53,080 nt of DNA, from NCBI GenBank assembly GCA_021158005.1, contig JAGGVN010000096.1, positions 1 through 53,080 on the forward strand. Reading direction: 5' to 3'. Every line of letters begins with the position of its first letter. Position 1 is the first letter of the stretch. Made by a program: the position numbers and the translations under genes. The notes beneath the pieces were generated by a model, which worked only from the letters and a program-made list of their open reading frames with translations, was not told the DNA's origin and ran no database searches. The DNA comes from Candidatus Aerophobota bacterium (lineage in GTDB: Bacteria > Aerophobota > Aerophobia > Aerophobales > JAGGVN01). This document shows positions 1 to 53,080 of the stretch, in pieces.

Positions 1-37
1 GGCTTAAATCTGTGATTTTAAAAATTACTTTTTTCAT
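1..37 (-). CDS. possible 5' end of a further islet gene, truncated by the window edge (MKKVIFKITDLS...)
   Basis: ATG at 37-35 with an open frame to base 1, 32 nt downstream of the endonuclease stop; too short to verify. Confidence 0.25.
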   Translation of the reverse strand, partial: MKKVIFKITDLS

Positions 38-69
38 AATTTTAGATTGTATTTAATCTATTTTATATT

Positions 70-705
70 TTAATTTTCTTCCAACCTTCTAATCTCTTTT
101 TTGATTTCCTCAATAACTTCGGTATTATAAATTTTTTTCTTCCCACCTTTTTTAATAGAAATAACATAAAATACTTTTCCACCATATTTATCAGTAAACT
201 TCTTATGAGTAGCTTCTTGTAATTGCCTTTCTTTAAAAATTTGAGAGATATGAGATACGCCTCCAGCTGGTTTTATTTGTAAACCAATATATTTACCATT
301 TATCTTTATAAAAAAATCTACATTGAATAATCTATCCCATCTATCAGGAGCTGGTTCTATTTTTACCTTTAAAATATTCTGTAATTGTTCATAAATAGTT
401 TTCCTTTCTGTCATATATCCGTCGAATGTACGGTTTATCACTAAATTAAAAATATAATTAATACAATCTTCCTCTGTAATCTGATCTATTTCTGACACTA
501 AAACTTCGCTTATTTTAATGTATAATTTCTTGCCTAAATTTATCAGATGTTCCTTGGAACGCACATTTTTAAAATAATAATCCTGCCACTCCTTTATGGT
601 CTTGGGAGCGCATTTTCTAATCTCCTCAGATACAGGACCAACATTCCTTTTAAAATTTAATTGGAACCTGTTAGTAGCTGAATTTAAAATCCATTCTTTA
701 GCCAT
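70..705 (-). CDS. MjaI-family type II restriction endonuclease
   Basis: N-terminal VGPVSEEIRKCAPKTIKEWQDYY and a PD-(D/E)xK-like core (DRLFNVDFFI...GLQIKP); adjacent to a DNA methyltransferase. Confidence 0.8.
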   Translation of the reverse strand: MAKEWILNSATNRFQLNFKRNVGPVSEEIRKCAPKTIKEWQDYYFKNVRSKEHLINLGKKLYIKISEVLVSEIDQITEEDCINYIFNLVINRTFDGYMTERKTIYEQLQNILKVKIEPAPDRWDRLFNVDFFIKINGKYIGLQIKPAGGVSHISQIFKERQLQEATHKKFTDKYGGKVFYVISIKKGGKKKIYNTEVIEEIKKEIRRLEEN

Positions 706-709
706 AGTT

Positions 710-1993
710 TTATTTCTTTAAATTTATAAATTTATTTTTATAGCGAAAATCCATATTTATATCTACATCTGCTAAACCATTTTTTATTAAATGGGCATTA
801 ATGAAGGTTTTATTTCTTAAATAAAGATATGCTAATAAGTCCCCATTTTTATTATGTTTAATTGTATCAAATTTCAGAAACACTTTCTGTCCCTTCAGCT
901 TCGAAATTAGAAAATTTATGGCTTCTTCTGCTTTTTCCTTTTTAGCTTTTATTCCAATTAGTTTAACCTTTATCCCTGTATTTAATACTATAACTTCTGG
1001 AGAAATAATTTTTTTTACGGAATAATACTTCTCTTTTTTGGTCTGTGATAAATCTATTTTAGAACCAAATTGTAATTTTTTAGGATCAATTTTACGATCA
1101 AACTTTACCGGATCTTTAAAATAATAAGGTAATGCCTCTATCCGTGTTTTCCAATCTTTAGGAATGTTGTTTTGTGTAATAAATTCAAACTCTGCATCTT
1201 CTAAAAAATTTGGAGTTCTAGCCCCAATTTTATCTTTTATTATTGGTAAGAATTTTTTATTGATTTCATATCCAATTGAATTACGTCCTAAATTTTTAGC
1301 CGCCAGCGTTGTAGTTCCGCTACCAAGAAAAGGATCTAAGATTGTATCGCCAATAAAACTGAACATTTTTATTAACCTTCTTGGCAATTCTTCAGGAAAC
1401 ATTGCTAAATGTTTGGTTTGTCTTTCACCATTAAAATTCCAATGTCCCGAAAAATATTCACTCCATTCTTCTTTGCTTAACTTTGACTTTTCTTTAATGT
1501 CTCTCGATACTTTTGAAGGATTCCCTGGTTTCTTAAATATTAAAATAAATTCATAATCTATTTTTAAAATTCCATTGCGAGGATAGGGGAAACTACCCAT
1601 AACCGTAGCACCCCCTGTGGTATTCATCGTAGTCTGTTTTTGCCAAATAATCGCTCCCATATAGTCAAAGCCCATCGTTTCACAGAACTTTATTATTTCA
1701 GTACGAATAGGTATAATTTTATATCTTCCATAATAAACTGAGCGAGCAAATTGATCGCCTATATTTATACACAATCTACAACCATCTTGCAGAACTCTAA
1801 AACATTCATTCCAAACTAGATTTAAGTTGTTAATATAATCTTCATAACTATCATTAAAACCTATTTGTTGATCTGATCCATAATCTTTTAACTGCCAATA
1901 AGGAGGAGAAGTAATAATAAGATGAACTGATCCATCTTTAACTTCCCTCATATCTCTTGCATCACCAATTATAATTTTATGCCTAGTTTTCAT
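710..1993 (-). CDS. beta-class amino (probably N4-cytosine) DNA methyltransferase with C-terminal SNase/thermonuclease-like domain
   Basis: Motif IV TSPPY near the N-terminus, motif I LDPFLGSGTT later; the last ~105 aa follow the SNase pattern. Confidence 0.9.
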   Translation of the reverse strand: MKTRHKIIIGDARDMREVKDGSVHLIITSPPYWQLKDYGSDQQIGFNDSYEDYINNLNLVWNECFRVLQDGCRLCINIGDQFARSVYYGRYKIIPIRTEIIKFCETMGFDYMGAIIWQKQTTMNTTGGATVMGSFPYPRNGILKIDYEFILIFKKPGNPSKVSRDIKEKSKLSKEEWSEYFSGHWNFNGERQTKHLAMFPEELPRRLIKMFSFIGDTILDPFLGSGTTTLAAKNLGRNSIGYEINKKFLPIIKDKIGARTPNFLEDAEFEFITQNNIPKDWKTRIEALPYYFKDPVKFDRKIDPKKLQFGSKIDLSQTKKEKYYSVKKIISPEVIVLNTGIKVKLIGIKAKKEKAEEAINFLISKLKGQKVFLKFDTIKHNKNGDLLAYLYLRNKTFINAHLIKNGLADVDINMDFRYKNKFINLKK

Positions 1994-1996
1994 ATT

Positions 1997-2209
1997 TTAT
2001 TCAATTAAATTATCTAATGAAGTTTTTAACGCCTTCGCAATTTTCGCCACTACATACACAGAAGGCTTTTTGATAACGCCTGTTTCAATCTTGGTTAGAG
2101 TCGTATAAGGCACATCAGCTTTGCGGGCAAGTTCGTCTTGAGACAGGCCAAGACCCGTTCTTAACTTTTTGATTTTCTTCCCTAATTTATTGCCTTGATT
2201 ATTTTCCAT
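1997..2209 (-). CDS. XRE-family HTH regulator, likely RM controller (C) protein
   Basis: LGKKIKKLR..LGLSQDELA...LTKIETG...PS...VAKIAKAL; 3 nt upstream of the MTase. Confidence 0.85.
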   Translation of the reverse strand: MENNQGNKLGKKIKKLRTGLGLSQDELARKADVPYTTLTKIETGVIKKPSVYVVAKIAKALKTSLDNLIE

Positions 2210-2275
2210 ATTATACTATCATAAAATTGTTGATATCTTCTTCTTTCATTATTATACTAACAAATATAATGAAAG
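2209..2275 (-). promoter_or_regulatory. putative promoter/operator of the C-M-R operon
   Basis: Perfect inverted repeat CTTTCATTAT-N13-ATAATGAAAG (2243-2275); direct repeat TATTATACTA at 2209-2218 and 2250-2259, each containing TATAAT on the minus strand. Confidence 0.5.
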
Positions 2276-2411
2276 CAAGCAAATTTTTACAAGTCAAAGG
2301 TGAGAAAAAGCCTGCTTTTGGCCTGCATGCTTCGCACGCAAAGGTAAAAAATACTTGAAGGGAAAATTGGCTGGCGTGTCCTTTTAAATCCCCTCCCAGA
2401 ATACCAATTAG

Positions 2412-2502
2412 CGGAGAGGGTGGGATTCGAACCCACGGGACACCTTCAAAGGTGTTCAGTTGATTTCGAATCAACCGCTTTAAACCACTCAGCCACCTCT
2501 CC
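2412..2502 (-). tRNA. tRNA-Ser (anticodon CGA)
   Basis: GGAGAGG acceptor stem, GTTGA-TTCGAAA-TCAAC anticodon arm, long variable arm, GTTCGAATC T-loop, G discriminator; followed by CTA, so CCA is not encoded. Confidence 0.97.
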
Positions 2503-2619
2503 ACTTTACCGATTATTATTTTAGTAATAGATTAGTTTCTCTAAAATTTTTCTCCTTTTTCTGCATTGAGATTACTCTGGATTCGTCTCACAACGATAAA
2601 TACATTATTTCTTTGTTGA

Positions 2620-2651
2620 AGATAAACCGCAAGCGCTACCCATCTCTTGCG
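2620..2651 (-). terminator. possible terminator downstream of rplU
   Basis: CGCAAG/CTTGCG stem followed by GTTTATCT on the minus strand. Confidence 0.3.
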
Positions 2652-2749
2652 CATTCTTGGGAATACTTACCTCTGATTACTGCTTATATTAGCTTCTCTA
2701 ATTCTTCTCACAAAAGAAATTTCCTTAGGAGCAATAGACTTCCATTTAC

Positions 2750-3082
2750 CTAAGTTTTTTCTGGTTTCTTCGAATATTGAATTTCTTTTATGAGTAATTC
2801 GCTGAAGCGCTGACGATGTCCATATTTACGTTTATAACCTTTCCGTCTTTTAAACTTATAAACTATAATTTTTCTATCCTTTCCTTCCCTTAATACTTCG
2901 GCTATTACTTTAGCCTTACTTATTAAAGGATTTCCCCAAAAAGATTTATCTTCTTCCTTAATCATTAATACTTTATCCAGAATTACCTCCTTTCCTTCCG
3001 GTATATTTAATTTCTCTACTCTTATGACTGATCCCGGTTCAACTTTATATTGTTTTCCACCAGTCTCTATTATAGCCATCAT
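2750..3082 (-). CDS. rplU: 50S ribosomal protein L21
   Basis: AIIETGGKQYKV...KFKRRKGYKRKYGHRQ. Confidence 0.98.
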   Translation of the reverse strand: MMAIIETGGKQYKVEPGSVIRVEKLNIPEGKEVILDKVLMIKEEDKSFWGNPLISKAKVIAEVLREGKDRKIIVYKFKRRKGYKRKYGHRQRFSELLIKEIQYSKKPEKT

Positions 3083-3099
3083 TTTTTTTCTCCTTTAAG

Positions 3100-4350
3100 T
3101 TAAGTTCCTATTTTCCAGGAAGATAAATATATCTTTTGCTCTTCTGTTAATTCGTCTATTTCAATTCCCATACTCTCTAATTTCAATTTAGCCACCTTTT
3201 TATCAATTTCTGAGGGAACAGAATAAACTCTTCTCTCTAAATTTCCTCCTTTTTTAATTAAATACTCACAAGAGAGAGCTTGATTTGCAAAACTCATATC
3301 CATTACTAAAGAAGGATGTCCTTCAGCAGAAGATAAATTAACTAATCTTCCTTCAGAGATTAAATTTATTTTTCTTCCATCCTTTAAAGTGAACTCTTCC
3401 ACACTTTCTCTTATTTTCCTCTTTCTGATAGATAGCCTTTCCAGACCATCTAAATCTATCTCTACATTGAAATGACCTGCATTAGCTACTATTGCTCCGT
3501 TCCTCATTTCTTTAAAATGTTCCTCCCGAATAACACCTTTATCTCCTGTACTGGTTATAAAGATATTTCCCAGAGAAGAGGCTTCTTTTAGAGGCATCAC
3601 TAAATATCCATCCATTACCGCTTCTAAAGCTTTTAAAGGATCTACTTCGCAAATTATTACCCGCGCTCCCATTCCTCTTGCTCGCATCGCTATCCCTTTC
3701 CCGCACCATCCGTATCCACATACTACAAAGGTAGAGCCGGCCAAGAGCATATTAGTAGCCCGCAGGATACCATCAATAGTCGATTGACCGGTCCCATAAC
3801 GATTATCAAATAGATGTTTAGTATTAGCGTCGTTTACAGCAATTATCGGATACCTTAAAACTCCTTCATTAGCCATACTTCTTAAACGAATTACTCCCGT
3901 AGTTGTTTCCTCTGTTCCCCCTATAATAGGAAAATCTCTTTTCTCAGAATGAATAGTAGAAACTAAATCAGCTCCATCATCCATAGTAATCTGAGGTTCT
4001 ATCTTCAAAACACTGTGAATATGCTCATAATAAGTTTTTTTGTCTTCGCCTCTAATAGCAAAAACACTAATTCCATAGTCTTTTACCAAAGAGGCAGCCA
4101 CTTCATCTTGAGTAGAAAGAGGATTAGAAGCACATAAAAAAACATTTGCTCCTCCTTCTTTTAAAGCTTTGACGAGATTAGCAGTCTCCGAAGTGATATG
4201 CAAACAAGCAGCAATTCTTATCTCTCTTAAAGGTTTTTCCTTGTGAAACCTCTCTTCTATTAATCGCAGAACAGGCATCATCGATCTTGCCCATTCAATC
4301 CGCATCTTTCCTCTGTCCGCGAGACTTATATCCTTAATTTCATAATTCAT
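3100..4350 (-). CDS. ahcY: adenosylhomocysteinase
   Basis: [52 protein letters not shown]. Confidence 0.98.
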
Positions 4351-4377
4351 TCATCCCTCTCCTGTATAATTTCCTCT

Positions 4378-4405
4378 ATAGTAGCAAAGAGTGAAGAAAA
4401 GTCAA
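4378..4405 (-). promoter_or_regulatory. sigma70-type promoter for ahcY-rplU
   Basis: TTGACT-16 nt-TACTAT with TG extended -10. Confidence 0.55.
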
Positions 4406-4457
4406 TTTTCCAAGGATAATTAGCTCAGTAAAATGAAGGAAGTAAGCAAAAATAAAT

Positions 4458-4486
4458 TTGACATTTTTTTTCAATTATGATAAACT
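4458..4486 (+). promoter_or_regulatory. sigma70-type promoter for the secD operon
   Basis: TTGACA-17 nt-TAAACT with TG extended -10 and an AT-rich upstream element. Confidence 0.75.
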
Positions 4487-4490
4487 TCAA

Positions 4491-4619
4491 CCTATCTATA
4501 AAGCTTCTTATAAGCAATTATTAAGACTCTCCGAAGTATTTAATAGAGAATCCGGGCAAGAAAATTATTCCCGTAGATTCTTAATTTCTGAATGTTGGCT
4601 TGTAGATTTTATAGATAGG
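4491..4619 (+). ncRNA. structured leader / candidate ncRNA upstream of secD
   Basis: 12-bp perfect closing stem (4491-4502/4608-4619) plus nested inner helices; begins at the predicted transcription start. Confidence 0.5.
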
Positions 4620-4629
4620 GAGTAAAAGA

Positions 4630-6360
4630 ATGATAAAGTATAGCAAATGGATAATGCTCTTCATTATAGGACTGATAGTTTTATCTATCTGGACTGTCTA
4701 TCCTCCTCAAGAGAAGATAAAATTGGGTTTAGATTTAAAAGGAGGAACCCACCTTGTATTGGAAGCAGATCTTACTAAGCTTCCCCCGGGAGAAAGTCTT
4801 GAAGAAGTAGTCACTACTGCCATAGAAACTATCCGTAATCGCGTCGATGCGCTGGGCCTGAAAGAGCCTACCATTACCCGTCAAGGAAAAAAGAGAATAA
4901 TTGTAGATATTGCTGCTCATTCTTTAGATTTTAAGCTGCTGAGTGAAGAGCAAAATAATATAGAGGAAATCTTGAAAACAGGGAAAATTCCTCCGGATAC
5001 CGAACTCCTTTATGATGAAAAAGGAAATCCTTATCTGGTGGAGAAAGAAATTCTCCTATCAGGAAGCAGGGTAAAAGATGCTCGAGTAGAGATAGGAAGT
5101 AATAATAAACCTTATCTTCTTTTATTTCTCGATTCGGAAGGAGCCGATATTTTTGCTCGTTTAGCCAGTAAATATGGAGGGAGAAAATTAGCTATAATTT
5201 TTGATAATGTTGTAAAATGCACTCCCATAATAAAAAATCGGAGAGAGGAGAGAGAATCACCCGAAGATATCTTTATAAAAGTCTCTTCCCCCAAAGAGAA
5301 TCTAATTATGGAAGGAGATTTTACTTCTCAAGAAGCTTCGAACCTGCAGAGCGTTCTTAAGAGTGGAACAAGCCCGGTGGATATAATTAAACAAATGGCT
5401 CTATTGGAATTCAAATTAGTAGATGAGAAAGGAGATATAAGTAAAGCTCTTAAAGGGGAAATTCCTCCTCAAGACCAGGTACTCTACGATTTGGAGGGAA
5501 GGGCTTATTTACTTAAAAAAGAGACTCTTCTTACCGGTAAGAGTATTACTGATGTTCGTGTTCAGATAAATCAATGGGGACAGCCTTATATAGCTTTAAC
5601 TCTGGATAAAGAAGGAGCTAAAAAATTTGCGGAAATTACGGGAACACATGTAGGAGAAAGATTGGCTATAATTTTAGATAATGTAGTTAAATCTGCTCCG
5701 GTGATAAAAACCCGTATCCCTGATGGAAAAGCTGTTATTGAGGGAAACTTTGACATAGAAAGTGCAAATAAATTGAGAATTGTCTTAAAGAGCGGCGCTT
5801 TACCTGTTCCTTTTGAGATTATTCAAAATACGACTGTAGGCCCTTCTTTAGGACGAGACTCTATCCAGAAGGGATTTTTTGCAGGTATTATTGGTTTAAT
5901 AGTGGTAATTATCTTTATGGGGATTTACTATAAGAAAGCGGGGATTATTGCTGATATCGCCCTTATTCTAAACCTACTCTTCTTGATGGCAATCTTGGTG
6001 GCACTCAAAGCTACCCTTACTCTGCCAGGAATTGCCGGAATTATTCTCACTATCGGGATGAGTATCGATGCTAATGTTATTATCTTTGAAAGAATAAGAG
6101 AAGAAATAAAGGCAGAGAGGGCTCCTCGTCCGGCAGTCGATGCCGGATATAATAGAGCTCTAACTACTATTCTGGATGCAAACATTACTACCTTAATTGT
6201 TGCTTTGGTTCTCTTTCAATTTGGGACCGGTCCTATAAAAGGATTTGCCACTACTCTTTCCATAGGGATTTTAGCCAGTATGTTTACGGCTATTATAGTT
6301 ACCCGAGTTATCTTTAACCTTCTCTTAGAAAAAAGACCACTAAAGAAATTGAGTATTTAA
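4630..6360 (+). CDS. secD: protein translocase subunit SecD with duplicated P1 head domain
   Basis: LGLDLKGG, IRNRVDALG, LKSGALP, VGPSLG, TLTLPGIAGIILTIGMSIDANVIIFERIREE. Confidence 0.97.
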   Translation: MIKYSKWIMLFIIGLIVLSIWTVYPPQEKIKLGLDLKGGTHLVLEADLTKLPPGESLEEVVTTAIETIRNRVDALGLKEPTITRQGKKRIIVDIAAHSLDFKLLSEEQNNIEEILKTGKIPPDTELLYDEKGNPYLVEKEILLSGSRVKDARVEIGSNNKPYLLLFLDSEGADIFARLASKYGGRKLAIIFDNVVKCTPIIKNRREERESPEDIFIKVSSPKENLIMEGDFTSQEASNLQSVLKSGTSPVDIIKQMALLEFKLVDEKGDISKALKGEIPPQDQVLYDLEGRAYLLKKETLLTGKSITDVRVQINQWGQPYIALTLDKEGAKKFAEITGTHVGERLAIILDNVVKSAPVIKTRIPDGKAVIEGNFDIESANKLRIVLKSGALPVPFEIIQNTTVGPSLGRDSIQKGFFAGIIGLIVVIIFMGIYYKKAGIIADIALILNLLFLMAILVALKATLTLPGIAGIILTIGMSIDANVIIFERIREEIKAERAPRPAVDAGYNRALTTILDANITTLIVALVLFQFGTGPIKGFATTLSIGILASMFTAIIVTRVIFNLLLEKRPLKKLSI

Positions 6361-6371
6361 GGGAGAGATAA

Positions 6372-7418
6372 ATGCGCTTATTCAAAGAAACACATATAGA
6401 TTTCATTAAATTAAGGAAGATTGCTTTTGTTGTCTCGGGAGTATTAGTAACTTTAAGTATTGTTTCTCTTTTTATAAAAGGAGGACCAAAACTTGGACTG
6501 GACTTCACCGGGGGGGTAGAAATTCATCTTAAGTTTACCAGACCCCCTTCTATAAGTCGAATAAGAACTGCTCTATCTAAAATAGGCTTAGGGGAAGCAG
6601 TAATTCAGCAATATGGACAAAAGAAAGATAACCTCATTCTTGTGAGGTTGGGAGTAGAAAAAACTTCTTCAGAATTTGCTTCAGAAATATCCCCTAAAGT
6701 TGAACAAGCTATAAGAGGAGAATTTAAAGATGAAGAGAATGAATTTGTTATTCTTAGCTCAGAGTTAATTGGACCTAAGGTTGGTAAAGAGATCCAACAA
6801 AAAGCTATAATAGCTCTCAGTATTAGCTTTATAGGAATGCTCATTTATATTGCTCTGCGTTTTGAGCTAAGATTTGCTGTAGGAGCCATAGTTGCCTTAT
6901 GCCATGATGTCTTCATCGCTGTTGGAGCTTTATCCATAGGTAACTTTGAATTTAATTTACCAATAGTGGCTGCTTTACTCACCATAATAGGATACTCTTT
7001 AAACGACACTATTGTTATTTATGACCGAATAAGAGAAAATCTTAAAATCTACCGAAAAAAAGCAGGTTCACTCAAAGATATACTTAATTCGAGCATTAAC
7101 CAATCACTTTCAAGGACTATTATTACTTCTTTAACCACTTTTGTGGTGGTTCTGGCTTTATTTTTATGGGGAGGAGAAGTCCTTCATGGATTTGCTTTTG
7201 CTCTCCTTATAGGAGTAATAGTAGGCACATATTCATCATCCTTTGTAGCTACTCCTGTAGTCTATGGATGGGAAAGAAAGACTGAAGTGGAAAAGATTCA
7301 AGTGATGAGGAAAAGAACTAAGATAATTAAAAAACCCGTTGTTTCTGCCGCAAAAAAAGATAAACCAAAGAGTAAAGTCTCCAGAAAGAGAAAGAGTAGA
7401 AAAAAGAAAAAAAGATGA
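6372..7418 (+). CDS. secF: protein translocase subunit SecF
   Basis: GLDFTGG, IGPKVG, GYSLNDTIVIYDRIRE, SRTIITS. Confidence 0.97.
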   Translation: MRLFKETHIDFIKLRKIAFVVSGVLVTLSIVSLFIKGGPKLGLDFTGGVEIHLKFTRPPSISRIRTALSKIGLGEAVIQQYGQKKDNLILVRLGVEKTSSEFASEISPKVEQAIRGEFKDEENEFVILSSELIGPKVGKEIQQKAIIALSISFIGMLIYIALRFELRFAVGAIVALCHDVFIAVGALSIGNFEFNLPIVAALLTIIGYSLNDTIVIYDRIRENLKIYRKKAGSLKDILNSSINQSLSRTIITSLTTFVVVLALFLWGGEVLHGFAFALLIGVIVGTYSSSFVATPVVYGWERKTEVEKIQVMRKRTKIIKKPVVSAAKKDKPKSKVSRKRKSRKKKKR

Positions 7419-8521
7419 AAATCCTGGTGGTTGCGGGAGGCACAGGAGGACATCTTTATCCGGCAAAGGCTATAGCTTCTTATTTGAAAGAACAGAATTT
7501 AATTAAAGATATTCTCTGGGTGGGTGGAGGAAAAGAAATTGAGAGGGAAATCATTGTCCCTCAATACAAATTTAAAAGGATTAATATTCAATATTGCCCC
7601 CGGACTCTGTCCCTGAAATGGATAAGATTTATTCAGGAATTAATTGTTTCCTTCTTTCAATCTTTCTTAATTATTACTCAATTCAAACCCACCATTGTCT
7701 TAGGAATGGGGAGCTTTCATTCTTATCCTCTGGTGATAACCGCTGCTTTTAAGGGAATTCCCACTATAATTTTTGAACAAAATGTGCGTCTTTCCCTCAC
7801 TAATAGATTTCTCCTCTGGTGGGCTTCCACTATCGTTATTAGTTTCTCTGAAACTCAAAAGTTCATCCCTCTAAAAAGAAGAAGAAAAACACTCCTTATA
7901 GGCAATCCGGTTCGTAAAGAGATCATTGAAGAAGAAAAAGGAGAAGCACTCAGGAAATTAAAACTGAGTAAAGAAGTATTTACTCTTCTCTTTATGGGAG
8001 GAAGCCAGGGAGCTCATTCTTTAAATCTTTATGGAGTGGAGGCTTTAAAGTCTTTAGAAAAGGAGGAGGTACCTGAGAAGATTCAGATAATCTTCCTTAC
8101 AGGAAAAAAAGATTATCAGTGGGTAAGAGAATCTCTTAAATCCTTAAAATTTCAATCAATAGTATTTCCTTATTTAGAAAGAATGGAGTATGCTTACGCT
8201 GCTTGCGATCTCGTTATTTCCCGAAGTGGAGCTACTACTATAGCCGAAATTACTGCCCGCGGGCTCCCCTCTATTTTAATCCCCTATCCCTACGCCACCT
8301 CCTCTCACCAATTAGAAAATGCAAAGCTTCTCCAAAGAGAAGGTGCCTCCTATCTTATTTTAGAAAAAGACCTCTCAGGAAGAATAATAAAAGAGACTAT
8401 TTTGAAATTGCTAAGAGATCAGGATTTACTCAAAAAGATGGCGAAAAAGAGTAAGAATTTAGGGAAACCAGAAGCTACCAGAGAAGTAGCTAAGCTAATT
8501 TTTAAATTAGCAAAAAAATGA
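7415..8521 (+). CDS. murG: lipid I N-acetylglucosaminyltransferase MurG (divergent)
   Basis: GGTGGH, EQN, GNPVR, GGSQGA, SRSGATTIAE, HQLENA. Confidence 0.92.
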   Translation: MKILVVAGGTGGHLYPAKAIASYLKEQNLIKDILWVGGGKEIEREIIVPQYKFKRINIQYCPRTLSLKWIRFIQELIVSFFQSFLIITQFKPTIVLGMGSFHSYPLVITAAFKGIPTIIFEQNVRLSLTNRFLLWWASTIVISFSETQKFIPLKRRRKTLLIGNPVRKEIIEEEKGEALRKLKLSKEVFTLLFMGGSQGAHSLNLYGVEALKSLEKEEVPEKIQIIFLTGKKDYQWVRESLKSLKFQSIVFPYLERMEYAYAACDLVISRSGATTIAEITARGLPSILIPYPYATSSHQLENAKLLQREGASYLILEKDLSGRIIKETILKLLRDQDLLKKMAKKSKNLGKPEATREVAKLIFKLAKK

Positions 8522-9897
8522 ATTTATCAAAAATTCAATCACTGCATTTTACAGGAATAGGAGGAATAGGAATGAGTGGACTGGCTAAAATCTTTCTGGA
8601 AATGGGATACCGTATTAGTGGGTCGGACCTGGAGGAGAACAAACTCATCCATAACTTAAAAGATAAAGGAGCAATTATTTATAAGGGGCATTCTGGTAAG
8701 TATGTTAAAGATGTTGATGCAGTAGTGGTCTCTTCAGTTATTCCTCCAGATAATCCTGAAGTCCAGGAAGCAAGAAAGAGAAACATTCCTCTTCTCTCTC
8801 GGGGAAAACTTCTTTCCCTTTTTGCTAATAAAAGAAATGCTATTGTAGTTAGCGGCACCTACGGAAAGACTACGACCGCTTCCCTCATTTCTTCAATTCT
8901 CCTTTATGCAGGAAAAGACCCTACAATCATTATTGGCGGAGAATTAAAAGAGATTCAAAGTAATGCTCGGCTCGGAAAGGGTAAGTATACGGTCATTGAG
9001 AGCGATGAATCTGATGGTTCTTTCCTCTTTCTTTTACCAAAAATATCCGTTCTTACTTCCCTGGGGAATGACCATTTAAATTACTATGGATCTCAAGAAA
9101 AACTTTCTCAAGCCTTTGTTCAATTTGTCAGTTCTTTAAAAGAAGGAGGAGGTCTCATAACTAATAATGATGATGCCCGGTTGAGAGAAGTTGTAAGGAA
9201 GGCTTTTCTTTCTTCCGGAGTAAGAGTAATGACTTACGGAATTAATTCTTTAGCCGATGTTACGGCCACAAAGATTGAGTTTAAAAAATTTACCTCTTCT
9301 TATGTGCTCACCTATAAAGGAAAGACTCTGGGGAAAATAAAACTTCCCTTAAGTGGCCTCTACAATATTTATGATTCTTTAGCTTCTGCCGCTGTAGGAA
9401 TAACCCTGGGAATAAGTAAAGATATAATTAGTAGGGCTCTTTTTTCCTTTCAGGGAATAAAGAGAAGATATGAAAAGGTAGGACATACTGCTTCCGATAT
9501 TCTGGTAATTGATGATTTTGCCTACCATCCTGTGCAAATTAAGGCAGTATTAGAAACATCCCGTAGTTTAAACCGCCGAATAATTGCTATCTTTCAACCT
9601 CACCGCTATACCCGAACCAAACTTCTTCTACCCCAGTTAATTCATTCTTTAAAGGAAGTAGACGAATTAATTTTAACCCAGATCTATTCTGCAGGAGAAA
9701 AACCTATTCCCGGAATTGATGGAAAATTACTCTTTGATAATCTTAAAAAAGAGAGAAATAAACCTACATTTTACCTTCCTATAAAAGAAGAAATTCCCAA
9801 TTTTTTAAAAAAAAGAGCAAGGAAAGGAGACCTTATTATTACTCTGGGTGCTGGAGATATAAGAAAAATTGGAGAAGATTACTTGGCTAAAAATTAA
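8518..9897 (+). CDS. murC: UDP-N-acetylmuramate--amino acid ligase MurC (divergent)
   Basis: GIGGIGMSGLA, GSD, GKTTT, DESDGSF, FQPHRYTRT, GAGDI. Confidence 0.92.
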   Translation: MNLSKIQSLHFTGIGGIGMSGLAKIFLEMGYRISGSDLEENKLIHNLKDKGAIIYKGHSGKYVKDVDAVVVSSVIPPDNPEVQEARKRNIPLLSRGKLLSLFANKRNAIVVSGTYGKTTTASLISSILLYAGKDPTIIIGGELKEIQSNARLGKGKYTVIESDESDGSFLFLLPKISVLTSLGNDHLNYYGSQEKLSQAFVQFVSSLKEGGGLITNNDDARLREVVRKAFLSSGVRVMTYGINSLADVTATKIEFKKFTSSYVLTYKGKTLGKIKLPLSGLYNIYDSLASAAVGITLGISKDIISRALFSFQGIKRRYEKVGHTASDILVIDDFAYHPVQIKAVLETSRSLNRRIIAIFQPHRYTRTKLLLPQLIHSLKEVDELILTQIYSAGEKPIPGIDGKLLFDNLKKERNKPTFYLPIKEEIPNFLKKRARKGDLIITLGAGDIRKIGEDYLAKN

Positions 9898-9916
9898 GTG
9901 TCTATTTTCTTTTTTC

Positions 9917-9945
9917 TTGCTTTTTATGGGGAACTTATGTATACT
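9917..9945 (+). promoter_or_regulatory. sigma70-type promoter for hflKC-ruvB
   Basis: TTGCTT-17 nt-TATACT; AGGAGGT Shine-Dalgarno before hflK. Confidence 0.6.
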
Positions 9946-9998
9946 TATAAGGAGGTTTTAAGAAGGGAACCAAAAATATTAAAAATCAGGAGGTGTAA

Positions 9999-10979
9999 AT
10001 GGTGTATAAAAAAGCTAATGAAGGTGATGCCGATTTTTCGGGTTACCCTTCTAAAAGATGGATTGGATTTGGTATTGTGGGGATTATTATCGTAATTGTT
10101 CTCTTAAGTACTTTTTACTCTGTGGGACCTGATGAGGAAGGAGTAATTAAAAGATTTGGACGATACACAAGAACAGTTGGACCGGGACTACATTTTAAGA
10201 TTCCTTTTGTAGAAACAGTAATGAAGGTTAAAGTTAAATACATCTTTAAAGAGGAATTTGGATTTCGTACCTTAAAAGCAGGAGTAAAGACTATTTATGC
10301 TCCCGGAGATTATAGCGAAGAATCCTTAATGCTCACCGGTGATTTAAATGTGGGGGTAGTAGAATGGGTGGTTCAATATAAGGTGAAAGATCCCTTAGCT
10401 TTCCTCTTTAATGTCCGAGACCAAGAGGAGACAATTAGGGCTATTTCTGAGGCTTCTATGCGGCAAATAGTGGGAGATAGAAGTATTGATGAAATACTCA
10501 CTATAGGGCGAATAGAAGCGGGACAGAAAGCCCAGGAAAAATTACAAAGTATCCTCGACTCTTACAGAATGGGTATTCAGATAGTAACGGTCAAACTAAA
10601 AGATGTTAATCCTCCAGATCCGGTAAAACCTTCTTTTAATGAGGTTAATGAAGCCCGACAGGAGAGAGAAAGAACTATAAATGAGGCCTGGCAGGCCTAC
10701 AATAAAATTATCCCCAAAGCTAAGGGAGAAGCAGAAAAGATGATTAGTACTGCCGAAGGATATGCAATAAATAGAATAAACAGAGCTCTGGGAGAAGCTA
10801 ACAAATTCTTAGCTATCTGGGAAGAGTATAGAAAATCTCCGGAAGTTACCAAAAAAAGATTTTACCTGGAAACTTTAAATGAAGTTCTCCCCAAAATAGG
10901 CAAAAAATATATCCTGGACACAGAGGAAAAAGAAATTTTACCTCTTTTGCCTCTCGGGGAAATAGGAGGTAAAAAATGA
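9999..10979 (+). CDS. hflK: FtsH protease modulator HflK
   Basis: N-terminal TM plus SPFH domain, MLTGDLN, VNPPDPVKPSFNEV, paired with hflC. Confidence 0.93.
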   Translation: MVYKKANEGDADFSGYPSKRWIGFGIVGIIIVIVLLSTFYSVGPDEEGVIKRFGRYTRTVGPGLHFKIPFVETVMKVKVKYIFKEEFGFRTLKAGVKTIYAPGDYSEESLMLTGDLNVGVVEWVVQYKVKDPLAFLFNVRDQEETIRAISEASMRQIVGDRSIDEILTIGRIEAGQKAQEKLQSILDSYRMGIQIVTVKLKDVNPPDPVKPSFNEVNEARQERERTINEAWQAYNKIIPKAKGEAEKMISTAEGYAINRINRALGEANKFLAIWEEYRKSPEVTKKRFYLETLNEVLPKIGKKYILDTEEKEILPLLPLGEIGGKK

Positions 10980-11935
10980 AATGGGGAAAATGGATTTCTA
11001 TAATAATAGTAATTATTATAGCTCTCGTTGTTTTGAACGGAACGCTCTACACCGTGGATCAGGTAGAACAGGTAGTGATTACTCAATTTGGTAAACCCGT
11101 TGGAGGACCCATAATTGAGCCTGGACTCCATATAAAGATACCTTTTATTCAAAAAGTAAATCGTTTTGATAAAAGGCTTTTAAGCTGGGACGGAAGCCCT
11201 ACGCAAATCCCTACTAAAGATAAAAAATATATCTGGGTTGATACTACGGCGCGTTGGAAAATTGTTGACCCTTTAAAATTTTTGCAAGCAACAAGAAATG
11301 AGAGAATAGCTTTAGCCCGTCTTGACGATATTGTAGATTCAGCTACCCGAAACCAGATTACTAAATATATACTCTACGAAGTGGTGAGAAATACCGGGAG
11401 AGAATTTGCTATAGAAGCCGAAATGGGGGTAGAGCTTCCCGAAGAGATGGGAGGAGAAGTTAAGTATGGACGAGAAAAAATATCCCGGGAGATATTGAAA
11501 GAAGCTTCTTCCTCATTTCCTCAATATGGGATGGAGTTAGTAGATGTAAGAATAAAAAGAATTAATTATGTAGAAGATGTGAGACAAAAAGTTTATTCAC
11601 GAATGATTTCTGAGCGAAAAAGAGTAGCTGAACAGTATCGCTCTGAGGGTATGGGAGAAAAGGAAAGAATTGAAGGGTTAAAAGAAAAAGAGCTAAAGAG
11701 AATTATCTCTGAAGCTTACAAAAAGGCTCAAGAAATTGAAGGAAGTGCGGATGCAAAAGCTACCAAAATATATGCTGAGGCTTATAATAAAGACCCTGAG
11801 TTTTATTCTTTTTTGAAGACTCTGGAAACTTACAAAAACACTCTTGATGAAAATACCTGGTTAATTCTTTCTTCCGATAGTGAATTTTACAAATACCTAA
11901 AGAGTATTCCCCTGGAAAAAACTTCTCAAAAGTGA
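10976..11935 (+). CDS. hflC: FtsH protease modulator HflC
   Basis: TQFGKP, PGLHIKIPFIQ, DVRIKR, RMISER, DPEFYSF. Confidence 0.94.
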   Translation: MKWGKWISIIIVIIIALVVLNGTLYTVDQVEQVVITQFGKPVGGPIIEPGLHIKIPFIQKVNRFDKRLLSWDGSPTQIPTKDKKYIWVDTTARWKIVDPLKFLQATRNERIALARLDDIVDSATRNQITKYILYEVVRNTGREFAIEAEMGVELPEEMGGEVKYGREKISREILKEASSSFPQYGMELVDVRIKRINYVEDVRQKVYSRMISERKRVAEQYRSEGMGEKERIEGLKEKELKRIISEAYKKAQEIEGSADAKATKIYAEAYNKDPEFYSFLKTLETYKNTLDENTWLILSSDSEFYKYLKSIPLEKTSQK

Positions 11936-11938
11936 AAA

Positions 11939-12967
11939 ATGAAAGAAGGAATCACTACTCCCGAATTACAGGTAGAAGAGGGTAGTTTTGAGATTGCTCT
12001 TCGTCCGCGGATAATGAGTGAATTCGTAGGACAAACCAAGATAAAAAAAAATTTAAAGATATTTATTCAGGCCGCTCGTGAAAGAGGAGACCCCTTGGAC
12101 CATACTCTTCTTTACGGTCCTCCCGGATTAGGAAAAACTACCTTAGCCCATATCATTGCCCGGGAAATGAATGGTAAAATTTCCTCCACGAGCGGTTCGG
12201 CCATTGATCGACCAGGGGATCTGGCTAAAATTCTTACCAATGCTGATCTTCAAGACGGTGACATACTCTTTATTGATGAAATTCATCGTCTTTCTCCTCA
12301 GGTAGAAGAAGTTCTTTATTCAGCAATGGAAGACTTTAAAGTAGATATAATTTTAGGGAAAGGAACAGGAACACGCTCAGTAAAAATTCCCCTTCCTCGA
12401 TTTACCCTGGTGGGAGCTACTACTCGTGCTGGTCTTCTTACTTCTCCCCTGCGCAACCGTTTTGGGGTGATAAGTCGGTTAGATTTTTACGAAAACGAGG
12501 AGCTCTGCAAAATCGTTCTTCGTTCAGCTCATATCTTAAAAATAGATATAGAGAAGGAGGGAGCAGAAGAGATTGCTCGCCGATCTCGAGGAACACCTCG
12601 CATCGCTAATCGTCTTCTTCGAAGAATAAGAGATTATGCTCAGGTAAGAGGAGAAGGAACTATTACTAAAGAAATCGCCAGAGAAGCCTTAGTTATGTTA
12701 GAAGTAGATGAGAGAGGCTTAGATGCTATGGACCGGAAAATTTTGAAAGCTCTGGTCTTTAAATTTGGAGGAGGGCCTGTAGGATTAAAGACTCTTGCTA
12801 TGGTAGTCAATGAAGAGCCTGACACCCTGGAAGAGGTCTATGAACCTTATCTGGTCAGAGAAGGATTAATTAACAGAACTCCCAAGGGAAGAATAGCCAC
12901 TACCCTTCTCTATAAATATTTAGGAAAGGAAAAGGAGGAGATTAAGCAGGAAGAATTACCTTTTTAA
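11939..12967 (+). CDS. ruvB: Holliday junction branch migration helicase RuvB
   Basis: [46 protein letters not shown]. Confidence 0.98.
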
Positions 12968-12996
12968 AAGAGAGATGAGAGGAGGTAAGATGAGCA

Positions 12997-14211
12997 ATGA
13001 ATAGAGAAACAATTAAGGAGTTACAATCCCGGCGACTAAAAAAGATTCTTGAATATGTCTACGAAAATAATTCCCTGTATAGGAAAAAATTTAGACTTAG
13101 AGGATTAAAACCTACCAGTATTAAGTCCTCTGAAGACTTAAGTAAATTGTTCTTCACTACCAAAAAAGAGCTAAGAGATGCTTATCCTTTTGGCTTCTTA
13201 TGCGTTCCTAAGGAAAAAATTGTTAGAATACAGATGAGTGGAGGAACAACGGGCTCACCGGTTATTATCCCTTATTCTCAGGAAGATGTTGAGCAGTGGA
13301 AAGAAATGATGGTAAGAGACTTTAAACTTGCTGGTGTTACCCGAAAGGATGTAATTCAGATAGCACCAGCTTTTGGTTTGTGGAATGGAGGATTTGGATT
13401 TCACTTCGGGGCAGAAGCTATTGGATGCTTCATTATTCCTATAGGACCCGGAAATACTAGAAATCAACTACGGTTTATGAAAGACTTTGGTACCAGTGTA
13501 TTCTGTTCTACAGCTTCCTATCCTCTTAGACTGGCTGAGGTAGCTGAGGAAATAGGATTCGATTTAAGAGAGTTAAAGCTAAAAAAGATGATTCTGGGAG
13601 CTGAACCCTGGTCTGAAGCAATGAGAAAAAAAATAGAGAATACATTTAATGTGAAAACATTTGATATTCCAGGTCTTACAGAAATGGGAGGGGTAGGTTG
13701 CACTGGTATGGAATGTGCTTTTCACGAAGGAATTCATATATGGGAAGATCAATATATCGTGGAAGTAGTCGACCCTGATACAGGAGAAATATTAGAGGAA
13801 GGGAAAGAGGGTGAACTTGTTTATACCACTCTTACAAGATACGCTATGCCCTTAATTAGATATAGAAGTGGGGAGATATCCTCTATTTTAAGTAAAGAGA
13901 GATGTAAATGTGGACTTTCATTTATGAGAATAGCCAGAATAAAAGGAAGAACAGACGATATGATTATCTATAAAGGGGTAAAATTTTATCCTTCCGAAGT
14001 AGAAGAAATTCTTGCAAAATATAATATTTCCCAATATCAATTAGTTATCTCTAAGGAAATAAAGCTCCTTATAGAATCTTCCTATAATGATATTTCAAAA
14101 ATCAATGAAGATATCAAGGAATTTATTGGTTTTATGCCTCAAATAGAGCTACTACCTCCCCGCACGTTAAAGAGATACGATGGAAAAACACCCAGAATAG
14201 TAAGAAAATAG
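12997..14211 (+). CDS. paaK: phenylacetate--CoA ligase family protein
   Basis: LRDAYPFG, SGGTTG, GAEPWSE, GELVYTTL, GRTDDMII; next to iorAB. Confidence 0.85.
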   Translation: MNRETIKELQSRRLKKILEYVYENNSLYRKKFRLRGLKPTSIKSSEDLSKLFFTTKKELRDAYPFGFLCVPKEKIVRIQMSGGTTGSPVIIPYSQEDVEQWKEMMVRDFKLAGVTRKDVIQIAPAFGLWNGGFGFHFGAEAIGCFIIPIGPGNTRNQLRFMKDFGTSVFCSTASYPLRLAEVAEEIGFDLRELKLKKMILGAEPWSEAMRKKIENTFNVKTFDIPGLTEMGGVGCTGMECAFHEGIHIWEDQYIVEVVDPDTGEILEEGKEGELVYTTLTRYAMPLIRYRSGEISSILSKERCKCGLSFMRIARIKGRTDDMIIYKGVKFYPSEVEEILAKYNISQYQLVISKEIKLLIESSYNDISKINEDIKEFIGFMPQIELLPPRTLKRYDGKTPRIVRK

Positions 14212-14220
14212 TGAATTTAA

Positions 14221-14814
14221 CTATGATTTATAGGTTAAGTAAAAATTTACTCCTTTTTCAAATGCTCTGAGGTTAGCTTCAATTAATTTTTCTGGAACCA
14301 ATTCTTTTATAGCTTGAATAATCGTCTTCTTCTCAAGAGGTAAATAGTTTGTCAGTACACCAAGCATAACCATATTAACAGTCATAATACTTCCCGATTC
14401 TCTAGCTAATTTCAGAGCATTCAAAATGATTACCTTTCCAAAAACCTCCTTAATTTTACTCATAAGATAATTAACATCAGGATAGGTAAATTTCCCGGGG
14501 AAAACACAAGAAGGAGGAATAATCTTTTCTGTATTAATAATGGCTATACCTTTCCTGGAAAGAAAATGAGAATATCTAAGTGCTTCTATCGGTTCAAATC
14601 CTAATAAAGCATCAGCTTTCTTCTTAGGTATAAGAGGTCCAAATTCTGTCCCTATTCTTATATGAGTTTCTACAGAACCTCCTCTCTGTGCCATTCCGTG
14701 AGTCTCGGCAGCTAAAATCTTCTTTCCTTCCTTTATACACGCTCTACCGATAACATTTGTTGTAAAAATTATCCCCTGTCCTCCTACCCCAGCAATAATA
14801 AGATCAAACTTCAT
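14221..14814 (-). CDS. iorB: indolepyruvate:ferredoxin oxidoreductase beta subunit
   Basis: GVGGQG, ETHGMAQRGGSV, NMVMLG. Confidence 0.93.
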   Translation of the reverse strand: MKFDLIIAGVGGQGIIFTTNVIGRACIKEGKKILAAETHGMAQRGGSVETHIRIGTEFGPLIPKKKADALLGFEPIEALRYSHFLSRKGIAIINTEKIIPPSCVFPGKFTYPDVNYLMSKIKEVFGKVIILNALKLARESGSIMTVNMVMLGVLTNYLPLEKKTIIQAIKELVPEKLIEANLRAFEKGVNFYLTYKS

Positions 14815-16597
14815 TATTTTTCTTCCTTATGGAATTGACAGGGCAAATCTGGGCACATACTCCACACCCTGAACATTGTTCATTGATTTGTGCTTTTTCT
14901 CCATTCCACTCTATTGCTGGACAACCAAATTTCAGACACTTTTGGCAGCCAATACACTCCTCTGTAACTTCAAATCGCACCCTTTTCATATCCAACTTTT
15001 TGGCAAGAAGTGCACATACTCGCTTTGCAATAACCACTCTTACTCCGCTTTCCTCTTTTACTCTCTTAAACACCTTGATAGATTCAGTTAAGTTATAAGG
15101 ATCAATTGTTTCCACATAACTAACTCCGCAAGCTCTGACAATCTTTTCAAAAGAGACCTTATGGGTTTTCTCGCCCTGGGCGGTAATACCCGTCCCTGGA
15201 TGAGGTTGATATCCAGTCATTGCTGTTGTCTCATTATCTAAAATGACGACAACTATACGGGAGTTATTATAGACAGCATTAATGAGACCAGGAATACCGG
15301 TATGTAAAAAGGTAGAATCTCCAATGGTGCATACTATTTCTCTTTTCTCACCTGATTTATATAATCCGGAAGAGATAGTAATACTTGCTCCCATACAAAG
15401 GCAGGTATCTACACCTCCCATCTGAAGGCCCAAAGTATAGCACCCAATATCACTGGGATAAATAGCTTTCTTCCCAAAGACCTGCGATATTGCGTAAAAA
15501 GTGGCTCTATGGGGACATCCTGCACAAAGGACAGGGGGTCTGGGAGGAAGTAGTTTATCTAAATCTGGTAAAATGCTTTTTTCTTCAAAAGGCCTTCGGA
15601 AAATTTTACTTAAGACTTCCTTTACAGTATCAGGAGAAAATTCCCCTGTTTCCGGAACATCTCCGGTAAGTTTTCCCCATATGTGTAAATCCTGCTTTTT
15701 TGTGTATACTCTTACAAACTCCTCAACAAAAGGAGTAAGCTCCTCAATAATTAAAACTCTGTTAAGCTTCTCCAGAAACTTATTTATCATATTCTCTGAG
15801 GGGGGATAAGCTCCGATCTTCAAGAAGGAAGCCTCTATCCCCAGAGAAGCTACTGCCTCTTTTGCGTATAAATAAGATACACCAGAAGTAATAATGCCAA
15901 ATCTTGAATTAGACTCTTCTAATTTGTTGTAAGGTAACTTTTCAAGAGCTTCCTTAATATGTTTCTGTTTTTTACTCAATTTCACACGTAGTCTCCTCGT
16001 ATGGGCAGGAATTACCACCCATTGAGACGAATTTTTCTCAAATTTACCCGAGAAATTTTTCTTTCTCTCCATTTTAATCTCTACACTGGACCTCGTATGA
16101 GAAATCCTTGTAGTTGAACGGAGCATAACAGGGATATTTAATCCTTCTGATAGCTCAAAAGAGTAAGAGGCCATTCTATTTGCTTCCTCAGGAGAAGAGG
16201 GATCAAGGCAGGGTATTTGAGCAAACTTTGCATATATTCGAGAATCTTGTTCATTTTGAGAAGAATGAGAAAAAGGGTCATCAGCAACCACAAGAACAAA
16301 ACCCCCTTTTATACCTGTATAAGCAAGACTCATAAGGGGATCGGAGGCTACATTAAGGCCAACATGTTTCATAATGACCGCTACTCTTTTTCCTCCCCAG
16401 GAGGAGCCTATTGCATTCTCTAAAGCTACTTTTTCGTTTGTTGACCATTCTACATAAAATCTATATTTCCCGGAAAGCTCAATCAATTTTTCCATAATCT
16501 CTGAGGAGGGAGTTCCTGGATAAGCATAAGCCCCTTCTACTCCTCCTTCCACTAAACCATAGGCAATAGCCTCGTTCCCTAATAAAAATTTAATAAT
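14804..16597 (-). CDS. iorA: indolepyruvate:ferredoxin oxidoreductase alpha subunit (probable ATT start, upstream of the ORF-track GTG at 16552)
   Basis: LLGNEAIA, YPGTPSSE, NEKVA, MKHVGLNVA, SSQNEQD, CAGCPHR, DIGCY, GDSTF, C-terminal ferredoxin motifs. Confidence 0.93.
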   Translation of the reverse strand: MIKFLLGNEAIAYGLVEGGVEGAYAYPGTPSSEIMEKLIELSGKYRFYVEWSTNEKVALENAIGSSWGGKRVAVIMKHVGLNVASDPLMSLAYTGIKGGFVLVVADDPFSHSSQNEQDSRIYAKFAQIPCLDPSSPEEANRMASYSFELSEGLNIPVMLRSTTRISHTRSSVEIKMERKKNFSGKFEKNSSQWVVIPAHTRRLRVKLSKKQKHIKEALEKLPYNKLEESNSRFGIITSGVSYLYAKEAVASLGIEASFLKIGAYPPSENMINKFLEKLNRVLIIEELTPFVEEFVRVYTKKQDLHIWGKLTGDVPETGEFSPDTVKEVLSKIFRRPFEEKSILPDLDKLLPPRPPVLCAGCPHRATFYAISQVFGKKAIYPSDIGCYTLGLQMGGVDTCLCMGASITISSGLYKSGEKREIVCTIGDSTFLHTGIPGLINAVYNNSRIVVVILDNETTAMTGYQPHPGTGITAQGEKTHKVSFEKIVRACGVSYVETIDPYNLTESIKVFKRVKEESGVRVVIAKRVCALLAKKLDMKRVRFEVTEECIGCQKCLKFGCPAIEWNGEKAQINEQCSGCGVCAQICPVNSIRKKNNEV

Positions 16598-16655
16598 CTT
16601 CTTCCTCCTTTATTAAGAAAACCATTCCGTAAAATTAGTTAGATGGCAAAAATTA

Positions 16656-18383
16656 TTACTTTTTACAAAGTAACTTTGAAAGTTCATTTAAGGTAAGCGT
16701 ATTTATAACATCTTTTTTCTCTAACCAGCCACGGCGAGCAGTAATTACCCCAAGGGAAATCATATCTAATCCTTCTTTATGATGAGCATCAGTATTTATG
16801 ACCAATTTTATCCCTCTTTTTTTTGCTTCCATAATCCAGACATCTGTCAAATCTAATCTCTGAGGCTGAGCATTTATCTCCAGCCATATACCTCTATCTT
16901 TAGCCACCTCTAATACCTTTTCCATATTGAGAGAATAAGCTTCTCTTTCTCCCAGCAAGCGTCCGGTAGGATGAGCCAGAATTTGCGCATAGGGATTCTG
17001 CATCGCTTTAATTATCCTGTTAGTTATTGTCTCCCTGTCCTGCTTAAAACCTGTATGAAGAGCAATTATTACTATATCTAATCTTCTCAATATCTCATCA
17101 GGATAATCCAGGGTTCCATCTTTAAGGATATCTACCTCGCTCCCTTTGAGAACCTGGAAACCTTTTAAATGTGAATTTATCCTCTCTATTTTTTTTATCT
17201 GAGACAAGAGAGCTTCTCTACTTAAACCTCTACCTACTCTTAAGGATGAAGAATGGTCAGTAATTCCTATATATTCATAATTTTTCTCGCGGGCTTTTTC
17301 TATTAATTCCTCAATAGAGTTACTCCCATCACTTGCTTCTGTATGGATATGAAGGTCCCCTTTAATTTCTCTTTCTTCAATAAGATGAGGTAATTTCCCT
17401 CTCTCTGCTGCTTCAAATTCTCCTCTATTTTCTCTTAACTCCGGGGGAATATAAGAAAGATCCAGATACCTATAAATACCTTCCTCTGTTTCTCCTGCTT
17501 TCTTTTCCCCTTTTTCTGTAAAGACACCATATTCGTTAATTTTTAATCCCCTTTTTATTGCTCTTTCTCTTAAGACGATATTATGAGATTTCGAGCCGGT
17601 GAAATACTGAAGAGCTGCTCCAAAAGAATCAGGTTCTACTACCCGCAAATCTATTTGAAGCCCCTGATGGGTTAGTATACTTGATTTGGTCTCTCCCTTC
17701 GCTAAAACATCTTTAACAAAAGGAAGTTCAACAAAAGAATCTATTACTAAAGAAGGTTTTCGAGAAGAAACGAGAATATCTACATCTCCGATTGTTTCTT
17801 TTCCCCTTCTTAAACTCCCGGCGGTTGATATTCTTTCAATAAGAGAAGAAGCTTTCTTCTTTAATTCCTCCATAACTTCCTTCACCATCGGTAAGGCTTT
17901 TCCTAATAGAATGCGGGAGCGACTCGCTTTATAAAGTTCTATTCCTCTTTTTATATTCTCCTCAGTCTTTGCACCCATACCCGGTAAATGGCGTAATTTC
18001 TGGGAATTAACAAATTTTTCCAGGTCTTCAATATTTTTAATTCCTACCTTTTCATAAAGAAGCTTCACTGTTTTTGGTCCCATTTCCGGGATAGAAAGAA
18101 GTTCTACCACCCCCCGGGGAATCTCCTTTTTTAATTCTTCATAAGCAGGAAGGGTGCCTGTATGAAGAATAGTTCCAATTTTTTCTATCATTCCTTTCCC
18201 TATCCCAGGGATATTCTTAAGCTCTCCTTTTTTATAAAGATTCTCCAGATCTCCGGGAAGATGTTCTATAGCCTCAGCAGCTTTCTCGTAAGCTCTTATT
18301 CTAAAAGGATTTTCTCCTTTAATAGAAAGAAAATCCGCCATTTCTCTAAAAAGTTGACAAATTCTTCTCGAATCTACCTTCAT
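16656..18383 (-). CDS. polX: DNA polymerase X with PHP domain
   Basis: GSLRR, GDVDIL, IDLR, YFTGSK; PHP motifs DLHIHT, TDHS, HPTGR, TDAH. Confidence 0.96.
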   Translation of the reverse strand: MKVDSRRICQLFREMADFLSIKGENPFRIRAYEKAAEAIEHLPGDLENLYKKGELKNIPGIGKGMIEKIGTILHTGTLPAYEELKKEIPRGVVELLSIPEMGPKTVKLLYEKVGIKNIEDLEKFVNSQKLRHLPGMGAKTEENIKRGIELYKASRSRILLGKALPMVKEVMEELKKKASSLIERISTAGSLRRGKETIGDVDILVSSRKPSLVIDSFVELPFVKDVLAKGETKSSILTHQGLQIDLRVVEPDSFGAALQYFTGSKSHNIVLRERAIKRGLKINEYGVFTEKGEKKAGETEEGIYRYLDLSYIPPELRENRGEFEAAERGKLPHLIEEREIKGDLHIHTEASDGSNSIEELIEKAREKNYEYIGITDHSSSLRVGRGLSREALLSQIKKIERINSHLKGFQVLKGSEVDILKDGTLDYPDEILRRLDIVIIALHTGFKQDRETITNRIIKAMQNPYAQILAHPTGRLLGEREAYSLNMEKVLEVAKDRGIWLEINAQPQRLDLTDVWIMEAKKRGIKLVINTDAHHKEGLDMISLGVITARRGWLEKKDVINTLTLNELSKLLCKK

Positions 18384-18985
18384 TCATCATTCTCCTGAAG
18401 AATAAGACAAAATTTATTCCAGAGATTTTCTACTTTATCCCGAAGCTCTTTTATTCCCTCTTTATTTTCAATGATAAAATCAGCTTTCTCCCTCATCTTT
18501 TTCTCAGAGAGTTGAGACTTCATTATCTTCTCTATTTCAAGAATGTTAATCTGCCGACTTTTTTGTGCCCTTTTTAACTTAACTTCATCGGGAGCACTCA
18601 CCATAATAACCTTATCTACCAAAAAATCCCAGCCTGCCTCCAGTAGAATAGCTGCTTCCACTATTATTATTCCCTCTTTCGTTTTATTAATCTCTCTCTT
18701 TATCTCCTCTGCAATTAGAGGATGAAGGATGGAATTTAATTTTTCTAACTTTTCTTTTTCGTTAAAGACTATCTTCCTTAATTTCTGGCGATTTATCCCA
18801 TTCCTTTTATCTAAAATTGATTTACCAAAGATAGAAATAAGTTTTTCCTTTACATCTTCTCTTTTTAAAAGAAAATGTCCCACCTTATCTGCTTCAATTA
18901 TCTTTGCTCCTAATTCTTTAAATATATTAACGGTAGTTGTTTTTCCTGAACCAATATTTCCCGTAACTCCGATAACCATCTTCAT
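18380..18985 (-). CDS. coaE: dephospho-CoA kinase
   Basis: GVTGNIGSGKTT, LNSILHP, ADFIIEN. Confidence 0.95.
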   Translation of the reverse strand: MKMVIGVTGNIGSGKTTTVNIFKELGAKIIEADKVGHFLLKREDVKEKLISIFGKSILDKRNGINRQKLRKIVFNEKEKLEKLNSILHPLIAEEIKREINKTKEGIIIVEAAILLEAGWDFLVDKVIMVSAPDEVKLKRAQKSRQINILEIEKIMKSQLSEKKMREKADFIIENKEGIKELRDKVENLWNKFCLILQENDE

Positions 18986-19581
18986 TGGTCATCTTCTGCC
19001 CATTTTTTTAAGACCTCTCTCGCTTTTCTTAAAGCTTTACCTCGATGGCTGATTCGATTTTTTTCTTTAAGGCTAATTTCCGCAAAAGTTTTTTTAAATC
19101 CTTTGGGCTGAAATAAGGGGTCATAACCAAATCCTTGGGATCCTCTCAGATCTTCTACAATTTTCCCTTCGCAGACTCCTTCCACCACGGCTTCTCTATT
19201 TTGGGGATCAGTGATAGCTATCACACATCTAAAGATTGCATCTCGTTTTTCCCAAGGAATTCCTTTTAAGAGAGAAAGAAGCTTTCGGTTATTATCCTCA
19301 TAAGATGCATTTCTTCCAGCAAATCGAGAAGAAAAAGCTCCCGGTATTCCCCCCAGCACCTTCACTTCTAATCCGGTGTCATCTGCTAAAGATATTTTTC
19401 CCGTAAACTTAGCGATAGTTCTTGCTTTAAGGAGGGCGTTATCTCGAAGATTGTCTCCTTCTTCTATTTTAGGAAACCCTGAAAAATCATGGAAGGTGAA
19501 GATTTTTATTTTCAGGTCTTCAAGAAGTTCTTTAATCTCCTTAATCTTATCTAAATTTTGAGTAGCTATTACCACTTCCAC
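18982..19581 (-). CDS. rdgB: non-canonical purine NTP pyrophosphatase
   Basis: ADDTGL, GFGYDPLF, EKNRISHRG; follows rph. Confidence 0.96.
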   Translation of the reverse strand: MEVVIATQNLDKIKEIKELLEDLKIKIFTFHDFSGFPKIEEGDNLRDNALLKARTIAKFTGKISLADDTGLEVKVLGGIPGAFSSRFAGRNASYEDNNRKLLSLLKGIPWEKRDAIFRCVIAITDPQNREAVVEGVCEGKIVEDLRGSQGFGYDPLFQPKGFKKTFAEISLKEKNRISHRGKALRKAREVLKKWAEDDQ

Positions 19582-20297
19582 ATACTCTCTCCTATTACTT
19601 CTTTTTGTATTTCAATAAGTTTTTTTATCCCTTTTTCAGAAAGAACGAGTAACTGTTCAAAAACTTCTCGAGAAAAAGAACTCCCTTCTCCGCTAATTTG
19701 AATTTCCACAAATTTTCCCCTTCCGGTAGCCGCTACATTCATATCTACACTTGCCTGAGAATCTTCGTAAAAAGATAAATCTAACAATTTTTCTCCTTGA
19801 TTAATTCCTACACTCACTGCCGCTAAAGAATCTTTAATAATAGAACTTCGGGTAATTCTTTTCTCCTGAAGCCACTTATCTACATCCACCAGGGCTACAA
19901 AAGCTCCGGTAATGGAAGCACATCTTGTTCCACCGTCTGCTTGAATCACATCACAATCAATCCATATAGTCCATTCTCCCAGTCTTTCTAAATCTATTAC
20001 TCCTCGTAAGGCTCTCCCTATTAATCTTTGAATTTCATAGGACCTTCCTCCCTGTTGGTTTAAATCTCGATAAATTCGCGTAGGAGTGGAATAAGGGAGC
20101 ATGCTATATTCTGCAGTAAGCCAACCCCCTCCACTTCCTCTACGAAAAGGAGGAACTCCTTTTTCTACTAAAGCACTACAAATTACTCTCGTATTCCCCA
20201 TACTTATAAGAGCAGATCCTTGAGCATATTTAAGAAAATTTCTTTCTATCACTACTTTCCTGAGCTCATCAGCATCTCGACCGTCTCTTCTTCTCAC
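19569..20297 (-). CDS. rph: ribonuclease PH
   Basis: TAEYSMLP, EIQRLIGRALR, DCDVIQADGGTR. Confidence 0.97.
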   Translation of the reverse strand: MRRRDGRDADELRKVVIERNFLKYAQGSALISMGNTRVICSALVEKGVPPFRRGSGGGWLTAEYSMLPYSTPTRIYRDLNQQGGRSYEIQRLIGRALRGVIDLERLGEWTIWIDCDVIQADGGTRCASITGAFVALVDVDKWLQEKRITRSSIIKDSLAAVSVGINQGEKLLDLSFYEDSQASVDMNVAATGRGKFVEIQISGEGSSFSREVFEQLLVLSEKGIKKLIEIQKEVIGESMWKW

Positions 20298-20845
20298 TTA
20301 TTCCTCCATAAATTTTGATATAAATCCTCGCCTCTTGCATCTATACCTACTATAGCCGGAAAATCTTCTACCCATAATTTATAAATTGCTTCTGGCTCTA
20401 TTTCAGGAAAGGCAATTATCTCAGCTTTTTTCACTCTCCGGGATAAATAAGCTCCTGCTCCTCCTATGGTAATAAAATAAATTGCCTCGTTCTTCTTTAT
20501 CGCTTCCTTTACTTCCACAGACCTTTGTCCCTTTCCCATAACTCCTCTTAATCCCCGGGAAAGGAGAAGCGGAGTGTATTTATCCATTCGTGAACTGGTA
20601 GTAGGTCCACAGGCACCAATAACCTTCCCTCTTCCGGGCGGTGTGGGAGCGGTATAATAAATGATTTGATCATCTAAAAGAAAGGGAAGGGGTTTTTTCT
20701 CCTTTATTAATCTTACTAACTTTTTGTGAGCAGCATCCCTTGCGGTATAGATAACTCCCGTAATGAGAACTTTCTCACCCGCTTTTAATTTTATTACTTT
20801 TTCTCTTTTTAAAGGAGTAAAGAGTTTAATGAATTCCTTCCCCAA
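20294..20845 (-). CDS. class I fumarate hydratase / Fe-S hydro-lyase beta subunit
   Basis: YTARDAAHK, GPTTSSRMD, GKG, GGAGA. Confidence 0.92.
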   Translation of the reverse strand: MGKEFIKLFTPLKREKVIKLKAGEKVLITGVIYTARDAAHKKLVRLIKEKKPLPFLLDDQIIYYTAPTPPGRGKVIGACGPTTSSRMDKYTPLLLSRGLRGVMGKGQRSVEVKEAIKKNEAIYFITIGGAGAYLSRRVKKAEIIAFPEIEPEAIYKLWVEDFPAIVGIDARGEDLYQNLWRNK

Positions 20846-20846
20846 T

Positions 20847-21914
20847 TTAATTTTCTCCTTTTCTTAGAAAAGTAGGAATTTCTAAATCATTACTGCGAAA
20901 GAGTTTCAATTCTAACTCTTCCCGGTCCGATTCTTCTTCTTTTCCACTGATGAGGAGATTAAGAACAATCTCATCGGTTAGATTTTCATCTATTCCTACT
21001 CCTACAATAATATCTCCTCTTGAAGAAAGGTTATCCTTTACAAGATGAACAGTATCTTTAATCTCCGATAAACTTAAATCTTTTCCTCCCCGAATGTTAA
21101 TTATTATTGCTTCTGTTTTTTTTAAAAAATTTTCGGCATATAAAGAGAAAGAAAAGGCTTTTTTTACCGCCTGTTGAGGCGCATCTTTCCCTTTTCCTCT
21201 CCCGGTAAACACTTGAATGCGGTTCCCCTTTTTTAAAAGAGACTTAACATCTGCGAAATCAAGGTCAAGAAAACCTAATTGGTGAAAAAAATTTCCTATT
21301 CCCAAAATTACTTCTTCTAAAAATTTATCTACTTTTTCAAAACCTTCTTTTAGAGAGAGATTCTCTCCTATTTTCTTCAATAAGTTATCGTTAGGGATAA
21401 CCATTAAAGCGTCTACTATCTTCTCTAAATTCTTAAGACCTTTTTGAGCTTGATTTATTCTTTTTTTACCTTCGAAAAAGAAAGGAAGAATGGTAATTCC
21501 CCAGACTAAGCTGTCCATTTCTTTAACTAACTGAGCTACTATGGGAGAGACACCTGTTCCGGTTCCTTTTCCAAGACCAGTGATTATAATAGAAAGATCC
21601 GTATCTTTTAATACCTCCTTGAGTCTATCTTTTTCCTGAAGAGCCACTTGTTTCCCTATTTCTGGATCACCACCTGCACCCCACCCCCTGGTGATACTCT
21701 CGCCTAATTGTATCTTTTTTCTTACTTTACTCTTTTCTAATGAATTTTTATCAGTATTAAGAACAACGGATTCTATGGAAGGTAGAGAGATATTTAATCG
21801 GGAAACGATTCTACACCCTGCTCCTCCTATTCCCAGAAGCTTAATCCGCACAGAAGATTCCTTTAATATGTGTCCAGAAATTTGATTTGAAGAAGTAGAG
21901 TCTAATTCAATCAT
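20847..21914 (-). CDS. ftsZ: cell division protein FtsZ (divergent)
   Basis: NTD, GAGGDPEIG, GLGKGTGTG, PFFFEGKKR, VIPND, DFADV, C-terminal DLEIPTFLRK. Confidence 0.93.
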   Translation of the reverse strand: MIELDSTSSNQISGHILKESSVRIKLLGIGGAGCRIVSRLNISLPSIESVVLNTDKNSLEKSKVRKKIQLGESITRGWGAGGDPEIGKQVALQEKDRLKEVLKDTDLSIIITGLGKGTGTGVSPIVAQLVKEMDSLVWGITILPFFFEGKKRINQAQKGLKNLEKIVDALMVIPNDNLLKKIGENLSLKEGFEKVDKFLEEVILGIGNFFHQLGFLDLDFADVKSLLKKGNRIQVFTGRGKGKDAPQQAVKKAFSFSLYAENFLKKTEAIIINIRGGKDLSLSEIKDTVHLVKDNLSSRGDIIVGVGIDENLTDEIVLNLLISGKEEESDREELELKLFRSNDLEIPTFLRKGEN

Positions 21915-21957
21915 TAGAGTTTCCCTTTTAATTTAGCCAGAATTCTCTTATATTTTC

Positions 21958-22968
21958 TCAAAACTGATTCAAAAATCGAAGATCATTTTGAAAAAATAGA
22001 CGAATATCATCAACCCCGTATTTTAACATACAAATTCGCTCAACTCCCATTCCAAAAGCAAACCCCTGGTATTTTTCAGGCTCATAACCTACTTTCTTAA
22101 AAACTTCAGGATCTACCATTCCTGCTCCCAGAATTTCCAACCACCCTTTTCTTCCGCAAGTCTTGCATCCTTTTCCTTGGCAAATAACACATTGAATGTC
22201 TAAATCCAGGCTGGGTTCAGTAAAAGGGAAAAAACTTGGACGAAAACGAAGACGCGTAGTCTTACCAAACATCTGGTAGGCAAAGGAGCTAAGCACTCCC
22301 TTCAGGTCTGAGAAAGTAACTTTTTCATCTACGGCTAATCCTTCTACTTGATGAAACATAGGGAAATGAGAAGCATCGATAGCATCACGCCGGTACACTC
22401 TACCGGGCACAATTATCCGGATGGGGGGCGATTCTTTTTCCATTACCCTAATTTGGACCGGTGAGGTATGACTCCTTAAAAGATAACCTTTATTTAGATA
22501 AAAAGAATCGTATTCATTTCTTGCCGGATGATACCTGGGCATATTTAGAGCCTCAAAATTATAATATTCTGTCTCTATTTCCGGTCCTCTCACTACCCGG
22601 AAACCCATACTTACAAAGATTCTTTTAATTTTTTCGGTAGTTTGCGTAAGAGGATGAAGTTTCCCTATTCGGGGCTTTCTTCCGGGAAAAGTTACATCCA
22701 CTCGTTCTTCCACTTCCTCTTCACTGCTTATCTCTTTTCTCTTCTTATCCAGCAATTGCTGAATTTCCCTTTTAATCTCATTGGCTAATCTTCCTGCAAA
22801 AGGTCTCTCTTGAAGAGGGAGAGTGGTTATATTTTTCAATAGTTCAGTAATCTTACCCCTCTTTCTTCCCAAAAATTCAATCCGCACCTTCTCTAATTCT
22901 TCCTTATTTTTTATTCTCTCAATTTTTTCTTTAGCTTCCTGGCGAATCTTTTTAACTATCCTCTCCAA
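21958..22968 (-). CDS. pheS: phenylalanine--tRNA ligase alpha subunit
   Basis: HPAR, LLRSHTSPVQ, FHQVEGL, FPFTEPS, GFAFGMGVER. Confidence 0.98.
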   Translation of the reverse strand: MERIVKKIRQEAKEKIERIKNKEELEKVRIEFLGRKRGKITELLKNITTLPLQERPFAGRLANEIKREIQQLLDKKRKEISSEEEVEERVDVTFPGRKPRIGKLHPLTQTTEKIKRIFVSMGFRVVRGPEIETEYYNFEALNMPRYHPARNEYDSFYLNKGYLLRSHTSPVQIRVMEKESPPIRIIVPGRVYRRDAIDASHFPMFHQVEGLAVDEKVTFSDLKGVLSSFAYQMFGKTTRLRFRPSFFPFTEPSLDLDIQCVICQGKGCKTCGRKGWLEILGAGMVDPEVFKKVGYEPEKYQGFAFGMGVERICMLKYGVDDIRLFFQNDLRFLNQF

Positions 22969-22992
22969 TTTTCATTACCCTTTTATTCTGAA

Positions 22993-24510
22993 CTATTTAT
23001 TCTGTTTTTCTCTATAAATTAATCGATTTACAGCATCAATATAAGCTTTAGCACTGGCTTCAATAATATCGGTACTTACTCCTCTTCCACTGACTATCTC
23101 CTTTTCCTTCTTAATTTTTACCATAACCTCTCCTAAGGCATCTTTTCCTTCGGTAACTGCATGCAAAGAATAGTCTACCAGAGTTACTTTTACTCCCGTA
23201 ATCCTATCTATAGCCTTATAAACAGCATCAACAGGGCCATCTCCACAAGCTGCTTCCTGAAATACTTTATTTCCTTTTTTAATTCTTACTGTCGCTGTAG
23301 AAATAACCTGATTTCCGCTAATTGTATGAAGATAATCCAGAGAAAAAATTTGAGGAACCCGAAGAGCCTCCTCCTCTACTATAAAAATAAGATCCTCGTC
23401 AAAAACCTCTTTCTTCTTATCTGCCAGTCTTTTAAAAGACTTAAATGCATTCTCCAGTTCCTCTTCTTTTAAACGAAACCCCAATTTTTTTAATCTTTCT
23501 TTGAAAGCATGGCTTCCGGAAAGCTTCCCTAAAACCAGCTCTCCTTGCTCTACTCCTACTGAAGAAGGATTAATTATCTCATAAGTAGTGGTTTTTTTAA
23601 GTATGCCATCTTGATGAATTCCAGCCGCATGGCGAAAGGCATTTTTCCCTACGATAGCCTTGTTAGGCTGGACAGGAAGCCCTGTAAGACGGGATACAAG
23701 ACGACTGGTTCTATAAATTTCTGTAGTCTTTATATTTACCGAAAACCCGAAGAAATCTTCACGGGTCTTTAAAGCCATTACTACTTCTTCAAGAGAAGCA
23801 TTTCCTGCTCTTTCCCCAATTCCGTTGATAGTGCATTCTACTTGACTAACCCCGCTTTTTACAGCGCAAAGAGAATTAGCAGTAGCCATTCCTAAATCAT
23901 TATGACAATGACAACTGAGAATAGCCTTTTCTATATTAGAAACATTTTCCCTAATCTTTTTAAAAAGATCAGCAAATTCAAAGGGAACGGAATAGCCTAC
24001 AGTATCGGGAATATTAATTATTTCCGCCCCTTCCTCAATAACTGCCTCCAGGACTTTATATAAGAATGAAAACTCAGTCCGCGAAGCATCTTCCGGAGAA
24101 AATTCTATCTCGCAATTGAATTTTTTAGCTAATTTTACTCCTTCTACAGCTAATCTGAGGACTTCTTCCGGAGTCTTCTTTAACTTGTATTTCATATGAA
24201 TAGGAGAGGTAGCAATGAAAATGTGAATTCTTCCTTTTCTTGCATTTTTCAAAGCTTCTCCTGCTTTTTCTATATCTTTGGGAAGAGCTCGAGCCAGTGC
24301 ACAAATTACCGGATTCTTAATCTTTTCACTTATCTCTTTTACTGCTTCCAGATCTCCCGGGGAAGAAGCGGGAAAACCTGCCTCTATCACATCTACTTTC
24401 AATTTTTCTAATTGTTTGGCTATCTCCAGTTTTTCTTTAGTAGTAAAACCCACTCCTGGTGATTGCTCCCCATCACGAAGAGTCGTATCAAAAATATATA
24501 TTCGTCTCAT
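22993..24510 (-). CDS. leuA: 2-isopropylmalate synthase
   Basis: DTTLRDGEQ, HCHNDLG, GIGERAGN, GIHQDG, C-terminal regulatory domain GDGPVDA. Confidence 0.96.
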   Translation of the reverse strand: MRRIYIFDTTLRDGEQSPGVGFTTKEKLEIAKQLEKLKVDVIEAGFPASSPGDLEAVKEISEKIKNPVICALARALPKDIEKAGEALKNARKGRIHIFIATSPIHMKYKLKKTPEEVLRLAVEGVKLAKKFNCEIEFSPEDASRTEFSFLYKVLEAVIEEGAEIINIPDTVGYSVPFEFADLFKKIRENVSNIEKAILSCHCHNDLGMATANSLCAVKSGVSQVECTINGIGERAGNASLEEVVMALKTREDFFGFSVNIKTTEIYRTSRLVSRLTGLPVQPNKAIVGKNAFRHAAGIHQDGILKKTTTYEIINPSSVGVEQGELVLGKLSGSHAFKERLKKLGFRLKEEELENAFKSFKRLADKKKEVFDEDLIFIVEEEALRVPQIFSLDYLHTISGNQVISTATVRIKKGNKVFQEAACGDGPVDAVYKAIDRITGVKVTLVDYSLHAVTEGKDALGEVMVKIKKEKEIVSGRGVSTDIIEASAKAYIDAVNRLIYREKQNK

Positions 24511-24557
24511 TTAATATCCTTTTTAACCTTATCGAAAAACTTTAGCCTTTTTATAGA

Positions 24558-25700
24558 CTATTTAAGATGTTGAGGATCGGTAACTCTTTTTACCTCCTTT
24601 ATCTTTTTCTCCCGAGAAGTCTTCTTTAAACTTTCCAGAAGTTCTTCGTATTCTTCGCGATCAAGAGGAAGATCGACTGTTTTACCTTTTTTTCCGGAAA
24701 GAATAAGAGCGTTGAGGAACTCTACGCTCCATAAACCCTCTTCTCCTGGAGAGATGAGCTCTTCTCCAAAGAGAATAGCACGACAGAAATTTCGAATAAT
24801 TTCTTTATGTCCTGTTTCACATTGAGGAAGTTCTAATTTTTCTTCAATCACTTTTGGAGAAGCCCACATCTCTTTAGCAGAAAAGGTAAAATTGGAGATC
24901 GAGTCTTCCAGGGAATAAAATTTTAAAGACCCATTTTGATAAACCAATTTCCCTTTTTCGCCACAGATCTCCATAAAATTAGTAGGAGGAGCTTCATTAG
25001 TAGTAGTATAATAGTAACCCCAGGCTCCATTTGGGTATTCTAATAGAGCCATAGCTTCATCTTCAACCTCAATTTTATGAAGGTGAGTGCGCACTTTAGC
25101 CATAATTTTGCTTGGTCGTCCACCTAAAAGAAGAAAGAGGTCTATCCCATGAGGAGCTTGATTTATAACTACTCCTCCCCCTTCTCCCTTCCAGGTAGCT
25201 CGCCAGGTAGCACTATCATAATAAGCCTGAGGACGATAATTTGATTGAATAAGACAGGTTCTTCTTATTTCTCCTAATTTTCCACTTTCCACAATCTTCC
25301 TGGCTACTCTCACCTCTGGTAGAGTTCTCATTTGATACATTACCGCGAAGACTCTTTTATTCTTATGAGCAGATTCTACAAACTTATCTGCTTCTTTAAT
25401 AGATACAGCAATGGGTTTTTCCGAAAGACAATGGAAGCCTTTTTCCATTGCTGCTATTCCTACAGAAGGATGAAAATAGTGAGGAGTAGCCACCAGGACT
25501 GCATCTACAAGATTACTGTCTAAGAGCTCTTTATAATCACTAAAACCCGGAACTTTATATTCCTCCGAGACTTTTTTAGTCACTTTGGGGTCAATATCAC
25601 ACACACAAGTAAGTTCCGCCTCAGGAATTTCTTTAATCTTCATAAGATGCCCTTGACCCATTCCTCCTATTCCAATTACTCCTATTCTAATCTTTTTCAT
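24558..25700 (-). CDS. Gfo/Idh/MocA-family NAD(P)-dependent oxidoreductase
   Basis: GVIGIGGMG, ATPHYFH, EKP, GGGVVINQAPH. Confidence 0.93.
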   Translation of the reverse strand: MKKIRIGVIGIGGMGQGHLMKIKEIPEAELTCVCDIDPKVTKKVSEEYKVPGFSDYKELLDSNLVDAVLVATPHYFHPSVGIAAMEKGFHCLSEKPIAVSIKEADKFVESAHKNKRVFAVMYQMRTLPEVRVARKIVESGKLGEIRRTCLIQSNYRPQAYYDSATWRATWKGEGGGVVINQAPHGIDLFLLLGGRPSKIMAKVRTHLHKIEVEDEAMALLEYPNGAWGYYYTTTNEAPPTNFMEICGEKGKLVYQNGSLKFYSLEDSISNFTFSAKEMWASPKVIEEKLELPQCETGHKEIIRNFCRAILFGEELISPGEEGLWSVEFLNALILSGKKGKTVDLPLDREEYEELLESLKKTSREKKIKEVKRVTDPQHLK

Positions 25701-25900
25701 TGTTTTTCTCCTTTAACTCCCCAGAAAATTATATTTATAATTCGCTACCGCGGGTATTCCCCTGAAGAAACCCTAAGGGGATCTACTGCTCTGCGGAAAG
25801 GAATGTCCGAAGTCTCTTTAATAAAATATACTTTTTCTATTATCAGGAGTCTGTCAAGAAGTTACTTCATTTATCCTCACCCCAAAATCAGTCTATAGAG

Positions 25901-27040
25901 TCAAACAACTACTATCTCTGGAGGATTAATATAGTTATGATAAGCTTCCTTTACTCTTCCTTTCCTCGCATTTCCCTTATGGAGAAAGAGACGGTAACGG
26001 AATATTAAATTTTTACCCCGAGTAAGAATATAGGAACCATCACGACGAGAATCGTTATAGTAGTAAGAGAGCGCAAAGGGATTAGCCGTCATTAGTCCAT
26101 AATTTCGCACATGCCAGTAAGTAGGATAGCGAAAATTCAGAGGATGATCAAAGATAGATAAACCTACTTCTTCTCCCTGAATAGGTCCGGAGTAGTCACA
26201 CCAGTGGGCTCTTTTTCCCCAGGTTTCTTTTTCGTACATTCCTCCGTAAGTATTCTCAATAACCCCATTTTTATCAGCGTTGATCAGGGGATTTACTCGA
26301 ATAGAAAGAATTCCTCCCTCTTTAGTATCGCCAAATTTTACATCTCCTTCTGTAGCTCGAAAATTTATTTCAAAGTCAATTATCCGAGGAATGACAAGAT
26401 TATAAATTCTTATAGTCCTCTCTTCTTCTAAGATTTTTTTTCTATCTTTATCTGTCCAATAGTTCTTAGCTTCAATTTCTCCAAAGACAGGCCCGGAAAT
26501 TATCTCTCTAAATCCTTTATGTATCTGGTATCCGTGTTTTTCTTCCTCGCTCCAGTTATCTACCCCGTTAACGTCCCCATGGGCTATCCAGCAGGAACGG
26601 TGATGAATATGGTCAAATTTTTCCGGATTTCCCGGACTTGCCGGAGCGCGAGTAAGATTTCTTCCTTCTTCATCAGTAATAGGCCATAAATATGGACGAA
26701 CAATAGATTCGTTATAATAATAACGGGAAAAAACTTTCTCACCTATCCTTATTTCTAAATTCGATTCCTTTTTGAGTATTTCTACTCCCTTATTCTCGGA
26801 GAAAACTTTCCCCTTCTGAGGAATTAAGAGGTATCTTTTTTCTTCCCCCGGAGATAAATCTTTAATTATCCAGAAGAGAAAAGTTCCCCTTCCGTTTTTT
26901 TTCATCTGCAGAGCTACTTCCTTATCTTCCTTTTCTTCTATTAATTTTGCTCTTTTTAGCTCCTCTTTTAAGAAGAGGGTAACAGGACAATTATTTCGAT
27001 AGTGCCAGCCACTTTTCACAATTATTCTCTTTTCAGCCAT
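25901..27040 (-). CDS. DUF6807 ('PmoA family') beta-sandwich carbohydrate-active protein
   Basis: RPYLWP, DHIHHRS.W, FGDTKEGG, DHPLNFRYPTYWHVRNYGL. Confidence 0.75.
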   Translation of the reverse strand: MAEKRIIVKSGWHYRNNCPVTLFLKEELKRAKLIEEKEDKEVALQMKKNGRGTFLFWIIKDLSPGEEKRYLLIPQKGKVFSENKGVEILKKESNLEIRIGEKVFSRYYYNESIVRPYLWPITDEEGRNLTRAPASPGNPEKFDHIHHRSCWIAHGDVNGVDNWSEEEKHGYQIHKGFREIISGPVFGEIEAKNYWTDKDRKKILEEERTIRIYNLVIPRIIDFEINFRATEGDVKFGDTKEGGILSIRVNPLINADKNGVIENTYGGMYEKETWGKRAHWCDYSGPIQGEEVGLSIFDHPLNFRYPTYWHVRNYGLMTANPFALSYYYNDSRRDGSYILTRGKNLIFRYRLFLHKGNARKGRVKEAYHNYINPPEIVVV

Positions 27041-27053
27041 CTTTTTCTCCTTA

Positions 27054-27875
27054 TTACAGAAACTTTTTTAAATAAATAAGGCTGTCCTTAGCAATTTTTC
27101 TTGGTCCAGGAGAGATATCAAAAACTTCCACCGAGATGAATCCCGAGTATTTAATTTCCCTCAGAGCTTCTATTATGGGTGCAAAATCTACTCTTCCAAA
27201 TCCCGGTCCCTGACCATTAGGATCATTAGCATGAAAATGGAAAAGATAATCCTTATTTTCTTTAATTATCCGGGGAATAGGTCTTTCCTCATCACTCATT
27301 GCCTTTACATCTAAATGGAGTTTAAAATTAGGATGATTAATTTCTTTAATTAAGGAGACTGCTTCTTTAGCTGTATTAATAAAGTTAGTTTCAGATCTGG
27401 CTAAGGGCTCTATGCAAATAATAACCCCTCTTTCTTTAGCTCTTTCCGCAGACTCAATAAAAACCTCCTTTACTCTAGCTTTTGTCTCTTCATAATTTGA
27501 GTCTTTTTCTATATTCCTTTGCTTTGGTGAACCAAAGATAAGCATTCTCCCTCCTATATCTGCGCAAAAATCAATAAGAGATTTCAGATACTCAGTCGTC
27601 TTCTTCCTTATCTTTTTATCAAAGGAACTGACCGAAAGCCCCGGAGGACTGACTAAGAGCCAATGAAGACCAATCACTTCCAGCCCGTAATTCTTAGCCA
27701 GAGAACTAATCTCCTTCCTCTTCGAGAGAGGAATCTCCTCTACTGAAGAAGCTAAAGTAAAGGGAGCAAATTCTATTCCCTCATAACCAAGATTGGCAAT
27801 ATATTCCATAATATCCTTCAAAGGCCAGAATTTATTATCTTCCTTAAATGTCTCGTTACAAATCCCTAATTTCAT
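27054..27875 (-). CDS. sugar phosphate isomerase/epimerase (xylose isomerase-like TIM barrel, ketose 3-epimerase-like)
   Basis: GIEFAP, FGSPKQR, EPL..ETNFIN, HLD, HFHAND, SVEVF. Confidence 0.88.
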   Translation of the reverse strand: MKLGICNETFKEDNKFWPLKDIMEYIANLGYEGIEFAPFTLASSVEEIPLSKRKEISSLAKNYGLEVIGLHWLLVSPPGLSVSSFDKKIRKKTTEYLKSLIDFCADIGGRMLIFGSPKQRNIEKDSNYEETKARVKEVFIESAERAKERGVIICIEPLARSETNFINTAKEAVSLIKEINHPNFKLHLDVKAMSDEERPIPRIIKENKDYLFHFHANDPNGQGPGFGRVDFAPIIEALREIKYSGFISVEVFDISPGPRKIAKDSLIYLKKFL

Positions 27876-28612
27876 TTATTACTCTTTCTTTTTAGAATTT
27901 TCCAGGCTCTTTTTAACTCCTCAGGAGTATTTACCCCCAAGACTACCAGAGAATCTTTGGTCCGCATGGCTTCCACTCTCAACCCCTTTTGATGAAAGAG
28001 CTCAACAACATCGGTGAGATAATACTCTCTACTTGCATTATTACACTTTAACAGGGGAAGAACGGGAAGAAGTTCTCTTGTATTAAAGCAGTAAATACCA
28101 CTGTTTACCTCCTTAATTTTTAACTCTTCAGAGGTAGCATCCTTAATTTCTACAATTTTTTTTATCTGTCTATATCCATCTCGAACAATTCTCCCGTAAT
28201 GAGTGGGATTAGGAAGAAGAGCAGTTAAAACAGTTGCTGCTGATTCTCTTTTTCGCTGATATTGAACCAATTCTTTCAGAATGGAGGGGGTAACGAAAGG
28301 AGCGTCACCAGGAAGGACAATTAATTCCCCTCCAAAATCTTTCAGAAGAGGAATAGCTTGCTTAAGAGCATCTCCCGTACCTCGCCTTTCCTTCTGATAT
28401 ACATACTCAAAATTATTTCCCAGAACCGATTTTACCTTTTCTGCTTGATGACCTACAACCACAATAACTTTACTCACACCACTCTTAACACAAGCACCCA
28501 CTGGAAATTTCACCAGTTCCTGGTAATCTATTCGATGAAGTAACTTGGTTAAAGGTGATTTCATTCGTGTTCCTTCACCTGCTGCCAGGACTACCGCCCT
28601 TACATTTTTCAT
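27872..28612 (-). CDS. stand-alone GlmU-like sugar-phosphate nucleotidyltransferase (no acetyltransferase domain)
   Basis: VLAAGEGTRMKS, GTGDA, YGRIVRD, EVNSGIY, EYYLTD, GVN; ends at 246 aa. Confidence 0.9.
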   Translation of the reverse strand: MKNVRAVVLAAGEGTRMKSPLTKLLHRIDYQELVKFPVGACVKSGVSKVIVVVGHQAEKVKSVLGNNFEYVYQKERRGTGDALKQAIPLLKDFGGELIVLPGDAPFVTPSILKELVQYQRKRESAATVLTALLPNPTHYGRIVRDGYRQIKKIVEIKDATSEELKIKEVNSGIYCFNTRELLPVLPLLKCNNASREYYLTDVVELFHQKGLRVEAMRTKDSLVVLGVNTPEELKRAWKILKRKSNK

Positions 28613-28649
28613 TATCTTTTCTCCTTCTTAATTATTAACAGCGCTTTCT

Positions 28650-28715
28650 CTAAGAAAATTTTCTTAGCATTCTTAAAGATTTAATTTACTATAACATTAA
28701 TTTAAGCTCTGTCAA
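28650..28715 (-). promoter_or_regulatory. promoter plus palindromic operator for the nucleotidyltransferase-epimerase operon
   Basis: TTGACA-16 nt-TATAGT with TG (28715-28688); perfect palindrome CTAAGAAAATTTTCTTAG at 28650-28667. Confidence 0.6.
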
Positions 28716-28769
28716 CTTTCCCGCCCGTTCCCTCTTAACAAAAAATTCTATAATTCAGCGTCCTTAAAT

Positions 28770-30323
28770 TCAAATGACTTTTTTGAGTATCTGTCTAACT
28801 TTCCCAAATTCTTCTAACTTCAAAAAATAAGCTAATAAAGAAAATATTCCTATCCCTATTCCTAAACTTCCGGATAATTGGATAATTTGTAAGAATAAAG
28901 AAGAAATTTCTTCAAGCATAGAAGTGATCTTTATGAATAGATAAATTCCCCCAATCATTATAGAACTTGAAAGGCTAACTTTTAAAAGAGAAAGAAGAAT
29001 TTTTCCTCCTTCTATCTTTTTTAATCTCTTCCTCAATAGAAAAAGCAGGATAGCCATATTTATTATCATAGAAATAGAAGTTGCCAGAGCCAATCCTCCC
29101 TGTCTTAAAGGAGAAATCAGGAGAAAATTGAGAGTAACATTAACAACCATAGTAAGAAATGATATCTTAAGAGGTGTTACCATATCTTGAAGAGAGTAAA
29201 AAGCACGATTGAGAACCATCACTCCTCCCATAGCAAATAAACCTACTGAATAATAAAATAAAGCCTGATAGGTCGCCAAAGTATCTTCAAGAAGAAAAGC
29301 TCCGTGCTGGAAAATTAGAGAAATTAAGAGTTTTCCTATAATAATTAATCCCGCACTGGAAGGAATTAAAAGGAAGAAAACCATACGCAGACCCAGAGAG
29401 AGTGTTTCTCTAAATTCTTTTAGGTCCTCTCTGATATCCAGAGAAGAAAGGGAAGGAAAGATAGCTGTAGAGAAAGCAATGGCAAAGAGCCCTATAGGAA
29501 GCTGAATTAACCGCATAGCGTATTGAAGAGAAGAAATACCTCCCGGTGGAAGAGTGGAGGCAAAGACCCGATTAATAAGAATATTAATCTGTAGAGTCAT
29601 TCCTCCAAGAGCAGCTGGGCCCATCAATTTAAATATCTTTCTTACTCCTGCATCTTTAAAGGAAAGAACAAAATGGTAGCTATAACCCTTAGCTTTAAGA
29701 AAGGGGAGCTGGAAAAAAAGTTGAACTCCTCCACCAAGGACTACTCCTATAGCTAAGCTATAAATCCCGTATCGAGAGCTTAGTAAAACAGCAGAAAAGA
29801 TAATAGCTATATTAAAAAGGACAGGAGCGAAAGCAGGAGAAAAAAAATGCCTTTCACAGTTAAGTATAGCCATAGCTAAAGCAGCTATACTTATGAAAAG
29901 AAGGAAGGGAAACATTATCTGAGTAAGTTTAATTGCTAACTGCATTTGAGAGAAAGAGCCTTTGAAACCAAAGGCCAACCAGGGAACATAGAAAGGAGCA
30001 AAAAAGATCCCAACTGTTACTGTAACGATTAAGATAAGGAGTAAAATATTAAGGATATTACTGGCCAGAATTTCCGCTTCTTTTCTGCTCTTATTCCTTA
30101 ACCATTCGCTAAAGACAGGAATAAAAGCAATGCTTAACGCCCCCTCAGCTAAAAGAGAGCGAAAGAGATTAGGTAGGGTAAATCCTATCCAGAAAGCATC
30201 TGTAGCTGGAGAGTAACCGAATATATAAGCAATAACCTGAAGTCTTACCAGACCGAAGAGGCGGGAAAAAAAAGTTCCCACTCCTACTATTCCAGCAGCT
30301 TTAACTATTCTCTCTTTTTCCAA
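28770..30323 (-). CDS. murJ: lipid II flippase MurJ
   Basis: SRLFGLVR, PNLFRSLLAEGA, AFIPVF, RLIQLPIG, RAFY; multi-TM. Confidence 0.95.
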   Translation of the reverse strand: MEKERIVKAAGIVGVGTFFSRLFGLVRLQVIAYIFGYSPATDAFWIGFTLPNLFRSLLAEGALSIAFIPVFSEWLRNKSRKEAEILASNILNILLLILIVTVTVGIFFAPFYVPWLAFGFKGSFSQMQLAIKLTQIMFPFLLFISIAALAMAILNCERHFFSPAFAPVLFNIAIIFSAVLLSSRYGIYSLAIGVVLGGGVQLFFQLPFLKAKGYSYHFVLSFKDAGVRKIFKLMGPAALGGMTLQINILINRVFASTLPPGGISSLQYAMRLIQLPIGLFAIAFSTAIFPSLSSLDIREDLKEFRETLSLGLRMVFFLLIPSSAGLIIIGKLLISLIFQHGAFLLEDTLATYQALFYYSVGLFAMGGVMVLNRAFYSLQDMVTPLKISFLTMVVNVTLNFLLISPLRQGGLALATSISMIINMAILLFLLRKRLKKIEGGKILLSLLKVSLSSSIMIGGIYLFIKITSMLEEISSLFLQIIQLSGSLGIGIGIFSLLAYFLKLEEFGKVRQILKKVI

Positions 30324-30389
30324 TTCCAGCTTCTTAAATTGTAGGAATCTATAATTCCAGAACTATAAAAGGAAAACTTCCCAGGTAAT

Positions 30390-30417
30390 TTGCGAATTTT
30401 TAAGAATATGGTATAAT
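30390..30417 (+). promoter_or_regulatory. sigma70-type promoter for rpsT
   Basis: TTGCGA-16 nt-TATAAT with TG extended -10. Confidence 0.6.
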
Positions 30418-30445
30418 ATTTCCAAAAAATAAAAAGGAGATATTT

Positions 30446-30706
30446 ATGCCTCTTACAAAATCTGCAAAAAAAAGAGTGAGGCAGGACAAAAAAAGAAGAG
30501 AATATAACAGAAGCTGGAAAACAAGAATGAAAAATAAGATTAAAAAGATCAATAGTTTAATCCAGCAAGGGAAAATTATAGAAGCAAAGGAATTCTTTCC
30601 TTCTCTTATGAGTTTTATCGATAAAGTAGCATCCAAAGGAGTTATTCATAAGAATAAAGCAGCCCGAAAAAAATCAAAAATAGCTAAAAAATTAAATAAA
30701 GAGTAA
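30446..30706 (+). CDS. rpsT: 30S ribosomal protein S20
   Basis: KSAKKRVRQ...IDKVASKGVIHKNKAARKKS. Confidence 0.98.
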   Translation: MPLTKSAKKRVRQDKKRREYNRSWKTRMKNKIKKINSLIQQGKIIEAKEFFPSLMSFIDKVASKGVIHKNKAARKKSKIAKKLNKE

Positions 30707-30707
30707 T

Positions 30708-31442
30708 TTAACCTTCTTTAATTACTCCCAGAGGATAATAAGGAATCATTTTTTCTTCTAACCATTTTAGTGCCTCGACGGGAGAAAGTTTTAAGTTAGT
30801 AGGACAGGGGGAGAGGACTTCTACCAGAGAGAATTTCTTCTCTTCTATTTGGGTAACAAAAGATTTTTTAATAGCCTTTTTTGCTTTTCTTACATTAGCA
30901 GGATTATTTACCGCTACCCTTTCTAAATAATAAACTCCCTCTAAGGAAGAGAGTAATTCCGGTATTCTTAGCGGGTAACCACTCTCCTTTACTTCTCGTC
31001 CAAAAGGAGTAGTTGTAGTCTTTTGGCCTATTAAAGTGGTAGGTGCCATCTGCCCGCCAGTCATTCCATAATTAGCATTATTAACGAAGATTATATTAAA
31101 GGATTCTCCTCGAGAAGCCGCATGAATAGTCTCTGCTATTCCAATAGAAGCAAGGTCTCCGTCTCCTTGATAAGTAAAGACTACTCTATCTGGATAAACT
31201 CTCTTTATTCCTGTAGCTACAGCCGGGGCCCGGCCGTGAGCTACTTCCACCATATCAAAATCAAAATAATCATAGGCTACTACCGCGCATCCTACCGGGG
31301 ATATACCTATCACTTTCTCTCTAATACCTAACTCATCTATTACCTCACCTATTAAACGGTGGATTATTCCATGACCGCACCCCGGGCAATAATGCATAGG
31401 AACATTTTTCAGAGAGAGCGGTCTTTTATACCTTATCTTCAT
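30708..31442 (-). CDS. 2-oxoacid:ferredoxin oxidoreductase beta (TPP-binding) subunit
   Basis: [48 protein letters not shown]. Confidence 0.93.
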
Positions 31443-31460
31443 ATTTACCTTCTCTCCTTA

Positions 31461-32252
31461 TCAGGGGTTATCCGATGGGGAATCTTTCTTGGTATCTTCT
31501 TTATGAGCCGAAGATACTCTCTGGGTAAAGGTATTCAAGAAGTCAATAGGAACAGGGAAAACAATAGTAGAACTGTGCTCAGTAGATATCTCGGAGAGAG
31601 TCTGAAGATATCTTAATTGAATAGCCTGAGGATATTTACTGAGAATTTCTGCGGCTTGAGACAACTTCTCAGATGCCTGATATTCTCCTGTTGCATTAAT
31701 GACCTTAGCTCTTCTTTCTCTTTCCACTTCAGCTTGCCTGGCCATAGCCCGTTTCATAGTGTCGGGAATTTCAATCTCTTTTATCTCCACCACGCTCACC
31801 TTAATTCCCCAGGGGTCAGTCTGCTCGTCTATTATTGCCTGGAGTCTATCGTTTATTTTTTCTCTTTGTGAAAGAAGCTCATCTAATTCTATTTCTCCAA
31901 CTACTCCCCTTAGAGTAGTTTGAGCTATCTGGAGAGTAGCGAAACGGAAGTTCTCAACTGCTACCACCGCTTTACAGGGATCTATAATTCTAAAATAGAT
32001 TACCGCGTTTACTTTGACGGGAACATTATCCTTAGTCATTACCTCCTGAGGCTGAACATCAAAGTTTATGGTTCTTAAGCTCATTTTTATCATTTTATCC
32101 ACAATAGGAATAATTAAGAAAATCCCGGGACCCTTTGCTCCTACCAATCTTCCTAATCTAAAGATTACTCCCCTCTCATACTCATTGACTATTCTAATAG
32201 AAGCCATTAAAATAATGAGCAATACTATTATTAGAAATATTATTAACCCCAT
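31461..32252 (-). CDS. slipin / stomatin-like SPFH protein
   Basis: [34 protein letters not shown]. Confidence 0.94.
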
Positions 32253-32255
32253 CTT

Positions 32256-33551
32256 TTACACCTCCTTTTTCTTTACTATCAATCTCATTCCTTCTAATCC
32301 TCTTACCTCTACTTTCTCTCCTTTTTTAATTATCTCTTCAGGAAATTCAGCCCTTGCATTCCACATCTCTCCCCATATCCAGATTTTTCCATAAGGATTA
32401 AGATTAGTCTTAGCTACTCCTTCTCTTCCTATCATTCCCTCTGGCCCTGTAACCGGTCTTTTTACACGTGCTTTGACTACATAGGTAATAACAAATACAA
32501 AAAAACCGGAAATAAGAGCAGCAGCAAGAATAATATATTTTAAAGATATAGAGATATAAAGGGCAGAGGGATCAATCAGCATAAGAGAACCTAAGATTAG
32601 AGCAATTACCCCTCCAATAGTTAAAGCTCCATAAGAGGTAACTTTAATCTCTAAAAGAAATAAAATAACAGCTAAGATGATGAGAAATATCCCTGCTAAG
32701 GTAAAAGGAACAACCTGGAGGGAAAAGAGAGAGAGAATTAAGCAGGTTGTTCCGACAACTCCAGGAAGTATTGCTCCCGGATGAAGAAACTCCATAATAA
32801 TCCCGAGTATTCCTATCATCATCAGAATATATGCTATATTGGGGTCGGCTAAGGTTTGAAGAAACTTTTCCTGAAAGGAGGAAGGAATAAAACAAATTTC
32901 TGCTTTCTTTGTCTTAAGCACAACTATTCTTTTAGGAAATTCTATCTTCTTCCCGTCTATTTTCTGGAGAAGTTCGGACAAATCCTCAGCAATAAGGTCT
33001 ATTACTCCCAATTTTAAAGCTTCTGTTTCTGTTATAGAAACACTCTTTCTAACAGCTTCTTCTGCCCACTGAGCATTCTTTCCTCGCTTCTGAGCGATAG
33101 ATTTAATATAAGCAGAAGCATCATTGAGAACCTTTTCTTTTGTTTCTTCATCCATTTGCATTCCCATAGCTACCGGATGAGCTGCCCCAATATTAGTCCC
33201 CGGAGCCATTGCCGCTATGTGAGCCGCTAAAGTAATAAAGACCCCGGCTGAGGCTGCCCTTGCCCCTTTAGGAGATACATAAACTACTACAGGAATTGTA
33301 CTATTAAGCATTGCTTTGGTCATCTGACGCATAGAAGTATCCAATCCTCCGGGAGTATCCAGTTCAATGACTAAACACTCACTCTTTTCCTTAATAGCAA
33401 TATTGAGTGCTTTTTCCAGACGATTAGCTGTAACCGGACTTATAGGCCCATTAATAGTTAAAACCTGCACATTCTCTGATTTAGCTGGTAAACAGAAGAT
33501 AAAAGAAACTAAAATAATTAGCAAAATTATAATTTCTATCTCTTTTTTCAT
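32256..33551 (-). CDS. nfeD: NfeD-family membrane-bound serine protease
   Basis: LDTPGG, ARAASAG, GTNIGAAHPV, TM bundle, C-terminal OB fold (GEMWNA); upstream of slipin. Confidence 0.93.
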   Translation of the reverse strand: MKKEIEIIILLIILVSFIFCLPAKSENVQVLTINGPISPVTANRLEKALNIAIKEKSECLVIELDTPGGLDTSMRQMTKAMLNSTIPVVVYVSPKGARAASAGVFITLAAHIAAMAPGTNIGAAHPVAMGMQMDEETKEKVLNDASAYIKSIAQKRGKNAQWAEEAVRKSVSITETEALKLGVIDLIAEDLSELLQKIDGKKIEFPKRIVVLKTKKAEICFIPSSFQEKFLQTLADPNIAYILMMIGILGIIMEFLHPGAILPGVVGTTCLILSLFSLQVVPFTLAGIFLIILAVILFLLEIKVTSYGALTIGGVIALILGSLMLIDPSALYISISLKYIILAAALISGFFVFVITYVVKARVKRPVTGPEGMIGREGVAKTNLNPYGKIWIWGEMWNARAEFPEEIIKKGEKVEVRGLEGMRLIVKKKEV

Positions 33552-33552
33552 C

Positions 33553-34767
33553 TTAACTTATATCCTTTTCCAGCAAATTCTTCACCTTATCCCATATCTT
33601 TACCGCTATTTCTCTTTTACTTCTTTTAGCAAGATACTCTATCTTACCATTTTTATCAATTAAGGTAACTATGTTAGTCTCTTCCTCAAAACCTGCCCCT
33701 TCAAGGGTGATATCGTTAGCTACTATCAAATCAAGATTCTTCTCTTTCAATTTCTTTTTGGCTTCCTCTTCTATATTTTCTACTTCTGCACAAAACCCTA
33801 TTAGAATTTTATCCTTTTTTCTTTCTCCTAATTCTTTTAGTATATCCGGATTTTGGACTAACTTTATAGTAAGCTCTTTTTGAGAATCTTTCTTTATTTT
33901 TCCTTCCCTTCTTTTCTCTGGTCTGTAATCCGCGACAGCCGCTACCATAAATACTCCATCTACCTTAGAAAAGTTATCCATTACTTTCTTTTCCATGTCT
34001 TTTGCCGACTCTACTAAGTAAAACTCTGCCTTTGCCGGAGGAGTAAGAAAAGTAGGCCCACTAATGAGGATAATCTTTGCTCCTCGAGAAATTCCTTCTT
34101 CAGCCAGTGCATAACCCATTTTACCACTGGAATAATTGCTAAAGAACCGCACTTCATCTAAGGGTTCTCTTGTGGGACCGGCAGTAATCAGGAAACTCTT
34201 TCCCTGAAAGTCATTAAGAGAATTCATTACTTTTTCAAGATATTTTACAATACGAGGAGGATCTACCATTCTCCCTATTTCTGCCTCCCCGGAAGCTAAA
34301 ACTCCCTTCTCAGGACCAATAAATTTAAAACCAAAAGTCTTTAGCTTATTCATATTAGTCTGAAAAATAGGATTTCTGAACATTCTATAATTCATTGCTG
34401 GAGCAATAACTACCGGTGCCCTCGTAGCCAAGACCGTGGTAGTAAGAATATCATCGGCAATTCCGTTAGCTATTTTCCCTATTATATTCGCTGTAGCGGG
34501 GGCAATTAAAAGAAGGTCGGCCAATTTAGCCAGAGAGAGGTGAGGTATTTCTTTCTTTTCTTCTTTAAACATCTTCCGGGTAACTCTCTGGGAAGAGAGA
34601 GTCTGAAAAGTAAGTGGATGAACAAAATAAGTAGCTGCTCTGGTCATTACAGGGTAAATTATGGCTTCTTTTTTTCGAAGCAGTCTTATAATCTCCACTG
34701 CCTTATAGGCAGCAATACTTCCCGTTATTCCCACTACAATATTCTTATTTTTCAGCACAGAATTCAT
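33553..34767 (-). CDS. coaBC: phosphopantothenoylcysteine decarboxylase/ligase
   Basis: GITGSIAAYK, APATAN, APAMN, TAGPTRE, NYSSGKMG, AAVADY. Confidence 0.97.
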   Translation of the reverse strand: MNSVLKNKNIVVGITGSIAAYKAVEIIRLLRKKEAIIYPVMTRAATYFVHPLTFQTLSSQRVTRKMFKEEKKEIPHLSLAKLADLLLIAPATANIIGKIANGIADDILTTTVLATRAPVVIAPAMNYRMFRNPIFQTNMNKLKTFGFKFIGPEKGVLASGEAEIGRMVDPPRIVKYLEKVMNSLNDFQGKSFLITAGPTREPLDEVRFFSNYSSGKMGYALAEEGISRGAKIILISGPTFLTPPAKAEFYLVESAKDMEKKVMDNFSKVDGVFMVAAVADYRPEKRREGKIKKDSQKELTIKLVQNPDILKELGERKKDKILIGFCAEVENIEEEAKKKLKEKNLDLIVANDITLEGAGFEEETNIVTLIDKNGKIEYLAKRSKREIAVKIWDKVKNLLEKDIS

Positions 34768-35386
34768 TTATAAAAAGATTATTTCTCCTTTCTTCACCTA
34801 TAGTAGTTTCTGGACCATGTCCGGGGTAGACCTTTATCTCATCAGGAAGAGTTAACAGTTTCTTCCGAATAGAAAGTTCTAACTCCTCCCTGTTCCCCAT
34901 TGGTAGGTCTACTCTCCCTACTGAACCGGCAAAAAGAGTATCTCCCGTAAAGACTTCCTTTCCATTATAAAGACAGATACTACCCGGTGTATGACCAGGA
35001 GTATGTAAAACTCGCAAGAGTATCTCCTCTACCTCTATCTTATCTCCATCTTCAAGAGTCCTGGTAGGAGGAAGAAATTTTTTCCCCTTATTACTCATCA
35101 TTATTGAGAGATTTAAAAAGGGATTTCTTAACGAATTATTTTCCAAGAAATGAATAAGAAGAGAAGCTCCTGTTTCTTCTCTAATTATATCATTTCCCCC
35201 CGTATGATCTATATGAGCATGAGTATTGATAACATAGATTACCTTTAATCTCTCTTCATTAATCACTTTTAGAATTTTTTCTGCTTCATCACCGGGATCA
35301 ATAATTATTGCCTTTCTATTTTTTTTACTAATTAATATATAACAGTTAACTAACAATTCTCCTACTATCAGTTTTTTTATAATCAT
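34745..35386 (-). CDS. MBL-fold metallo-hydrolase (glyoxalase II-like)
   Basis: THAHIDH, TPGHTPG, GDTLF, PGHG. Confidence 0.93.
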   Translation of the reverse strand: MIIKKLIVGELLVNCYILISKKNRKAIIIDPGDEAEKILKVINEERLKVIYVINTHAHIDHTGGNDIIREETGASLLIHFLENNSLRNPFLNLSIMMSNKGKKFLPPTRTLEDGDKIEVEEILLRVLHTPGHTPGSICLYNGKEVFTGDTLFAGSVGRVDLPMGNREELELSIRKKLLTLPDEIKVYPGHGPETTIGEERRNNLFINEFCAEK

Positions 35387-35472
35387 CTTTTCAAGCCAAC
35401 AATTTTTCTTACCTACCTGAATATCTCTCAGGTTTCTTATCTTAATTTTTTAGGTGAAGTATCTATTTTAGA

Positions 35473-35985
35473 TCAATATTTAATGAGAGAAAAAACATTA
35501 TACTCTTTGATTTTCTCCCTTCCTTTTAAAGGGGTTAACTCAATTAAGAAAAAAACTCCTTTTATTTCTCCTCCTAATTTTTCTACAAGGTCACAAATTG
35601 CTCTGGCTGTTCCTCCGGTAGCTAAAAGGTCGTCAAAGACCAGAACCTTATCTCCTCTCTTAATAGCATCTTTGTGGATTTCCACCACATCTTCTCCATA
35701 TTCCAGTTCATATTTTACCTTCTCTGTTTCATAAGGAAGTTTACCGGGTTTACGCACAGGAATAAATCCTACTCCCAGTTTATAAGCAAGAGCTGCTCCC
35801 AAAATGAATCCTCGAGCTTCCACACTTACTATTAACTTAATCCCTTCCGGAGATTGTTCTGCCAGGAGATTTATAGCTTTCTTGAAAGAAGCAGCATCCT
35901 GAAGAAGAGGAGTAATATCCCTGAAGAGAATACCTTTTTTTGGAAAATCTGCAATATTTCTAATTTTTCCTGATAGTTCCTCCAT
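35473..35985 (-). CDS. apt: adenine phosphoribosyltransferase
   Basis: DFPKKGILFRDI, EARGF, RKPGKLP, DDLLATGGT. Confidence 0.98.
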   Translation of the reverse strand: MEELSGKIRNIADFPKKGILFRDITPLLQDAASFKKAINLLAEQSPEGIKLIVSVEARGFILGAALAYKLGVGFIPVRKPGKLPYETEKVKYELEYGEDVVEIHKDAIKRGDKVLVFDDLLATGGTARAICDLVEKLGGEIKGVFFLIELTPLKGREKIKEYNVFSLIKY

Positions 35986-36023
35986 TTACCTCTCCTATAA
36001 TTTTTTAGTTTGCAATTTTTTAC

Positions 36024-37700
36024 CTAATTCCTCTCTCGATAGTCTTTAATATTCAACTGATAGAGTTTTCTTCCTCCCTGATAATTTATCTGCGGAGAAA
36101 AAATTATATCCACTCTGTTTGGGGCTTTTATCTCATCGCTCTTTAAATTAAATCCTATACCTTCAAATCTTTTCCCTCCCGGGGAACAGAGAGAAATTTT
36201 CATATAGCCCTTTCTTACCTTCCGAAAAGAAGAAATAGACAAATCAGTAGTTAGAAAAAGAGGAAGAGGATTCTCTACACCATAGGGAGAGAGAAGCTCC
36301 AATTCCTCAAAAATTTTTTCTTCCAGCTCCTCTAAATTAATTCTGGTGTCTATTAATAGTGAGGGAATGAAATCTGAAGGAGAGAGAGACTTATAAGCTA
36401 TATAATTGAGTCTTTCTCTTAATTTTTCTATATTTTCTAAAGAGACTTCCATCCCTGCAGCCATTTTATGCCCCCCAAAACTAATAAGTAAATCTTCACA
36501 TTCCTTAAGAGCATCAAATACAGAAAAAGAAGGAATACTCCTTGCTGAACCTCTGGCATTCTTCCCGTCAAGAGAAAAAATAAATGTAGGACGGAAATAT
36601 TTTTCCTTTATGTAAGAAGCAACCAGACCAATCACTCCTGGATGCCACCCTTTTTTATAAAGGAGAATTATAGGGTCCTTTTCTTTCGGTAAAATCTCTT
36701 CTGCTTCCCGGCAAATCTCCTCCTGTAATCTCTGCCGAGAGATATTCTCTTTATTTAACTCCTGTGCTAACTTGTGAGCTTCCCCAAAAGAAGTAGATAA
36801 AAGAAGTCTAACCCCTTTCACTGCCAAAGAAAGACGTCCGCAAGCATTAATTCTGGGAGCAAGGATAAATCCTATTTCTCTCTCTCCAATCTTCTTTCCC
36901 GAAAGACTGCTTACATTAATGAGAGCCTTAAGACCCACATTATTAGTTTTTCTTAAACACTCTAATCCTAATTTTACTAATGTTCTGTTTTCGTCTTTTA
37001 AAGGAACAATATCAGCAATAGTGCCTATTGCTACTAAATCTAAATATTTTGTTACCTCTATCTTTTTATAAGAGAATCTTTCTGAGAGACCCTGAATTAA
37101 CTTAAAAGCTACTCCTACCCCGGCCAATTTTTTGAAAGGATAGGGACAATCTGATTGTTCCGGATCAAGAATTATACAAGAGGGAAGAGGGTCTTCTGGA
37201 AAGTGATGGTCAGTAATGATTATTTCTAATCCTTTACTTTTTGCATATTCCACTTCTTTAAAAGAGGAAATACCGCAATCACAGGTAATAATAAGACTAA
37301 TTTTTTTCTGAAGTGCTTTGTCTATAGCTTCTTTATTTAATCCATATCCTTCGCTCTCTCTTTTGGGGATATAAAAATAAACATTAGCTTTTATTTCCCG
37401 CAAAAAAAGAAGTAAGAGAGAAGTAGCTGTAATTCCGTCTACATCATAATCCCCATAAATTAATATTTTCTTCTGTTTATGAATAGTCCTTAAAATGACT
37501 TGTATTGCCTCTTCCATTCCCTTCATCAAAAAGGGATTATAGAGGTCTTCCCGGCAAGGATATAAAAATTTTCTAATCTCTTTCCTTACTCCTCGATTAT
37601 GTAAAAGCTGGACCATCAAAGGAGATATACTCCATTTTTGAGAAAGAGAATGAATTTCTTCTTTTCCCAGACTCTTTTGCACAATCCACTTCTTTTCCAT
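36024..37700 (-). CDS. recJ: single-stranded DNA exonuclease RecJ
   Basis: GDYDVDG, DCG, TDHH, GSARS, GGHKMAAG. Confidence 0.97.
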   Translation of the reverse strand: MEKKWIVQKSLGKEEIHSLSQKWSISPLMVQLLHNRGVRKEIRKFLYPCREDLYNPFLMKGMEEAIQVILRTIHKQKKILIYGDYDVDGITATSLLLLFLREIKANVYFYIPKRESEGYGLNKEAIDKALQKKISLIITCDCGISSFKEVEYAKSKGLEIIITDHHFPEDPLPSCIILDPEQSDCPYPFKKLAGVGVAFKLIQGLSERFSYKKIEVTKYLDLVAIGTIADIVPLKDENRTLVKLGLECLRKTNNVGLKALINVSSLSGKKIGEREIGFILAPRINACGRLSLAVKGVRLLLSTSFGEAHKLAQELNKENISRQRLQEEICREAEEILPKEKDPIILLYKKGWHPGVIGLVASYIKEKYFRPTFIFSLDGKNARGSARSIPSFSVFDALKECEDLLISFGGHKMAAGMEVSLENIEKLRERLNYIAYKSLSPSDFIPSLLIDTRINLEELEEKIFEELELLSPYGVENPLPLFLTTDLSISSFRKVRKGYMKISLCSPGGKRFEGIGFNLKSDEIKAPNRVDIIFSPQINYQGGRKLYQLNIKDYRERN

Positions 37701-37730
37701 TTCTCTATTATAAATTATTTTAAAATAAGG

Positions 37731-38717
37731 TCAATTTTGAAACTGCCCCCATCCCCGAGATACTTTTACCTCCATCCCCTCACTTATAACCATTCCTTCT
37801 ACTCCCGGCAGAGTATTTATTAATTCTATTCCTTTTGTAGCTCCTAATACAAAGATTCCTGTAGCTAAAGCATCGGCAGTAGTAGCATCAGCAGCGACAA
37901 TAGTTACACTCATAGGAACATCCTGAACAGTTTCCCCCGTTTTAGGATTAATAATATGAGAATACCTTTTTCCTTCAATAGTATAGTATCTTCGGTAATC
38001 TCCGGAAGTGGCTACTCCCTTATCTCTTAATTTTATAACCGAAAAAAGCTCATTTTGATTCCGAGGATGCTGAATACCTATTGACCACTTCTTTCCTTCC
38101 GGAGGCTCACCCAAAGCATATAAATCTCCACCGGCGTTAATCAGTGCTCTCTTTATTCCCTTTTTCTTTAAAACCTCTATAGCTTTATCTACGGCATACC
38201 CTTTAGCAATCCCCCCAAGATCAATCTCCATTCCTCTCTCTTTAAAGGAAACGAGATTCCCTTCCAGTATTATCTTTTCATAGCCTACCAGAGAAAGAGT
38301 TTTATTTATTTCTTCCTTGCTGGGAACTTTTCCTTCTTTTCTTGCCTTCTTCCAGAGGTCAATCAAAGGTTTGCAGCTAATATCAAAAGCTCCTCCAGTT
38401 ATCCGGGAAAATTCAAGAGCCCTTTTAATTACTTCTAGAGTCTCCGGGGAAACCTTCATTTCTCCCTGACGATTAAGAGAAGAAACTTCACTATCATTCT
38501 TATAAATGCTCATTAAATTATCTATTTTCTTAATCTCATTAAAAGCGGCTTTAAGAGCTTCTTCGTCAGGGGGATATATACTAATTTCCACATTCGTTCC
38601 CATAATTATCTGAGTAGACTTAAGGAATTTACACCTTCTCAAAATGATACCCAAACTCAATCCTAAAAGAACAATTATTCCCAGAGAAGTTATAAAAATT
38701 AATTTTTTTCTTGACAT
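37731..38717 (-). CDS. apbE: FAD:protein FMN transferase
   Basis: MGT, GAFDI, DLGGIAKGYAVD, ATSGDY, HIINP, ADALAT. Confidence 0.95.
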   Translation of the reverse strand: MSRKKLIFITSLGIIVLLGLSLGIILRRCKFLKSTQIIMGTNVEISIYPPDEEALKAAFNEIKKIDNLMSIYKNDSEVSSLNRQGEMKVSPETLEVIKRALEFSRITGGAFDISCKPLIDLWKKARKEGKVPSKEEINKTLSLVGYEKIILEGNLVSFKERGMEIDLGGIAKGYAVDKAIEVLKKKGIKRALINAGGDLYALGEPPEGKKWSIGIQHPRNQNELFSVIKLRDKGVATSGDYRRYYTIEGKRYSHIINPKTGETVQDVPMSVTIVAADATTADALATGIFVLGATKGIELINTLPGVEGMVISEGMEVKVSRGWGQFQN

Positions 38718-38741
38718 CTCTACCCTCCAGAATTCATTTAT

Positions 38742-38801
38742 AGATTATCAAAAAGAAATTAGGTGTCAAATTTTGACATTTCTTCAAAATTTGAATACGA
38801 T
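38742..38801. promoter_or_regulatory. back-to-back divergent promoters for apbE and lpdA
   Basis: TGTCAAA-T-TTTGACA gives TTGACA on both strands; -10 TACGAT (+, 17 nt) and TAATCT (-, 16 nt). Confidence 0.65.
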
Positions 38802-38840
38802 ATTTCAAAAGAGAGAATAAACAAATGAGGAGGAAAAACC

Positions 38841-40223
38841 TTGGGTAAAGAGAGAGTTATCATTATAGGAGCAGGTCCTGCGGGATATGTTGCGGCTATT
38901 CGAGCCTCTCAGTTAGGAGGAGAGGTTATTCTTGTAGAAAAAGAAGAAGTAGGAGGAACATGCCTTAATCGAGGATGTATTCCTACCAAATCACTTTTAA
39001 CTTCTGCCAGAATCCTTAATCTTGTAAAAAATGCTCAAAAGTTTGGAATAGAGGTAGAAAAGGCAAGTTTTAATTTCTCGCGGATAATGGAGCGAAAAAG
39101 TAAGATTGTAAATCAACTTCGAGGGGGAGTCCATTACCTTCTTAAAAATTATAAGGTAAAATTAATTAAAGGAAAAGCAAGTTTTTTAAACTCTCAGAAA
39201 ATCAGGATTGAAACGGACAAAGAAAAAGAAGAGATTGAAGGAAGGAAAATTATTATTGCTACCGGCTGTGAACCTTCTTTGCCCCCTGAGCTCGATACTT
39301 CTAACTCCTTAATCCTGACAAGCAGGGAAATTCTTAAGCTTAAAACTCTCCCTGAGTCTTTGCTTATTGTTGGAGGAGGAGTTATCGGTTGTGAATTTGC
39401 TTCTATTTTCAGTGAACTGGGAACAAAAATTACCCTCGTGGAAATGACAGAACGTCTTCTTCCCAATGAAGACAAAAGAATTTCTTTAATAATAGAAAAA
39501 ATTTTTAGAGAAAAAGGAATAAGAATTCTTACTAAAACCAGATTTAAAAAAATGAAAAGGAGTGGAGAAGAAGTTAAAGTCCAGTTTGATAATGGAGAAG
39601 AAGTTAGTATTAATAAAGTTCTCTTCTCTACAGGAAGAAAGCCTTTGACCTTTGACCTTCATCTTCAAAATGCAAATTTAAAGAGAAATCAAAAAGGATA
39701 TATTTCGGTGGATGAAAAGATGCAAACAAATATTTCGGGAGTATACGCTGCCGGAGATATTACGGGAGAGCCCCTCCTCGCCCATAAAGCTTTTGCTGAA
39801 GGAATTGTAGCCGCTGAAAATGCCTTAGGAGTGCCATCTAAAATGGACTCTAAGGCTATTCCCAATTGCATCTTCACTTCTCCTGAAATTGGCACAGTAG
39901 GATTAACCATAGAACAGGCGAAAGAGAGAGGAATAAACATAAAATTAGGCCGATTCTCTTTCTCCGGCAACGGAAAAGCACAAATTCAAAATGAAACAAC
40001 AGGTTTTGTTCAACTCATCTTCGAGAAAAAAAGTGGAAAAATTCTCGGAGGACAAATTATTGGACCAGAAGCTACGAATTTAATTCACGAAATAGTTCTC
40101 TCTATTAAATGGGGATTAACCATAGAAAATATGGCTAATACTTTTCACGCTCATCCTACTCTTTCCGAAACTATTATGGAAGCAGCTCGCTCTGCCTTAA
40201 AAAAACCAATTCATTCTATATGA
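38841..40223 (+). CDS. lpdA: dihydrolipoyl dehydrogenase
   Basis: GAGPAGY, GGTCLNRGCIPTK, GGGVIGCE, HAHPTLSE. Confidence 0.97.
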   Translation: MGKERVIIIGAGPAGYVAAIRASQLGGEVILVEKEEVGGTCLNRGCIPTKSLLTSARILNLVKNAQKFGIEVEKASFNFSRIMERKSKIVNQLRGGVHYLLKNYKVKLIKGKASFLNSQKIRIETDKEKEEIEGRKIIIATGCEPSLPPELDTSNSLILTSREILKLKTLPESLLIVGGGVIGCEFASIFSELGTKITLVEMTERLLPNEDKRISLIIEKIFREKGIRILTKTRFKKMKRSGEEVKVQFDNGEEVSINKVLFSTGRKPLTFDLHLQNANLKRNQKGYISVDEKMQTNISGVYAAGDITGEPLLAHKAFAEGIVAAENALGVPSKMDSKAIPNCIFTSPEIGTVGLTIEQAKERGINIKLGRFSFSGNGKAQIQNETTGFVQLIFEKKSGKILGGQIIGPEATNLIHEIVLSIKWGLTIENMANTFHAHPTLSETIMEAARSALKKPIHSI

Positions 40224-40232
40224 GGAAAATTT

Positions 40233-41237
40233 ATGCTTATTTTAGGAATAGAAACATCCTGTGATGAGACAGCATCAGCTATTATCAAAGATGGAAGAGA
40301 AATTCTCTCCAATGTAGTCTCCTCCCAGGTAAAATTTCATAAAAATTTCTGGGGAGTAGTTCCAGAAATAGCTTCAAGAAAACATATAGAGATGATTCTT
40401 CCTGTAATTCAGGAATCTCTAAATAAAGCAAAAGTCTCTTTAAAAGACATAGAGGGGGTTGCGGTAACTTTTGGACCCGGACTCTTAGGTTCACTACTAG
40501 TAGGATTAACCGTAGCTAAAGGAATAGCTTATGCTCGTAATTTACCCTTTATAGGTATTAATCATCTGGAAGCTCATCTTTACGCTTGCTTTTTTAAATA
40601 TCCCCATTTAACTCCTCCTCTTATAGGTCTGATTATCTCTGGGGGTCATACGGAACTAATTTATATCTCTAAGGATAAAGAATATGAATTGTTGGGAAGC
40701 ACCAGAGATGATGCTGTAGGAGAAGCTTTTGATAAAGTAGCCCGAATTTTAGGGCTTGAGTATCCGGGAGGACCGGTTATTGAAAAAATAGCTAAAAAAG
40801 GAGACCCCTCTTCTATCTCTCTTCCCTTAAGTCACTTTAAAGATAATGAGACTTTGGACTTCAGCTTCAGCGGAATAAAGACCGCGGTGCTTTATTATGT
40901 GGAAGATTTAAAGAGAAAGAATAAACCCATTCCCTTAGAGAATATAGCTGCTAGTTTCCAGCTAAAAGTTGCCGAAATGCTTTTAAAAAGGATAGTTCAG
41001 GCAATTAATTTACGAGGAGTAAATAAGGTAATTGTTGCCGGCGGCGTTTCCTCTAATCGTTTCCTTCGCTCTTTTTTTAAAGAGAAAATATCCCGGGGAG
41101 TAGATTTTTTCTTCCCTTCAATGGAACTTTGTACGGATAACGCGGCTATGGTAGGTATCTGCGGATATTATAAACTCAAAGAGGGAAAGACTTCCCCTCT
41201 TTCCTTGGATGCTAATCCTTCCCTGAGGATAATTTAA
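40233..41237 (+). CDS. tsaD: tRNA N6-adenosine threonylcarbamoyltransferase
   Basis: GIETSCDET, HLEAH, SGGHT, DDAVGEAFDK, FSFSG, TDNAAM. Confidence 0.98.
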   Translation: MLILGIETSCDETASAIIKDGREILSNVVSSQVKFHKNFWGVVPEIASRKHIEMILPVIQESLNKAKVSLKDIEGVAVTFGPGLLGSLLVGLTVAKGIAYARNLPFIGINHLEAHLYACFFKYPHLTPPLIGLIISGGHTELIYISKDKEYELLGSTRDDAVGEAFDKVARILGLEYPGGPVIEKIAKKGDPSSISLPLSHFKDNETLDFSFSGIKTAVLYYVEDLKRKNKPIPLENIAASFQLKVAEMLLKRIVQAINLRGVNKVIVAGGVSSNRFLRSFFKEKISRGVDFFFPSMELCTDNAAMVGICGYYKLKEGKTSPLSLDANPSLRII

Positions 41238-41260
41238 TTTATCTTACAGATAGAATATCC

Positions 41261-41929
41261 TCAGGAATTATCTTCTCTTTCTTCCCGATGATGTTTTATA
41301 ATCTCACCCTTCACAGTATAAACAACATCTTCAGCAATATTTGTAGCCAAATCGGCTACTCGTTCCAAATTTCTGGCTATAGAAATTAAGTGAATAGAAC
41401 GTTCTATTGTTGAAGGGTCACTAATCATATAAGTTATAAGTTCTCTAATAATCTGATCGCGAAGAGAATCAACTTCTTCATCTTCTTTGCAAACCAAAAT
41501 TGCCAGATTTATATCTTCTTTCACAAAAGAATCAAGGCTTTTCTTTACCATCTCCCGGGCACTTTTACTCATTCTTGGAAGGTCAATTAAAGGCTTAACG
41601 AAGGGTCTGGGTATTAAATAGAGTGCTCTTTCAGCAATATTAACCGCATGATCTCCTATTCTTTCCAAATCATTATTTATTTTAATTATGGCTATTATAA
41701 TCCGAAGAAAAGAAGCTTCTGGTTGATACAAAGCTATAAACTCTACTCCTTTTTCTTCTATTTCTATTTCCAGGTTATTTACTCTAAACTCATCTTTTTC
41801 AATAACCTCTTTTGCAAGATTCTCATCTTTATCTATAAGGGAATTTACGCTCTTTTCAAGCATTGATTCAACTAAAGAAGCCATAATAAAAAGTTTCTCC
41901 TTAATATCAGTAATTTTTTGTTCTAACAT
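41261..41929 (-). CDS. phoU: phosphate signalling protein PhoU
   Basis: DLERIGDHAVNIA and NLERVADLATNIAE repeats. Confidence 0.96.
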   Translation of the reverse strand: MLEQKITDIKEKLFIMASLVESMLEKSVNSLIDKDENLAKEVIEKDEFRVNNLEIEIEEKGVEFIALYQPEASFLRIIIAIIKINNDLERIGDHAVNIAERALYLIPRPFVKPLIDLPRMSKSAREMVKKSLDSFVKEDINLAILVCKEDEEVDSLRDQIIRELITYMISDPSTIERSIHLISIARNLERVADLATNIAEDVVYTVKGEIIKHHREEREDNS

Positions 41930-41941
41930 TTTTTCTCCTCC

Positions 41942-42694
41942 TTATCCGAATTTACCCGTTAGGTAGTTCTCTGTGCGTTTATCCCGGGGAGCAGTAAATA
42001 TTTTCTCTGTCTTATCAAATTCAACAATTTCTCCCAACATCAAAAATGCTGTCCAGTCAGATATTCTTGCAGCTTGCTGTAGATTATGGGTAACTATAAC
42101 AATAGTATAATTTTTCTTTAGTTTTTCTATCAATTCTTCAAGTTTTGCTGTAGAAATAGGGTCTAAAGCAGAAGCGGGCTCATCGAATAAGATAATCTCA
42201 GGTTCTACGGCTAAAGCTCTGGCTATACAGAGTCTCTGTTGTTGCCCTCCGGATAAATCAAATGCTGAGGAAGAAAGTCTATTCTTTACTTCCTCCCAGA
42301 GATTAGCATCCCGGAGAGCTTTTTCAACTTTTTCAGAGATTATTCTCCTATCCTTTACTCCATGAATTTTAAGTCCATAAGCTACATTTTCAAATATCGA
42401 TTTAGGAAAGGGGTTAGGCTTTTGAAATACCATTCCTACTCTCTTGCGGAGGTCAAAAACATCTATATTATTATAAATATCTCTTCCATCTATGAGGATA
42501 CTTCCTGAAATTTTAGTCCCTTCAATTAAATCATTCATGCGATTAAGACAACGAAGAAGGGTAGATTTTCCGCATCCAGAAGGTCCCATAATAGCTGTTA
42601 CTAATTTTTCCGGGATAGAAATATTTATATTCTTTAATACATAGTTCTCTTTAAACCAAAGATTTAACTTCTTTATGATCACTTTATTCACCAC
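41942..42694 (-). CDS. pstB: phosphate ABC transporter ATPase
   Basis: [30 protein letters not shown]. Confidence 0.97.
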
Positions 42695-43560
42695 TTCTTT
42701 TTCCTCCTTATCTGAATCCTCATGAGTATAGCTACAAAGTTTATAGCGAAAACTAAAAGAAGAAGTACCAGGGCAGTTCCATAAGCAATAGGAACCTGGA
42801 GTTCCGGTTTTGTTCCCTCGCTCATCAAAGCATATATATGGTAAGGAAGAGCCATAACTTCATCAAAAATTGATCTGGGAAGATAACGGGTATAAAAGGT
42901 AACCGCTGTGAAGAGAATAGGAGCTGTTTCTCCGGCAGCCCGGCCTAAACTCAGGATAGCTCCGGTGAGAATACCTGGAAGAGCTACAGGTAAGATTATC
43001 TTCTTTACTGTCTGCCACTTGGTTGCTCCCAAAGCAAAAGATGCTTCTTTAAAAGAGAGAGGAACCGAGCTAATAGCCTCCTCAGATGCTCTTATTATTA
43101 CGGGTAGAATAAGTATACCTAAGGTAAGAGAACCTGAAAGTAAGGATATACCAAACCTAAAAAATTTGACAAATATAGCTAATCCAAAAAGGCCAAAGAC
43201 CACCGAAGGGACTCCAGAAAGATTGTTTATTCCAATTCTTATTATCCTTACCCATTTTTTTGCACCAGCATACTCCTTCAAATAAATTGCTGCTAAAACA
43301 CCCAGAGGCAGAGCGAATAGTATAGCTCCCACAGATAAGAGAAGGGTTCCTATAATAGCGGGAAATATCCCTCCCTCTGTCATTCCCCTTCGCGGAAATT
43401 CTAAAAGGAAGGATAAACTCAGCACTTTAAAACCTTTTAAAAAAATAAACGAAAGAAGAAAAAGAAGAAAAAGAAGAACGATAAAGAGAGAAATTTTTAA
43501 GAGAATAAACCCAAATGTTTGCTTTAATCTTCTCGTCATCTTCTTTTTAAAGATATCCAA
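42688..43560 (-). CDS. pstA: phosphate ABC transporter permease
   Basis: [29 protein letters not shown]. Confidence 0.96.
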
Positions 43561-44390
43561 TCAACCAAAAGATTGAAGATCAATACCAATAAGAATAGAG
43601 CCAGCGCAATAGCAAAAAGAGCATGATAATGAGGACTACCCATTGGAGCTTCTCCCATTTCAGCAGCAATTGTCGCTGTCATTGGACGAACAGGCTGAAA
43701 AATAGACTTAGGTATCATAGTAGCTCCTCCAGCCACCATTAAAACAGTCATTGTCTCTCCCATCGCTCTCCCCATTCCCAAAAGAATCGCGGTAATAATA
43801 CCTGAAGAAGCTCCGGGAACAACTACTTGGGTAATCGTTTCCCATTTAGTTGCTCCTAAAGCAAATGAAGCCTCTTTTATCTCTCTCGGAACTGCCGAAA
43901 TAGCATCCTCAGTCAAACTGGCAATGGTAGGGACTATCATAATACCCAAAATTATAGAAGCTGTAAGAAAAGTTAAACCCGTAGGTAAATTAAACATCTT
44001 CTGAACCAGAGGGGCAAGGAAGACTATTCCGAAGAAACCATAAACCACAGAAGGTATTCCTGCTAAAAGTTCTATTATGGGTTTTAAAATTTCCTTTATC
44101 CGGGGTGAAATTACTTCGGAAATATAGATAGCTGAGCCAAGACTAAGAGGAATAGCAATGATTAAGGCAAAGAAAGTAACTCCTAAAGAACTCAGAATAA
44201 GCGGTAATATTCCAAATTCCGGAGGCTCATGCGTAGGATGCCAGGATTTACCAAAAATAAATTTCCAAAATCCTACAGCTTTAAAAGCTGGTAATCCCTC
44301 AATAAATAGAGTGAAAGTTATACCCAGAAGAAATAAACAAGATAAAAAAGCGAACAGAGGAAGCAATTTTTCTATAAAATTCTTCTTCAT
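43536..44390 (-). CDS. pstC: phosphate ABC transporter permease
   Basis: ELLAGIPSVVYG, GRAMGETMTV. Confidence 0.96.
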   Translation of the reverse strand: MKKNFIEKLLPLFAFLSCLFLLGITFTLFIEGLPAFKAVGFWKFIFGKSWHPTHEPPEFGILPLILSSLGVTFFALIIAIPLSLGSAIYISEVISPRIKEILKPIIELLAGIPSVVYGFFGIVFLAPLVQKMFNLPTGLTFLTASIILGIMIVPTIASLTEDAISAVPREIKEASFALGATKWETITQVVVPGASSGIITAILLGMGRAMGETMTVLMVAGGATMIPKSIFQPVRPMTATIAAEMGEAPMGSPHYHALFAIALALFLLVLIFNLLVDWISLKRR

Positions 44391-44397
44391 ATATTTA

Positions 44398-44451
44398 ATT
44401 ATAAAACCCCATTATTAAGAAAATATAAAGAGATTGTTAAGAATGTATTAA
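44398..44451 (-). promoter_or_regulatory. Pho-box array plus -10 upstream of pstC
   Basis: TTAATA-N5-TTAACA-N5-TTTATA-N5-TTAATA, 9 nt, TATAAT. Confidence 0.8.
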
Positions 44452-44584
44452 TTTACCAGGGACATAAAAGCAGCTCTTCTTTATGTAGTTAAGATGCTTT
44501 AAGAAGAATATCCTGAGGCTAAACTTAACCCGAATTTCTATTGAATCTCCAAAAATAAGAAACAAAATAAATTTATCAAGGACC

Positions 44585-44612
44585 GAGGCGAGAGCAAAAA
44601 AGCTCTCGCCTC
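44585..44612 (-). terminator. strong hairpin after pstS (terminator or mRNA stabiliser)
   Basis: Perfect 11-bp stem GAGGCGAGAGC/GCTCTCGCCTC, 6-nt loop; weak U-tract. Confidence 0.65.
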
Positions 44613-44649
44613 TCTTACTTAAATTTAACCAAAATTTTTTAAATTAGAT

Positions 44650-45513
44650 TTACCCTAAGGGTACAAATCCCAGGTCTTTAACGACTCTCTGCCCCGCAAG
44701 GGAAAGAACAAAATCTATAAACTTCTTCGTCATTCCCTTAGGTTCTCCATGGGTATACATAAAGAGAGGTCGAGAAAGTTTATAATCTCCATTAACGACT
44801 GTCCTCTGTGATGGTTCTACTTTGTCGATTTCTAATGCCTTTACTCTCTCCGATAGATAACCTAAACCCACATATCCTATTGCTCCGGGTGTCTTAGCTA
44901 CTGTAGTAGCCACCGCTTGATTAGAAGCAAGCATGAGAGCATCATTCCTAACCTTCTCTCCTTTAAGAACAAGTTTTTTGAAAGTCTCAAAAGTTCCCGA
45001 AGCTGTATCTCTGGAAATAACCACAATAGACTTATCCTGCCCACCTACTTTACTCCAGGTACTTATCTGACCGGTATAGATTGCCTTAAGCTGCTCTATA
45101 TTTAGCCCTTTTATTGAATTGGAAGGATGAACAATTACAGCAATTCCATCTTTAGCTATTATGGTAGGTACCGGATTAAATCCTTTTTTCCTGGCTCTCT
45201 CAATTTCTCCGGGCTTTATCGGCCTTGAAGCCATAGCGATATCTATAGTCCCATCAAGAAGAGCGGTAATACCAACTCCTGAGCCTCCGCCTCTAACCGT
45301 GATATCCATTTCTGGGAGAAGACCTCTATCCGCAAGGTCCATATATTCCTCGGCTATTGCTTGAGCTATAGGAAGAATAGTAGTCGAACCCTGGATAGAG
45401 AGCCGCTCTCTACTTTTTGTTCTCGCTCCGGATAATCCACAAAAATAAAATTGTGTAACTATCACCAACGCCGCTGCGAGGACTACAGGTCCCCACAATC
45501 CTCTTACCTTCAT
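44650..45513 (-). CDS. pstS: phosphate ABC transporter substrate-binding protein
   Basis: GSTT, GGGSGVG, DIAMASR, RDTASGT, signal-like N-terminus. Confidence 0.95.
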   Translation of the reverse strand: MKVRGLWGPVVLAAALVIVTQFYFCGLSGARTKSRERLSIQGSTTILPIAQAIAEEYMDLADRGLLPEMDITVRGGGSGVGITALLDGTIDIAMASRPIKPGEIERARKKGFNPVPTIIAKDGIAVIVHPSNSIKGLNIEQLKAIYTGQISTWSKVGGQDKSIVVISRDTASGTFETFKKLVLKGEKVRNDALMLASNQAVATTVAKTPGAIGYVGLGYLSERVKALEIDKVEPSQRTVVNGDYKLSRPLFMYTHGEPKGMTKKFIDFVLSLAGQRVVKDLGFVPLG

Positions 45514-45580
45514 TTCCTCCTCCTTTCTGCAGAGACAGAAAGAACCTTTTTGCTTCCCTCTGCCTCCTTATTTTTATAGT

Positions 45581-45634
45581 ATCTTATATTATCATTATTA
45601 ACTCTGTATAAGGAAAATATTAATTTTCTGTTAA
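45581..45634 (-). promoter_or_regulatory. Pho-box array plus -10 upstream of pstS
   Basis: TTAACA-N5-TTAATA-N5-CTTATA-N5-TTAATA, 9 nt, TAAGAT. Confidence 0.8.
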
Positions 45635-45659
45635 GTGTGTAATTCTTTGATAAATATCT

Positions 45660-46385
45660 CTAAATTACCCCATTGTAAATTAATTCTTTCTTAAAAGTTC
45701 GGGAAGAGAGTCGTTCGACAAAGATATTTCTTTCCTCCTCAATTTTTATTACATTAAACGATGCTTCTACTCTCGCTTTAGTCCTCCTTGTAGTTGCTGT
45801 TCCTGCATTTATCATCAAGATTCCATTTAGCTTCCAGAACCAGGGGACATGTTTATGACCACAGAGAACAAGATTAACCTTTAACTGGCTAATAAGTTTT
45901 AAAAAATCTCCCGCATCCATGGGGATATTTCTCTCTCTTCCTGTTTCAGGAACGGGAATTAAATGATGGTGAAGAACTACTATTTTTACAGGAAATCCTT
46001 CCAATTCTTTTCTTACAAAATCATAAATTGACCTTCCTATATGCCCATCATCTAAATCTGGCTGACTGGAATCTACTCCCACTATTTTAAGATTCCCTAT
46101 TTTCATAACCGGGTATCTTGTCTTGAAAAATTCTTCAAATAATAGATATCCTGCGTTCCTGGCATCATGATTACCCGGAACAATGAGTTTCCTTTTACTC
46201 TCTAAAGAATCTATAAACTCCTTTGCCTCCTCATAATCCTCAAGATAGCCAGAATTAGTTATATCTCCAGTGATTATAATAATATCAGGTTTTATCTCCT
46301 TCATCTTCCTTAAGACATTAGTCCCTAATTCTTTAACATATTCTGGCATTCCAAAATGAAGATCTGATAAATGGATAATTGTCAT
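45660..46385 (-). CDS. calcineurin-like metallophosphoesterase
   Basis: SDLH, TGD, PGNHD, HHH, GHKH. Confidence 0.93.
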   Translation of the reverse strand: MTIIHLSDLHFGMPEYVKELGTNVLRKMKEIKPDIIIITGDITNSGYLEDYEEAKEFIDSLESKRKLIVPGNHDARNAGYLLFEEFFKTRYPVMKIGNLKIVGVDSSQPDLDDGHIGRSIYDFVRKELEGFPVKIVVLHHHLIPVPETGRERNIPMDAGDFLKLISQLKVNLVLCGHKHVPWFWKLNGILMINAGTATTRRTKARVEASFNVIKIEEERNIFVERLSSRTFKKELIYNGVI

Positions 46386-46416
46386 AAAACCTCCTTTAAA
46401 GTTTTTATTGTTAGCT

Positions 46417-46470
46417 ATTATAAACTCTAATTGTTAACTTTGTATAAGAAAAAGGTTAATTTTCTATTAA
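46417..46470 (-). promoter_or_regulatory. Pho-box array plus -10 upstream of the metallophosphoesterase
   Basis: TTAATA-N5-TTAACC-N5-CTTATA-N5-TTAACA, 9 nt, TATAAT. Confidence 0.8.
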
Positions 46471-46662
46471 CCATTTGTTTTTTCTCTCATCCTGGTGAAC
46501 TTTCCTAAAATTTTTTTCTTTTTATCATCAGGCTGGGAAGTCCGTGTTAAGCCTGTCTCATTATTACTCAACGATGAATTAACTGAGGAGAGTTACCCTC
46601 ATTAATATAAAAAGATGTTCAGGAAAAGAGTGAATTAATTTATGATTAAAAAGGAAAGTAAA

Positions 46663-48405
46663 TTATACAGGAAGGAGGACGATAAAAGTAGTTCCTTTAC
46701 CTAATTTACTCTCAACAGAAATTTCCCCATTATGGAGAAGAACAATATGCTTTACTATGGAAAGTCCCAATCCTGTGCCTCCGAGCTGTCTTGAGCGAGC
46801 TTTATCCACTACATAGAATCGCTCAAATATCCTGTTAATATGCTCTTCGGGGATTCCTATCCCTGTGTCAGAGACTTTAATTTTCACTTTTTGATTTTGA
46901 GAGATAATTTCTACCCTTATTTCTCCCTCTCGGGTATACTTTATAGCGTTATCTATAAGATTTATAAATAACTGCTCTATAAGAAAGGAGTCTGCTTTTA
47001 CTAAAAGAGGACGTTGAGAGATAATAAGTTTTAATTTCAAATTTTTTTTCTTCAGTTTACTCCTAAAAATTTTTAAAATATCTTCAAGGATTCCTTGCAA
47101 ATCAACATTCTCTACTTCTAACTTCTTTCCTCTCTCTTCTATTTTTGAAAGTAAGAGTAAATCAGAGACAAGGTTTATCAAACGGTCTGTATGTTTTTTG
47201 ATGATTTCCAAAAAGTGCTTTTGCTCTTTATTTGCATCTTCTTCCAGAGTTTCTACAAAACCTTTAATAGCGGTAAGGGGAGTTCGTAGTTCATGGGAGA
47301 CATTGGCGACGAAATCCGCTTTTACCTTCCCTAATTGTTTTATTTCTGTAATATTATGGAAAACAATGAGAAGCTCCTTTTCCTTTATTTTCGATAATAA
47401 GGTAGCATTTACCAAAAAAATTTTATCCTGATGGTGAATTTCAGAAGTTTTGCTGTCTTCTCCTTTAAAAGCTCTCTCTATCAACTCCTCAACATCAACA
47501 TTTCTCAATACTTCCCAATAGGGTTTTCCTATAATAGAAGAAGAAAAACCACATATTTTCTTAAAGCTCCTATTGCTAATAATAATTCTCTTCTGAGAAT
47601 CCAATACTACTACTCCTTCTACCATTGTTTGAAGAATTTTTTGAAGTTTTCCTCTCTCTACACTAAGAGCAGTAAATAATCTTTGAAGCTCGGAGGCCAT
47701 TTGATTAAGAGCAAAAGAGAGTTCTCCTATTTCATCTTTACTCTCCACTGAGATCCGACTCTTAAAATTTCCCTTAGCTATTTTTTTAGTAGTAAAAACT
47801 ATTTCTTTAATGGGTTTTGTGATTCTCTTTGCTGAGAAAAAGGACAGCAGGAGAACAAAAGCTGTTAAAATAAGAGCAAGATAAATAATTTTACTATTTA
47901 CATTCCCTATAAATGCCTTTATTTGACTAAGAGAAAGACTTACTCTTACAATCCCGATCCCGGAAGATTTACCCTCTTCCTTTACAAGAAAAGCAAAATA
48001 AAACATTTCTTCTTTTAGAGTAGTGCTATAACGAATACTCTTTCCTCTCCCTTCTTCTAACGCTTGTTCAACTTCCGGTCTACTCAGGTGATTTTCCATC
48101 TTTCGGGGGTCCTTCTCAGAGTCTCCTAAAACTTGTCCATCCATTGCAATGATTGTAATTCGGGTATCTATTGTTTTTCCTATTCGTTTGGCAAGCGCAT
48201 CAATCTTCTCTATTTTTTCAGAAGGCAAGACTTTTTTAAAGATTTCGCTGAGCAATTCGGTTTGATGCTGGAGATTATCCTCTATTGTTTTAAAAAAATA
48301 GTTTTCTATTTCTCTTGAGGTAAAAAAGAGGAGAGAAGGAACTATTAAAAGAATGATTAAAAGATAGTAAAAAAAGTGTTTCCACATTATTCCCCATCGG
48401 GGCAT
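46663..48405 (-). CDS. phoR: phosphate regulon sensor histidine kinase
   Basis: Two TMs, HAMP, PAS, DFVANVSHELRTPL, NAIKY, DTGIG, FERFY, GTGLGL; in the pst locus. Confidence 0.92.
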   Translation of the reverse strand: MPRWGIMWKHFFYYLLIILLIVPSLLFFTSREIENYFFKTIEDNLQHQTELLSEIFKKVLPSEKIEKIDALAKRIGKTIDTRITIIAMDGQVLGDSEKDPRKMENHLSRPEVEQALEEGRGKSIRYSTTLKEEMFYFAFLVKEEGKSSGIGIVRVSLSLSQIKAFIGNVNSKIIYLALILTAFVLLLSFFSAKRITKPIKEIVFTTKKIAKGNFKSRISVESKDEIGELSFALNQMASELQRLFTALSVERGKLQKILQTMVEGVVVLDSQKRIIISNRSFKKICGFSSSIIGKPYWEVLRNVDVEELIERAFKGEDSKTSEIHHQDKIFLVNATLLSKIKEKELLIVFHNITEIKQLGKVKADFVANVSHELRTPLTAIKGFVETLEEDANKEQKHFLEIIKKHTDRLINLVSDLLLLSKIEERGKKLEVENVDLQGILEDILKIFRSKLKKKNLKLKLIISQRPLLVKADSFLIEQLFINLIDNAIKYTREGEIRVEIISQNQKVKIKVSDTGIGIPEEHINRIFERFYVVDKARSRQLGGTGLGLSIVKHIVLLHNGEISVESKLGKGTTFIVLLPV

Positions 48406-48410
48406 TTACT

Positions 48411-49085
48411 TTACTCCTCTATCTTATAACCGATTCCCCGGATAGTTCTAATTAATTCTCCGGCTTCTCCTAATTTTTCTCTTAAGTTTTTAATATGCAC
48501 ATCGATAGTTCTATCGAGAACAATCTTTTCATCTTCCCATAAACTCTTAAGGAGTTGATTTCTGGTAAGAACCCATCCGGGTCTTTCGGCAAGGATAGCC
48601 AAAATTTTAAATTCTGTGGCCGTAAGATTAACTTTCTTATTATTAACCTTTGCCTCATATTTTGTTAGATCTACTACTAAATTGCCTACTTTGAAAATCC
48701 TGGTCTTTTCTCGGGATTGCGTCCTTCTTAAAACAGCCTTTATCCGGGCTATAAGCTCTCTTGGACTAAAAGGTTTTACTACATAATCGTCCGCTCCCAA
48801 CTCCAGACCCACTACTATATCCGTTTCTGTACCTTTAGCAGTAAGCATTATAATAGGAATAGAGGACATCTTTTCATTACTCTTAAGTACTCGACAAACT
48901 TCCAATCCATCTATTCCTGGCAACATCAAATCCAGAATTACCAGATCGGGAAGAGTAATTTTTACAAAAGTAAGAAAACTCTCACCATCATAGAATCCTT
49001 TTGTTTTAAATCCTTCTCTTTTGAGATGATAACTTATAAGTTCTACAATATCGGATTCATCATCAACAATAAATATCATCTTCAT
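48411..49085 (-). CDS. phoB: phosphate regulon response regulator (OmpR/PhoB family)
   Basis: VDDE, LDLMLP, GADDYVVKPF, RTIDVHI, TIRGIGY. Confidence 0.9.
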   Translation of the reverse strand: MKMIFIVDDESDIVELISYHLKREGFKTKGFYDGESFLTFVKITLPDLVILDLMLPGIDGLEVCRVLKSNEKMSSIPIIMLTAKGTETDIVVGLELGADDYVVKPFSPRELIARIKAVLRRTQSREKTRIFKVGNLVVDLTKYEAKVNNKKVNLTATEFKILAILAERPGWVLTRNQLLKSLWEDEKIVLDRTIDVHIKNLREKLGEAGELIRTIRGIGYKIEE

Positions 49086-49121
49086 AGAGATTTCCTGGCC
49101 TCTCCATATTTTCCAAAAGCA

Positions 49122-51983
49122 TTAGCTACAACCCAGTATCTCTTTTAATATCTTCCCCGTATGGGAACGGGGATTTTGAGCTATTTCTTCCGGAGTGCCC
49201 ACAGCTACCACTTCTCCTCCTTTCTCTCCTCCTTCAGGCCCTAAATCAATAATATAATCAGCTACTTTTATTACATCAGGATTATGCTCGATAACTAATA
49301 CCGTATTCCCTTTATCTACTAATTTATTTAAGACTTTAAGAAGTTTCTCTATATCAGCAAAGTGAAGACCAGTAGTAGGTTCGTCCAGTATATAAAGAGT
49401 CTTCCCTGTTCCTTTTTTAGATAACTCCCGCGAAAGCTTTATTCTCTGCGCTTCTCCTCCTGATAAAGTAGTAGCCGGTTGGCCCAATTGAATATATCCT
49501 AAACCTACTCCATAGAGAGTCTCTAACTTTTGACGAATGGGAGAAATATTTCGGAAAAAATCGAGTGCTTCTTTTACCGTCATTTCTAATACTTCAGCTA
49601 TGTTCTTTCCCTTATACTTTATTTGTAGAGTCTCCTTATTATATCGTTTACCTTTACAAGCATCGCAGGGAACATATACATCTGGAAGGAATTGCATTTC
49701 AATCTTAATCTGACCCTGCCCTTTACAAATTTGACACCTTCCTCTTCTCATATTAAAACTAAATCTACTTTCTGTATACCCTCTCATTCTTGATTCCTCT
49801 ATTTTAGAAAAAAGTTCTCTTATCGGGGTAAAAAGACCGGTATAAGTAGCAGGATTAGAACGGGGAGTTCTTCCGATAGGAGACTGATCGATTACTACAA
49901 CTTTATCGATATATTCAATTCCTCTTATTTCCTTATATTTCCCGGGTTTTTCTTTGCTTTTATAAAAATGTTGACTTAAAGCCCGGTAAAGTATCTCCTC
50001 AACTAAAGTGCTCTTACCAGAACCGGAAACACCAGTTACACAGACAAACATACCTAGAGGGATTTTAACATTAATATTTTTAAGATTATGTTCTCTTGCT
50101 CCTATAATTTCCAGATATTGATTATTTTTAGGAAGACGACGTCGGGGAGGAAGAGGAATCTTTAATTCTCCTTTTAAATATTTACCCGTTAAAGAAAGAG
50201 GAGAAGAAAGAAGCTTACTTAGAGAACCACTAACTACTACTTCTCCTCCATATTCTCCTGCTCCTGGTCCCAGATCGATTATATAATCTGCAGCTTCTAT
50301 GGTAGATTTATCATGTTCTACCACCAGAACTGTGTTTCCCATATCTCTAAGATCTCTTAAAGTATTTAAAAGTTTTTGGGTATCTCTCGGATGTAAACCT
50401 ACTGTGGGTTCGTCCAGAATATAAATTACCCCTACCAAACCTGAACCTATTTGAGTAGCCAGACGAATACGTTCGGCTTCTCCTCCCGAAAGAGTAGAGA
50501 CTCTCCTCTCTAAGGTAAGATAATCTAATCCCACGCTCACCAGAAACCTTAATCTTTTTTTTATTTCTTTGAAAACTTCTCCGGCGATAAGTTCCTCCCG
50601 GGGAGTAAGCTTCAAATGGGAGAAAAACTCCTCGCTCTCTTTTACACTCATTTTTACCACATCAAAGATAGACTTACCTCTAATAGTTACCGCTAAACTT
50701 TCCTTACGCAGACGAGCTCCTTTGCATGCTGGACAAGGAGTTTCCCTTATATACTTAAATATCTCTTCCTTTACATACTCAGAGTCGCTATTCTTAAATC
50801 TTCTTTCCAGGTTAGGAATTACTCCTTCAAAAGGAGCCCAGTAAGAATAAAATTCTCCTCCTTTCCGTTCGATAAATTTAATTTCTTCAGAATTTGAGCC
50901 ATAAAGAATAATTTCTTGAAACTTTTGGGGAAGTTTTTCAAAGGGGGTATCAAGAGAAAACTTATAATGTTCAGCTAAAGAAGAAAGTTGCCGGAAATAA
51001 TATCGGGAAGCAGTTCTTGCCCACCGATAAAATCCCACTCCTTCTTCCCAAGGAGCAATAGCCCCCTCTCTTAAAGATTTACTTTTGTCAGGAACGACCA
51101 ACTCCGGGTCTATTGTCTGCTGAGTTCCCAACCCATTACACACTGGACAGGCTCCATAAGGACTATTAAAGGAAAACATTCGAGGAGAGATTTCTTCATA
51201 ACTAATTCCACATATTGGGCAGGCAAAGTGCCTGCTGAAGATATACTCTTTCTTTTCCCCTTCCATTTCCTGAATGACAAGAATTAAACCCTTGGATAAT
51301 TCCCCGGCAATTTCTATAGAATCGGCTAATCTACTTTCTATACCTTTTTTTATCTTTATTCTATCTACTACTACTTCAATGGTATGCTTTTTATTCTTAT
51401 CCAGAAAAATATCTTCTTCTAAAAGATAAATCTCTCCATCTACTCTCACCCTTAAATACCCCTGTCTTTTTATATCTTCTAAAAGATTTCTATATTCTCC
51501 TTTTCTTCCCCGGATTAAAGGAGAAAGAATCTGAATTGAAGAGCCTTCAGGCATCTTCATAATTTGACTTATAATATCTTCCACGGTTTGAGGCTGAATT
51601 TTTCTTCCACACTTATAACAATGGGGTTCTCCAATATGAGCAAAGAAGAGTCTCAGGTAATCATAAATCTCGGTAAGAGTAGCTACTGTAGAACGAGGAT
51701 TACTGGAAGCTTTACGCTGTTCAATGGAAATAGCCGGTGACAACCCTTCAATATAGTCTACCTTGGGTTTGGACATTTGCTCTAAAAACTGGCGGGCATA
51801 ACTGGAAAGAGATTCTACATAACGGCGTTGACCTTCTGCATAGAGAGTATCAAAAGCTAAAGAAGATTTTCCTGATCCACTCAACCCGGTAATTACCACT
51901 AGCTTATTTCGAGGAATCTCTAAGTCAATATTTTTAAGATTGTGCTCCTTAGCTCCCTTTATAATAATCTTATCTTGACTCAT
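49122..51983 (-). CDS. uvrA: excinuclease ABC subunit A
   Basis: GAKEHNLKN, two ABC modules ([24 protein letters not shown]), zinc fingers. Confidence 0.99.
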
Positions 51984-52009
51984 AAAGATATACTCTTTTT
52001 AGTTTATTA

Positions 52010-52087
52010 ATTTTATTTTTTTCATTCCCATTGTCAAATTTTTCCCTTTTTAGACCGCTTGTATTATTTTGATTATAATGGTAAAAT
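52010..52087. promoter_or_regulatory. divergent promoters for uvrA and the dehydrogenase
   Basis: Minus: TTGACA-16 nt-TAAAAT; plus: TTGTAT-17 nt-TAAAAT with TG. Confidence 0.5.
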
Positions 52088-52149
52088 TAGTGTGAGAATA
52101 AAGATATTCTCAGGATAAACTCTAAATAAACAAAGAGAGGAGGATATTT

Positions 52150-53080
52150 ATGTTAGCAGCGGTATTAGAGGGGGTAAGAAAGATAACTTTGAAAGATATT
52201 CCCAAGCCAGAGCCTGGATACGGGGAAGCATTGGTAAAAGTAAAAGCTTGTGGTATTTGCCAAACAGACTTTAAAGCATACACCGGAGAGAGAAAGAATT
52301 TTACTCCTCCTATAATTGTGGGACATGAGATATCTGGTATTATTGAGAAAACTGGTAAAGGAATTAAGGATTTCAAAGAGGGAGAGGAAGTAATAATTTC
52401 TCCAGCAATTTATTGCGGAAGATGTGAATATTGTAAGAAAGGATTAGAACATTATTGCAAAAATGGAGCCGTTATTGGTGGAGATGGATTTGAGAATGTA
52501 AGAGATGGGGGATTTGCAGAATATGTCCTGGCTCCTCAAAGTGTTTTATACAGAAAGCCAAAATCTATCTCTTTCCCAACAGCTGCTCTGGCTGAACCTT
52601 TAGCGGGCTCTTATAAAGGGATGATTGAGTACAGTCAACTTAAATTAGGTGAAGATGTCGTCATTATAGGGGCAGGATCAATGGGGCTTTTACTCGCTCA
52701 AATTGCTTCGGCAGGAGGAGCAGGGACACTTATCCTTATTGATATTGAAGACTACAAGTTAGAGTATGCTAAAAAGTGTGGAGCGACTCACTTCATTAAT
52801 TCAAAGAAAGAAAACCCCAAAAAGAGAGTCTATGAAATAATTCCCCAAGGTCCTGACTTGATATTTGAATCTGCCGGAGTTTTAAGCGCGGCTTCTTTGG
52901 CTTTCGAGCTTTGCCGCAGAGGGAGTAGAGTTAATATGTTTGGGGTGACCACGCCGGGGACAATTCCTGTATCTCCCGCTCATATCCACTTTACAGAAAT
53001 TAATATGAGTGCTTCTTTCTCCGTAACTCCAAAAGTGATGTTAAAGTCCATTAATCTAATGGAGAAGGGATTAGTAGACC
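52150..53080 (+). CDS. zinc-dependent medium-chain (sugar) alcohol dehydrogenase, 3'-truncated by the window; absent from the ORF track
   Basis: Manual translation MLAAVLEGVRKI...ACGICQTD...GHE...CGRCEYC...HYC...AEPL...GAGSMG; GGAGG Shine-Dalgarno. Confidence 0.93.
   Translation, partial: MLAAVLEGVRKITLKDIPKPEPGYGEALVKVKACGICQTDFKAYTGERKNFTPPIIVGHEISGIIEKTGKGIKDFKEGEEVIISPAIYCGRCEYCKKGLEHYCKNGAVIGGDGFENVRDGGFAEYVLAPQSVLYRKPKSISFPTAALAEPLAGSYKGMIEYSQLKLGEDVVIIGAGSMGLLLAQIASAGGAGTLILIDIEDYKLEYAKKCGATHFINSKKENPKKRVYEIIPQGPDLIFESAGVLSAASLAFELCRRGSRVNMFGVTTPGTIPVSPAHIHFTEINMSASFSVTPKVMLKSINLMEKGLVD

Follow-up and report, generated by a model that had tools for sequence, protein, structure and literature searches.

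A SecD protein with two P1 head domains, almost certainly arisen by internal tandem duplication

The window analyzed here, a stretch of DNA of 53,080 nucleotides, encodes a SecD in which two paralogous P1 heads lie in a single open reading frame. SecDF is a proton-driven helper of bacterial protein export, and what is new in this case is that two P1 heads occur in one SecD, whose proton-relay residues are intact and which has both an RND-type membrane domain and a SecF encoded beside it. As to architecture and origin, the comparisons below make it nearly certain that secD underwent an internal tandem duplication of the entire 'lollipop', made up of hinge strand, P1 head and closing helix. The whole explanation, mechanism included, adds to this duplication a canonical head 2 and an accessory head 1, and in that complete form we regard it as somewhat probable. 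The features are as follows.

4630..6360, + strand: secD, 576 aa (open reading frame list and TIGR01129)
4630..4914, + strand: TM1, GG motif and N-terminal half of the P1 base, aa 1–95 (Pfam Sec_GG, SecD_1st)
4915..5379, + strand: head 1 module, aa 96–250, with extra hinge strand, P1 head and closing helix (PF22599)
5260..5304, + strand: head-1-specific insert of 15 residues, aa 211–225 (alignment A3 and hhalign)
5380..5814, + strand: base helix, hinge strand and head 2, the canonical head, aa 251–395 (PF22599)
5815..6357, + strand: last P1-base strand and TM2–TM6, aa 396–576 (Pfam SecD_SecF_C)
6372..7418, + strand: secF, 348 aa, the partner subunit (NCBIfam TIGR00966)

The product of the 4630..6360 frame matched the NCBIfam secD model TIGR01129 with 493.8 bits (cut-off, 244.4), and this match was split into two stretches because head 1 interrupts the SecD. 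Pfam located Sec_GG at aa 30–47 (22.3 bits; cut-off, 20.3), SecD_1st at aa 62–95 (53.8 bits) and SecD_SecF_C (PF02355) at aa 395–565 (83.5 bits), and the AF2 model contained helices at 2–23 and 409–568; the protein thus has the SecD layout of an N-terminal TM with GG motif, a P1 base and a C-terminal SecD/SecF membrane domain. Query residues 10–96 aligned with T. thermophilus SecDF. The protein departs from the single-P1-head form of SecD in holding two PF22599 domains in one open reading frame; as it is a SecD by every other test, it was filed as a SecD variant. It was the sole SecD found in the source assembly (G000, 92.5% complete), in which the SecD query otherwise matched secF weakly. The host is an uncultivated marine bacterium that is Aerophobetes-like.

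The first-pass annotation had claimed two paralogous P1 heads and proposed a domain search as a check, and this search returned two head matches rather than one. PF22599 (SecDF_P1_head) matched the window SecD twice with 183.7 bits in total (E 1.1e-54); on the DNA, the head 1 match spans 5002–5370 (70.1 bits, E 1.9e-19, profile positions 2–111 of 114) and that of head 2 spans 5479–5808 (120.4 bits) in the same open frame. Comparison of the two copies by BLASTP (residues 96–255 vs 256–400) revealed 64 identities in 152 positions (42%, E 2e-37), and profile-profile comparison of head 1 with the head 2 family (hhalign) gave a probability of 99.95% over 135 columns. The resemblance also noted at the DNA level, between 5191–5220 and 5665–5694, is real but short: 25 of the 30 bases are equal, and the likeness of the copies amounts to one stretch of 58 nt that is 81% identical (E 5e-11). 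The shared 30-mers encode the most conserved peptide and therefore carry little information on the recency of the duplication. An insert of about 14 aa reported for the first copy measured 15 residues, and the P1 base is interrupted as described, since the first head lies wholly between the strand ending at residue 95 and the base helix; the SecD_1st match covers only profile positions 2–35 of 60, vs 1–59 in a single-head relative. Head 1 combines a whole-domain profile match with matching secondary structure, as expected of the P1-head fold. In an AF2 model of the SecD chain, whose whole-chain pTM was only 0.49 and which came with no inter-domain error, pLDDT was 70–90 over residues 101–200, and the order of strands and helices was the same as in head 2.

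The best sequence and fold matches were SecDF of T. thermophilus (PDB 3AQP, 5YHF) and D. radiodurans (5XAN, 5XAP), with E 1e-98 for 3aqp (phmmer), E 2e-27 for 5yhf (Foldseek), and Z 24.3, rmsd 14.6 and 387 aligned for 5yhf in VIA-align. Canonical SecDF and the SecD/SecF of the window have in common TM1, P1 base, P1 head, the six-helix RND half, the TM4 aspartate and the SecF TM11 arginine. However, the T. thermophilus and D. radiodurans proteins contain one P1 head, whereas the window SecD contains a second module of 155 residues in the base, and the solved chains skip approximately residues 97–250. The essential TM4 aspartate is D480 (codon 6067–6069), invariant in alignment A2 and matched to position 340 of the T. 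thermophilus protein; the conserved TM11 arginine of SecF is R248 (codon 7113–7115), located in an LSRT motif and aligned with T. thermophilus position 671. In T. thermophilus SecDF, the essential residues are D340 (TM4) and R671 (TM11). The secF gene begins 11 nt downstream of secD and its product scored 317.9 bits against TIGR00966 (cut-off, 160). According to the available text of PMC5974789, the TM4 aspartate of SecD and the TM11 arginine of SecF are essential to the proton-driven motor, and the retention of both suggests that SecD and SecF would still form a proton-driven SecDF motor.

The window derives from a metagenome-assembled genome of 165 contigs, a type of source in which an assembly or gene-calling artefact, such as a chimeric contig or a collapsed repeat, has to be considered. 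We give this reading practically no chance; it is refuted by diverged two-head contigs from other samples and by contigs of other studies that bridge the junctions. The two-head design recurs in four diverged relatives (86–89% identical), making five distinct two-head sequences (the window, P0004, P0005, L015 and L016) that are 86–96% identical to each other, and P0004 and P0005 are full-length proteins of 575 aa with two Pfam heads each. Both junctions are bridged by a contig from an independent study (run X5), which spans 4630–5494 with 4 differences. Moreover, copies that are 42% identical as protein and share a single 58-nt DNA stretch at 81% leave no room for an assembler collapse or mis-join. 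The family itself is small, consisting of three 90% clusters and two further contigs.

In the SecD proteins surveyed, the two-head design was rare, and no other SecD like it was found. The first-pass annotation had called for a taxonomic survey and knew of no described example; the survey found the architecture uncommon, with no case outside its own family. No two-head SecD beyond this family was present in 435 other genomes or in 80 diverse loci, and of 15,293 cluster representatives bearing a head, the best 150 (at least 106 bits) included no two-head SecD but the family's own, although a two-head SecD with weak heads could have been missed at this level. Seven longer or fused forms of 1010–1849 aa included none with two heads, and in an Atlas search with the two-head part, which covered clusters of at least 50 members, alignments reached at most 198 of 303 residues and in no cluster extended over both heads. 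The accessible literature yielded no description of a two-headed SecD and nothing for Aerophobetes together with SecD.

Several candidates for further two-head proteins were rejected. P0121 and P0122 (531 and 533 aa; 97% query coverage) have a single Pfam head, and their additional length, about 90 residues, lies between the GG motif and SecD_1st. A weak second head of 10.5 bits in L093, a Poribacteria record, was treated as spurious because the Pfam analysis gave one head only, the weak match being overlapped by SecD_1st. Of 17 representatives flagged for two stretches, 10 proved to be single heads with the first strand split off. Additional P1 heads have precedents, both as separate proteins and within proteins that are not SecD. 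P0129 and P0279 combine a TM1 anchor with two full P1 modules but have no PF02355, and are separate polypeptides; G431 contains a P1-only open reading frame of 379 aa between a yajC-like gene and secDF, and G005 and G010 contain secreted head proteins of about 280 aa, all of these without a SecD membrane domain. In the Pfam lists, SecD proteins with built-in folding helpers carry a parvulin in candidate-phyla-radiation bacteria (P0363, P0380, P0385) or a cyclophilin (P0332). The module added in those proteins has a different fold, that of a prolyl isomerase or chaperone, whereas in the two-head SecD it is a paralogue of the protein's own head.

Within the phylum, none of the 30 other Aerophobetes-like genomes analyzed had a second head in SecD, which is about 430 aa long with one head. 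Such single-head proteins (P0008, P0026, P0060) are 72–79% identical to the window SecD over the shared parts and have the same other Pfam parts, but they are without residues 96–248 and run from the strand ending at residue 95 straight into the base helix, the order being base strand, short loop and helix, then hinge strand. Matches of the SecD query in 29 of the 30 genomes fell within residues 1–95 and from approximately 243/249 to 576. Because the relatives match only these flanks (1–95 and about 249–576), residues 96–250 represent a lineage-specific internal duplication. A tree of 97 head domains united head 1 (3 rows), head 2 (3 rows) and 11 Aerophobetes single heads in one clade (SH-aLRT 100), and a more careful tree of 54 rows placed head 1 inside the Aerophobetes head clade (UFBoot 100, SH-aLRT 99); a clade of head 1 plus head 2 was not rejected (p-AU 0.32). 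Head 2, the canonical head and orthologue of the single head of the relatives, is 70–75% identical to their heads (tblastn). The stem of head 1 measured 1.25 changes per column, vs 0.21 for head 2: head 1 changed rapidly after the duplication and has since been under purifying selection, while head 2 stayed canonical. The free-standing head proteins of G005 and G010 were rejected as donors of head 1, being only 26% identical to it.

Analysis of conserved positions revealed how far the two heads have diverged. Of the 42 positions with at least 70% conservation across 91 canonical heads, 22 are kept in head 1 and 34 in head 2, and the losses in head 1 are concentrated at the SAP motif, I..GG loop and GALPxP hinge; in the hinge, L of GALP (98% conserved) is replaced by S, and P (91%) by D. 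The core of the 15-aa insert is invariant in all three aligned head-1 sequences, and in the AF2 model the insert forms a short strand at 215–219 (block pLDDT 60 for 201–210 and 75–77 for 211–230). The loop that holds it corresponds to SecD 359–372 in head 2, with which the region of E. coli SecD R407 aligns (arginines lie at chain positions 408 and 414, with an uncertain numbering offset). In the portions of PMC5974789 available, R407 is the sole residue known to cross-link to precursor, and the cavity residues of the SecD head are described as poorly conserved, so that the cavity cannot be confirmed by sequence. Charge was considered as a hallmark of head 1 (pI 4.96 vs 8.09) and dismissed as not distinctive, since among the 11 Aerophobetes single heads the median pI is 5.10, and the values of the three head 2 copies span 5.07–7.88.

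These differences bear on a true double-headed motor, the interpretation first proposed, in which both heads would be hinged and capture the preprotein hand over hand, one holding while the other resets. The architecture and rarity on which that proposal was based stand, but two equivalent motor heads are disfavoured, because the absence from head 1 of 20 of the 42 conserved positions, including the hinge motif, argues for an accessory role. The duplicated unit does include a hinge strand and closing helix, so each head would have its own two-segment stalk, and both heads are under purifying selection. However, head 1 is without the near-invariant hinge residues and the GG loop, its first strand begins only three residues after the base strand where the canonical head has a strand-helix-strand link, and its stem branch is about 6 times that of head 2. 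We therefore regard a double-headed motor as improbable.

Comparison of the window with the L015 and L016 DNA gave dN/dS of 0.068–0.159 for head 1, 0.057–0.137 for head 2 and 0.038–0.049 for the membrane part, ratios that are rough because dS between the window and L015/L016 is 0.6–1.7 and partly saturated; dN of head 1 is about 2.6 times that of head 2. Head 1 is thus very probably functional and maintained. The opposite reading, a tolerated duplication that has no role of its own and persists because an inert folded domain is less harmful than a misfolding remnant, is consistent with the many insertions that the P1 region accepts elsewhere, with the small size of the family and with the loss from head 1 of nearly half of the conserved head positions. 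We nevertheless consider it very unlikely, as the dN/dS of head 1 (0.07–0.16) is as low as that of head 2 across lineages with dS of 0.2–1.7, the lineage-specific insert is itself conserved, the three secD DNA copies (window, L015, L016) contain no frameshifts or stops, and P0004 and P0005 are full-length.

Head 1 could also serve as a docking platform for a partner, such as YidC, a chaperone of the periplasm or a factor of outer-membrane assembly, and not bind preprotein. A new interface could be provided by the conserved charged insert together with the altered surface residues; the available text of PMC5141469 reports that the periplasmic domains of E. coli SecDF contact YidC and are located at the SecY exit, and links of SecDF to SurA and BAM appear in the part of the literature consulted. 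Against this, no candidate partner gene is linked to secDF: the neighbouring genes are housekeeping (AdoHcy hydrolase, murG, murC and SPFH genes), and the order secD-secF-murG-murC of the window is repeated in L016. Docking as the role of head 1 seems improbable to us.

The reading that we put forward, tentatively, is that head 1 is an accessory substrate-holding module. Head 2, with its canonical hinge, would perform the usual swing of a SecDF motor, capturing and pulling the emerging preprotein. Head 1 would lie beside the hinge of head 2, in the loop that leads from the third base strand to the base helix; its head fold is kept, but its substrate-contact loop is rebuilt by the conserved 15-residue insert and its hinge motif is changed. 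It would thereby act as a built-in holdase, or 'second hand', and not as a second equivalent motor head. A more specific and rather unlikely version is a two-clamp ratchet, in which the chain would be pulled from SecY by the hinged canonical head and, between strokes, be held by the remodelled head, a pawl fixed on the base, so that back-sliding might be blocked without a separate periplasmic chaperone. If true, this mechanical solution would have no known counterpart in any SecDF.

Since only a small uncultivated family shows the design, the case is of limited general importance unless the mechanism proves distinct. It adds to a series in which SecD has repeatedly been extended with substrate-handling parts, namely a parvulin, a cyclophilin and now its own head, extra heads being found also as separate proteins. 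In the available text of PMC5974789, how a single mobile head captures, pulls and releases the chain is still a working model. The two-head lineage offers a natural comparison, as its only SecD has a second conserved head with a rebuilt substrate-contact loop and a changed hinge, and a splitting of capture and pulling between two modules could be probed in it with either head deleted or swapped.

The window encodes an intact SecDF with one canonical P1 head, and a second head, both conserved and diverged, is inserted beside the canonical hinge. Open reading frames (ORFs) and domain matches were located as follows:

4630-6360: secD, ORF of 576 aa
5002-5370: SecDF_P1_head, first copy, 70.1 bits on DNA
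5479-5808: SecDF_P1_head, second copy, 120.4 bits on DNA
6372-7418: secF, ORF starting 11 nt past the end of secD
SecD aa 30-47: Sec_GG (Pfam)
SecD aa 62-95: SecD_1st (Pfam)
SecD aa 395-565: SecD_SecF_C (Pfam)

Scored against the curated SecD model TIGR01129, the protein reached 493.8 bits (cut-off 244.4) and is classified as a SecD by that model; the motor residues, D480 in SecD and R248 in SecF, were both retained. The murG and then the murC gene lie downstream of secF, and no second SecD was found in the genome, which is 92.5% complete. The first-pass annotation had proposed two P1 heads in this single SecD, and the domain search bore this out: the DNA-level scan placed both head matches in one open frame, and the two head halves were identical at 64 of 152 positions (42%, E 2e-37). 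Comparison of the upstream head (head 1, aa 96-250) with the downstream canonical head (head 2, aa 251-395), profile against profile, gave 99.95% probability. The extra charged insert reported for the first copy is present (15 residues, aa 211-225), as is the interruption of the P1 base, SecD_1st covering profile positions 2-35 of 60, compared with 1-59 in a single-head relative; the reported DNA likeness of the two copies was confirmed, though over a short stretch (58 nt at 81%).

Elsewhere the window contains the following features, of which the restriction-modification pair (70-1993) lies in its most AT-rich part (GC 0.287 over 1-2000):

70-705, minus strand: MjaI-type endonuclease, half of a restriction-modification pair
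710-1993, minus strand: DNA methylase of this pair, with a C-terminal staphylococcal-nuclease-like domain
9999-11935, plus strand: two tandem SPFH/Band 7 genes, just past murC
31464-33551, minus strand: third SPFH/Band 7 gene and its partner, an NfeD-type membrane protease gene

Two heads were detected in 3 of the best 120 relatives (the window's own cluster and the proteins P0004 and P0005), and a scan of metagenomes using only head 1 as the query revealed two further two-head contigs, L015 and L016, the latter with the gene order of the window; pairwise identity among the five two-head sequences was 86-96%. At least half of the sampled words of secD were present in eight public sequencing runs from four studies. 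The runs carry the labels hydrothermal vent, marine sediment, sediment and the code 'organism A', and the window's genome may stem from two of these runs. The head 1 junctions were checked in four of the eight: one contig from run X5, of another study, spans 4630-5494 with 4 differences and thus bridges both junctions, and the first junction was bridged in runs X6 and X8. Head 1 may be a tolerated inert domain. Pairwise dN/dS (Nei-Gojobori, custom script) was 0.068-0.159 for head 1, 0.057-0.137 for head 2 and 0.038-0.049 for the membrane part of SecD, ratios that are rough since dS between the window and L015/L016 is 0.6-1.7. The low dN/dS of head 1, together with a dN roughly 2.6 times the head 2 value, indicates a single phase of rapid change in head 1 followed by lasting constraint.

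The rarity of the two-head form was surveyed among 1.84 billion cluster representatives with a head profile as the query, under which proteins with several heads score roughly twice as high. The search returned 15,293 representatives at E <= 0.001, and the best 150 scored 106 bits or more; a two-head SecD with each head under ~53 bits would miss this list. At least two stretches were flagged in 17 of the best 150 of 15,293, and re-scanning confirmed at least two separate heads in seven, the other 10 being ruled out as single heads with the first strand split off. P0004, from the window's own family, is one of the seven; the other six, namely the ankyrin-repeat, protein kinase and five-head proteins described below together with P0129, P0203 and P0206, all lack the SecD membrane domain. 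Among SecD loci of GTDB species, 79 of 80 (taken as the best 80 from at least 599 matches) had a single head, and the one weak second head match was spurious. Whole-genome family searches were run at E <= 1e-5 for the phyla centred on a Chitinophagaceae and an alphaproteobacterial MAG and for part of that centred on a Desulfobacterales MAG, and at E <= 0.001 for the rest of the samples, namely the Aerophobetes-like phylum of the window, part of the Desulfobacterales-centred phylum and two further genomes. This taxonomic survey, which the first-pass annotation had suggested, found no two-head SecD in the best 80 loci and no ORF with two heads in 435 other genomes (0/30 Aerophobetes-like; 0/201, 0/101 and 0/101 in the Desulfobacterales, Chitinophagaceae and alphaproteobacterial samples; 0/2 further genomes); outside the window's own genome, second head matches always lay in other ORFs. 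Seven longer relatives had one head each, no Atlas cluster aligned both heads, and literature searches gave no account of a duplicated P1 head.

The nearest proteins, SecD of 'Candidatus Aerophobetes bacterium' according to source records (~430 aa, 72-79% identical), span just 57-58% of the window SecD. The SecD query was matched in 29 of the 30 other genomes of the phylum, all of the same order, within residues 1-95 and ~243-576, and residues 97-242 were untouched by any match in these 29. Two heads in one open frame occurred in the window's genome alone in the family search of the phylum; five other genomes had two head matches each, on separate contigs in G001 and G016, as fragments on two contigs in G022, and with the second match in a separate ORF in G005 and G010. 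Alignment showed that single-head relatives proceed from the base strand through a short loop and helix to the hinge strand. In the window SecD, a duplicated hinge strand directly succeeds the base strand, with head 1 and the helix that closes it coming next; the base helix follows only after these and leads through the hinge strand to head 2. In a 97-row head tree, head 1 (3 sequences), head 2 (3) and 11 Aerophobetes single heads formed one clade (SH-aLRT 100), which recurred (UFBoot 100, SH-aLRT 99) in a careful 54-row tree, from which 7 long-branch rows had been dropped and the remaining 73 diverse rows thinned by removing alternate ones. Stem length was 1.25 changes per column for head 1 and 0.21 for head 2, and a clade of the two heads was not rejected by a topology test (p-AU 0.32). 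The head-domain trees put the duplication inside the Aerophobetes-like lineage. The separate ORFs of G005 and G010, both from another family, are free-standing head proteins:

L097 683-1525 (G005:C28), plus strand: 281-aa ORF
L098 686-1513 (G010:C121), plus strand: 276-aa ORF

A signal-like hydrophobic stretch stands at the N terminus of each, and each carries a single P1-head-like domain (PF22599, ~70 bits), with just 26-29% identity to SecD heads. They were rejected as the source of head 1, to which their identity is only 26%.

AF2 modelling of SecD (72-row alignment; mean pLDDT 75, pTM 0.49) predicted an identical order of strands and helices in both heads, the insert of head 1 adding one short strand (215-219). 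Block pLDDT was 70-90 for residues 101-200 (head 1), 60 for 201-210, 69-77 for 211-250, 56 for 251-260 (linker) and 66-87 for 261-380 (head 2); solved SecDF chains were the best fold matches, with 387-404 of 576 residues aligned. The protein may be a true double motor with its two heads acting hand over hand. Among 42 head columns conserved at at least 70% in 91 canonical heads, head 2 retained 34 and head 1 retained 22, with the losses of head 1 in three clusters: the SAP motif, the I..GG loop, which is the insert site, and the C-terminal GALPxP hinge.

In the SecDF working model, as set out in the review PMC5974789, the precursor is captured by the amphiphilic cavity of the head, which swings from a membrane-facing form to an upright one and back, a movement coupled to the passage of protons via the aspartate of TM4 and the arginine of TM11; the review names R407 of E. 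coli SecD as the sole residue cross-linked to precursor. In the head 2 alignment, positions 405-417 of E. coli chain 5mg3_D pair with SecD 359-372 and include arginines at 408 and 414, in a chain numbering that may be offset from that of R407. Either arginine falls in the loop carrying the insert of head 1. E. coli SecD has ~20 residues more than head 2 between the conserved LAI strand and the arginine loop (chain 375-405 against query 98-109), so head 1 is not alone in having extra residues there. Head 1 may also be a docking site for a partner. We favour a division of labour in which head 2 would perform the usual proton-coupled swing and head 1, its substrate-contact loop apparently rebuilt and its hinge changed, would act as an accessory substrate-holding module rather than a second equivalent motor head.

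P1 heads also occur outside or beside SecD. P0129 (484 aa) and its homologue P0279 (485 aa) have a TM1 anchor and two full tandem P1 modules, each made up of SecD_1st and a head, and lack the SecD membrane domain; since P0129 lies on a 446-kb contig it is no truncated gene, and the pair resembles an anchored 'double P1' paralogue of SecD. P0203 and P0206 are likewise multi-head representatives without the membrane domain. P0123 combines two P1 modules with ankyrin repeats, P0254 two heads with a protein kinase domain, P0194 has five heads in 776 aa, and P0272, a TPR protein of 1849 aa, has a single Aerophobetes-like P1 (204 bits). One genome of the alphaproteobacterial-centred phylum sample, G431, contains adjacent ORFs:

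L099 (G431:C7:92000-97800) 3984-5120, minus strand: P1-only ORF, 379 aa, TM1 plus full P1
L099 (same contig) 1346-3898, minus strand: secDF, 851 aa, beside the P1-only ORF

The 379-aa ORF, between a yajC-like ORF and secDF, ends right past the head and shares 52% identity with the N-terminus of SecDF; it amounts to a second head in trans adjoining the motor. A different and common P1 extension is that of Desulfobacterota-like SecD (~525-535 aa; P0115, P0121, P0122 and many surveyed loci), in which ~90 additional residues, unmatched by any Pfam model, lie between the GG motif and SecD_1st.

In other lineages, folding helpers have been added within SecD: in precomputed Pfam lists, P0332 (671 aa) carries a cyclophilin-type prolyl isomerase (PF00160) with SecD_1st, head and membrane domain, and P0363, P0380 and P0385 carry parvulin domains. 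These helpers, and the heads found elsewhere as separate proteins, fit the idea that extra capacity for handling substrates at the translocon exit is generally useful. The two-head SecD is a genuine variant of a well-known machine, both rare and conserved, with a function that we infer, and is confined to a small uncultivated family.
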